A DNA stretch of 64,000 bases, taken from the NCBI GenBank assembly GCA_026770705.1, contig JANJGN010000026.1, forward strand, positions 28,148,001 to 28,212,000, in the 5' to 3' direction. The notes under the pieces are model-generated. The model had not been told where the DNA came from. It saw only the letters and a list, made by a program, of their open reading frames with translations, and did no database searches. Of this stretch, positions 1-64,000 are shown in pieces. A program made the position numbers and the translations under genes. Every line of letters starts with the position of its first letter. Positions within the stretch are counted from its first letter, which is position 1. Origin of the DNA: Isurus oxyrinchus. Taxonomy: Eukaryota.

Positions 1-39
1 AACAAAAGGGTGGGACATTCATTGTGGAAACATGGAAAC

Positions 40-140
40 AGTTGATTGAGGAATAAACATTGACCAGGAAGGGGGGAGATCTCCCCTGCTCTTCTTTCAA
101 ATAGGCTCATGGCATCTTTTACATTCTGACGCCTAAATCC
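40..140 (-). mobile_element. Deu-SINE-like fragment
   Basis: Reverse of the AAAAGATGCCATG...GAAGAGCAGGGGAG core; related copies near 15050-15290 (+), 34040-34320 (-) and 56280-56610 (-). Confidence 0.5.
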
Positions 141-143
141 CGT

Positions 144-360
144 TCATATCTCTTCTTTCCAGACTGAATAAGAAAGGAGGGGTTTCACCAGACCTGCCAC
201 AGAGACTCGGTTTCCTTGTCTCCCTGGTAATTTTTCCTTTTCCTCTGTTTTGAAGACCGATGCAAAGTGAATATGTAGCATGTCTGCCATTTCCTCAGTT
301 TCAGTTACAGTGTTGCTTGTGTCTGTCTTTAGGAGCACACATTACTATTAGCCACTCTTT
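144..360 (-). mobile_element. CR1 LINE ORF2 fragment
   Basis: EEMADMLHIHFASVFKTEE motif. Confidence 0.6.
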
Positions 361-636
361 GAGACGGGGAATGTTCATCCACATCAATAAACCCAATCCT
401 TTCTTTTTTGTTGACCGAGCAAACTGCTAATAGGTCTGCCGAGGGATGGTTGAAAATGTTTAATAACTTTTGCTGGTTCGTGTGTGGCGGAATGGCGGCT
501 GTTTTTATTTTGTTGGATGCTCTTCACCTGGACAAGAGGAGTCACGTGGCTGGATGATGCTGTCTTTCATAACACAAGTGAATTAGTGGACTTCCCTTCA
601 CATTTAACAAAGCAAAAGGATTTTTGATAATGCCTT

Positions 637-709
637 TATTTTTGCCGAGTTTCGAACCTGGAACTTGTTGAGTGTTAGGCAAATATAATAACCACTACAC
701 TACAGAAAC
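637..709 (-). pseudogene. tRNA-Val(AAC) pseudogene
   Basis: GTTTCTGTAGTGTAGTGGTTAT...CCTAACAC...GGTTCGAAAC follows vertebrate tRNA-Val, but the stems are disrupted. Confidence 0.75.
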
Positions 710-1944
710 AATGCACAACTGAGGTCTCAATGGACCTGCCCACAATGTTAACCTGCGCAGTCATGCAGCAGCACTTCAGATCTTTGTTTTGAAGAAATGA
801 TATTCAGCTGCTATGAATAGGAATGCTGGAGACACTATCCAACAATGTCATCATAAGATGACGCAGTACATTAGGCGACAATTCGGCTCATCTTGTCTAT
901 GATACCTTTCCATAATCTTGATTTTTCCCCCTCTCAACTCATAATCTAATTCGCTTTTGTGAACTCTGAGTGAAGAGAAACAATATTGAAAAAGGTGCAG
1001 GAGTTTCTGCAGTGCCCATGTGCACTGTGTGATCATTAACAAAGTTTCCCAGACCCAATGACATCAAGAGTTGGACTCTAGATTCTCATATAGTTTTTGA
1101 AACAAAAAAATGTATTTATGCAGCTGATTTCATACCGAACTTTCAAAGTAAGTTTATTCAGGTCAAACATGTCCTCATTTTTCTCATTCGATCTATACAA
1201 TCTAATTCCCCTTGCTCTACACCCTGTGACAGAGACTGTTATAGAAAAGAGGGAAAGATTTGCTGCAGCGACACAAAGCCCTGGTTAGACCTGAAGGACT
1301 GTGAATAGTTCTGGGAACGGCACCTTATAAAGGATCAACATTTTCCTTGAAAGTTTCAGAGGAGTCTCATTGATTCTGTTGGTGGGTTTGGAAATTGAAC
1401 GTTGTACATCCGCAGCTTGTGGCACAATTTCCCCTCACTATTCACTTCATGTTCATGTCGAACACACTCGATGCTGTTATTAGCTGAAGAAGTCTTCCGT
1501 GTTTTAACTAAACAGGTTGTTATTTGCCGCTCCCACTCCTGCCGACTGGAGTTGGCCCTCATCAGGGAATGTTGTTTTCTTGTTGCTGTGTGAACTGTCA
1601 CAATGAACTGATCCTGGAGTCTCTTTCCCCCGGGATCTAAAAATCCCGTCACTTCTCTTCCTTCATTCTCACTCTTTCATTCCTAGTTTGAGTTGGTTCT
1701 CCTTTCGGGCTCTTCAACAAATCCATTTGAACGGACAAGTGGCAGCTGAAATTTAATGTGAGGAAGTGTGAAGTGATTCATTTTGGTTGGACAGGAGAGG
1801 AAACTGAAAATAATGGTCATAATTTTAATGGGGCTTCTGTTTTGCACAGTGAGTGGTTTAGATCTGGAATATATCAATGTTGTTCGGTTCCACGAGGGGA
1901 TGGACATATTTTTACCATCCCAAACTTTATTCACATTAGTTGTG

Positions 1945-2857
1945 AACAAAGAACAAAGAACAAAGAAAAGTACAGCACAAGAACAGGTCCTTCGGCCCTC
2001 CAAGCCTGCGCCGATCATATTGCCCATCAACTAAAACATTTTGCACTTCCGGGGTCCGTATCCCTCTATTCCCATCCTATTTATGTATTTGTCAAGCTGC
2101 CTCTTAAACACCACTATCTTACCTGCTTCCACCACCTCCTCTGGCAGCGAATTTCAGACACTCACTACACTCTGCGTAAAAAAACTTGCCCCGCACATCT
2201 CCTCAATAGTTTTCTCCTCTCACCTTAAATCTATGTCCCCTAGTAATTGATTCTTCCAACCTGGGAAAAAGCTTCTGATTATCTACTCTGTCCATGCCAC
2301 TCATAATTTTGTAAACTTCTATCAAGTCGCCCCTCAATCTCCGTCATTCTAGTGAGAACAATCCGAGTTTCTCCAACCTCTCCTCATAGCTAATAACCTC
2401 CAGACCAGGCAGAATCCTGGTAAATCTCTGCACCCTCTCCAACGCCTCCATATCTTTCTGATAATGTGGTGACCAGAATTGCACACAATATTCCAAGTGT
2501 GGCCTAACCAAGGTTCTATACAGCTGCAGCATGATTTCCCAGCTTTTATATTCAATACCTCTGCCAATGAATGCAAGCATGCCATATGCCTTCCTGACTA
2601 CCTTATCTACCTGCTTTGCCACTTTCAGTGACCTGTGGACCTATACACCCAGATCCCTCTGCCCATCGATGCACTTAAGGGTTCTGCTATTTACTGTATA
2701 ATTCCTGCCTGCATTAGACCTTCCAAAATGCATTACCTCACATTTGTCCAGATTAAACTCCATCTGCCATTTCTCCGCTCAAGTCTCCAACCGATCTATA
2801 TCCCATTGTATCCTTTGACAATCCTCTTCACTATCTGCAACTCCTCCAACCTTAGTG
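1945..2857 (-). mobile_element. 5'-truncated CR1 LINE (RT C-terminus, 3' UTR, repeat tail)
   Basis: YRTLVRPHLEYCVQFWSPHY...LEKLGLFSLE; (TTCTTTG)n tail at about 1945-1970. Confidence 0.9.
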
Positions 2858-2981
2858 TCTTATGCACCTTCATATTAAAAAGGCTCAGAGAGAAAAAGCA
2901 GGTCGGAAAGAGGCAAGAGGAGATTGATTCTGTATTTTTTTTTTCATTTCAGTCAAAGGAAGCATTGTTGCATCATTCTGT

Positions 2982-3063
2982 GGTGTCGTGGCCGAGCTGT
3001 CTAAGCCGCTGGTTTTAGCCTCCAGTCTTTATGGAGCTGTGGGTTCGAATCCCACTGCTACCC
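2982..3063 (+). pseudogene. tRNA-Leu(TAG) pseudogene
   Basis: GTGGCCGAGCTGTCTAAGCCGCTGGTTTTAGCCTCCAG...GTGGGTTCGAATCCCAC; long variable arm; several stem mismatches. Confidence 0.8.
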
Positions 3064-3273
3064 AATTCTTAGAAGATTCACCTTTTCAGTCAATTTAGCC
3101 AAATCCTTCCGTGTGCGCTTGGGACATGTGCAGTGCTCTATTCTGACGGAAAGATCGAGGAGACACAGGTGGAATTACTGGGCAGGCAGGAATAGGTCGG
3201 GTTGCCTGCATTCATTCTCTGCTGAACCATTGTATAATTTCAGGTGCAGACCATGCAAGGGTACCTGGTCCTT

Positions 3274-3356
3274 GTGTACAGGGCTGAGTGGTTAAGGTAA
3301 TTAGCTTACAATCTTCTGGAGTTTCCTGATGCAAGTTCAAATCCTACCAGACTGCA
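3274..3356 (+). pseudogene. tRNA-Ser-like pseudogene
   Basis: GGCTGAGTGGTTAAGG A-box, GTTCAAATCCT B-box, long variable arm; anticodon arm eroded. Confidence 0.55.
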
Positions 3357-3741
3357 TTTCTTGCTACTCTTGATTTTCGGAACTAATTATCAATTAAATT
3401 GACTCAAAATCCTTCAAGCATTTCTTTGCCTTTTTCATTTCAACCACAAGCATTCACTAAATTTGCAGCCGGAAGTGTAACAAAAACGGAGACAATTTGG
3501 TGATATCCATTCTTTCTGGATGTTTGCCTCTCCTTACGCTTCTGTCACTATCGGTGTCTATGTCTGTGTGTGTTCCTCGCCGTGTGTCAATGTGATTCAG
3601 TTCCCTGAGGGGGTAAACCCATTTTTACCATCACAAACTTTATTCACTTTCGTCATTTATCTTCATGGTAAATGGCACAGAGAATGACAGTAGGTTTAAA
3701 AGTTGCAGGAGGAAGTTGGCCTTTCTCTACTGACTGGAGCC

Positions 3742-3813
3742 GTTGGCATAGCTCAGTGGTTAAAACGCTGTTATTGTAAACCAGGAGTTGTGAGATCCAT
3801 CATTGCTGTACCT
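3742..3813 (+). pseudogene. tRNA-Thr(TGT) pseudogene
   Basis: CATAGCTCAGTGGTTAAAACGCTG-TTATTGTAAACCAGG follows tRNA-Thr(TGT); T-loop damaged. Confidence 0.65.
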
Positions 3814-3814
3814 G

Positions 3815-4820
3815 CAAATAAAGTTTAGCTGATGAAAGTGGTGGAAATGTAAACAGTCGGGGGGGGCATCGATAGGCTGCAAAGAGATTTAGACAGCTCA
3901 GGGTAACAAAGATGGAACATGGAGTGGAGTTTCGGGATGTGCAAAGCTGTTCAGAAGGCCCTAAAGGAATTTTTAAAATCCGAACTATTTAGGCACAGTG
4001 AGTAATTAGGAAAGCTAATTATCATTACTGTGAGGGGGATTGAAGTAAATAAGTTATGCTACAATTGTACAGGACACTGGTGAGGCTATGTCTGGAGTGT
4101 TGTGTAGAGTATTGGCCTCCTTATTTAAGGAAAGATGTAAATGCGTTGGAACGAGGTCAGAGAAGGTTTACTGGATGAATACCAAGAATGGCCAGGCTTT
4201 TGTTTTTATATTCTTCATGAGATGAGGGCGTCGCTGCCTAGGCCAGCATTTATTGCCCATCCCTAATTGCCGTTGTCTTATGACAAAAGCCTGGGTAGGC
4301 TCAGTGTCTATCTGCTGGAGCTGAGAAGATTAAAAAGCGACTTGATCGAAATCTTTCAGATCCTGAGAGGGTGGATGTGGAGAAGATGTTTCCTTTTGTC
4401 GGACTTTCCCTGATCCAATGACATGAAGAGTTGGAGTCGAGATTCTGATACAGTCTTTGAACAAAAAAACGTATTTATGCAGCTAATTTCAGACCAAACT
4501 TTCAAAACTTGTTGGAGAATCTAGAACAAGGGGGCCACTGTTCAACAATAAAGGGTCGCTCACTTAAGACAGAGATTAGGAGAATTTTTTTTCTCCCAGA
4601 GCGTCGTAAGTCTTTAGAATTCTTCTACAAAATGCAGTGGAAGCTAAGCCTTTGAATCTTTTTAAGGCAGAGCTAGATTGATTCTTGATCAACAAGGGGT
4701 GAAAGGTTATCGGGGTCAGCAGCAGGTTACAATCAGATCAGTCGTGATCTTACTGAATGGCGGAGCAGGCTTGAAGGGCCCAGTGGCCTACTCCTGCTCC
4801 GAGTTCATATGTTCGCATGT
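3815..4820 (+). mobile_element. Degenerate CR1 LINE 3' part with nested insertions
   Basis: Eroded RT-end and 3' UTR motifs; SINE tail at about 4200-4270 and a ~105-bp insert at 4404-4508. Confidence 0.75.
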
Positions 4821-5257
4821 TCTTTGAGTCCAGATTGCTTACCAGCTCAGTGCCCGAATGCCACAAAGTCAAGGATGATTTAAATTTTCACAGAGCAACA
4901 TGTAAAGTGACAGTGGATTTACTCAGTATGATGGTGTGTTCCAGTTCTATATGTGCAATCACAGAATCAATTTCTATTGGTTACTTTCCAACAGCTTGGA
5001 TGTTATGCACATGTTTGATCTAATTTATCTCATTTTCTTTGAAATAAATATTCATAAAACTATTTGTCTGGGAACTTACTGGATAACAGCAGGGCTGGTA
5101 AAGTTTGGACAACATTTCCTTGTGGCCAAAGGACTCAAAGCAGAACTATAAGGAATATGAGTAGAAGCAGGAATAGAGAGAATCTACTGGCCCTAGATAG
5201 TGTCAAACCTCCAATGTTTAGGTTGACAGCTGAATTCGCTAAACAAGATGTTACAAC

Positions 5258-5321
5258 ACTCTGGTGACCTCGTGGTTAGGATTTGATGCTCCCATCGCCC
5301 AGGTTTGATTCCCGGTCTCAC
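5258..5321 (+). pseudogene. tRNA-Glu-like pseudogene
   Basis: CTGGTGACCTCGTGGTTAGGATT...CCCAGGTTTGATTCCCGGTC with an internal deletion. Confidence 0.6.
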
Positions 5322-5379
5322 TGTTGTGCAAAATATCACAACTAGAAACCAATTACTGATCCGAAAAAGTCTATCATGC

Positions 5380-6590
5380 CCAACAATTCATCCCCTTCCC
5401 ATGGTACCTTGCCTGCAATCGCAGGAGGTGTAACACCTGCCCCTTTACCTCCTCCCTCCTCACCGTCCAAGGCCCCAAACACTCCTTCCAGGTGAAGCAG
5501 AGATTTATTTGCACTTCTTACAATTCAGGCTATTGTATTCACTGCTCCCAATGTTGTCTCCTCTACGCTGGGGAGAATAAACACAGACTGGCTGCCTGCT
5601 TTGAGGAACACCTTCACACAGTCTGCAAGCATGACTCAGATCTGCCTGTCACTTGCCATTTTAATTCACCATCTCGCTCTCATGCTCACATTTCTGTCCT
5701 GAGCCTTCCACAATGTTCCAGTGAAGCTCAACACAAACTAAAGAAACAGCATCTCATCTTCTCATTAAGCACTCGCCAGCTTTCTGGACTCAACACTGAG
5801 TTCAACAACTTCAGACAATGAACTATTTCCTCCATTTTTGTTTCCCTGCAGCCCCTACCACCCCACCCCCCAAGTGTCAGTCTGCATCTTGTTCTCATGT
5901 TTTGCTTTCAGGCAGTGCTGACACTTCTTTCTGCTATTAACACATTCTACTATTTTGTTTCCTTTATTTTTATTTGTTCATGGGATGAGGCCTGGCTCGG
6001 CCAGCATTTAATGCCCGTCCCTAATTGCCTTTGTTCAGAGGGCATCTGTCAGAGTCAGTCACATTGCTATGGGTTGGCACATATCGGCAGATTTGCTTCT
6101 CTAAAGGGCATTAGTGAACCAGATGGGTTTTTACAACAATTGACAATGGTTCCTTTCCATATTTTTATTGAATTCAAATCTGCCATGGTGGGATTCGAAT
6201 GCTGGTCCTCAGAGCATTACCTGTGGTCTCTGGAATGGGGTGTCAGTCCAGTGACAATTCCACCACCTTCCCTCCAGTCAGTGCTAACCTTTTTTAAAAA
6301 AAATATTAACACATGCTTTCGTCTTTAATACTATCATTACCGTTCCCTTTGACTTGTGTTCCAAGGCATTTTTGTCATTTATTCTCTCCTGACCTCCAAC
6401 CTAATCTCTGACCTTCTATTTTGCTCCAGCTGCTCCACCCAACCTCGTCAGCAGCAGAAAACCCAGCACATTTCTACGTCCCTTCAGTTCTGAAGAAGAG
6501 TCACATGGACTGGAAACGTTAACTCTGTTTCTGTCACCACAGATGCTGCCAGGCCTGTTGTGAACTTCAGCACCCCCTTTTTTATTCGAG
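5380..6590 (+). mobile_element. Penelope-like element fragment (GIY-YIG endonuclease plus terminal repeat), split by a SINE at about 5965-6270
   Basis: FICTSYNSGYCIHCSQCCLLYAGENKHRLAACFEEHL...PVTCHFN; terminal motif CTGAAGAAGAGTC...GAAACGTTAAC at 6490-6523. Confidence 0.8.
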
Positions 6591-6764
6591 CACGAATGGC
6601 TTTATCAGGACATAAATACAGGGCAAGTCGTCACAATCGGTGGAATGAGAAACAGAGTTAAAGATCTGTGTGGGTATTATATAGAACTGGAAATGTCTGC
6701 GATGGAGATTAGGAGTTAAAAGAAGTGGCATGAAAGTGGAGGAATTCAATGTCAGTCAATTACT

Positions 6765-7065
6765 TTCCATGATAATGTTCTGGGGACATGGGTTCAATTC
6801 CTACCAAGGCAGATGGTGGAATTTAAATTCAATAAAAATCTGGAATTAAAAGTCTAACAACGACCAGGAACCATTGCTGGTAAAAACCCATCTGTTTCAC
6901 TGACGTCCTTTAGGGAAGGAAATCTGCCATCCTTACCTGGTCTGGCCTACATGTGCCTCCAGACCCACAGCAACGTGGTTGACTCTCAATTGCCCTCTGA
7001 AATAGGGATGGGCAATAAATGCTGGCCTAGCCATCCACGTCCCATGAATAAATTTTAAATAAAAA
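6765..7065 (+). mobile_element. tRNA-derived SINE
   Basis: GGTTCAATTCC B-box, AAAACCCATCTG..CACT..GTCCTTTAGGGAAGGAAATCTGCC core, GGGATGGGCAATAAATGCTGGCC tail; same family near 7575-7925, 22335-22735, 27345-27580 and 27580-27830. Confidence 0.8.
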
Positions 7066-8019
7066 AACTTTTTGTGTTGGATTTGAGATGTGGGAATGAG
7101 GGTTCTTTGCTCATGTCCACGCTGCTTAAACTGAGTTATTTTATATTGGTTAAAAACTGCAAAGGTACAACAGCCTCTGCCAGAATCAGTGAAGTGAGAG
7201 TTGACGCTTCGCATCAGAACTGGTATCGGAGGGAATGGAGCAGGAAGAGAGGATCCCTGGGGTGATGTTCAGTGAGTTTAGTTGTTTGTTGCGTCAGGCA
7301 GACAGCAGAGTCTGGGAATTTCCATGATTTGTGCCCTCTGGTATTCCTGACAAACCCCAAACTGTGGTAATAATTTGCAGGATTACTGCTCGATAATGTG
7401 CCTGTGTCAGATAGGACCTAGTTTCTAGGAACTTGGTTTGTGTCAACTGTCCTGTCAGCCTTATATATGTATTTTTTTGTTATTCATTTATGCGATGTGG
7501 GCGTGGCTGTCTGGGCCAGCATTTATTGCCCATCCCTAATTGAGAAGGTGGCCTGTGAAGTCTCTGCCTTGTGAGTGTTTAATTGGACAAGGTAGAGAGA
7601 GTTCAGGCGAATGCTCTGGGGGCTTGGGTTCAAATCCCAACATGGCAGCTGCTGGAATGTGAATTCAATTAATAAAACCTGGGATTGAAAACTAGCCTCA
7701 GTGATAGTGACCATGACAACTATCACCGATTGTCGTAAAAACCCATCTGCTGCACTAATGTCCTTTAGTGAAGGAAATCTGCCATCCTTACCCGGCCTGG
7801 CTGACACGTGATTCCAGGTCCACAGCAATGTGACTGACACTTAACTGCCTCGGAAGCCGGGCTGTTCTGGGCAGCCTTGCCAGTGACACCCACATCTCAT
7901 GAAAGGATAAAGAGAGAAAAAAAACTTTAATTCCCTATCTAAACCCTGCTGCACCGACCCTGGGAGTGTTTGATGGGACAGTGTAAAGGAAACTTCCGTC
8001 CTCCATGTCGGCCTCTGAT

Positions 8020-8154
8020 ACTCTTTCGAGCACAAACACATTTCCATCTGTTTCAGATGAAGTTACGTTGTTTCATAGTTTTGCCATTGTGAGATTTGAA
8101 CTCTTGATCTTGGGGTTACAAACCCAGTACCATGACCACTTGGCTATTTAGGCC
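8020..8154 (-). mobile_element. Short tRNA-headed SINE with target-site duplication (TSD)
   Basis: GGCCTAAATAGCCAAGTGG...GAGTTCAAATCTC head; GGCCTCTGAT repeated at 8010-8019 and 8151-8160. Confidence 0.7.
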
Positions 8155-8964
8155 TCTGATGAAGCAGATCCCTGCTGTTTACAATTACCCGACACGTAAC
8201 TGTGACAGACCTGTCAGCCTTGAGTTGGAGTGAAATCACCGAGGTTCCTCTCGCTCTGCACTCATTCTGCCTCTGGAGTTTGCCTTCAAAGGGCAGAGGG
8301 AAAGGTGTATTAACACCGATGGGTCGCTGGGTGGCGCAGTCACTCTTTCACTGAAGGGCCTTCGGTTCAAACACATCCCCGACAGGGCTGGTGAAAAATA
8401 TCTGTCTGGGTCAGATGGGAAAACCGTGTAATGGGGTAGAAGGAGCAGTGTTGATGGGCCTTGGAGAAAGGAGTTCAGCAAAAGCCAGTCCGTTTCACAG
8501 TCACGATTTATTAAAATTCTCAGAGAACATTTGACAGAAAAGTTTATTTTAAAGTGAACTGAAATGAATATAACGACTGAAAGTCACATTGAGAACAGAA
8601 CACATTAGCCCTGAGCTGCCAACTATATGTACAACAGTAACAGACACCAGGAAGAGAAAATAGGAGCTCAACATGAAGAGAACATAATAAATGTGAATGA
8701 GGAATGAATAAAGTTACTTATTTACACAGGGAATTCAAATTAATTGGAACTTATAAGCCATAATTGCAATACAGTCATAATTACCTCGCGCAGTTCAAAG
8801 AGAAAAATGGAAATACCGTCCATGATTTGTCTCAGTTACAGATTCGGAAACATATCTGAATGTATTTCATTTTTAGAGCCGCCAAAAGGCCATATTATAA
8901 ATTTGTAATACAGATATCTCAATAAGCAGCCGAGGAAAATCTACGGTGTCCAAAATGCAACCGA

Positions 8965-8973
8965 TCACTTGAT
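8965..8973 (-). CDS. IGHM: IgM TM2 exon (IK-stop)
   Basis: Polypyrimidine tract and ttttcag|ATC AAG TGA, 138 bp after TM1; candidate AATAAA at 8543-8548 and 8507-8512. Confidence 0.88.
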   Translation of the reverse strand: MK

Positions 8974-9111
8974 CTGAAAAAGAGGATAAAATAATGAAGC
9001 GGATGTTTATGATCTGGGACATTTATGTTAGAGTTTTAATCAATGAAACATTGAGAGATTTTTCAAACCGCTTCTGTCAGTTTGAAGTGTGAATGGATTG
9101 AATCTTCTCAC

Positions 9112-9239
9112 CTTCACCAGAGTGACGGCAGTGCTGTAGAAAATGCTCAGGAAGAACAGGATGATGAATGTGGAAGCGGTTGTCCAGATGTTGCCGTTAT
9201 CATCCTCAGAGTCTTCAATCCAGATGCCATCTTTGGAAT
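9112..9239 (-). CDS. IGHM: IgM TM1 exon
   Basis: cgtag acceptor, gtgaga donor, 128 nt; [43 protein letters not shown] (conserved antigen-receptor TM motif). Confidence 0.95.
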
Positions 9240-9739
9240 CTACGAGGATATAGCCGATGAAATACATTTAGATTGTTTATTAGTCTAGGATATCTTTTTC
9301 AATATTCTCTTTACTCTTTTCTAAGTTATTAATGTATTCTCTAATTTAATGTTCAATGTCTATATGCGGTTAAGTTCGTGAATCTCAGTAGCCTATCTCT
9401 GTAACTATCTCTCTTTTACATTCCTCGTACAGCCCATGTCGGAAAATGTGGCAACTTTTCTTCAGCATCAGTTTATTTTTGAACAATTTCGTATAATCTG
9501 TTATTGGGGAATATTATGATGGATATCGAGAGAGATTCACTGAGCTACTTATTTGGAAACAGTGAACGTTGCTTTTTAAAAGCACGGATGTGAGTTCCCA
9601 TCTTGTTTGTCTATTTGTGATGGGAATGTTTGGTGCGTCATTAACTTAAATCAGTTTCTCAGTAAGAGCACTGTTTCAGTGTGTTTATGGGGTCATTATG
9701 TAATCGAGGCAATTGCCAGGGGATATTGTTTATATATAT

Positions 9740-10170
9740 TTTTCTCAACTATTTCTATTATTATTATTATTTAAATTTATTTCCATTCATTGTTTTATCT
9801 CTACCTTTTAGCCTATTTTGATCTGTCCTCCCACAGCCTACTAGGGCCACCTGTCACTTGCTCATCCTGCTTTCTACCCTTAATGTCATTATTAGCACCT
9901 CTTTTAACCAGTATCACCACCATCAACACCCTTCGACCTTTTGTTTATGACATCTTTCGCAATCTCTCCTTTGCCTCTACCTATCACTGGCCTTCTATCC
10001 AGCTTCACCTGTCCCACCCCACTTAAACATTATATATTTCACCACATTTTTACTTCTCTTTCATTCTGAAGAAGAGTCATTCGGACTGAAAACGTTAACT
10101 CTGTCTTTCTCTCCACAGATGGTATCAGACTTGCTGAGCTTTTCCAGCAATTTTTGTTTTTATTCTGAAG
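9740..10170 (+). mobile_element. Penelope-like terminal-repeat fragment in the Cmu4-TM1 intron
   Basis: Similar to 45850-46330; ends with CTGAAGAAGAGTCATTCGGACTGAAAACGTTAAC...CCACAGATG. Confidence 0.7.
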
Positions 10171-10229
10171 GATATGCCCGTTAAAAAAGTACATTTGAAT
10201 TATACTTTCTTCAATACCCTGGCGTCCTA

Positions 10230-10585
10230 ATGTGTGCTTTTTGTGTTCTCACATGTATGAGTATGTTTGTGTCAACATGTGTGTCTGTTAATTTGTTAGT
10301 TTGTTCTTCTGTGTTTGCGTGTCTGGGTGTCATCTGCTCATGTGTGTGCATGTGCTAAGGTGTGCCCATGCATTTGTTTTAATGTGGTTGACAGTATGTG
10401 TCTTTATGTCTGTATTTCTGTCATTATGAACGTGTGATAATGCATATGCAAATAATTACATTTGTGCTTTATGCCCTCGTATGAGTCTGCTTGTCTGGTT
10501 TTATCTGTGTGTGTGTGATTGTGTATATGTGTGTGAGTGTGTGTGCGTATTTGCGTGTGCATGATTGTTAACATGTGTGCATCTG

Positions 10586-10616
<31 letters not shown>

Positions 10617-10910
10617 GTGTGATTGTGCGCATGTGTATGTGCTTATGTGATTGTGCGCATGTGTGTGTGCCTGTGTGTTTGTGCATCTGTGCCCATGTGT
10701 TTGTGTGTGTATGTGATTGTGTGTGTGTATTTGTGTAAGTGTGTGATTGTGTGTGTGTGTGCCTGTGCGTGTTTGTGTGTGTGTTTGTGTGGATGTGTGC
10801 CTGTGTGGGTACCTGTGCCTGTGTGTGTGCATGTCTGTGCCTAGGTATCTGTGAGTGAGTGGCTGTGCCTAGGTATGTGTGTGTGTCCATTTTTGTCAGC
10901 TGTGTGTACT
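10230..10910. repeat. Degenerate (TG)n microsatellite tract
   Basis: About 0.7 kb of alternating TG; source of the HT-rich and CV-rich ORFs. Confidence 0.95.
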
Positions 10911-11309
10911 TTTATTCTGTTTCCAAGTTTCACCGGGTACCAATGATCAAGTCTGACCCTGATGGTGAAACGTTTGGTGAATATTTTCAATGGTCTGTAT
11001 ATAAATGTGTTTTCTGTGAGATGCAAGGTGATATCAGATGAATGAATGCAAAAATTCAATGGCACGCCTCTCAAATTCAAGGAAGAACCATGAAAAACGC
11101 AGGGAGGATTCAGTCACCAGTTTAGATTCAGATTATAAGAAATCAATGTTAGCATCAGGTCAATAGGAACAAGAGTGTTAAAACTTTAAAAATAATGTTG
11201 CATAAATATATATTTTACATTTTCAGCTTGTTGGAAGTTAAGGCTTGCAGACAATAAGCTGGAAGCCAACTTGTGCTATTGGTAACTGGGTCCTTACAGT
11301 GGAGGCCTG

Positions 11310-11730
11310 TTCCCTTCCAGATTCTCTGCTCGGGGACTGAGAGTCCAGTGAGTTAATAGTTTCCCTCCCTGTGGTCGGCTAAGCAATTTCCCTTTCGGTT
11401 TTGTCTGCTGAGAAGGTGGAGACACAGTGGGATAACGAATGACCTTCCTCGTCTTTTTGTTTAGCAAGTGGAGGTAAAATTGGATAACAATTTTCCTTTC
11501 AGTTTTCTCTGTTGAGGAAGTGGGGGTACAGTGGGTTAACAATTTCCCTTCCCCTCTCTCTGTTGGGGAAGTGAGGGTACAGTGTGTTAACAATTTCCCC
11601 TCCCCCTCTCTCTGTTGGGGAAGTTGGAGTACAATGGGTTAACAATTTCCCTATCCCCTCTCTCTTTTGGGGAAATGGGGGTACAGTGGGTTAACAATCT
11701 CCTTTCTCCTCTCTCTGCTGGGGAGTTGTT
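11310..11730. repeat. ~52-bp minisatellite (about 7-8 units)
   Basis: GGGTACAGTGGGTTAACAATTTCCC...CTCTCTGTTGGGGAAGT recurs at about 11523, 11575, 11627 and 11680. Confidence 0.85.
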
Positions 11731-12118
11731 GGGACATGTTTATGTGTGACCCTCACTTCAGTTTCCAATGTGTGTGATGCAGCAGTTTAAAGCTGACATC
11801 CATTTTAAAGGGATGGACAACATGAGAAGCAGGAACACTGAGATCTAAATGTGCTGTGTTTGTCAGAAATGGGAAATTGTCAGAGTTCTCTTCAGTGGGA
11901 GGACAGCTGCTGATGTTATTTTGCAGAATCTTGTAATGAATGAGCTTTACTCTCTCTCTAAGCCAGGGTATATCTGAACTAGGAGCACTGGGTGTACAAG
12001 ACTTGGGTGTGAGTCCTGTAAATATACGATTTTAACTAAACAGCTCTAACATTAGCAAAAGTGGAAAACAACATTGATTAAGCGACTGTGAATTTAAATC
12101 ACGATTGGAGAAAAGGAC

Positions 12119-12134
12119 TTTATTATTTTTTATT
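12119..12134 (-). promoter_or_regulatory. Poly(A) signals of secretory mu mRNA
   Basis: Two AATAAA on the minus strand (12129-12134, 12119-12124), about 30-40 nt after the stop. Confidence 0.75.
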
Positions 12135-12161
12135 GATGATTGAAATGTAACCGATGGATTC

Positions 12162-12553
12162 TCATTGACATGAATTAACGGTGTCCATCAGTGCAAGGGA
12201 AATATTCACAAAACTCGGTTTACCGCTGGATTTATTAACCGTTCTGTTGATGATCTTCAAGGGGATCGCTTCATGTCCCACCACACAGGAGTAAGAAGCG
12301 CCGCTGGCCCACTCCTCTGCTGCAATGGATAACAGGCTGTACATGAAGAAGGAGCGATTGCCGTTCTCCGCCACCACCTCAGTGTTCTTGTAATTCCCGG
12401 GATTCACCGTCTTGTCATTGACGGTCCACTTGACGAAGATCTCTCGCGGGGAGAAACCTCTCACTAAGCAGCTCAAGGAGATGAATCTCTGAGCGGAGAC
12501 ATCTTCTGCCGAGGGCAGGAGGACAGACACGGACGGTTCCCGCGGGTCTTTAA
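12162..12553 (-). CDS. IGHM: IgM Cmu4 exon with contiguous secretory tailpiece
   Basis: [37 protein letters not shown]...[16 protein letters not shown]; tail [20 protein letters not shown] has the NIS sequon and penultimate Cys; internal donor G|GTAAA after 12224 for the membrane form. Confidence 0.97.
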
Positions 12554-12669
12554 CTGCAGAAAATGTACAATAAATGTCAATAAACTGGAGAATTTCAGAG
12601 ACAATGAAACGGCTGGTTAGATGTGAGAGAAATGTGTTTTGTGATGAATATTAAAGGTTTTCATTGTCT

Positions 12670-13130
12670 ACTTCCTGGAAATATAACACCGTTCCTTCAC
12701 TATAGCTGAGTAAAAACCCTAGATCTCCCAACCTAACAGCACTGTGGGTGTGCCCGCGTCAGATGGGCTGCAGCGGTTCAAGAAGGCAGCTCATCACCAC
12801 CTTCTCAATGGTTTTTAGGGATGGGCAATAAACACTGGCCGAGCCAGTGACGCCCACATCCCATGAATTAATTAATAAAGCACTTTGGGATCTGTCCAGT
12901 TTTCCAACTCGGAGCAGAGGTGGACATAATCCTTTTCCCTAAGAACTTATGGGGTTAGACTAGAAAGTTTCGCAAAGTTTACAGCACAGAAACAGGCCAC
13001 TTGGCCGAACTGGTCTGTGTTGGTGTTTAAACTCCACACCAGGCTCCTCCCACTTTACGTCATCTTAACCCAATAGCACAGCCTTCAATTCATTGTTCAT
13101 TCGTCTACTTATCAATTTCCCCCCTGAAGT
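12670..13130. mobile_element. LINE 3'-end fragments in the Cmu3-Cmu4 intron
   Basis: 12670-12880 (+) ends with the GGGATGGGCAATAAA tail; 12965-13130 (-) is a CR1 3' UTR. Confidence 0.6.
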
Positions 13131-13262
13131 CTACAGGCCCAGAGAGTTTAGTTAGTGGAATTACCAATCGGAGTGGACTATAATACATTGAATACTAAAT
13201 ATTGACCCTCGCATTGGATTTAGACACAATGACTCACTTATTGCTTCAATCTCACCGCTCAC

Positions 13263-13571
13263 CTGGTTCCTTGTGGATAGAACTTCTCAAAGGAGTCGGC
13301 AGATCCTGATGGCTCACCACGCAGTAGAACTCAGCCCCACTCAGCCAGGCTTGTGTCGAGATGTTTACGTTGCTGACCACGCTGTTGTGATCCTCTCCCG
13401 GTTGGACGGCAATCTCTGATTTCAAAGGCTTCTTTTCTTGGGTCCAGGACACGAGGACTCCATAAGGGGCATTAGAAACGATGCAGGTTAATGTCACCGT
13501 CGCCTCCAGTAAGACCTGTTCTATTGGCGGTGGCAGTAGAGTAATTGTGGGATCGCTGCATTGGGAATGTT
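13263..13571 (-). CDS. IGHM: IgM Cmu3 exon
   Basis: 309 nt phase 1-1; [21 protein letters not shown]...VSWTQ...[20 protein letters not shown]. Confidence 0.96.
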
Positions 13572-13979
13572 CTGTGAAACAGAAATGAAAATCAACCAAA
13601 GTTTCACACTCAGAATCAGGACAGCAGTATTTAGTCTTCACTCTCTAAAGGAGAATATATCATCTTCGATATATCAACTTCGAACTATCGTCTTTAATCT
13701 TCTTTACACAATGCAAAACCAGCTTGGTCTGTGTAAATTGTTCTCATAATTTAAGTCCTTCAGCCCCGGTAACATTCTAATGAATCTGCGTTGCCCCAGT
13801 CCCTATACAAATATAGCATTCCTGGGCCCTGGAATGCAGTACTGAAAGCTGTTTTGTAATAGGGTGGATGCACTTTCCAACACTCTATCCTGAAGCTGTT
13901 ACCAACTTTAATACATTCCAGATTTGATTAACATCGGAGAGCAGAACGATCTATTGCTTCCTCTGTTTATATTTCTTAC

Positions 13980-14297
13980 CCTCACACTTGGTGGCGTTTC
14001 GACTTTGGGTGATCCCTTGATGAGTGACCTGACAGGTATAGACCGCGTCGGTGAACCATTCCCCAGCGGAGACTTTCAGCCGACTGGTCGCCGAGAAGTT
14101 CCCGTTCACTTCAAAGGCGGGAGAGGTGACAATTCCTGAATCCATGGGTTGTCCATTCTTCAGCCACTTCACGGCCATTGAATTTGGTCGGAAATTGATG
14201 ATTGAACAGACGGCTGTTGCAAATTTGTTGGTTGTGATTTCTTCCCTGGAACTCACGGTGAGGAGAACAGTTGGAGGGAAGATGTCAATTGGAGAAC
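13980..14297 (-). CDS. IGHM: IgM Cmu2 exon
   Basis: 318 nt phase 1-1; [14 protein letters not shown]...[12 protein letters not shown]...KWLKNGQP...[12 protein letters not shown]...EW...YTCQVTH. Confidence 0.96.
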
Positions 14298-14509
14298 CTT
14301 CAAAAAACAGAGGTTAGACATTTATTGCAGAAGAAATTGATAATAGACACAATGAGTTCATATATTTTAGCAGGCTTTTTCCGTTAATAGACACTAACCT
14401 GGATTTTCCAGGATCAGAACTATGCAGAGTACTATAAATGCGTTAAAACCAAGGCCCTGTACAGGTTAATCACAACCTTTCTGTTTCTCACAGGTTCCGC
14501 AACACTTAC

Positions 14510-14806
14510 ATTGCATTCCAATGCTCTTGTCTGAGCCGCTGTATTGAACCTCACACTTGATTTTGCTGCAATCCCCCTCTGACTCGGTGATGGTTAATTG
14601 GCTGCTCAGGGTATAGGTTCCCCTCTGGTTTCTCACCGACGGGTAAGTCTTAAATCCAGTGGTGATTGGCTGCCCATCTTTCTTCCAGGTCAGGCTGGTG
14701 ATTTCCGGGGAGTAATCCATCGCCAAACAGCCGTAGGTGACGGAACCATCGGGGTTGTGTTGCTGACAAGAGACCAGGCTATAGAGAGTGGGCGAAGATG
14801 GTGTCG
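14510..14806 (-). CDS. IGHM: IgM Cmu1 exon
   Basis: ttcccag acceptor, gtaagt donor, 297 nt phase 1-1; [14 protein letters not shown]...[21 protein letters not shown]...YTLSSQLTI...CEV. Confidence 0.96.
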
Positions 14807-15384
14807 CTGGGAAAGAATGGCCGATTGAACAAGTTAGACTCTGATTTGTGATCATCAAGTACATCAAACTACTCAAAATTTGACTATAACTTTAAACATA
14901 TCCTAATATAATCCAACTAAAACACACATCCACATGTGACCATTTATTATTTCCATCATTTAGTGATCCTCATCTGTCTGTTTCCTCTTTAGAAACCCAC
15001 ACCTCTTTTCCCGCCTCTATTTCATTACTAAAAGAGAACATTTTGATGTCATCTGAATGATGTACCTTTCATTGGATTAAAATGGAAGAGCAGAGGACTT
15101 CCTCCATTATTTTGGCCACCAGTTATTTCTCAATCAAGAGCACTTGGTGATAGAGAAGTTACCCCGTCATCTATATCATTGCAGTTTGGAAAGTAGCTCT
15201 GTTCAAATTGACGGATGCCCCCTCCCCTCTCCACGTTCCCCCAAAACAAAGCAAAGCAACAACCCTTCGAAAGTACCTTTGTAATGATAGCTAAATAATG
15301 ACCATAGAACTCTAAACTGAATACAAGTTACAGTAAATATGACATTTTCCACTACCTGAAACATTCACAGCCTCCCCCGCAGGC

Positions 15385-15745
15385 GCACAGTGACTGCAGT
15401 CTGTACCATATACAGGATGCACTGCAGCAACTCGCCAAGGCTCCTTCAGCAGCACCTTCAAAACCCACAACATCTCCTAACTAGAAGGACAAGGGCAGCA
15501 GCTGCTTGGGAACACCACCACCTATACGCTCCCCTCCAAGGCACCCAACATCTTGACTTGGAACTATATCGCCGTGCCTTCACTGTGAATACATCAAAAT
15601 CCTGGAGCTCTTTTCCTAACAGCACTGTGAGTGTACCTGTAACTATTCAAGGAGGCGGAATTTCAATACTTCAAGGGATAATTAGGGATGGACAACAAAT
15701 GCTGGCCTTGCCAGCGACTCCAACATCCTATGACAGATTAAAATT
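15385..15745 (+). mobile_element. LINE 3' end (CR1/L2-like) in the J-C intron
   Basis: TAVCTIYRMHCSNSPRLLQQHL...SWSSFPNSTV; tail shared with the SINE at 6765-7065. Confidence 0.7.
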
Positions 15746-18700
15746 AAGATACAGGCTAATTTCTTACTCCACACTGTCCAACCAAATAGGTCAAGGACTG
15801 CAACAGCACGGATTAAAATAGGATAAAACTCTCTCTGCATTGCCAAACCGAGCACTCCCAAGACACATACATCATTGGTTTAAAATCGACCAAATCTCCT
15901 TCGACAGTCTGTCTGTCGTTTTTGAATTGTCCTTACTGACTATCATAATGGGTTGGGTTTCTGAGGCGCCTGGTCAAAAAGTCAAACTTTCACATTTCTC
16001 ACAGATACAAGTTTTTTGAAGAAATACATCAAATTGCAATTCTTGAAATCCAGGAGAGTGAAGCAGAAGGTTAATAACCAGTCAGGAAGATTCCTAGTCC
16101 CAGCACAGTGACCACGCGCACAGAAACGGAACAGACACAAATGGTGCAACAATCGAGTTCCCAGCAGATAGATCTGTTCAATCTGTCCCTTTCATTCAAG
16201 CTGCTTAATTCCAATTGATCAATGGTCAACTTACTACAATTATTCTATAACTTCTTTGAAATTAATCTGATTTTCATTTCAAAATTCTCTTTTAAGTCCA
16301 TCTAATTCTCCCTGATCTGTCTCAAATCTCCAAATAACTTAGGATTTAAGTTACCCTGAAAATGAGCACAGCAAAAATTACAGGTTCAGGATAATTTGGT
16401 GTCTGTAACAGAGACTCAATGACAGGGTAAGAATGAAACAAATCAGGAAACATTCACATTGAAAACCGATTACCCGCTGATTTGATTTGATTTTAGATAT
16501 GAATAGAACCAATAAAAACATCGAGGCTAAACACCTTATCGAGCTGAGCACAGCTGAGTAAGAAAAGTATTCTTTTCTAAATTAATTTTGGATACAATTA
16601 AAAATTCTCTCCACTGAGATTTTGCACTCACTATAATGACCAGTATACTATTTAATTGTTGGAGCACATTTATGTTGAAGTAATTATCACTAATATTATA
16701 TTGTAAGCTAATTATCTTGTTATTGTCAATTCATTTTCTTGTCAGCTGATTTCTACTCTATAATATTAAAAATGGTTTTCAAAAATTGAAAACTTGTTTC
16801 TCCCTGGGACTTTGTGAAATAATTGGGGTTTATTTAAATCAACCTGACACTGAAACAATGTTAAACAATAAATTTCAAATTGCTAGATGGTAACAATCAG
16901 GCAATTTTATTTAAATCTAAGCACGATTTACTATTTTGCTTTTACTTCTACTGCTCTATTTTAACCAACAATATTGTAAGCTATGCGTGTTTCTGAAGGC
17001 ATTGGGAAATCATAAATTCCATCTATTCTCATCGAGTAATTCACAGGGCGAATTCATCAGTGGAATATTTGAAATACTTTCAAATCTGGCCAGGGTCACA
17101 TCGCATTAAGTGTCTATGAGCTGTAACATCATCTGTTTGCTAAAGGAAACTTGTCTTAACTCCAAACTATATGTAAAAAAAATGTTCCTGGCAGTTCCTT
17201 ATTATCAATAAAATTGCTTCCTAGATAACAATCTCTATTCTTTAATTTTTACATATATTGTTCATTGAAATAAGATCCAAATTGATCAATATAAAACTTG
17301 ATGAGAACAATTCATTCAGATCATCTGTGCCACTGAAATATAATCAGCAAATTGAACCGAGATTTTGTTCTTCAATTTAATATTTAATAAGAATTAAGCA
17401 TGAATCTCAGATATAATCTGTTCTCCTACAATCCTATCCTGTGTACAGCACAGCTATGGGAGACAGGATGTTGTTATTGAATTCAAAACTCACATTAATG
17501 TTTGCAATTAAATTAATCTGTTCTAATTTCAACCTTTTCCTTGTCAATCACTATTCATATGCAGTCTGCACCTTCTTACAGTTAAAAAAATGTAAGAACA
17601 ATTCATTTATTGCCAGCGAATTCCACCCCCCCGAAAACTGTTTAAGATTAGATTAGTGACAATTGTCTCACTATCCAAATCCCAATAACATTGAAGGAAT
17701 AATATGGTTACAGCTGCACAGAAAGAATGTAATAACCAGATAGACATATTGCCAAACTGAAATGTCAAACTCCTTTTTAAGTCAATGCAAACGTTATCAG
17801 GGATATAAAAGAATAATTCAAAATCCCTTGTGAAATTGACCAAATCTTTAGAATCAGTATATTCTTATTGAAATTTTTTCATGCATAATCACAAAATATT
17901 TCTAGCCTAAAAACTTTCCCGATCATGTTAATTGTGCACAGTGCACAACAAAATTATAAAAGGTGATTAATGATCAATTATGTTAATATGAAATCTGTTC
18001 AGCCAATATGGAGAAATATTACAACATTATAATTGTTTGAATTGTATTAATTTTACTCTACAACTTGAAAATTAGTTAATTGTATAGTTTCTGATTGCAG
18101 TAACGAATTATGTTTTGAATGAGGATCATAATCCATGGTTTAGTTTAATCTGCAATTATCACTTAAAATTGAGACAAAATGTTCTAACACATCTTTCAAC
18201 GCTTTTTTCCCCATTCCTGAAACCTGTCTGTTTTCTGCCTACAATCGCGCTTCAAGCAGATACAAACGCATAGACTGTTTCCATTCAATCACAAAACGTG
18301 CAACTGCTCAATATCACCGAGTTTAAACAATGCAGAACCGCCAAGCCGTTTCACAAATTCTACTTATTCAAAGCCACCCAGACACCCAATATCCTCGGGA
18401 GAAAAACACCAAATCACATCACTGAGGGGCTGAAACCCGTTTCATGGAGAAGCAGCTCAATTGTACAAACACTTCCAACAGAATCCAATGTAACATTGCA
18501 AGAAAATCTCAATATTGAATCCAGGCAACACGCTCGTCACTAAATAAATGAATAATTAAACTAAACAGAAATATGGAATAATATCAACAGCATTGTGGGT
18601 AGGCGGAACATGTTCAATAAATTAATATTGAAACTTAAGCATATTTTGTCAATTTTGGGTTTGATTTCAAACCTATTTAAACCCTTGTGCAACAGATGGT

Positions 18701-19045
18701 AAAACCCGCAGCCATTAGATGTCACCGAGATTAAACATTGCAGAAACGTCAAACTGTTTTAACAAACATTAGATATTTCAAGTCGCCCGGCCACACATTA
18801 TCCTCAGCAGATAAACACCAAATCACAACAACCAGGGACCGAATCCCTCAGCAGCACTTTTTGTCAAGACACAGCCGAATTATATAATTCAATTTAAGCA
18901 GAATCACATGAAACATTGTAAAAACATTCTGCATACAGAATCCACCAAACCCACGTTTCAGTGAACGAATGAATTATTAAAATAGACAAAAATATAAAAC
19001 ATAGACTCAAGTAATACAAACAATAAATAAACGTGTGGTTCTTAC

Positions 19046-19093
19046 CTGCAGTCACCGTCACCATGGTCCCTTGTCCCCAGTAGTCAAAATAAT
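19046..19093 (-). CDS. IGHJ: JH segment
   Basis: YFDYWGQGTMVTVTA with the WGxG motif, followed by a G|GTAAG donor. Confidence 0.97.
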
Positions 19094-19132
19094 CACAGTG
19101 TTACATTCCCTAGGCTGTGCCAAACAATAACT
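19094..19132 (-). other. JH 5' RSS, 23-bp spacer
   Basis: Plus strand reads CACAGTG (19094-19100), 23 nt, ACAATAACT (19124-19132). Confidence 0.92.
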
Positions 19133-19460
19133 GTCCCTGCACGAAAAAGACAGAATCTAACATTACTTTAAATATTCATAAGTCAGAGGCAAAGCAAGGT
19201 CACGGTGAATCTTCACGAAATTATATTTGCGTTTGTAGATATCTTTAGGTATTCATCAATGATCCTCATGTTTAATAATTCACCAAGTAACACATGAACA
19301 TGTTATTGAAATCACCAACTGATGAATGCATAATTATCACAGCTTTTCCATCTTAAACTATGTTTTTTGGGCAGTTCTGGACATAAATAATGCTTCACAG
19401 TAAATATAGCAGGATTGTAAAAGCGAGCACTGACCCAGGCAGACACAATTAGTGCTGAGG

Positions 19461-19488
19461 GGTTTTTGTATTGACAGTAAATGCTGTG
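19461..19488 (-). other. D 3' RSS, 12-bp spacer
   Basis: CACAGCA, TTTACTGTCAAT (12 nt), ACAAAAACC. Confidence 0.95.
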
Positions 19489-19513
19489 CCATCCCAGTTA
19501 TACCCCGTAGTAT
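19489..19513 (-). CDS. IGHD: Single 25-nt DH segment, probably germline-fused D1+D2
   Basis: ATACTACGGGGTATAACTGGGATGG between two 12-RSS; no other credible RSS found between V and J. Confidence 0.9.
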
Positions 19514-19541
19514 CACAGTGAAATACACCCGCACAAAAACT
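19514..19541 (-). other. D 5' RSS, 12-bp spacer
   Basis: AGTTTTTGT, GCGGGTGTATTT (12 nt), CACTGTG on the minus strand. Confidence 0.95.
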
Positions 19542-19911
19542 GCACACACTCTCTGTTCAGCGCTGCCTCTCAATATTCACTTCAAATAGACGTTTAATTC
19601 TGATCTAGAAGTAGAATTCATGCAGCAGTTTACAAAATTGAACGAAAAGAGACCTCCTCCAAGTATCAGATATATTAAAATGAACATTATCTCCAGGTCT
19701 GTAATTGCGGAAACAATTAACAGTAAATATCAACACAGCCAAAAGCTCAGCTCATTACATCGACTGATTTGCTAGTTTTACTGTTAAATTTGCTGTGCTA
19801 CTTATGTCAGGAGCTGCTTGTTGCCTGGTCCTGATCATTACAGTTAATGTTACATTTAAAACAAGTGCTGACCGTCAGATTATGATGGAAGTTGTTGAGT
19901 TCCTCTCGATC

Positions 19912-19950
19912 TGTTTTTGTTCAGGCCCAGCCCTGGTTCCTCTCGCTGTG
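19912..19950 (-). other. VH 3' RSS, 23-bp spacer
   Basis: CACAGCG, 23 nt, ACAAAAACA directly after the V coding end. Confidence 0.95.
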
Positions 19951-20256
19951 AGTGTTTTGCACAGTAGTAGATGGCTGTGTCTTCAGTCTTCAGGCTCGTC
20001 ATGTCCAAGGAGAAGATGTTCCTTGAAGTGTCTTTGGACGCAGTAAATCGATTCTTAATTCCTGGAGCGAAGTAGCTGCTGGATGAAGTATGGTAATAAA
20101 TCAACAACTCCAGCGCCTGTCCGGGAACCTGTCGGATCCAGCCCATGTAGTAACTGCCAAGATTGAACCCGCTGGTTTTACAGGTCAGTCTCAGGGTGCC
20201 TCCGGGACGCCCGGTCTCTGCCTCCGGCTGAGTTAACACAACATCCGACTGGGCAC
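19951..20256 (-). CDS. IGHV: Unrearranged VH segment (elasmobranch IgM type)
   Basis: ttttacag acceptor; (R)[46 protein letters not shown]...[32 protein letters not shown]; both Cys and the core Trp present, no stops. Confidence 0.97.
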
Positions 20257-20385
20257 CTGTAAAAAATATATCAAAAACCCCGAGGATTAATCCTGGTGAA
20301 ATGATTCCTGACTCTGTCACATTCCAGAGAGAGACTAACACTGAGACAGTCACAATGAGAGACTTGGAGAATAAAAACTACTCAC

Positions 20386-20431
20386 GGGATAAGAAAGTCA
20401 GCAACAAACTGAGAGAAATCGCCGACCTCAT
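20386..20431 (-). CDS. IGHV: IgM VH leader exon
   Basis: ATG at 20431 reads MRSAISLSLLLTFLS plus 1 nt, then a GTGAGT donor; hydrophobic signal peptide; 129-bp phase-1 intron to the V exon. Confidence 0.95.
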
Positions 20432-20521
20432 CCTTCTGGTCCTTCGCGGAAAATGGTTCTGTCCAGAACTCAGTGAACAAATCAGCTCCCGGACTGTTGG
20501 ATTCCGGTCCCAGTGAGCGGC

Positions 20522-20605
20522 ATTTAAATACCCGGCAGAAGGGGGCGGCTTTCCAGGCGCCGCCTGTTGATTCCCTGGTGGAGGCGGCGACTGGATCCAC
20601 GCCCC
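20522..20605 (-). promoter_or_regulatory. VH promoter (TATA-like element plus GC/CACC boxes)
   Basis: TATTTAAAT at 20522-20530, about 90 nt upstream of the ATG; GGGGCGG 20542-20548 and CCACGCCCC 20597-20605 in a local GC-rich patch. Confidence 0.65.
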
Positions 20606-23514
20606 ACCTTACACATCCCCAACAGAATGGAATCAGATATTTACAATAGGTTATTGTTAAAAGTGGACATTTTATCTGTATCGGGATAGTTGGCTGAATG
20701 GATTCATTGTAATGTCTCCATTGACTCTAATGGCGAAATTCCAGTTGAGCATCTGTTAATAAAAATATAATTCCATTGAAAATTAAGCCCATTTATTTCT
20801 ACACCACTTCACAAAGCGTTGAACCAAAACAACTAGATTATATTATCAGGGAATAAAGGGACTCTCAGTCTGTTTTGCAGCCGCTCCGGGTCTCTATCTC
20901 ATTACCACAATAAAGTGTCATCAATCATAGGAATTATTATTGATTTATGTAACTAAATGAGGGGGTTAACAAAGTGATTCTATTTACAGTGTGGGTGGCT
21001 ATCGCTGTACAATTTGGGTCCGGAGATAAGAAAAATCTCCTCACATTATACAATGTCTCTCATTGCATTTCTCGAACTGCCCCTGACCCTATGACAGCCC
21101 TGTGAAAATTAGCTGTAAAAGAAGCCCGCCTGCCTGATAATTAAACAGTGAGTTTACACAGAAACGTAAAATTTACATCGACTTTTGACAGAGAAGTTAA
21201 TGAATCAGAACGGACACGGAGATCAGCAAAGTTATCCTTCAGCATCCAAATCATTGCAGCTAATTCTATTGGCCACAGGCTGTATACCATTCACTGGTAT
21301 TGGGAACACAGGATATAAAGACTTTGCGGCATATTACACAAAATCACAAGAATAAATGTTTTATCTTCCACTGAAGCAAGTCATGAACTGATCATTTCTC
21401 CACTCATTGGCAGCTATGAGAGGGATTGTTCAATAATCGAAATCAGCACAAATTAAACTGTACAGTTCACGGTGCTAATGAGGTATAAGAGATCCCTCAG
21501 GTTAAATGAGGTGCACAACTGGGAGAATATTCAAGGAATTCCTGTGGGTTCAAGACAATTCTATGATTTTCTTTTAATTTAATTTCTTTTTTTTGCCGTT
21601 CTACTCAACTCATTAATCTGGGGGATTGGGACCATCAACATCGCTCTCTCGCACTTCATGAAGTTCTTAATAAACCGGCTTTAATAACTGGAATGTCCTT
21701 TACTTAGAAATAATATAAATTAAATAGTATACGGCCAATTTCCTGATCGTGTTTAACCTCAGCGAACATGGCATTCATTAAAATATTTCCTTAGATGAAA
21801 TGCCATTTAAAATGTGTCCTTCGTGTGCGACAGAAACATTTATTGTTTGAATGGCTAAATTCCATTTTGTTCATTCACATCCAGGCTAATCTGCCCCACA
21901 CAGTATTTGGCAGCAAGCCAGCCGGCTGCAGTCAGGGACGCTCGAATGCCTAATGTTGTTTACAGGAATTATCTGCGGGTTTGTGCAGTAAATGAAAGAT
22001 GTTTCCTCAGTACTGACCGCTTGGCTGCAAGCCAACTTCAAACCCTTAACATTGTCAACAAGGCCTATTCATAACAAATCTACCCAGCAACAACACTGGA
22101 GTCAGCTTTATTTGTTAAGTTGTGAACCTATGTGAACTGTGCCCAGCTGTCAGGAAAGAAAAGTTATCCAGCTTCTCTGACACCCTGTCAGCATCAATGG
22201 CTCATTGGAGGATCTCTCCAACACATCATAATATTGTGATGGATGGATGGATGCAAAGAATTACAGGCAGATTATCAGAGATGACTCAGAGAGAGGGTAC
22301 ATTTTGTTACAGTCAAACATATAAATCTGTGTGATTTTTTTTGCCCCTTTACTCTTTCACGCGATGTGGGAGTCACTGGCAAGGCCATAATTTGTTGCTT
22401 CTCCCTAATTGCCTTTGAACTGAGTCATTGCTGAGCCATTTCAGAGGGCAGTTAGAGTCCACCATATTGCTGTGGACCTAGAGTCACATGTAGGCCAGAC
22501 TAGGTCCAGTGACAGATTTCCTTTCCTAAAGGACATTAATGAACCAGATTAATTTTGTCCACATTCGATGATAGCTTCATGGTTCCCTTCACTGAGACCA
22601 GTTTTCAATTCCACGTTTATTGTTGAATTTAAATTCCACCAGTTGCCATGGCGGGATTTGAATTCGTGTCCCCAGGAGAATAGCTTGGGTCTCTAGATTG
22701 CTGGTCCAGTGACATTAATAAAACACCACAGTCTGCCAAAGAATGGAGAGATGGCTGCAGTGATGCGGGAATGAATCATAGTTGATGCCTGAACATTTTG
22801 ATGAAGGGATCAGTGAATGAATTGATCGATGGATTGATAGGCGCGTCTAGAAGATACTGTTTTACCTTCTCATCTTAATGCTTGACAGCTTCAAACCTTG
22901 AAGCAGGTCCAGTATTTCATTTGTGTCAGTCTAATACCTTCAAACCCTCCAGATTTTCTGGATGTATTCCATCCCCAGGGTATCGAGCTGAACGTCACCA
23001 AGAGAAGGTTGGAGATATCCCTGCGATACTGATGATTCTTTCCTGCTGATGGGGAATCATCATCTTTCAGACAGAAAGCAGGTACATAATTCTGTTTAGG
23101 ATGGAGGATTGTAATATTTGGAACATGTGGTCCTTTCATGTAAAACAAAGCATTCAACATATCCTCACCCAAATTAGCGAAGGTAACAGACATTACTCAC
23201 TGGAGAGCCGCATTAAGTTACAGTCAGGTCCAAGTAGTTTTATTTATACCATCACTTTACAAATCCTCACACACTCCAGTTATATATCAAGAGTTTCTGT
23301 CTGATGAAGAGGTCAATACTTGTCAATAAAGCGCAGAGGCTGCTGGGTTATTACCCTCGGTCTGATTTAATTCCATTTCCCACTGAATTCTGGGACAGAT
23401 ATGATTCCTTGCTGACAGAATGGTCAATGCGATGTCAATCAATATTAATGATATTAAATGAATCACAATTACATTTTGTATGGAATAAAATGATGAAAAT
23501 GATTGGTTCATGCA

Positions 23515-23850
23515 ATTATTAATCTTTGTGAATGGATGATAATTGCTGATTAAAATTAGTTGCCTTGTGAATTGATAGTGGTTGGTGAATATAATTAGTT
23601 ATTTTTGTGGATTGATGATAATTGGTGAATTTAATTATTTATCTTTGTGAATTGATGTTAATTGGTGAACATCATTATTTATCTTTGTGAATTGATGATA
23701 TTTGGAGAATATCATTATTTATCTTTGTGAATGGATGCCAATTGGTGAATACATTTATTTATCTTTGTGAATTGGTGATAATTCTTGAAGCTAATTATTT
23801 ACCTTCGTGAGTTGATAATAATTGGTGTTGATAATTATTTATCTTTCTCA
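23515..23850. repeat. 40-bp AT-rich minisatellite (about 8 units)
   Basis: ATCTTTGTGA recurs at 23641, 23681, 23721 and 23761. Confidence 0.9.
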
Positions 23851-26480
23851 GCCTTTACGACCATCTTCTTCTCTGCTGAAAGATAAGATCCGTTCCACAG
23901 GAGGTGAATAATGCAAAAATCACCACACTATATGAAAACAAAGCCGACAGGTGAGACTGCAACAACTACGGGGATATCTCACTCATAGAGTCACGGGGAA
24001 GGCCTTTGCTTGGGTCATGCTTTAAGGACTTCATCTGGTTGCAGGCTGAAGCACATGTGATGTTTTTATTGGAAGCTATACTCTGGACATGATTTGCTCC
24101 ACACACTGGACACCATCAGCAGAACAGGACTCTACAAAGTTTTTGGGAAAATTGGCTGTTCACCAAAGCGCCTCAGTCTCATTCACTCCTTCCATGACAA
24201 CATTCACTGTACTGTACAGATTGATGATTCCACTTCCGACAGATTCAGAGTGAAGAATGGAGTGAAACAGACCTGTGTCCAATCCCCACTCTGTTGGGCA
24301 CCTTCTCAATGCTGCTGATCTTTGTCTTCCCTGTAAATATGGAAGGAGTTGACTTACGCTCGATCAGACCACAAGCTCCACAATCTATAAGACTGAAAAC
24401 GAAAACATAAACACATTGAATCTTGATCAGAGAATTCCTCCACGCTGATAACCCTGTCATCAAAATGGAAACTCATCCACAAAGACTGATGAACTGATTG
24501 TCCCGTGCCTGTAACCTGTTCCCCCTGACTATAACCATGGAGAAAACCGTGGTCATGGGATAAGGTGTTGCATTTCCATCATTGATCACACTAAATAACA
24601 AACGGATGGAAGTGAATTCTGCTGCCTGGGTTCCATGGTGATAGGCAGCCTGTTCCTTGCTGCAGAACCTGATACTCGTATGGGGAAAGCAGCTGCCACC
24701 TTTGGCTGACTCATGAAATGCCCCTGGAATAACATCAGATATAAAAACAAAAAAGTGCGGATGCTGGAAATCCAAAACACAAAATAAAAAATACCTGGAA
24801 AAACTCAGCAGGTCCGGCAACATTGGCGGAGAAGAGTACAGTTGATGTTTCGAGTCCTCATGACCCTTCAACAGAACTAAGTAAAAATAAGAGAGGGGTG
24901 AAATATAAGCTGGTTTAAAGAGTGGGGGTGGGTGGTGGGGCAAAGGTGGGGCGGGGTGGTGGTTGTTGGGACAAGCAAGCAGTGATAGGAGGAGATAACC
25001 AAAAGATGTCACCGACAAAAGAACAAAGAGGTGTTGAAGGTCGTGATGTTATCTAAAAGAATGTGCTAATTATGAATGAGCGGTCACCCACTCTGCGTTT
25101 GGTCTCTCCGCTTTGCAGAACACCTTTGGTCTGTTGGCAAGCATAACCTAGACCTTCCTGTCACTTGCCATTTTAACACTCCACCCTGCTCTCTTGCCCA
25201 CATGTCCGTCCTTGGCTTGCTGCATTGTTCCAGTGAAGCTCAACACAAACTGGAGGAACAGCACCTCATCTTCTAACTTGGAACTTTACAGCCTTCCGGA
25301 CTGCATATTGAATTCAACAGTTTTAGATCTTAAACTCCCTCCTCCATCCCCACCCCCTTTCCGTTTCTTCCCCCTCCTCTTTGTTTTTTCCAATAATTTA
25401 TATAGATTTTTCTTTTCCCACCTATTTCCATTATTTTTAATGTATTCCACCAATAATTTATCTACACCTTTTATGCCCTTTTAGTCTTATTTCATCCCAC
25501 CCCCATTAAAGCTACCTTGCTTGTCCTGCCATCCATTCTTAATTAGCACATTCTTTTAGATAATATCACCACCTTCAATACCTCTTTGTTCTTTTGTCTG
25601 TGACATCTTTTGGTTATCTCCTTCTATCACTGCTTGCTTGTCCCAACAACCACCCACCTCTCTTTCCCCCACCCCCTTAAACCAGCTTATATTTCACCCC
25701 TCTCCTATTTTTACTTTGTTCTGTTGAAGGGTCATGAGGACGCGAAATGTCAACTGTACTCTTCTCCGCCGATGCTGCCAGACCTGCTGAGTTTTTCCAG
25801 GTAGTTTTTATTTTTTGTCCTGGAATAACATCAATCTGGCCCTTAGGACCAAGCTGATCGTTTATAAGGCCTGCGTTCTCAGCACCTTTCTCTATGGCTG
25901 TGAAACATGGGCGAATTACAGTTATCAAGAAAAGAAGCTCCACAAATTCCATCTTCACTGCCTGCTGCGCATTTTGGGTATGTACTGGCTGGATAAAGTC
26001 ATGAATGCAGTGGTACTGTCAAAGGCACAGCTCCCAAAACCGCAGAACTCATCAAACAGAAGCGGTTTTTGTGGTTTGGGAACGTTCACAGGATGGAAGA
26101 TGGTCACATAGACAAGGACTTTCTGTATGGTGAGGGAGCCAGAGGCAGACAACCAGCTCAAAGCTCCGCTTCAAGGATGCTTGAAGTGAAGGCCCTAAAT
26201 ATCGATTATCACAACTGAGTGTAACTAACTGACAACTGAGGAAAATGGCGACACCTCCTGTGGGTTGGCGTGAACCACCACGATGACTAGTGGCTACAGT
26301 GGCTTGGTAATCCACCGGAAAATGGGAAAAAAGAAGCCACAACTACTTTATCTAGCTTCATGTGCAACACTTGTGGCAGAACCTGCCTCACAATAATTGG
26401 CCTCCTTAGCATTCAGCACATCGGAAATGGGTTTGTTTCCATTGTGTGTCTGTGACCTTTCATAGATGGAAGGTTGTCCA
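23850..26480 (+). mobile_element. Decayed RTE-clade LINE RT region, interrupted by a Penelope insert
   Basis: KITTLYENK...DCNNY, LYKVFGKIGCSPK..SLIHSFHD, GVKQ, LRTKLIVYKACVLSTFLYGCETW. Confidence 0.8.
24738..25818. mobile_element. Penelope-like insertion with inverted terminal arms and 15-bp TSD
   Basis: CCTGGAATAACATCA at 24723-24737 and 25819-25833; arms about 24741-25075 and 25535-25815 are inverted; GIY-YIG C-terminus (RFAEHL..PVTCHFN) in the centre. Confidence 0.88.
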
Positions 26481-28084
26481 AGATCTTCGTGAAATTCAGT
26501 TGTAAACAATGTGATTTGCTTCTCCCTGTCTCTCCCTCTCCCTCACACACAGACAGACCAGGATGGCATCTTGTGCTTCAACTTAAGATCACATCTTGGC
26601 TTCCTGGGAGGCTCCATAACCCTTAACGATTGAAGAAAATGACCCTGACTGTCTTTCAAGTGGTATCATGAACCAATAAACTTCCCAACACTACGTTTGT
26701 TGAGGTGGATATTAACGCTCCCATGGTCTCTGTACAGCTCCCTGGTCAACATCCCTCCCTTTGATCAAGATGAACAAAGTGACATCGCCAGGAATTGGGC
26801 CGCTTTACTCTGGTGCTGAGTTTAACGTGCGCTAATCAACCACGTTCATCTGCAATTAGTTGAAATTTGTTAAATTTTGACACCTCCCGCAGAAGGCGAT
26901 GTGGTATTACATCTGGGGAAGTGGATTCTTGATGCAATAATGTCAAAGATCTAACCTGACAGTGACATTTCACGGTAGCTGCAATTGCAAAGTGTGGCCA
27001 GCGGATGAATTTGAAATCTTGATGAACACATTCTATGAAGCAGCCATTCTCTCAATTAATACTGCACTGGGCCCCCTCTCTGTCTTTTTAAATTGGACTC
27101 CATCTATTTTTATGTTAAACCAAACACTGTCTCTCTTTATATTTCAAAGTACCCTGTTTCAATTAATACTGCACCAGTCAACACCAATATTTATATTACA
27201 CAGTCTGGAAGTTCCCAATTCAAACCAGATCGGATTTACCTCTGCAGTCCTGTCACATCCAGTCATAAATTGTGGTAGACAAGTAAACAAATAACTGGAG
27301 AATGGATCTCCACAAAGTTGTGGGTCTGAAGTTATATGTATGGGAGGTGGTGATGTGCTGGTATTCTCACTGGGCTAGTAAATTGCTGGGGATCTGGGTT
27401 TGAATCCTACCACGGCAGATGGTGAAATTTGAATCGAAAAATCTAATGATGACCATGAAACCATTGTCGTAAAAACCCAGCCTAACAAGCCACACTGTTC
27501 TCAAGGGGGCAATTAGGGATGGACAATAAATGCTGGCCTAACCAGCGTCGGCCCCATTCTCATGAACGAACAAAAAAAAATTAGTCCAGACTGGGTAAGG
27601 GCGGCAGGTGTCCTTCTCTACAGGACATCGGTGAACCAGATGGATGTTTAATATAATCGATTATAGTTTCATGGTCACCATTATTGAGATGAGCTTTCAA
27701 TTCCAGATTTATTAATCGAATTTGGATTCCATGTGCTGCCATAACGGGATTCAAACTCCTATCCCCAGGGAAAAGGCCTGGATCTCTGGGTTACTGACCC
27801 AGTGACGTTCCCACTGCACGAACGCCCCTCCAATGGTATACAAGATCCTGGTTCGATTATTAATTCCCTGAGCACTACTTTATTTCTATTATGCTGGATC
27901 AGGCCTCTGTTTGTATTAAAATAGACCCGATCTTATTAATGTTCCACTGGAAGCCATCTCAGTTTGTATTGCACTAGATTCTTGCTCTGTTTATATTACA
28001 CTAGGCCCTGTCTCTGTTTATGTTATATTAAATCTTGACTATGTCTACATTATAGTGGTCATTGTAACTACGGCACTAGGTTAT

Positions 28085-28210
28085 GTTTCTGATGAAGAGT
28101 CATATGGACTCGAAACATTAACTCTGTTTCTCTCTCCACAGATGCTGAGTTTGTCCAGCATTTTCTGTCTTTATTTCAGATTTCCAGCATTTGTAGCATT
28201 TTGCTTTTAT
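28085..28210 (+). mobile_element. Short Penelope-derived terminal repeat
   Basis: CTGATGAAGAGTCATATGGACTCGAAAC...CCACAGATGCTG...CCAGCATTTTCTG. Confidence 0.75.
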
Positions 28211-28459
28211 CTATGCCTCTGTTTAAATTATGGCTGATTACTCAATGTTTCTGTGAGATGGAGAGATACTATTATAAATAAAGACGTTAGGCTAGAAATC
28301 TATATCTGGCAGTAGCCTGAAAGGACGGTATCAGATCAGCCGTATATGCTACGCAGCACTTAATATTCATTTTCAGTGCAGTCAGTAGAATTAGATTTCA
28401 GATAAATCTTCTTCTCCGGCGCCAAAGGCCAATTTCCCACCTATGGACTGGTATGTGTA

Positions 28460-30890
28460 GGAGGATGCAGGGCATGGTGTTCACATGTGCTTGTTGCCAT
28501 TGGTATTCTGGGAGGTGGAGGTCACAGGTATGGAAGGTGTTGTTGAAGAGGGCTTGGCGAGTTGCTGCAGTGCATCTTGTGGATGACACACACTGCAGCC
28601 ACTGTGTATCAGTGGCGAAGGGAGTGAATGTTTAATTCCTGGATGAGGAGCCTATCAAGGGATTGATTTCCCCTGGGTTGGTGTGGAGATTCTTGAGAGT
28701 TGCTGCAGTTACATTCGTCAAGGAAAGTAAACAATTTCCAACAGGCATCTAACTTGCAGATTTGCAGATGGTGGAAAGGCTTTGGGTGTCCGGAGCTGAG
28801 TTATTCACCACAGGATTTCCAGCCTCTGACCTACTCTTGTAGCCACAGTATTTATATGGCTGGTCCAGTTCAATGGCACCTGCACAACGTTGATGGTGGG
28901 TTTCAGCGACGGTAATGTCTTTTGAACGTCAAGGGGAGATTTTTGGTTTCTTTATTGTTGGAGTTGGTCATTGCCTGGCACTTGTGTGTTGCTTATATCA
29001 CTTGCAACTTATCAGCGCAAACTTGTCCAGTTCGAGATGCAATAAGTAAGGATGGTTTCATTATCTGAGAGGTCATAAATGAAACTGAACTCTGTGCAAA
29101 TATGAGCGAACATCCCCACTCCTGACCCAGTGATGAAGGGAAGGTCATTGATCAAGCTGCTGAAGATGGTTGGACCAAAGGCACTTCTCTGAGAGACTCC
29201 TGGAACGATGTCCTGGTGCTGAGATGATTGGTCTCCAACAAAATGATATCTTCATGTGTGCTAGGTGTGACTTCAGCCAGTGGTGAGACTTGCCCCTGAT
29301 TCCCGTTGACCTGACTCTTTCCAAGGCTTCCTGATGCCACACTCAGTTAATTGCTACTTTGACATCAAGCACTGAAGCATTCATACATCATGTCTGGAAG
29401 TTCGCTCTCTTGTCCATGTTCAGACCAAGTTTACAATGAGCTTTGATGCTGGCTGATCCGGGTGGATCCAGTCTGAGCTTTGGTGAGCATGTCGGTGACA
29501 CCTTCAGTCACTTTACTGATGATTGAGAGGAGACTGATTGAGCTGCGAGGGGACAGACCTGATCTGTTGTCCATTACGTACAGTGTTCTAGCTTCACACT
29601 ATGGTTCATTATTTTCAGGTACACCTGGTCTTGCTTCTGACCTGCTGTTCTTCATTCCTCATTGTTCCCAGGCTGGAAGTTAGATTTAGAGGCTCATAGA
29701 CATTTACAGCACAGATGGAGGCCATTCGGCCCATCGTTTCCGCCCCCGGTAAACAAAGATCTGACTACATTAATCCCATTTTCCCGCTCTTGGCCCACAG
29801 CCCTGAAGGCTATAGCACCTTAAACATTTAAATCCTTCTTAAATGTTACTAGAGTTTCTGACTCAACCAGCCTTTCAGGCAGTGAGGTCCAAATTCCCAC
29901 CACACTCTGGGTGAAAACGATTCTCCTCAACTCCCTTCTTAACCTTCTACCTCTTATCTAAAATCTCTGCTCTCTGGTTTTTGACCCCTCTACTAATGGA
30001 AAAGGTGCCTTCCTATCCACCCTATCTATGCCCCTCAGCACCCCCTCAACCAGCGTTGCTCCAAGGAGGACAACCCCAGCCTATCCAATCTTTCATCATA
30101 GCTCAGACCCTCCAGTCCACACAGCATTCTGGTAAATCTCCTCTGCGGTCTCTCCAGTGCAGTCACATACTTCCGAGAAATGTGGTGACTAGAACTGCAT
30201 GCAGTGCTCCAGTTGTGGCCTAACCAACGTTTTATACAGTTCCAACATAACCTCCCTGCTCTTGTGTTCTATGCCTCAGCCAATAAAGGCAAGTAACCCA
30301 TATGCCTTCTTAACCACCTCATCAACCTGCTCTGCTACCTTCAGGAATCTGTGGATGGGCACACTAATGTTTGAGTGAGGGATATTCTGGTCCATGAGAT
30401 TACAGGGTGTGATTGAATGCAACTATCCTGCTGTTATTGACCAACAGTATCTCATTGATGCTAAGTTTTGAGCTGCTAGATCTGTTCTGAATGTATCCCG
30501 TTTAGCACAGCGGCAGTGCCACACAACACAATGGACAATGTGTTCAGTGTGAATTCTTGCCTTGGTTTTCGCAAGGACAGTGCAGGTGTCAATCTCACCA
30601 AATGGATAGTGTGATGGGCTGGGGATTAGGTAAGGTTTTCCCTCATGTTGGCTCTCTAACCATCTGTGGCAGGTCCATTCTGGCAGATACGTCATTCAGG
30701 ACTCATCCAGCTCCAGCATTCGTGGTCTTGTCAAATGGTAATCGATTTTGCAAATTCACAGCACATCCATTGCGCTTGCTACCCTCAGTGTTACTTCCAC
30801 GCAGTGCTAAAGATGAAGGAGTACAGATTCATCAGCTGAGGGAGGGCAATAGGTGGTAATCACCAGGAGGTATCTCCACCCAGATCTTAT
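28460..30890 (-). mobile_element. Decayed LINE (family of 15385-15745) with a nested CR1 at about 29695-30365
   Basis: WHQEALERVRSTGIRGKSHHWLKSHL RT motif; CR1 3' UTR begins at about 29695. Confidence 0.7.
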
Positions 30891-30919
30891 CTGGTTCTGT
30901 GGGACTTCAATATGGTGTC

Positions 30920-32240
30920 AATATTGCTGCACTCCACCGTGTCTCTTCATATTATACTGGGCCTGTCTCATTGTCACTGCTCTCGTCCATGTTTCTGTTT
31001 CTGTCTCAGTTATTGCTGCTCTCCACCATGTCTCTGTTCATATTTTACTGGGCCTGTCTCTTTGTTACTGTTCTAGTCCATGTTTCTGTTTCTGTAACAT
31101 TAGGTCCTGTCTCAGTTATTTATGTAATTGCCCTCTGTTTATATTACATTAGTATATTCCCTTACTTTATTGCACTAGACCCTGGAAATAGGAGTTAAAT
31201 GGTTTAATTTAAACAGCTGCAAGATAAGAGATGTCTGCAGAGCATGAACACAAATCTGGGATGCAGGGAGGACAAGTCATAACATCTAAATAGGCCCCCA
31301 TGTTAATTGTTCCCACCATCTTCTTGCCTTATCTTTACTATTTCCACCCCAGCCAAATTGCACTTGTGCAGTGCAGTAATAACTGAGGCAGGGTCTAATG
31401 TAATTTAAATACAGATATGATCTAGCACAGAACTGAGACAGCATCTACTGAAATACAGAGACAGTTCTAGTTTAATATATATAGAGACAGGTCAATTATA
31501 ATATAAACTAAGACAGGGCCTTGTTTAATAGAAGCAAAGACAGGGTCTAGAGTAATACAAACAGAAACAGGGTCCAGTGTAATATAAGTAGAGACAGGGT
31601 CCAGTGTATTATAAACATACAGGGCCCAGTTTAATATAAACAGGGGCAGGGCCTAGTGCAATATAAACAGAGACCGGATCTAATGTAATATAAACAGAGA
31701 CAGCTTATAGTGCAAAATAAACAGAGACATATCGAGTATAATATTAACAGAGACATGCCCAGTGTAATCTAAACAGCAACATATCAAATGTAATACAAAC
31801 AGGGGCAGAACCTAGTATAATATAAACAGAGATAGCGTTTAATGTAATGTAAACCGAGACAGGGATCAGTGCAACATAAACGGAAACAGGGTCTAGTGTA
31901 ATATAAACCAAGGCAGGGTCTAGTGCAATATAAACAGAGACAGCATCTCATGCAATATAAACAGAGGCATGTTGAATATAAAAGAGACATGTTGAGTGTC
32001 ATATAAACAGGGACAGGGCCTAGTGCAATATAAACAGAGACATCGTCTAGTGCAATATAAACAGAGATATGTTGAGTATAATATAAACAGAGACATGTCG
32101 AATGTAATATAAACAGAGACAGGGTCTAGTGTAATACAAACAGAGACAGAGTTGACTGTAATATAAACAGAGACAGGGTCAGGTCTGTGTAATATAAACA
32201 GGGACAGGGTCACGGTCAAATGCAAAATTGAGACAGGGTC
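30920..32240. repeat. 27-bp satellite, with an orientation flip at about 31190-31370
   Basis: AGAGACAGGGTCTAGTGTAATATAAAC monomers at 31370-32240; opposite orientation at 30920-31185. Confidence 0.9.
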
Positions 32241-32244
32241 TATT

Positions 32245-33210
32245 GTCCTATCAAACACTCCCAGGACAGGTGCAGCATGGGGGTAGGCACAGAATTTAAA
32301 GCTCTAATTACATTGTCACATTGAACACTCCCAGGGAAGATGCAGCACGGGTTAGAGAGAGGGAAACTCCCTCGACACTGTCACCATGAAACACTCCCAG
32401 GGCAGATGCAGCATGGGTTAGATACGGTTAGACACAGTCTAGTGTAATGCAGAGACAAGACCCACGGCTCTATCAAACAGCCCCAGGGCAGGTGTAGCAT
32501 GGGGCTACATTAATAATGTAAGGTTCTCTCTACATTGCCACATGAAAAACTCCCAAAGCAGGCAAAGCACGGGTTAGATTCAGGGTGAATCTCCCTCTAC
32601 ACTGTCGCCATCAAACATTCCCAGGGCAGGTACAACACCATTCAAATACAGGGTAAAACTTCCTCTACATTGTTCGCTCACAGTCAAGGCATGTAGGGTA
32701 AGGATTCTATGCAGTGTAAAGTTTCCTCTGCACTGTTCCATCAGACATTTCCCAGGCAGCTCGGCACTGGGGGCAGGTAAAGAGGAAAGCTGCCTTTGCA
32801 CCTTCACATCAGGCATCCCCAGGGCTTAGATATGGGGTAAATCTTCCTTTACACTGTCTCATCAAACACAGCCATGTCAAATACAGCATGGTTTAGATGC
32901 GGAGTAAAGCTCTCTCTAACCTGTCCTATCAATTACTTCCAGGTCAGGTATAGCACAGTTTAGATACAGAGTAAATCTCCCTCTACACAATCGTATCAAA
33001 CACTCACAGGACAGTCACAGTGCAAGTTAGGTGCATCAGACACTCCAAAGGCAGGAACAGCACGAGTTAGATACAGGCAAAGATCCTTCAGCACAGCCAC
33101 ATCAAATCTTCGCTACTGGCTGCAACACAGGTTAGGCACAGAGTAAAGTTTCACCTCAAGCACTCTCAGGTCAGTGAATGCTCAAAACAGATTTAGAGTA
33201 AAGTTCCCTC
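32245..33210. repeat. ~65-bp tandem satellite (degenerate)
   Basis: CACTCCCAGGACAGGT.CAGCACGGGTTAGATACAGAGTAAA.CTCCCTCTACACTGTC.CATCAAA units; a single reversed unit near 7935-7995. Confidence 0.88.
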
Positions 33211-34454
33211 TATGCATTCTAATCCATTTAATTAGATCCATTTAGTTTGAAGTGTATGAATCGGGCTGAGAGAATACATTGGCTAGACATTGACTTCATG
33301 TTGTGGAGTAAACACAGTGACACATGGTGGAGAGACAAGGCAAAGAACCAGAGAGGAGAAAGGGACAAAGAGAGAGAGGATACAGGAAATCTTACAAATA
33401 CATTTGCCGTGACATTATATTTCATGATAAGTGGGAATCTTTCTTAATTCTGAAGATATATATCATCGTGACATAATTCTCATATAACTGATTTTAAAAA
33501 TGCCCAAAAACAATTGCTACTGAAATCGGCTGATGTATTTGCATGTTTGACTCTATGTCTGTGCTGTGTTAGAGGGGAAATATTTGCTGTGTTTTTGTGT
33601 CTCCAGAATCTAATCTGGGACTTCTATTTCTGTGTTTATTTACATAAACGCCTCACTGATTTCAATGAAATGTTCATGGCAGCAAAACCAGGTAAACACA
33701 GACACTTATTGATTGGTTTTAACTCAAAACAAGGTTTTATTTTAAGAATATTGACAGTTGGTACAAAATTAATCGAAACGTCTTCAACATCCATTAGAAC
33801 AGTTGCTATTTATTTCAAACAATTAAAGATACATTTCAATTAATAATTCAGTTCTGAAAGTTCTACTATCTCAATCAATGAAGAATCTTTGAACAGGCTG
33901 AATGTCAATTTGTTGGACGATTTAACTCATTTAAACCGGACAATTTAAAGCAGCTGCCGGAGGAGCAACCTATAATCATATTAATCTCAGAGTTTTCAAC
34001 ATGTCACAACTAGCATTTTAAAATGTTAACATTTAGGAAAAATTTGCACTTATAGAACGTTGCTTACGACCCCATGTCTTAAAGCCCTTGAAATTCATTG
34101 ATGTACATTTGTTGAAGTTTAGTCACTGCGGTACTGTTGGAAATCTATCTGGTGTGTGAGTTGTGCACAGCAAGCTCCCACGAATAGAGCTGTGAAAAAT
34201 GACGAGATAATGTGATTTTAGTTGAAGAATGAATATTGGTGTCGGATAGTAGGGAGAAGAGTCCTGCTCTATAGCTTAGTACCAAGGGAGATTTTTTCAC
34301 CTGTCATCGGCCTGAAAGCCTGACATGTTTCTTTGTCTACTGATGCCCACTGACCTACTGAGTGGATATTTTTTGCCCTGCTTTAGATTTCCCGAACCCG
34401 CGGTATTTTGCAGGGTTTTAATTCGTGCTTGAGATATGAGCATCAATGGTGAAG

Positions 34455-37400
34455 CACTTGGCCCTGTCTGATTTTATTCTAGTCCAGACCATATATCAGG
34501 AATCACTGCACTGGATCCTGTCTCAGTTTCTATTAATCAAGACCCTGTATTAGTAAAGGTTGCACTGGACATTGTCTGAGTTTAAATTGACAAGGACTAT
34601 GTATCAATAAACACTGCACTGGACCCTGTCTCAGTTTCTATTAATCTAGACCCTGTATTAGTAATGACTGCTCTAGGCCCTGATTCAGTTTATATTAATC
34701 CAAACCCTCTATCAGTAATCATTGTAAAGGGCACTGTCTCAGTTTATATTGATCCTGATCCTGTATCATTGATCATGCACTAGCCCCTGTCCTAGTTTTT
34801 AATAATCGAGTCCCTGAGTCAGTAATCACTGCACTAGGCCCTGTCACAGTTTATATTAATCTAGATCCTCTGTCAGTAATCACTGCACTAGACACTGTCT
34901 CAGTTGACATTGATCTAGACCTGTATCAGTAATCAGTTTATATTATCACAGAATCACAGAAACACACAGTGCAGAAGAGGCCCTTCAGACCATCGAGTCT
35001 GCATCGACACATGAGAAACACCTGACCCACCTACCTAATCCCATTTACTAGCACTTGGCCCATGGCGTTGAATGTTAAGATGTGCCAAGTGCTCACCTGG
35101 GTACTTTTTAAAGGATGTGAGGCAACCTGCCTCCACCATGCTCCCAGGCAGCGCATTCCAGACCGTCCCCACCCTCTGGGTAAAAACGTTTTTCCTCACA
35201 TCCCCACTAAACCTCCTGCCCCTCACCTTGAACTTATGCCCCCTTGTGACTGACCCTTCAACTAAGGGGAACAGCTGCTCCCTATCCACCCTGTCCATGC
35301 CCCTCATAATCTTGTGCACCTCGATCAGGTCACCCCTCAGTCTTCTCTGCTCCAATGAAAACAACCCAAGTCTATCCAACCTCTCTTCATATCTTAAATG
35401 TTTCATACCAGGAAACACCCTGGTGAATCTCCTCTGCACCCCCTCCAGTGCAATCACATCCTTCCTATAAAGTGGCGACCAGAACTGCACACAATACTCC
35501 AGCTGTGTCCTCACCAAGGTTCTATACAAGTCTAACATGGCCTCCCTACTTTTGTAATCTATGCCTCGATTGATAAAGGCAAGTGTCCCATTTGCCTTTT
35601 TCACCACCCCACCAACATGCCTCTCTGCCTTCAGAGATCAATGGACACACACACCAAGGTCCCTTTCTTCCTCAGAACTTCCTAGTGTCATCCCATTCAT
35701 TGAATACTTCCTAGTCAAATTACTCCTTCTAAAGTGTATCACCTCGCACTTTTCAGGGTTAAATTCCATCTGCCACTTAACCGCCCATTTGACCATCCCA
35801 TCTATATCTTCTTGTAGCCCAAAACACTCAACCTCACTGTTAACCAACTGGCCAATCTTTGTGTCCTCTGCAAACTTACTAATCCTACCCCCCACATAGT
35901 CATCTATGTTGTTTACATAAATGCCAAATAATAGGGGACCCAGTACAGATCCCTGTGGTAAGCCACTGGACACTGCCTTCCAGTCACAAAAGCATCCTTC
36001 TGTCATCACAATCTGTCTCCTACAACTAAGCCAATTTTTCAAATTATATTCTGCCCTGCCTCAGTTTTTATGAATCTCGACTCTGTATCAGTAATCACCG
36101 TAGTAGACCTTGTCTTCCCTACATTAATTTAAAGCCTTCATCTGTAATCAATGCACTGTACCCTGCCACAGTTTATATCAATCAAGACCCCGTGTCAGTA
36201 ATCACTGCACTGGACACTGCCTCAATTTATGCTGAATGTATCAGTAGTCTCTGCATTAGACTTGTCTCAGATTATATTAATCTAGATCCTGTATCTGTAA
36301 TCTTTGTACTTGAGGTTCTCTCAGGTTATATTAATCTAGACCCTGTAACATTAATCATTGCACTAGGTCCTGTCTCAGTTTTTATTAATCAAGACCCTAT
36401 ATCAGTATTCACTGCAGTAGACACTGTCTCAGTTGATATTGATCTAAACCCTGTACCAGTAATCACTGCAGTAGACACTGTCTCAGTTGATATTGATCTC
36501 AAGCCTGTACCAGTAATCACTGCAGTAGACACTGTCTCATTTTATATTGATCTTGATACCACATCAGTTAACTCTGCACTAGACTCTGTCTCACTTTATA
36601 TTAGCCTGGTCCCTCTATCATTAATCACTGCACTAGATCCAGTCTCAGTTTATATTAATTCAGTTCCTGCAGCAGTATTCACTGCACTAGATCCAGTCTC
36701 AGTTTATATTAGTTCAGTTCCTGCAGCAGTATTCACTGCAAGAGCTCCCGTCCTAGTTATATTTATCTAGGCCCTGTATCAATGAACACTTCACCAGGGC
36801 TTGTCTCAGTTTATTTTGGTTCAGACCCTGTATCTGTAATTACTGCACAAGAGCCTGTCTCAGTTTATATTAATCAAGACTCTATTTTGGTAATCTACTG
36901 AACTAGACCCTATGTAATTTTATATCAATTTGGACTCTATATCAGTATTCACTGCACCTGAGTCTCTATCAGTTTATATTAATCTCGGCCCGGTATCAGT
37001 AATCCCTGCACTATGTCCTGCCTCAGATTTTTTTTATCAATCTAGACCCTGTAGCAGTAATCCTTGCCCGAGCCCCGTCCCAGTTATATTTATCTAGGCC
37101 CTATATCAATGCATACTTCACGAGGTCCTGTCTCAGTTTATGTTAATCAAGCTCCTTTTTCTCTAATCACTGCACTCAACCCTGTTCTGGTTATTATAAT
37201 CTGCACCCTGAATCACTGCACTTGGCCCTCTCTCAGTTTCTATTAACCTAGACCTTTTACCAGTAATCTCTGCAAAGGACCCTGCCTCAATTTATATTTA
37301 TCTCGGCCCTGTATCAGTAACCACTGCATTGGGCATTGTCTGAGTTTATATTGGTTAAGACCCTGCATCAGTAATTACTGCACAAGAACCTGTCTCAGTT

Positions 37401-40400
37401 TATATCAATCTAGATCCTGTATCAGTAATCACTGCACTCGATGTTGTCTGAGTTTATGTTGATTGAGATACTGTATTAGTAAACACTGGGCTAGACCCTG
37501 TCTCAGTTTATATTAATCTAGATCCTGTATCAGTCATCACTGCACTATGGCCTGCCTCAGTTTATATTAGTCCATACCATCTATCAGTAATAATTGTGTT
37601 AAGCCCAGTCTTAGTTTATATTAATCTAGATCCCGTATCAGTAATGACTGCACCAGGCCCTGTCTCACTTTATATTAATCCAGACCCTCTATCAGTAATC
37701 ACTGGACTTGGCCCTCTCTCTGTTTATATTAATCTAGACCCTGTATCAGTCATCACTGCACGAGGCCCTGCCTCAGTTTATATTAATCTAGGCTCTGTGT
37801 CAGTAATCGCTGCACTGGGCATTGTCTAAGTTCATATTGATTGAGATCATGTGTCAGTAATCAATGCACTCGGCCCTGCCACAGTTTATATTAAGCTAGA
37901 TGCTGTGCACTATGCCATGCCTCATTTTGTTTATAAACCTAGGCCCTGTATCAGTAATCACTGCACTAGGCCCCATCTCAGTTTACATTAATTTAGCCCC
38001 TGCAGCAGTAATCAGTGCCCGAGCCCATGTCCCAGTTATATTTATCTGGGCCCTGTGTCAGTGAACAGTGCACCAGGCCCTGTCTCAGGTTATGTTAGTT
38101 CAGACCGTGTATCAGTAACTACTGTACAAGAGCCTTTCTCAGTTTATAATAAACAAAGCCCTGTTTTAGTAATCACTGCACTCATCCCTGTTCTGGTTAT
38201 AATAATCTGCACCCGGAATCTAAAATCACTGCACTTGGCCCTCTCTCTCTGTTTCTACTAACCTAGACCCTGTATCAGTAGTCACTGCAGTATGCCCTGC
38301 CTCAGTTTATGTCAATCTCAACCCTGTATCAACAATTACTGCAAATTTCCCTGCTTTAGTTTATATCAATCTAGATCCTAAATCAGTAATCGCTGCTGTA
38401 GGCCAAGTCTCAGTTCATATTAATCAAGACCATGTATCAGTAATCACTGCACTAATTACTATCTCAGTTTTATTTTTATCAAGACCTAGGATCAGTATTC
38501 ACTGCACTAGACACTGTCTCATGTTATATTGATGTACACCCTGTAACTGTAATCACTTCAATGGACACTGTCTCAGTTTATATTGATCCTGGTCCTGTAT
38601 CATTAATCATTGCACTATCCCCTTTCCTTGTTTATGTTAGTCTAGTCCCTGTATTAGTAATCACTGCAATATGGCCTGCCTCAGTTCATATTAATCTAGA
38701 CCCTAAATCAGTAACCGCTGCACTGGGCCCTGACTCAGTTCATAGTAATTTAGGCCATGCATCAGTAATCAGTGCAATGGACACTGTCTCAGTTAATATT
38801 GATATTGATGTTTTATCATTAATCAATGCACTAGCCTCTGTCTTACTTTATATTTACCTCAGCCCTTTATCAGTTATCACTGCACTATGCCCTGCCTCCA
38901 TTTTTATCATCTAGACCCTGTATTAGTAATCACTGCACTAGGCTCTGTCTCAGGTTATATTAATCTTGACCCTGTATCAGTAATCACTGCACTGGACACT
39001 GTCTCAGTTTATATTAATCCGGACCCTGTATCAGTAATCGTGGCATTACAGCTGTCTCATTTTATATAAATCAAACCCTGTATAATAATCAGTGCAATGG
39101 ACACCCTCACTTAATATTGATCTAGACCCTGTGTCAGTAATCACTGCACTAACTGCTGTCCTCATTTTTATTTATCTTGACCCTGCATCAGTAATCACTG
39201 CACTATCAATCTTATATCAATCCAGGTCCTGTATCAATAATAACTTCGCTGGACCCTGTCTCCATTTATATTAGTCCACATCTTTTATCAATAATGACAG
39301 AGCTAGAGAATGCCTCCATTTATATGCGTCCAGACCCTGTATCAGTAATCACTGCACCAGCCCCTGTTTCTGTTTATATTGATCTAGACCCTGTGTCAGT
39401 AATCACTGCATTAGACCCAGCATCAGCTTATATCAATCTAAACCCTATAGCAGTAATCACTGCACTTGGCCTGTCTCATGTTCTATTAATCTAGACCCTG
39501 TATCAGTAATCACTGCACTAGACCCTATCCCAGTTTATATTGATCTAGACCCTATATCATAATCAGTGCAATGGACAGTGTCTCATTTTATATTAATCTA
39601 GGTCCTGTATCAGTAATCCCTGCAGTTTGCCATGCCTCCATTTATATCAATCTATATCCTGCATCAGTAATTACTGCACTAGACCTTAAATCAGTTTATA
39701 TTAGTCCAGAACCTGTATCAGTAATGACAGAACTAGGGAATGCCTCAGTTTATTTTAGTCCAGACACTGTAACAGTGATCATTGCACTAGCCCCTGCCCC
39801 AGTTTATATTTATCTAGACCTTGTATCAATGATCACTGCACAATGCCCTGTTTCAGTTTATATCAAGCTAGAGCCTGTATCAATAATCACTCTACTGGAC
39901 ACTGCCTCCGTTTATATTGATCTAGACCATGTATCAGTAATCACTGCACTTGGTTCTGTCCCAGTTTATATTAATCTAGAGCCTTTATGAGTAGTCATTG
40001 CACTAGCCTTTGCATCAGTTTATATCAACCTAGACCTGGTAACAGTAATCACTGCACTTGGCCGCATCTCAAGTTTTATTAATCTAGACCCTGTATCAGT
40101 AATCACTGCACTGGACACTGTCTCAGTTTTTATTGATCTGCACTCTGCATCGGTAATCATTGCACCAGTCCCTGTCCTATTTTATTTTTATGTCAGCCCT
40201 GTATGAGCAATCACTGCACTATGGCTTGTCTCAATGTATATCAATCTTTGACCCTGTATCAGTAATCACTACATTGGACATTGTCTGAATTTATATTGAT
40301 CAAGATCCTGTATCTATAAACACTGGACCAGACCCTGTCCCAGTTTATATTAATCTCAATCCTGTGTCTGTAATTACTGCACTCGAGCATGTCTCAGTTC

Positions 40401-40576
40401 ATATTAATCTAGATCCTGTATCAGTCATCAATGCATGTGAGCCTGTCTCAGTTTACATTAATCTAGACCCTGTATCAGTAAGCATTGCATTAGGCCCTGT
40501 CTCAGTTCATGATAATCTAGACCCTCCATTAGTAATCACTGCACTAGGCACTGTCTCAGTTTATATCAATCTGGAT
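34455..40576. repeat. 54-bp (2x27) higher-order satellite, interrupted by CR1
   Basis: Alternating GTCTCAGTTTATATTAATCTAGACCCT and GTATCAGTAATCACTGCACTAGACCCT; source of the VSVYINLDP/VSVITALDP ORFs. Confidence 0.95.
34945..36042 (-). mobile_element. 5'-truncated CR1 LINE, well-preserved RT 3' half
   Basis: SGLPQGSVLGPLLF...ISKFAEDTK...WQMEFNPEKCEVIHF; YRTLVRTQLEYCVQFWSP...NVFTQRVGTVWNALP. Confidence 0.93.
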
Positions 40577-41893
40577 AAAGCAAAATAGTGCGGATGCTCA
40601 AACTCTGAAAGGAAACCATAAAATGCTGGAAAATCACAGCAGGTCTGACAGCACCTGTGGTGAGAGAAGCAGAACTAACTTCCTGAGACCGTACGACCTT
40701 CCTCAGAGCTAAAGAAAAGTCAAAATGTGATGACATTTGCTGCTTAAGCAAGATGGAGCAGGTCAGGCTGGATAGAAGGCAAGCAATAGGCGGGGGTAAG
40801 GTGACACTGACAAAAATATCATAGGCAAAAAGAAAAAGAGAGTGTTAATGGCAGTGGTAAGGACAAAGTAGGTGCTAATGCAGTCATATAGGTAAGAAAG
40901 CAGAATGTATTAACAGCAGAGCCAGAATCAGCACACTGTGAAAGAACAACATGGAACAAGTAACTGATGGCCCTTTTGGGGGTGTGATAGGGGGAAAGGG
41001 CGGTGGTTGTGGATAAACGGTACAAAAAGGAATAAAAAGGGGATAAAAAAGAGGATACAACAATGAATAAATGAATAAGGCTGCAAAGTGCAAAATCGGA
41101 AGATGAGTTTCTGTTCCTCTACTTTGCACTGGGCTTCACTGGGACAATGTAGCAGGTCAAAGAGGGACATGTGGGTATCAGAGAAGGATGGTATATTGAA
41201 ATTGCAAGCGACAGGAAAGTCTAGGTCATGCTTGCAGATAGACTGAAGGTGTTCCACAAAGCGACCTGCAGTGTCCCCAATCTAGTGGAGACTGCATTGG
41301 GAGCAGCGAATGCAGTAGACCAAATTAAAGGAGGTGCAATGAAGCGGTGCTTCACCTGAAATGAATGTTTGGGCCTTTGGATGGTGAGGAGGGAGGAGGT
41401 AAAGGGACAGGTGTTGCATCTTCTCTGATTGTTTGGGAAGGTGCCATGGGAAGGGGATGAGGAGTTGCAGGTGCTGGAGGAGTGGACCAGGGTTTTCCAG
41501 AGGGAACGGTCCCTGTGGAATGCTGACAGGGGTGGGGGTGGGGGTGGAGTGATGAAGGGAAGGTGTGTTTGATGGTAGCATCATGTTGGAGTTAGCGGAA
41601 ATGGTGGAGGATGATCCTTTGAATGCGGGGGTGGTGGGATGAAATGTGAGGAAAAGGGGGAACTTATCATGATTCTGGGAGAGAGAGGGGAATGTGTGAA
41701 AGCAGAGATGCAGGAGATTGGTCGGACATGGTTGAGGGCCCTGTCAACCACAGTGTCTGATAAACCTTGCTTAAGGAAGGAGGAAGGCATTTCAGAAGCA
41801 TCATTTTAGAAAGTGGCATCATCGGAACAGATGTGAAGGAGGCGAACGAAATGAGAGAATGGGATGGCATTTTTCCAGCATTTTCTGTTTTTA
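40577..41893 (-). mobile_element. Penelope-like element fragment inserted in the satellite
   Basis: CTSFNLVYCIRCSQC and EHLQSICKHDLDFPVACNFN GIY-YIG motifs; terminal repeat at 40577-40740. Confidence 0.82.
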
Positions 41894-42504
41894 TATCAAC
41901 CTAGACCCTGTATCAGAAATTATTGCATTGGACACCTCCTTCGCTGACATTAATCTCAGCCCTGTATAAGTAATCACTTCCCTAGACCCTGTCTCAGTTT
42001 ATATCACTCTAAACCCTGAATCAGTAATCACTGCACTAGGCCCTGTCTCAGCTTATGTTAATCAAGGCCCCTTTTTAATAATTCCTATAGATCCCCTGTT
42101 CAATTTATTTCACACCCTCATTTGTAATTGTAACCGCTAGATTACACTTTGCTTTAGTGATTGTTGTACCGGTGAACGTCACTGTTAATAGTACAATGGA
42201 CCCTATCTTGTCTATTACTGCAGCCGTCCATATCTCTACTTGTGTTGCAATTGGTCCTTTCCCAGTTATCACTGCACCTGACCCTGCTGCTTTTTTATCA
42301 TTAGGTCTTGCACCAGTTATTACTACATTAGGCCAAGCTTCTGTGGGCACTCAAATTAATCCTTTTCCAGTTCGCACTGTAGTACAACCATTCTTTAATT
42401 TATATTTCACAGCACCTTGTGTTTCATTATTTTACACTGCACCATGCTTCAGTGATCACTGTCCTTGTCCCAATGACATTGTCTCAGTGATGACTGTACT
42501 GGAC

Positions 42505-43185
42505 CATACAAGCATACGAGCATATGAAAAAAGACAGGAGTAGGCCATTCAGCCCCTCGAGCCTGCTCCGCCATTTAATAAGATCATGGCTGATCTGACA
42601 GTAACATGAAATCTGCATCCCGCCTACCCCCGATAACCTATCACCCCCTTGCTTACCAAAAATCTATCCACCTCTGCCTTAAAAATATTCAAAGGCTCTG
42701 CTTCCACTGCCTTTTTAGGGAGAGAGTCCCAAAGACTCACGACCCTGAGAGAGAAAAAATATTCACCTCATCTCCGTTTCACATGGGCGACCCCTATTTT
42801 TAAACAGTGACCCCCTAGTTCTGGATTCTACCACAAGAGGAAACATCTTCTCCACATCCACCCTGTCAAGACCCCTCAGGATCTTATATGTTTCAGTCAA
42901 GTCGCCTCTTACTCTTCTAAACCCCAGAAGATATAAGCCTAGCCTGTCCAACCATTCCTCAGTAGGCAACCCACCCATTCCAAGTGTTAATCTAATTAAC
43001 CTTCTCTGAACCTCTTACAACACATTTACATCCTTCCTTAAATAAGGCGACCAATACAGTACACAGTACATGAAACATGATCTCACTGGTGTCCTGTATA
43101 ACTGAAGCATAACTTCCGTACATTTGTATTCAATTCCCCTTGCAATAAATGATAACATTCTATTAGCTTTCCCAATTATTTACCA
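42505..43185 (-). mobile_element. CR1 LINE 3' fragment
   Basis: LDRLGLYLLGFRRVRGDLTETYKILRGLDRVDVEKMFP. Confidence 0.85.
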
Positions 43186-43459
43186 TTTCTCCTTTTATCT
43201 TTTTCTCAGTGCTGTATCTGTGTATATAACGCTATCTGCAGTTTAACTTATTAATGCACTGGACCATGCCTCAATATACACTACAATTGACCTTTTCTCA
43301 GTTATTACTGCACTAGACTATGTCTCTGTCTCTATTACATTATATGATGCTTCATTTATTAATGCATATAGCCGTGCCTCTATATATACTGCAAGTGACA
43401 ATTTCTGAGCTGCTGTTGCATTGCACAAAGTCTCCGTTTGTATTATATTAGCATTCACC

Positions 43460-44620
43460 TGACAACCAACTTGTGAGAAAAGTTATTGCTCATGGAATAA
43501 AAGGGACAGAAGCAATGTGTATACAAAATTAGCTGCAAAAAAAGGAAGCAGGGCGTAATGGTCAATTGATGTTTTTCGGGCTGGAGGAAGGTTTGTAGTG
43601 GAGTTCCCCAGGGGTCGGTATTGAGACCCTTGCTTTTCCTGATATGTATTAATGATCTAGGCCTTTGTGTGCAGGGGACAATTTGAAAGTTTGTGGATGA
43701 TACGAAGTTTGGGAGTGTTGCAAACTGCCAGGAGAACAGTGTGAAATGTCAAGAGGACACAGGCAAGTTGGTGGAGTGGGCAGATAGGTGGCAGATGAAG
43801 TTCAATGTGGGGAAGTGTGAGGTGATGCATTTTTGTAGGAGGAACATGGACAGACAATATAAAATGAGGGGTGGAGTTTTGAAAGGAGTGCAGGAGCAAA
43901 AGGATTTGGGTGTATATATGCATAGATCACTGAATGTGGCAGGACAGGTGGAGAGAGCAGTTCATAAAGCATATAGTATCCTGGGTTCTATTAATAGGGG
44001 CATAGAGTACAAGGGAAGGGGGGTTATGCTGAATTTATATAAGACCCTCATTAGACCTCAGCTGGAATATTTTGTAATGTCCTTGGTACCATATTATAGG
44101 AAGGGTGTGAAGATATTGGAGAGAGTGCAGAAGAGGTTTACAAGAATATTCCCAGGGATGAGAAACTTCAGTTATGAGGATAGATTGGAGAAGTTGGGAT
44201 TGTGTTTCATGAGAGGAGAAGGCTGAGGGGAGATTTGATTGAAGTTTTAAAAATCATGAGTGGGCTGGACAGGGCAGAGAGGAAGAAGTTGTTCCCATTC
44301 GTAAAATGATAAAGAACGAGAGGACACAGGTTTAAAGTGATTTGCAAAAGAAGCAAATGTGAAGTGAGAAAAAGCTTTTTCACACGAGTGGCTCGGGTCT
44401 GGAATACACTGCCTGGAAGTGTGAGGGAGTGAGGTTCAATTGAGGCATTCAAGAGGGCATTAAATGATTATTTGAATTGAATTGAAATAGAAAGTGCAAG
44501 GGTACAGGGAAAAGTCAGGGCAATGGCATTAGGTCAGAATGCTCATTTGGAGAGCCGAGACAGATAAGATGGGCTGAATGGCCTCTTTCTGTGCCATTAA
44601 AGTTCTGTGATTCTATGATC
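43460..44620 (+). mobile_element. CR1 LINE 3' part
   Basis: [40 protein letters not shown]; GATTCTATGA tail. Confidence 0.9.
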
Positions 44621-45236
44621 CTGTGATATTATTGTATTAGGCTGCTTCATTCATTACTGTAATCTTCTATGTTTCACCTTATATTATAAAGGGCTTATCC
44701 CATTTATTAATACACTAGACCAAGTCTCAGTTATTACTGCACTATAAAAGGTCTCTGCTAACTGGATAGAGTTGGAGAGAGAGCCAGTTGGATAGGTGGG
44801 TATTAATTTTAAAATGTTATAATATCCTGTCGGTAAAAAGGTTTTGAAAGAATACATTTAGTCTTCTAACTAGCTATTAGATGTTGTGTGAAATTTCTCA
44901 TTACTCTGGTGTGATGTGTATAATGTTTGTGTTGAAATGTTGGGGTGAATCTTGTAGCATTCCCTTCATCAGTGAGGTTGAGGAATAGAAACAAAGATGA
45001 ACCACATTGCACTGCACATTGCACTACTTAGTCACAAACTGCATTGTGTTAGAGATGACTAATTCATACTTGAGTTGATCAGTGGCAATTGCTCACAGTT
45101 TTCTTTAATTTCCAGATATTTTTCACTTTTCAAATCGGAATTTCTGTTTGCTTTTGGTGTGGCCACTGATTGTGAGAGACAGGGTCTGAAGCCGCATCCT
45201 CAGGCAAATGAGAGGACACAGGCTCCTAATAACCAA

Positions 45237-46363
45237 AACAAAAATAAAAATACCTGGAAAAACTCAGCAGGTCTGGCAGCTTCTGCAGAGAGGAACACAA
45301 TTAACGTTTCGAGTCCATATGATTCTTCAACAGAACAAAGTAAAAATAGAAAAGAGGTGAAATGTAAGATGGCTTAAGGGGGTGGGGTGGGGGGGGGGGT
45401 TCGGGGATGGGATAGGTAGAGCTGGTAGAGGGCCAGTGATAGGTGGAGATAGCCAAAAGATGTCATAGACAAAAGGACAAAGAGGTGTTGAAGGTGGTGA
45501 TATTATCTAAGCAATGTGCTAATTAAGGGTACAAAGCAGGACAAGCAAGGTACTGATAGCCCTAGTGGGGTGGGGTAAAGGGAAGGGATCGAAATAGGCT
45601 AAAAGGTAGAGATAAAATAATGGATGGAAGTACATTTAAAAATAATAGAAATAGATGGGAAAAGAAGAATCTATATAAATTATTGTAAAAAAAAGGGGGG
45701 GCATCAGAATGGGAGTGGGGATGGAGGAGAGAGTTCATGATCTAAAATTGTTGAACTTAATATTCAGTCCGGAAGGCTGTAAATTGCGTAGTTGGAAGAA
45801 TATTGAGTTCAACAATTTGAGATAATGAACTCTCTCCTCCATCCCCACCCCCTTTCTGATCCCCCTTTTTTTCCAACAATTTATGTAGATTTTTCTTTTC
45901 CCACCTATTTCCATTATTTTTAAATGTATTTCCATCCATTGTTTTATCTCTACCTTTTAGCCTATTTCGATCCCTTCCCTTCACCCCACCCCCACCAGGG
46001 CTATCTGTACCTTGCTTGTCCTGCTTTCTACCCTTAATTAGCACATTCCTTAGATAATATCACCACCTTCAACACCTCTTTGTCCTTTTTTCTATGACAT
46101 CTTTTGGCAGTCTCCACCTATCACTGGCCCTCTATCCAGCTCTACCTGTCCCACACACACCGCGCCCCCCCCCCCCCCCACCGCTTCAACCAGCTTTTAT
46201 TTCACCTATTTTCTATTTTTACTTATTTCTGTTGAAGAGTCATATGGACTCGAAATGTTAACTGTGTTCCTCTCCACAGATGCTGCCAGACCTACTGAGT
46301 TTTTCCAGATATTTTTATTTTTGTTTTGGATTTCCAGCAATGACAGTTTTTTGCTTTTATTTT
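45237..46363. mobile_element. Penelope-derived fold-back insertion with 16-bp TSD
   Basis: GGCTCCTAATAACCAA at 45221-45236 and 46364-46379; ~530-bp inverted arms (45237-45765 and 45798-46326). Confidence 0.9.
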
Positions 46364-46399
46364 GGCTCCTAATAACCAATGTCCTTTTGAGTGAAAGGA

Positions 46400-46600
46400 G
46401 TTTGTGTGTGTGTGTGTGTGTGTGCATATGTGTGTGTCACTGTGTGTGTGTGTGTGTCTGTGTGTGTGTGCATATGTGTATTTCACTGTGTGTGTGTCTG
46501 TGTGTGTCGGTGTGTCACTGTTTGTGTGTCTGCGTGGCTGTGTGTGCATGTGGCTGTGTGTGTGAGAATGTGTGCAGCTGTATTGTGTGGTTGTGGATGC
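46400..46600. repeat. (TG)n microsatellite tract
   Basis: Alternating TG run. Confidence 0.92.
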
Positions 46601-48469
46601 GGGTAAGTCTAGAACATGTCATGCTTCTTTGCTTGTAAAAGACATTATAATTATTTTTCAGCACGTTACAATAGTTTATTGAGAATATATTTATATGCTG
46701 CCTTTGCTGCCGTTAATACTTATCGGTAATGCATTGTCTTGAGTGCTCTGGAAAGTAATGCCAAGCTGGCCATTCCGTTGTAAAGGAAAATACATCTTTC
46801 AAATGACTCACTGAACTTCTTCCCTCTCTTCCTCTGTCTCAGACTACACCTAAATCAGTTAACCTCTCTTCTCTCTCTCAGACTTCACTTAACTCACTTA
46901 CACAGACTCACAAGGGCTGTATCTGGCAGCTACGAGGAACCAATATTTAAATCTTTTGCTTAAGTCACATTATCGCTGAAAAGATTAAGCGCCTAAAGGT
47001 CAGCAGAGGAAAATTCAGTGCCATAAAGCTCACTCACTTAACCTCTCTCCTCTTTTTCTCTCAGACAGCACCAAATCATCTTAAAACTTTCCATTTCAGA
47101 ATAATCCCCTGTGAGCGGTATTATTGTTTTAATTTCCCCTCTTTTCTCCCAGTGATAACCTTCAGTCCATCCCGCCTTCGGTTAATATGTTATAACCAAA
47201 GCAATCTCATTTATTTAATTCTTTAAAATGAGAATTGAGGTGATTATAATGCTGAGACTAGCAGCAATCTGTGTGGTTGTTCTTGATGCTGTTAGAGTGA
47301 GTTCACCCTCACAGGCAGGAAGACTGTTCACGGTGATAACATGAAACTGACGCCTGTTGTTTCATTCTCAGGTAACACAACTTCCTGTTTCTCTGCTGCC
47401 GGTTCTAAACCGCACATCTCACTTCTGAGCAGAAAATAAATCCAGGGGCCACAATCTGGTGAGAACATCTGTCAAGGTGGCTTATATCTGGCCACAGAGT
47501 CAGGGCAGAGTCACACAGATCACATTGCGGTGACATTTACAAATGAGCCTGCGTGATCCGTTTAGAGCTTCCATTTCCAGAATATCACTGGATGGTCAGT
47601 CACTGAGCTCTCAAGTCCCCGCAACGGGGAAATGAGATCTTGCTACCTTTCATTTTACGTTGTCATGCTCCACCACCCGCCCCCACTCTAACTCCCCCTC
47701 CACACCCCACCAACACCACCCCCCTCCCACCACCCCCGCCACCCGCCACGCAGACACGCTCCCTGCACATACACTTTCCCTCCAAACTTGTTTCCTCTGT
47801 TTCTCTGCAACATTCCGTCTCCCTTTTTCATTTTTATGTTTCATTTTCAGTTTTATCTCTGTTTATTTCTCTAGTGCATCTCTCTCCACCTCTCTGTGTG
47901 TCTATTAAATAGAAGCGTTCAAAATCATGAAAGTTTCGATAGAGTGAATAAAGAGAGATCATTTCAACTGATAGGAGGGTCGGTAACCAGCGGACGCAAA
48001 TTTACTTTTTGAACAGGAAGGCAGGAGGATAACTGTTTATTTTTTAACACGGTGAGTTGTTCTGAACTGGAAACACAGCTTGAAAGTGTGATGGAATCAG
48101 GTTAATAGTAACTTTGTAAAATGAATTATATAAATACTTAATGGGGTTAAAATTTGAAGGATTACAGGGAATGGGACCAATTGAAATGCTCATCTATATC
48201 ATTGCCCCAGCACCTTTTCTGTATCTAACTCTGTCCCTCATTGAGGCCGAATGAAATGCAATAATTATACAGCTTTCGTCTTTGCTCATCCTGTCTTTTG
48301 ACAGCGCTTGAGTGTGTGTGTGTAGATAATTGCCAGGAATCATTCAGAAGTTCACTACTATTTACAAACCACTACTTTGTACAAAATAACACTGAATAGA
48401 GCTCGTTTAGTCGAAAGCACGATTATCTTTAACATTTTCGGCTCTGATTCTTCCTCTGGTGAGGTTTTG

Positions 48470-49330
48470 GTCTTTAATCCTTTCAGTCATCATGTGCCTC
48501 AAGCTGAAGATTTAAACATTGGTTTCTACAAGCTGCCGGGTCCGGCCCTTGCGTGTCTGTGTAAATGGAGAACTGTTGGGAAGAATGAGATGGAGCAGAT
48601 TTTTTTCTGTTCCTCTGACAAATGCAGCATTGACCCCTCAGATATCAGAAATCTCTGAATTCCGCCATGATTGTCCTCCCCTTGGGTATAACAGCTCTCA
48701 GTCAGGTGGAGTCAGTCATACGGGCCTCTGTCATGATGTATCCGCTCCGTTTTTACCACGTAAAACCCTGGGACACTCACCATAACACAGAAGCCTGCGC
48801 TAAGGCCCTAAACATCATTGCTTCCTCGCACTTTCACACCCTATTACAGTCAGATGTTTATTAGAACCCCTGTCTCTCTTTATGTAAGATTACCAACAAC
48901 CTCTGTTATTGACACACTGGAGCCGGCCTCTGTGATTATTATTGGACCAGGCCCCAGTCTGGCCCGGGCCCGGCAGTCAGAACTCCCTTTGCAAATCTAA
49001 GGAGGGAGATGTTGGTTGGAGAGGGAAGGTCAAAGCAGCAACAATGTCCCAGGAACCCGTCCTTCGCTGGATGGAGAAACAGTCCAGAGTTTCTCTGTCT
49101 TTAATTCCTCCTCCTGAGTGTGAGGAAACAATGGATAAAAGAACAGAAAGTCTGACATATAAACTCTCGCCGTGAGCACTGGGCGTTATTAAATGGTCAA
49201 CCCTCTGGATTAAGGCTTCAACCCACAACTGTTTGACCCAGGGTTAAAAGTGACGCTAATTCATCAGTGCTGACATGATGTATCCGCAGTTCCCATTGCA
49301 TTAGTACAACGGCAACATATGACAGATGCT
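48470..49330 (+). pseudogene. Two eroded Ig constant-like exons (about 48470-48735 and 49085-49330)
   Basis: PFSHHVPQAEDL...SCRVRP..V.VNG...VSHTGL; VSLSLIPPPECEETMDKRTESLT...W.LLNGQP; frameshifts needed to join the motifs. Confidence 0.4.
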
Positions 49331-51299
49331 AGAAATCTAAAATAAAAACCGAATGTGCTGGAAATCCTCAACAGGTCAGACAGCAGGTGTCGAGCCTGTT
49401 TGTTTTCCGGATCGTCATATACTTTGCAGCCTTGGGGAAAGTGTGGAGGCGGGAGGATTTTGGAGGCTAATTAAGAACTGGCGTTCTGTGACACGAACAC
49501 TCTTAACGGAGTGGTTAACGGAGCCTGGAGTGGAATTTGAACACAGATCTTACAGCTCAAAAGCAGGAGGACCACCAACTGTACCACTCGGGAGTGCAGT
49601 GGCTGTGGAGAGAAGCAGAGTTAAAATCGATGACCCCGGTTCTGCTGAAGGGTCATCGCCATGAAACGTTCAATCTGTTTATCACCATAGATTCTGCCTG
49701 ACCTGCAGAGTAATTCCAGAATGTTAGGTTTTATTTGCTATTACACTAGACTTTTGGTCAGTGTTATTACACCAACTCCATCCCATTCATATTGCAGTGG
49801 TGCTTGACTCTGTTATTGGGCATTAGGCAAAAGATTTGCTGTTGTATCAATTGGCGCTGCCTCACACACACTATTATATCAGACCCAACTTCGATTTGGG
49901 TGGATCAGGTGCTGACTGTGTCGTTATCACACTGGACCCAGTGATGTATTCAGTGATGCACTACAACCTGCTATCCTCTGTTATCATCAAACATTACATT
50001 AATTACACAGAGCTTTACCGTTTTTAATCTCTTCCATATATCCAATCTCATTGTATAAAATGCTGTCAATGTAAAGGTTGCACGAAGAGCCTACATGTCA
50101 TTAAAATTCTAATGCAAACTTCTCTCATTATTTCTGAAAACCTTGTGCCGATCAGTTTTCAATAGTAACTTGATTCTGATATTGTTAACGTTGACCCTGT
50201 TTCCGCTAGTGTTTCGACATGACCTCTTTCAGTTGTTATTTTATACAAAGTGTTTTTGTTATTATGATCACACAAATATCGGTTCATTCAATGTTATACC
50301 AAGTCCTCCCTCTCTCTCATTCCTGAATTAGCCAATTTCTCTGTTTATTTGACTCCTTGGACCAATTTGTGTTATCACCGCACTAGCACATGCCTCTGTC
50401 TGTACTATACTAGGTATTGTGCCTGTTATTACTTACACTAGCCGATACCTATGTTTATATTACACCAGGTCCTCGCTCTGATATTACTGCACGAGCCCAT
50501 ATCCTTGGTTATATAACACCAGGTCTTGTCTCTGTTATTAATTCATTAGTCAATATCTCCTTTTATATTAAATCAGATACTGTCTCTATTATTAATGCAG
50601 TAGTCCATATCTCTGCTTACACCAAGTTCGGTCTCTGTTTATGCTTGACTAGGCCCTGGTTTATTTTCGTTAAGATAACATTGAATATACAACATGCAGT
50701 TAAATCAATCTATCCAAACATGATTCGAGTGGTTGTGGTGGAATTTGTGAAGATAACAGTTAAAAAAGTGGAAATAGAAATAGTGAAAGTCTCTGGAGAG
50801 CGGCAGGAGTTTCAATCCTTCCCATCAACAGGAATAATAAATTGGAGAATTACAGGTGTATTAGTCTCATGTCAGGTGTAGGTTAAGTTTGATTTTTGTC
50901 ATCACTTGCACAAATCATCACACATTCGAGATTATCAGGAGCTTCCGTGAAATATTAAGGTGATCGTTTGTTAATACACTGCAGGTTATTCTGGATGTGA
51001 TTTGCTCCGCTTTCCAACTGATCACCGGAGACAGATAAACCACTTTAGAAACGAAATCGTCAGTCTGACATCACTTTATGAATAAATGCGCACAACAGAC
51101 TGGTTATCAATAAATACTTACAGTATTAAACAATCTACAGTTTAACTAAATGCATAGTTTTGGATTTGAACACAATCACTGAAGGCAGGAGTGGACTGAA
51201 AGTTGTCACTGGGAAAAATGAAGAGAAATTGCGAAAAAAAATTCTCCAAAGAGTGTTATTAGATATCAGAAGATTCAAAATGAATAAGGGACTGTCTCC

Positions 51300-51460
51300 A
51301 AGAGAGAGAGAGAGAGAGAGAGGGGGCAGTGGTGTTGGGGTGGGAGTTCGATGGTGGGTGGAGAGAGATGGAGAAAGAAAGGTTGAGAGAGAGGGCGAGA
51401 GAGAGAGAGAGAGAAGAGGTTCAGTGAGTTAGATGCTGCCTCAGACAGAGAGAGAAGAGA
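51300..51460. repeat. (GA)n-rich simple repeat
   Basis: AG dinucleotide runs. Confidence 0.85.
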
Positions 51461-51869
51461 CATTCAATAAACATGCTCGTCTTAGTGACGGAAGTGTTAG
51501 TATGACATCACTTTCTAAGCAAAAGTACACAATGAAACATGCTATCAATAAATATTTACAGCACTAAATCATCCGTAGTGACAGTTTGAGTAAAAGAAAA
51601 TTAAATACTGAAACGTTCCAGTAAAGGTCATCATTTATCTGTGAGAAACGGCGGTATAAGCAAGAGGCATGATTATTTTTTCTATACGGCACACATAACT
51701 GACCATATCTCATATATAATTTCTTTGACTAAAACTAAATGAAAATAACTTTCAGCTGCTGCAAAGAACGGGCCATCCAATACCTCCCGTTTTAGGCCAA
51801 TGCCAGGGAACAATTCCCACCTCAACATCTTTGTGTATAATATTATCTCTCCATCTCACAGCTGGAGAC

Positions 51870-53650
51870 ATTGACCACTGCAGTAATCATAGAGATATGG
51901 CCTAACGTAGAAATAACTGAGGCAGGGTTAGCGCACTAAGCACTGGATCAATTGATATTAATCCTCTCTCGGGGCTAGAATAGTAATGATTGATCCGGCA
52001 CATGGATTAATAGCACCCTAGACAGGGCCTGGTGCTATAATGACTCAGACTGTCTACAGTGTAAGACAAACAAAAAGATGATCTAGTGGAATAAAAACAG
52101 GAACAGTGCGACTGTAATAAAAGGAGATGTATGGACTAGTGCAGCAGCAACTAAGACAGGGTTTAGCATTGTATATACAGACTCAGGGACGAGAGCAGTA
52201 ATAACAGAGGGTTTTCCACATGTAGTACAACCAGAGCCACGACCGAATTCAGGGACAGCTGAGACGAGGCCGAGCACTAAAATAACTGAGGCAGGAACTG
52301 GTGTAATATTATTATAGACATAATCCATTTCAATATAAACAAAGTCAGGGTCTGGTGCAGGAATGCTGAGACAGGGCCGAGTGCAGCAATTATTGATGCA
52401 GCATCTACAGTAATACAAAAGAAGGCAGGACCTGGTATCAGCAATTATTGAGCCAGGGTCTAGTGCAGTAACAACAGACTTGACCTTGTGTAGTGTAAAC
52501 AGAGACATGTCCTACACAAAAATAACATTGACAGGGCCTATTTTAATAAAAACAGAGGCAATGCCTAGTGTCATATAAACGGAGTCAGGGTCTCGTGTAA
52601 TATAAACTGAGACAGGGTCTAGTGTAATATAAACTGAGACAGGGTCTATTGTAATGTAAACAAAGACGTGCTCTAGTGTAATATAAACCGAGAGGGGCTC
52701 CAGTGTAACATTATCTGAGACGGGGTCTAATGTAACATAAACTGATAGAGGGTCAAGTGTTATATAAAACAAAAACAAAAATAGCTGAAAAAACTCAGCA
52801 GGTCTGACAGCATCTGCAGAGAGGAACACAGTCAACGTTTCGAGTCCGTATGACTCTTCAACAGAATCGAGTGTTATATAAACTAAGATAGGGTCTAACA
52901 GAATATAAGCAAAAAAGTGATCTAGTATAATATAAACAAAGGCATCATGTAGTGAAGTAAAAAGTGAGGCAATGCCAAGTGCAGTACTAATTGAGACAGT
53001 GTCTCGTGTAATATGAACACCGACATGGTCTAGTTCAGTAATAACTGAGGCAGGATCTGGTGAAAGGAAACTGACACGCGGTCTGCTGCAGTTTCATCTG
53101 ATACAGGACCTTGTCTAATATAAACTGTGACAGAGCCTAGTGCAATAACTGCCAACACAAGGCCTGGATTAATATAAACAGAGATGTGGGCAAGTGCAGC
53201 AATAAGAGAGAGGCACGGTATTATACAATAATAACAGTGACAGTGCATTGTATGATATAAACAGAGACATAGACGTTAGCCAAGGCAACCCCTAGTTTAG
53301 TATAAACATGGCAGAGTCTAGTAGTGCAACAACAGAGACAGAGCCTCCTGTCATGTAAACAGGTACATGTTCTGGTTTCGTATAAGTAGAGACACGTACC
53401 AGTGCAGTAACAACTGAGACATGGACTACTGTCATATTAGCCAAGACATGGTTTAGTGCAATGATAACTGAGAGAACGTATAGTGTAACATGGTCTTTGT
53501 CCTGTATATTGACTGAGATTGAGCTATTATGGAAACAACTGAGACACAACCTGTAGTAATATGATTAGAGACATCACTGAGTGTAATATATACAAAGTCA
53601 AGTTTAATATGAACAGGGAAAGGGTTCGGTGCAGAAATGATTGAGTCGGT
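51870..53650. repeat. 27-bp satellite (reverse orientation) with a short Penelope-derived insert at 52769-52869
   Basis: GAGACAGGGTCTAGTGTAATATAAACT units; AGTGTTATATAAA duplicated on both sides of the insert. Confidence 0.88.
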
Positions 53651-53734
53651 GCTTGTTTCACTGCCATCTACTGGACGGACTCTACTATTGCAGACGTTGT
53701 GAAAATGTCGATTTGAGTTGCTCCGGCATTAATG

Positions 53735-55020
53735 ATAGAATCATAGAATTCTTACAGCGCAGGAGGATGACATTCGGCCACTCCTGTCCGTGCTAACCCT
53801 CTGAAGGAGTAATTGACCTTGCGCCACAGCTTTCTCCGTAGTCCAGCATCTGTTTTTCTTTTCAGATAAGGATCCAGTTTCGTTTTGAAAGCATCAATTG
53901 TCCCTCAATCCACCACACTGTCAGGCAGTGCATTCCAGGTCCGAACCATTCACTGCGTGAAACTTTTTTCTCCTTGTTCTATTGCTTCTTCTCCAAATTA
54001 CTTTAAATCTGAGCCGTCTGGTTCTCAATCCTTCCACGAATGGGAACAATTTCACACTATCTACTCTGCCCAGACTATTCATGATTTTTAATACCTCTCT
54101 CAAATCTCCTCTAAACTTTCTCTCCTCAAACGAGATTAAAGCCAACTGCTCCATTCTTTATACATAACTGGAGTTCGTCATCCCTGAACCAATTTCCATG
54201 AATCTTTCCTGTGCCCTCTCTCATGCCATCAAATTCTTCCAAAAGTGTGGTGCCCGGAATTGGATGCAATTCTCCAATTGAGGCCTAACCTCACACGTTA
54301 GGTGTGTCACACACGTTTAACATAACCTCTTTGCTTTTATATTTCTTTTCTCAATTAATAAAGCACAGGATGCTGCATGCTTTATTAACTGCGCTCTTTC
54401 AACTTGTCCTGCCACCTTCAATAATTTATACACATTAACACCCAGGTCACTCGGCTCCTGCAGCCCCTTTGGAATCACACCCTTTCTTTTATATTGTCTC
54501 TCTGCGTTCTCCCTACCAAAATGAACCACTTCTTACCTTCTCTGCGTTAAATTTCATCTGTCACTTGTCCACCCTTTCCACCAACCTCTCAATGTCTTTT
54601 TGAAGTTCTACACTATCCTCCTCATGGCCCGCAATGCTTCCACATTTCGCATCGTCCGTATATTTTGAAATTGTGCCCTGTACACCAAGGCCAAGTTTAT
54701 GAATAAATATTATGAAAAGTAGGCGTCGTAACACTGAACCTTGGGGACTTAATTATAATCCTTCCCCAGTCCGAAAAACAACGGTTCAAAACTACGCTTT
54801 GTTTCCTGGCACTCAGCCTGTTCCCAATCCATGATGTTACCGTCCATTTTATTCCAGTGAGCTCCAACTTTGCTCACAGGTCTGTTGTGCGGCATTTCAT
54901 CAAATGACTTTGAGAGACCATGTAGACCACATCAAAAGCATTACCCTCATCAACCATCGCTGCTATGTCATCAAAAACTCAAGCAAGTTAGTTAAACATG
55001 ATTTGCCCTTAACAGATCCA
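53735..55020 (-). mobile_element. Decayed CR1 LINE 3' part
   Basis: ATAGAATCATAGAA tail; RGDLREVLKIMNSLGRVD..KLFP. Confidence 0.85.
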
Positions 55021-57209
55021 TTTATCAAGAAACAACTTCTACTGATGAATCGGCTCATTACCTCCTGTGCGAACTCCCAATACTTATGGTGCTACTACGG
55101 CAGATTAACGTGGCTGATTTGTACAGTTTAAGGTCAAGAAAAGAGCAAAGAATCTCCAATTCCTATTGATTAATTCTTGAAGATCTTGTTTCAATCGAAG
55201 AGTGTGGACCAAGGCCCACATTGCGGGAATGATGGGAACTTTAATGACCAACTCAACCGGTGTGAAGTGGGTAGAGATTTTTTCTTCATGGAACCACCTG
55301 AAATGTGATGGTGGTGATTTTCTCCGGTTTTGCAGGTGCTACAGAGCCTCCGCAGTCGGCAAGATGGGATCTTAAGTTGAAATGTGTGTTTGTGAGTGCA
55401 CGCATCAGTTTTACTTACAAGTGAAATCCACAATGATAAATAACCATCGTTAGCTATTATGTTCCAGGTTTTACTTTATTGAAAATGTATTTGCTGTTCG
55501 TTTAATATCGTTAACATTAATTGGGAAGACATCGAGCATTCCCTCACCAAGGGATACCTCTGTGCCTAGTATTCAGTTGGAAATTGGACTAAATTATTCT
55601 AAGGATGGTGAGCATATACCCACCTGTCTCTGCGTTTCAGTTTTAAGTGCTTCGCTCAGCATTAAACAGGCTCTCCTGACATAAACATTGACAGTGTGAT
55701 AAGTTGTGCAAGTGATTGTAAATAATCAAACTACCGATACCTGACCTGAACTTACTCAGTTTTAAAATCCCGATTTATTATTTCGCTTGCTTGGGACTCG
55801 CTGCTCTCCTGCAAGTTTCACCCTATTTCTGTTGCCGCATTATTCCTTCTTACCCTGTTACATTTATAATTTCCGCCACAACACCTTCGAAATCCTCGGA
55901 TATGATCTAGTGCAATAATAGTTAAAAAAAACAGCTTTACATAATATGAAAGGCCTCATGCTCCAGAGTAATATAAGTGGGACAACTGGACAGAGTCTAA
56001 TCCATTGTCAACGAAGACATGGTCTCCAATGGGCATAAAATGCAGGGCTATCAGGAAACAGCATGGGACGGTGAGATGGGGGTGGGGTGGTGAGAGTGCA
56101 TGAGGTAAATTCGGTAGTTTTTTTAAAATGCTGGTACAATCCTGAGGAACCGAATGACCTCCTTCCCAGCCGGGAGCACGGGTTCATTCTAGAAGTCTAT
56201 GACTTATTGTCTCAATCTAACACTTTTCATTTTGCACCTATAGTTCATAAAAAGGAAGAGGAATAAGAAGAAAAGTATATATTATAGCTCCTTTCACGAT
56301 CACCGGAGTGTTTTGCAACCAAAAATGCACTTATAATGTGTATTGACAGTTGTAATGTAGGAAACACCACAGCCTGTTTGAGCACAGCTTGCTCCCACAA
56401 ATCACAATATGATAATGAACAGGTAATCTGCGTCTTTGCGTATTTTTTAATGTTTATTAACTGATAAATGCTAAGGCATTGGGGATTGCTCCCCTGCACT
56501 TCCAGATGGAATAGTACCATGGAATCTTTCACATCGACCTGAGAGGGCAGACGGCCCTCAGTTTAATGACAGAGGGGAACATGCTGCCAACTGGGCCACA
56601 GCTGACAACCAAAGCTTCTTGTGAATGAATATATAGACCAAGAAGACATAAATAAATAGAAATCCAGGCACCCTATGGCTCAACTTTCTACATAGACACA
56701 TAGTTAAATCAGACTGAGTCCGGCCCCAAAGACACCCAAAACCCTACAGGAGAGTCCCACTGGTGGTACAAGCACTGACTAGAGTGTACCATGTGTCAGT
56801 GTGATCTTAAGTCTGACAACAGAATTATTCCTTCATTGCGTGAGTTATACTCTCAGATCCGACCATTTTGTAGGTTAGCCAGAACTTCACAGTAATTCAA
56901 ATGATTGGAGGGCTAACTGAGTCATTTCCTTAAACAGAATTGGACCTTGAATCATTACAAAATTGGAGATCATTAATAGATTATGAAACACCAATCGATT
57001 AGGAGTGGTGAAAGGATTGGGGATTATTGATACCGTGAGAAACATCATTCAGTTACAAGCCATCGATTTTATGGGAAAGGTGAAGGTTTGGAACTATCAA
57101 TAGATCAAACTATTAATGGATTGAGACACAACTGATGTTTATTAAACATGATCAATGGCAAAAACATACTGAGAAATATAAATTGTTTTGCAATTTGACA
57201 GCCTGGTAA

Positions 57210-58146
57210 TGTTACGAAAGTATAACAATTTCAGAATATGTTTCTGGCTTATAGTAAAGTAGGTTTATGGGAGTGAGTATAGTTGGTTATGTCTGTGTGA
57301 TTTAATTACATTTGGAGTCCGGTGGACTTTAAGCTTGGAATTATCAAAAGAAGCTAGGTGTAGAAATGTGTTTGAGATGCTAATGAGTAAACATGGGTAG
57401 TGGCTTAGCCTGTAAAGTGGGACGACATTTGCCATTTTAGATAAATGAAAGGATTATTTGGATTTCAACAGGATGCCAGTCTGTTTATAACTATCCAGCT
57501 AAGCAAGGCTAAGGAGTGTGCTTATTTTTCCCAAAGGTTACTGACAATATTGGCAACATGATTTTTTTATTATCATGGGAAAGGTACTTTTCCAAAGACA
57601 TATGGAACAATAGAATTTACATTTAAAGAGAGCAACAATATATAAAGGAGAATGAAAGGCTGTGTGAGGTGAGGATCATGTAGGATCAACAGGAGTGTGT
57701 GAAACAGCCTTCAAGAAGCCTCCAGCTATTTGTGCATAAGTTGGCTATGTCCAGTAACTGACGTTAGAGGAAACCATTTGGAAATCCACTGCCAAGTGGG
57801 CACTGGATTAACTTGCTGGTTTTCTTTGAAATCTAAAATCTATTTTGGACTGTTGCCTTAAAGGGGGTATGTAAGTGGGAGTCAGGTTAATTTGGAATTT
57901 TAGGATTATTTATAGCATTAAGTAATTGCAGTCTTATGTATGTGCTTGATATCTTTTATTTTGTTAATATACATTTTAATTTAATTATTGAAATCTCTAA
58001 AGGTCTTAGTTAACTCATTATTTCTGAAGACTGTTCACTCATCTTCTTGTAATAAACACAAATTGCAAAAGCTTTGTGATGACATGATCACATTTCTCTT
58101 ATGGATTTGGTCTACCTGGCCACACATCAGCTGCTATGTCATAACA
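57210..58146 (+). mobile_element. Probable solo LTR
   Basis: TGTTACGA...TCATAACA inverted termini, TATATAAA 57639-57646, AATAAA 58051-58056; no clear TSD or primer-binding site. Confidence 0.5.
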
Positions 58147-59519
58147 CAATGTACCTGGAACTATCTCTCAATTCATCTGTCACCATTTCTGTTAGTTGGC
58201 ACAGCAACAGTTACTCCTGATAGTGGGACATTAAACATGAATGGCAGCGTGCACAGATCAGGTAATTATGAGAGATAAAAGTGGAGATCCTCTTCTGCAA
58301 TGAGGGTGGATCAATTGTGTCATCAGGAACTCTGTGCTGTTTACTTAAAAAAACATTTCACCAATATAATATTAATAACTTTATTAATAACAATATGAAT
58401 AATTCATTTTGCCGCAGTTTTGAACATTTGCGAATGATTTAAAAGTATAAATTAAGAGCATAAATTTGTGTGGAAAGACAATTACTGAATATTCCCACAT
58501 TGACTTATTGTTGGAGGCTTCATATCACAACACTATTTCTACATGACCATAAAAAGTCTCACAACGCAACTGCAACCAGATGAAAAGCGAGTTTCGATTC
58601 ATATCATCCCTTAGAGCATTGACCCTCTATTCATGTTCAAAACTGTAATTCAGATCACTTCAGCTACTTCACCGACTCAGCTCTGTCCAGCTGATGCACC
58701 ATGTCTGACCTAACCAGAATCTCCATCGCGACGATCCTGAGCACATCTCATTGGAGTACTGACCTCACCCATCCAACTCGTGAAGAATTGATTCTCTGCA
58801 CGAATGTACTGAATGGAAAGGTGTTAAGGGCTTTTGAATTTGCGACAGCAATCAGTAATACCCATTGGATATATTTCATTGAGGCAATAGTTTACAATCA
58901 ATATTTTGCCGTGCACTTTTTTCCCATGTTGTTTAGAATGATGTGGCTGCGCCAGAATCACAGAGCAGCAAGAAATTACCAGGGAAATGGAAAAAAATAT
59001 ATGTATTCAATCATCTGCTTTGTTTCTGCTGTGATGGAAGTAATTTGGTTGAGGATATGCTGAGTGCTTTGTTGCGCATGAAAAGGCCGCATATTGCATA
59101 TGTTATAATCCCCGATTCTCATCACAGTCATGAAGCCGCTTTCTAACTTTGAGACAAAGATTCAGCATCACCAGAAAATGATCATCAGTACCGCAGGGAT
59201 ATCTCCACGCTGTACTTGATGACATCCAGCTCGTCAGTTTCCAACAGCCAAGGAAATGGAATGATCCAGAAAATGGGGAAGGACTGAAAGTACCAGATAG
59301 ACAGAAATGGAATAAAGGACCTGCTATAAGTAATGGAGTAGTCAATCATAAAGATGAAAATGTGGAACAGCGTTTTTCAGGCACATCCACCCCCACCCCC
59401 CGCCCCATCCACCGATCCATCCATCCATCTGAAGAAGTCAAACGGACTCGAAACGTTCACTGTTTCTCTCTCCACAGATGCTGTCAGACCTGCTGAGCTT
59501 TTCCAGCATTTTCAATTTT

Positions 59520-59652
59520 NNNNNNNNNNNNNNNNNNNNNNNNNNNNNNNNNNNNNNNNNNNNNNNNNNNNNNNNNNNNNNNNNNNNNNNNNNNNNNNNN
59601 NNNNNNNNNNNNNNNNNNNNNNNNNNNNNNNNNNNNNNNNNNNNNNNNNNNN
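59520..59652. other. Assembly gap (133 N)
   Basis: Run of N directly after a Penelope-derived repeat (59429-59519). Confidence 1.
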
Positions 59653-60871
59653 TGGTTAACCATGAAATATTTTCTGCAGGAGTGAGTTCTGGAGGTCAGC
59701 CGGACAGTGTTCAACAGAAGCCCAAAAACTGGAAGGAATCTCGATGAGCATGAATTGCATTTATTCAACTTCCACTGTGAAGTATTTTTTTTGCAGCTTC
59801 ACCATCAGAGCCAGATTGCGGCGCCAGCTTTCATAATTCGGGCACATTCATATGAAAAGAGCATTCAAGATCACTTTTCAGTCATTCGAACAATACCCAA
59901 GAATATAGCTGATTTCACCTTGTTTGCTCTTCAGGTCGCTGACAACCCCGTGTATTACTATCTGCTGAGGCCCCTCAGTGAGAAAGGCCTCGGGGCAACT
60001 CGTCCCAATACAGTGTTTTGTGAAATCAGTGAAAATCAGATTCATTGAATCCGGCCACCAGGCGGCGCATCAGGCCGTGGATTCCCATCTCCTGACAGAC
60101 ATTTTCTTAAAAATACTTGAGGAGAAATTGCGTTTGATCTCATATTTATGCCCATTAAAATGACGTTTCCTTAAAGACCCATAATTGTGGAGTTTAGATC
60201 AGTGTTAATCAATAGCTCAGCTCCAACACATTGGGATGGGATACCTATTTGTTCTGTTCCCCACTGAGCTTAAAGGCCCTTGTTTTAACTGATTTCAACT
60301 ATGAAGCGATCAGTAACTAGAATAGTACAATGATTATCTAATTCCTGTCGCGAGACTCTTTACCCCAGATTTGAAATGACTATAAACGTAACCCAGCCCT
60401 TACAGGCAGGTAGAATTAAATAATTTCTGTTGCGTGCATTAGTCTTGAATTCAGCTCATAACGGATAGATTTTACGAGTGGCAACAGTGCCCGTGGCCGC
60501 ATCCCCCATAGTTCCGTTTGTTTCTCTCGCCCTGACCTTCCTTGTTTTTCCTGTGTTTTGGAGTTGTTTCCCACTGTTCCCGGTTTGACGTTGGTTGGAT
60601 CAGCAGTACAGTGCGCCGGGGATCTGCACTTCTGCCCTGACAGAAGATTTGGTGGATTGTTGAGTTGCATACTCGGAGCATCCTGGGGAGTTTCATTACA
60701 CGGCTCCTCGTCACCGTATCACTTGTTAGTATATATTTCCTATAAAAATCAGTTCTCCCCTGACTGCTGTAACCCACGTGCTATTAATTGTAAGATGATG
60801 TTGGTGATGATTAAGCTACTGGAGATGATGATGATGATGACTCTGATAATGATGACATTTACCTATGTTAC

Positions 60872-61225
60872 GATGGAGCCATCCAGACACAGTGGTCGGG
60901 TCGGTTGCTGAAATGATGGCGAAGTTGAAATGATGCCGAAGACGACAGGAACACCATGTGATCTGCATCTTCAAAACAAATCTCTTCCACCATTTGTCCT
61001 GGGATCGTCAGCAACCCGGGCAACATTCACAGCTCCTGAATCAACTGATCGGTGAGAATGAAAACAAGAAGACCGACATCGTTGGCCAAATCCCTTCTAC
61101 ATTTAACATGACAATCAAGGTAACGGAGCTGAGGTTCTGATCTGCGACGCAGCCGACTGTTTCTATGCCTCAAGCCCCACACTGCGGCACAGATGCAGCG
61201 GATCCCGTTGACAATCCCACAACGA
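60872..61225 (+). pseudogene. Eroded V-domain segment, TCR alpha/delta-V-like
   Basis: DGAIQTQWS...VICIFKTNLFHHLSWDRQQPGQHSQLL...STFNMTIKVTELRF*...LFLC; Cys 60964 and Trp 61000 are at V-set spacing; stops and frameshifts. Confidence 0.6.
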
Positions 61226-61389
61226 GCGGCTCAGTTAATGCTCAGCAGAGGGCGCTCGAACACCGAGAAACAAGGACAAATATTCAGCTTCAGTGTAAGG
61301 TTCAGGCGGAGCTTTCGTAAAGGAGAACAAAATCCCGCAACATTCTGTTGGGCCATGACTTCCGAGCTCCAGGGCAGTGTAACTGAAGG

Positions 61390-62340
61390 ATACCCCAACG
61401 ATGCGCCGGGGAACACCCCACTCGGAAGTTCCCAGGCAAGGTTTGCAAGACATTTGCTCGGGATGTGCAAACTTCTCATGGGCAATTGCTCTGCAATGGG
61501 AACTATCGGGAAATGCGATTTACATTGCAAATTTCGGATGGGCCCGTCTCTCTTGCATCGATTGTTACGCAGAAAAAAGTTAGAAGCAGTAAAAGCCACT
61601 TCTAGCTCCTGGGTAGCTAATGTACAGACCGACACCCACCAGGGTCCCCCCGCACGGCCGAACGGTCATGGGACTCCCCCCACCCTTCAGACCCCCTCCC
61701 CCTAACCCCTCGCCAACGGGACACTCCCCAACACCCGAAACTTTAGGGGAAACCTCGCGTCCCACGGCTACTCTCAACCGCCCAAACCCAACTCCTCATA
61801 TGAAGAACGTCCAGCCAAGTCAATGAACAGACGCAGGATTTCCCACCGCCTGGCAATGGGGGACCCAGTGGATTGTGAACCTAAGAGGGAGACGGGGGAG
61901 AAGGAAGTATAAATAAAAGCAGAAATAATATAAATGAACAGAGTTTACAAATCCAGACAGGAAACAGAAAAGGAGACAGCGGGTTAAACTTATTGAATCG
62001 TGTAATGACAGTGATTGAGAGGAAAATCTGAACATTGTCCCTATGCACGCGATTGCCGCCTGCTCCACAGTGGGTCAGCCCCACACTTTATACCGAATGT
62101 TTAAAACCTGAACAATATTCTGGTGACGGTGAGTGAAACCCTCTCCTTCCGTCGGCACCTCCAGCATCACCGTCGTATAACGGCTCAGTGCCTGTCTGGC
62201 CTCAATGGTTAAAGACCTGAGAGATTTACCTGTGAAGGTCAGTGAATGAGGTCCCAATGGTGAATAATTTCAGTGCCGTCTGCTCTCATTAGTTAAAAAT
62301 TTGAAACATTGAACTGTGACAGGCGAATTATACCTCGTCT
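61390..62340 (+). pseudogene. Two further eroded constant-like exons (about 61390-61650 and 62071-62340)
   Basis: P..E...G..DIC....F..AI.LQWELSG; ctccacag|..SPTLY......EQYSGDG...QWLK...NNFSAV...LKI resembles the Cmu1/Cmu2 motifs in this window. Confidence 0.38.
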
Positions 62341-63039
62341 ATAGATTAGCTCTGTGCCTGTCTGTATGCTTTGAGACACCTACACAAAGGAATATAAAGT
62401 TGAAACTAAGAACAATGGGGGATACAGAGGGAGTTTGATAAAAGTGAGACTCAGAATGGTGCATATGCAGAGAAGCACTAATAGAGGGACATAGGTGAAG
62501 ATGAGATTGTATATATTGAATGGGAGGGAGAGACGTCAACAGAACGAGATGTATAATGCTGAGGCTTGAGGACAGCCAGTGGTATAAAGAGAGAACAGCA
62601 GAAGGATATTGATGCGGATATGTATTTATAAATATAAATGCATGGAAAGTTAACAGTTGATAGTTACTAATCTCCCAATGGAATGACTCTTGGTGCAGTG
62701 AACTGCGGTAAAAAGATCATCACTGCTCTGTATAATACAAATGCACAAGCGATACTAACACTGACTGAAGTTCTGGGGCGAACACAGTCTCTAGAATCCT
62801 CAGTGACACCAGGAGGCTTGCGAATTGGAGAAACCTGGGGATTTTAATAAGGAAAATGGGGATGACGCTGGAAGAAACAATGGGAAACACAGGCAAAAAT
62901 TAACAAACAGTTAACGATAAAAACCAGCAAGTTAAAACAAATAAACTCGTGGTATAGGAATCTGAGCAACTTTGTTGTACAGTTGAGTGACGGCCATCTC
63001 AATGCATGATCTCAGTGCCTGGTTGTACACAGTTATTCA

Positions 63040-64000
63040 AGAATTAAGCAATACTCATTTATTAGTGCACTGTATAATCCCTCTGTTTATATTAAACCAG
63101 AGCTCGCCTCATTTATTACTGTGCTGAACTGTTACACTAGATGATGTCTTAGCTATTATTGCATTAGATGTGCCTCCAGTTATATTTTTGTTACTTCTGA
63201 CCACAATAATTTTAATGCTTATGTTAATTTCTCACCAGGCACTGTTTCAGTTGAACTACACGAGGCCACATCTCACTTTATAATGCATATGTCCCTTTTT
63301 TCAGTTATTTGCAATAGAATGCATCTCTGTCTCTGTTGTCCTAGGCCATATCTCAGTTATTATCGCAATAGGTAATCTCCGTTAGTGTTAGGCAACATCC
63401 CCTCTCAGTATTACACGAGACCATGGCACTCTTTATATTACAATAACCTGTGTATCTGTTTACCGTATCTTATTTATTGCGGCATTAGACGTGTTTCTGC
63501 TTGCATTACGCTAGATCCTGCCTGAATTACAACTGCACGAGACTCTGTCTCGGTTTACATTACACTGGACTATTTCTATGGTATACTGCATTAAAACATG
63601 ACATTACACTAGGCCACGCCTTTGCTGATACTGCACTATGACAATACTCACATTATACTAAAATACCAAATGGTCCTATGTACATTACATTAGGCCATGT
63701 CTTTGTTCATATTATCGGGAGGCTTGTCTGAATTATTATCACATTACCCTTGGCCCTGTTTATATTTCAGTAGGCCCTATCATTGTTATTACTCTTCCAA
63801 ATCAAGCTCCTGTTTACATTACACTAGACCCATTTCTAATTGTTTTACTCCAGGCCTTGTTTCAGTTAATACTGAACTAGACTCTGTCTCTATTTATATT
63901 ACACCAGGCCATGTCTTAGTTAACGCCATTCTAGGTCACATCCCTATTTGTATTAAATAAGTTTATTGGCAGGACGTATTTATTTGTTTATCTTAACAGT
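63040..64000. repeat. Highly degenerate 27-bp satellite
   Basis: TATATTACAC.AG.CC.TGTCT and GTTATTACTGCACT units. Confidence 0.75.

Follow-up and report, generated by a model that had tools for sequence, protein, structure and literature searches.

Germline joining by RAG is the accepted source of pre-assembled shark antibody genes. For IgM, the forms described as joined in the germ line are VD-J/VDD-J, VD-DJ and VDJ (PMC5192425, PMC4279169; Lewis and Wu commentary, PMC2193153), and Lee et al. 2000 (PMC2193156) concluded that split genes gave rise to the germline-joined ones of sharks through RAG-like activity, with few traces of TdT. In nurse-shark lymphocytes, the joining of D1 to D2 alone is a frequent first step (PMC2435157), and RAG can therefore yield a DD product. 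Outside IgM, the nurse-shark IgNAR type III cluster has a D1 and a D2 that are already joined in germline DNA and a CDR3 that is restricted as a result; spiny dogfish lacks this fusion (PMC4622739), and such events are therefore lineage specific. Elasmobranch IgH clusters have also been reported to show linkage with the TCR alpha/delta region (PMC12227049). A germline V-DD-J cluster of the IgM type is not among the forms given in PMC5192425, PMC4279169 and PMC2193153, and none was described in the literature reached by our search, the coverage of which lay mostly outside subscription journals; within the same coverage, no annotation of catshark IgH D segments was found.

The locus analysed here appears to have just this arrangement. 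The minus strand of the window, by which we mean the whole 64-kb stretch of Isurus oxyrinchus DNA under analysis, carries one complete IgM cluster composed of leader, V, a single D, J, Cmu1-4 with secretory tail, TM1 and TM2 (Table 1). We suggest, with a probability of roughly 85%, that this cluster is an IgM mini-locus whose D1 and D2 became one segment through a RAG-type coding joint made in the germ line.

Table 1. Coordinates of the IgM cluster and its recombination signals within the window, ordered from leader to TM2.
Feature	Position	Strand	Details
Leader exon	20386-20431	minus	ATG 20431-20429; 46 nt; donor GT at 20385; from sequence
VH exon	19951-20256	minus	306 nt, open, ends ...YYCAKH; Pfam V-set E=3.7e-17
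V 23-RSS	19912-19950	minus	CACAGCG, 23-nt spacer, ACAAAAACA; from RSS scan
D 5' 12-RSS	19514-19541	minus	nonamer AGTTTTTGT 19541-19533, spacer 12, heptamer CACTGTG 19520-19514; D1-type side
D	19489-19513	minus	25 nt, ATACTACGGGGTATAACTGGGATGG
D1-like half of D	19502-19513	minus	ATACTACGGGGT; from edit distances
D2-like half of D	19489-19501	minus	ATAACTGGGATGG; from edit distances
D 3' 12-RSS	19461-19488	minus	heptamer CACAGCA 19488-19482, spacer 12, nonamer ACAAAAACC 19469-19461; D2-type side
J 23-RSS	19094-19132	minus	nonamer AGTTATTGT 19132-19124, spacer 23, heptamer CACTGTG 19100-19094; from RSS scan
JH	19046-19093	minus	...YFDYWGQGTMVTVTA; donor GT at 19045; from sequence
Cmu1 exon	14510-14806	minus	297 nt, phase 1; Pfam C1-set E=2.7e-13; AG/GT borders
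Cmu2 exon	13980-14297	minus	318 nt; Pfam C1-set E=1.6e-17; AG/GT borders
Cmu3 exon	13263-13571	minus	309 nt; Pfam C1-set E=1.9e-9; AG/GT borders
Cmu4 exon + secretory tail	12162-12553	minus	Pfam C1-set E=1e-20; from sequence and phase
TM1 exon	9112-9239	minus	from sequence; phase matches internal Cmu4 donor
TM2 exon	8965-8973	minus	ATC AAG TGA; from acceptor and phase

Judged by its coding sequence, the cluster is IgM because it combines four C1-set exons with a mu-type secretory tail, complete with N-glycan site and penultimate Cys, and two TM exons. The Pfam searches behind this assignment were run exon by exon. Every exon is open, bordered by AG/GT and keeps phase 1, and an internal donor in Cmu4, after 12224, gives the membrane form in phase with TM1 and TM2. 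When the VH is compared with those of other sharks, identity is 76% for an Ig heavy chain V region of Heterodontus and 75% for a V of Scyliorhinus torazame. Measured against what defines elasmobranch IgM, the cluster thus presents the leader and a VH with 23-RSS, as well as the four Cmu C1-set exons, the mu tail and the TM exons reached from the internal Cmu4 donor; of the two Ds that belong to the definition, (12)D1(22/23) and (12)D2(12), it presents neither in separate form, and a single 12/12 D is found instead. With exons open and in phase and the outer RSS intact, the locus is otherwise sound, as a first reading made from the sequence only had maintained, and the cluster looks functional.

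Self-comparison revealed no second Ig cluster in the 64-kb window. Near the V promoter, the ATGCAAAT octamer is absent, and a TATA-like TATTTAAAT lies at ~20522-20530. Just downstream of J, the J-Cmu intron holds two copies of a ~270-nt element, 69% alike, at 18311-18574 and 18719-18995. The interval between Cmu4 and TM1 contains a lengthy, impure (TG)n microsatellite as well as a 52-nt tandem repeat in about five copies (10502-10885, 11466-11724). The element at 9729-10167 is a dispersed repeat with further copies at 45234-46328, 40613-40907 and 25397-25815, and an ORF at 2344-2622 (minus strand) appears similar to the C-terminal part of a retrotransposon reverse transcriptase. Positions 59520-59652 are a run of 133 N, representing an assembly gap or masked sequence.

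The arrangement of recombination signals was established by a scan of 18990-20000 on both strands, in which heptamers were allowed up to 2 mismatches with CAC fixed, nonamers up to 3 mismatches, and spacers 11-13 or 21-24 nt. Four canonical RSS were returned (V, D 5', D 3' and J), together with one weak cryptic site inside V FR3; an orphan 22/23-RSS between V and J was found on neither strand of the scanned interval. The sequence-only reading is borne out on each of these points: the single 25-nt D flanked by 12-RSS on both sides is correct in coordinates, in length and in both 12-nt spacers, with 19461-19541 running exactly from nonamer to nonamer of the D block on the minus strand; the distances to V and to J, put at about 400-440 bp, were measured between coding ends as 437 nt (V-D) and 395 nt (D-J); and the orphan signal that it held to be missing is absent from the scan. 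The cryptic site in V FR3 (19973-19979, minus strand) consists of CACAGCC, 12 nt and GCAAAACAC, with 2 and 3 mismatches, and is probably a chance match. Embedded heptamers in V serve V replacement in other species, and the site in FR3 resembles these.

The origin of the single D can be read from comparison with separate Ds. Nurse-shark Group 2 germline D1 and D2 are ATACTACAGTGGGT and ACATACTGGGATAG, respectively (Malecek et al. 2008, Fig. S1, PMC2435157). The window D lies 5 edits from these two segments placed in the order D1+D2 and 12 edits from the reversed order D2+D1, and among 5000 shuffles of the window D none came closer than 8 edits to nurse-shark D1+D2. Set against D1+D2 of paralogous clusters (described below), the distance is 7 edits, a value that no shuffle reached, and reversed orders give 12-13. 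The two halves behave likewise when taken singly, the 5' 12 nt being 2 edits from nurse-shark D1 as opposed to 6 from D2, and the 3' 13 nt being 2 edits from the paralog D2 and 3 from the nurse-shark D2 as opposed to 7-8 from the D1s. The D1-like half has ATACTAC...GGGT in common with the paralog D1 seen in sequencing run X3, and the GGGT end of D1 directly abuts the ATA start of D2 in the window D. By these distances, the 25-nt D is a composite of D1 and D2, in that order, which is the order of parental coding segments expected of a germline-joined gene.

Paralogous clusters were sampled in contigs of three DNA runs (X1, X3, X4) and one RNA-like run (X19), aligned to 18800-20600 at a likeness of at least 80%; about half of X1 and of X4 and about 84% of X3 were read. 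Many paralog contigs match both intersegments at ~85-90%, for example in X3 at 19096-19423 and at 19576-19757. Among the contigs listed, those that reach the D break inside it, at 19494 or at 19507. In X1 and X4, J-side contigs run through the 3' heptamer to 19494 and then continue as AGTATAT CACAGTG AGACACACC; on the coding strand, these loose ends are a separate D2, ATATACTGGATGG, with its own 5' CACTGTG heptamer. In X3, three V-side contigs reach down to 19507, preceded by GTG ACCCACTGCT, and their loose ends amount to a separate D1, ATACTACAGCAGTGGGT, after which a heptamer begins (CAC). The separate D1 and D2 of the X1, X3 and X4 contigs indicate that two-D clusters exist in the same species group, and the split paralogs to be expected beside a germline-joined gene are thereby present. 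The division of the D into ATACTACGGGGT and ATAACTGGGATGG, which the sequence-only reading had proposed, finds its confirmation in two comparisons that are independent of each other, that with the nurse-shark segments and that with the contig breaks, and the scan upholds the accompanying claim that the D1 5' RSS and the D2 3' RSS (CACAGCA) have been retained, both outer 12-RSS being intact.

A further claim, that the joint lacks obvious N additions, stands in part: the junction GGGT/ATA is clean, and freedom from additions follows only if the parental D1 ended in ...ACGGGGT. In the one paralog D1 that was read, the middle of the segment has 5 nt more, with AGCAGT where the window has a single G, which means either that the parental D1 was a shorter variant or that part of the GGGG is a junctional addition after trimming. 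One RNA-like X19 contig has a CDR3 with ACGGGGT followed by unrelated sequence; this match, a weak one of 7 letters, hints that a D1 ending ...ACGGGGT exists elsewhere.

Two contigs from the DNA runs display joints of other kinds. One, a paralogous contig from X1, joins the heptamer of the D 5' 12-RSS (19514) to J (19085), with J trimmed to GACTACTGG and 23 intervening nt unlike either D1 or D2; it has a depth of 92 vs 47 for a unique contig and seems to represent an IgM cluster at another place in the genome that is D-J-joined in the germ line. The other, from X4, joins J (19085) to the 3' end of V (19957) at a depth of 23, like unique sequence, and probably represents a fully joined VDJ paralog in germline DNA.

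The reasoning is at its weakest where it takes the fused D for the germline allele at this very locus, and the arguments for that step are indirect. Exact or near-exact contigs of the locus flank the D (X1 19615-20006, 0 differences; X3 19735-19986, 1; X3 19567-19764, 3) and come from two organism labels and two studies. Among the contigs listed, none spans the D (19482-19520) at exact identity, and at 19445 and 19546 every contig aligned has another letter. The lack of an exact contig across the D among those listed speaks for a somatic D1-D2 join, taken into the assembly from a lymphocyte, or for a mis-assembly, the true germline then being V-D1-D2-J; and V-DD-J is indeed a common intermediate in nurse-shark thymocytes and B cells (PMC2435157). 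We nevertheless regard this explanation as very unlikely. An assembly consensus requires a majority of the reads, which a single lymphocyte clone cannot give; the junction shows no N region, whereas the two somatic V-DD-J joints known from nurse shark in PMC2435157 have gained 6 and 9 nucleotides; and each half of the D has diverged from the canonical Ds that were sampled, an indication of age. Other joined forms, present at depths like that of unique sequence (92 vs 47 in X1 and 23 in X4), were counted in favour of germline joining.

A germline RAG joint, the reading that we prefer, would have started from the D1 3' 22/23-RSS paired with the D2 5' 12-RSS, and a normal RAG-type coding joint in the germ line would have followed. 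The D1-D2 intersegment and both signals would have been lost in the process and the coding ends ligated without detectable loss or addition (...GGGT/ATA...), leaving V(23)-(12)DD(12)-(23)J as the remaining layout. We infer both RAG as the agent and the germ cell as the site. A RAG coding joint between 22/23-RSS and 12-RSS is favoured because the deletion stops at both heptamer borders with both coding ends kept; as traced from short loose ends, it runs from heptamer border to heptamer border and leaves the outer RSS in place. The clean GGGT/ATA joint, moreover, agrees with the low TdT activity in germline-joined shark genes (PMC2193156).

The same borders bear on a deletion made independently of RAG, whether by replication slippage, by NHEJ after a random break or by unequal exchange between the 12-RSSs of D1 and D2, an explanation to which we assign an even smaller chance than to the somatic join. 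The 5' 12-RSSs of D1 and D2 are alike (paralog D2 CACAGTG AGACACACC vs window CACAGTG AAATACACC), which makes recombination between them conceivable, but an exchange between these two signals would leave D2 alone and no composite of D1+D2, and a random deletion must start and stop exactly at two heptamer borders with both complete coding ends retained. The least probable explanation of all, a formal possibility in which the single long D came first and was later split into the D1 and D2 of other clusters, is opposed by D1 and D2 occurring separately, with almost the same cores, in nurse shark and in the same species group, by V-D1-D2-J being the standard elasmobranch IgM cluster in reviews (PMC5192425; PMC2435157) and by the nurse-shark light-chain phylogeny, which indicated that joined genes derive from split ones (PMC2193156).

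Regarding the behaviour of the cluster, V(23)-(12)DD(12)-(23)J obeys the 12/23 rule, and direct joining of V to J would be barred by it. Assembly in lymphocytes should take two joints instead of three, giving a CDR3 that is expected to lack one junction and to have a core encoded in the germ line. Translation of the fused D in three frames gives ILRGITGM, YYGV*LGW and TTGYNWD; the stop of frame 2 arises exactly at the DD joint, and within the fused segment the Tyr-rich frame usual for D1 does not run in phase with the Trp-Asp frame of D2.

The cluster is presumably in use. The RNA-like X19 contigs, being only 90-97% like the window, probably stem from paralogs. In one of them, 20253 is joined to 20383 with an ambiguity of 3 bases, consistent with excision of the leader-V intron 20257-20385. 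Others stop at 19046 (the J donor) and continue in sequence absent from 18800-20600, as would be expected if J is spliced onward. RNA-like contigs of very low depth (0.4-2) are also seen in the paralog V-D intersegment, at 19532-19897, and these could reflect either sterile transcription of a cluster that has not rearranged or DNA carried over into the library.

The importance of a fusion confined to D1 and D2 lies in the combination it would bring about, with the capacity for rearrangement kept, one junction lost and a fixed CDR3 core gained. The fused D would also provide a clean and datable footprint of RAG activity in a germ cell, involving a joint without N nucleotides between parental segments that are known. 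If several V-DD-J clusters exist, the question of a single or a repeated event, as well as that of usage at different life stages, becomes testable. One could go further and propose that V-DD-J clusters constitute a small conserved IgM subfamily kept by selection, with a semi-hard-wired CDR3 core used early in life, as the IgM counterpart of IgNAR type III and IgM1gj. We hold this proposal to be doubtful; should it be true, it would present a natural example of the bony-vertebrate-like 23/12-12/23 layout with one D arising from a two-D cluster in one RAG step.

Lastly, comparison with known systems places the window cluster as a further layout within known shark pre-joining that involves no new mechanism. 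The RSS logic is the same as in the tetrapod IgH, V(23)-(12)D(12)-(23)J, with its obligatory two-step assembly of V, D and J, and the cluster shows in a living species that the two-D shark layout can turn, in one step, into a layout with one D and 12/12 signals, like that of the heavy-chain loci of tetrapods. The likeness is a convergence of layout only, however, since the window holds a mini-locus of single V, D and J and not a translocon of many segments. The somatic V-DD-J intermediate of the nurse shark is identical in configuration (PMC2435157), but it occurs in thymocytes and B cells with N/P nucleotides at the joint, whereas the window sequence comes from a genome assembly and its joint is clean. 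With the partly or fully joined IgM genes known from horned shark, nurse shark and skates (VD-J/VDD-J, VD-DJ, VDJ, IgM1gj), the cluster shares its class of event, a joining that was directed by RSS and became fixed in the germ line, in a mini-locus of the V-D1-D2-J-C type. Those forms all involve V or J, whereas here the joint is between D and D only; V and J are free, with intact RSS, so that two junctions remain at which rearrangement can take place and diversity arise. The closest precedent of the fused IgM D is the nurse-shark IgNAR type III cluster. In both, neighbouring D1 and D2 of an Ig mini-locus have been pre-joined, with the effect that one rearrangement step is gone and CDR3 diversity is restricted. 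The precedent differs in its isotype, IgNAR, with three Ds and no light chain, whereas the window cluster is IgM and has gone from two Ds to one.
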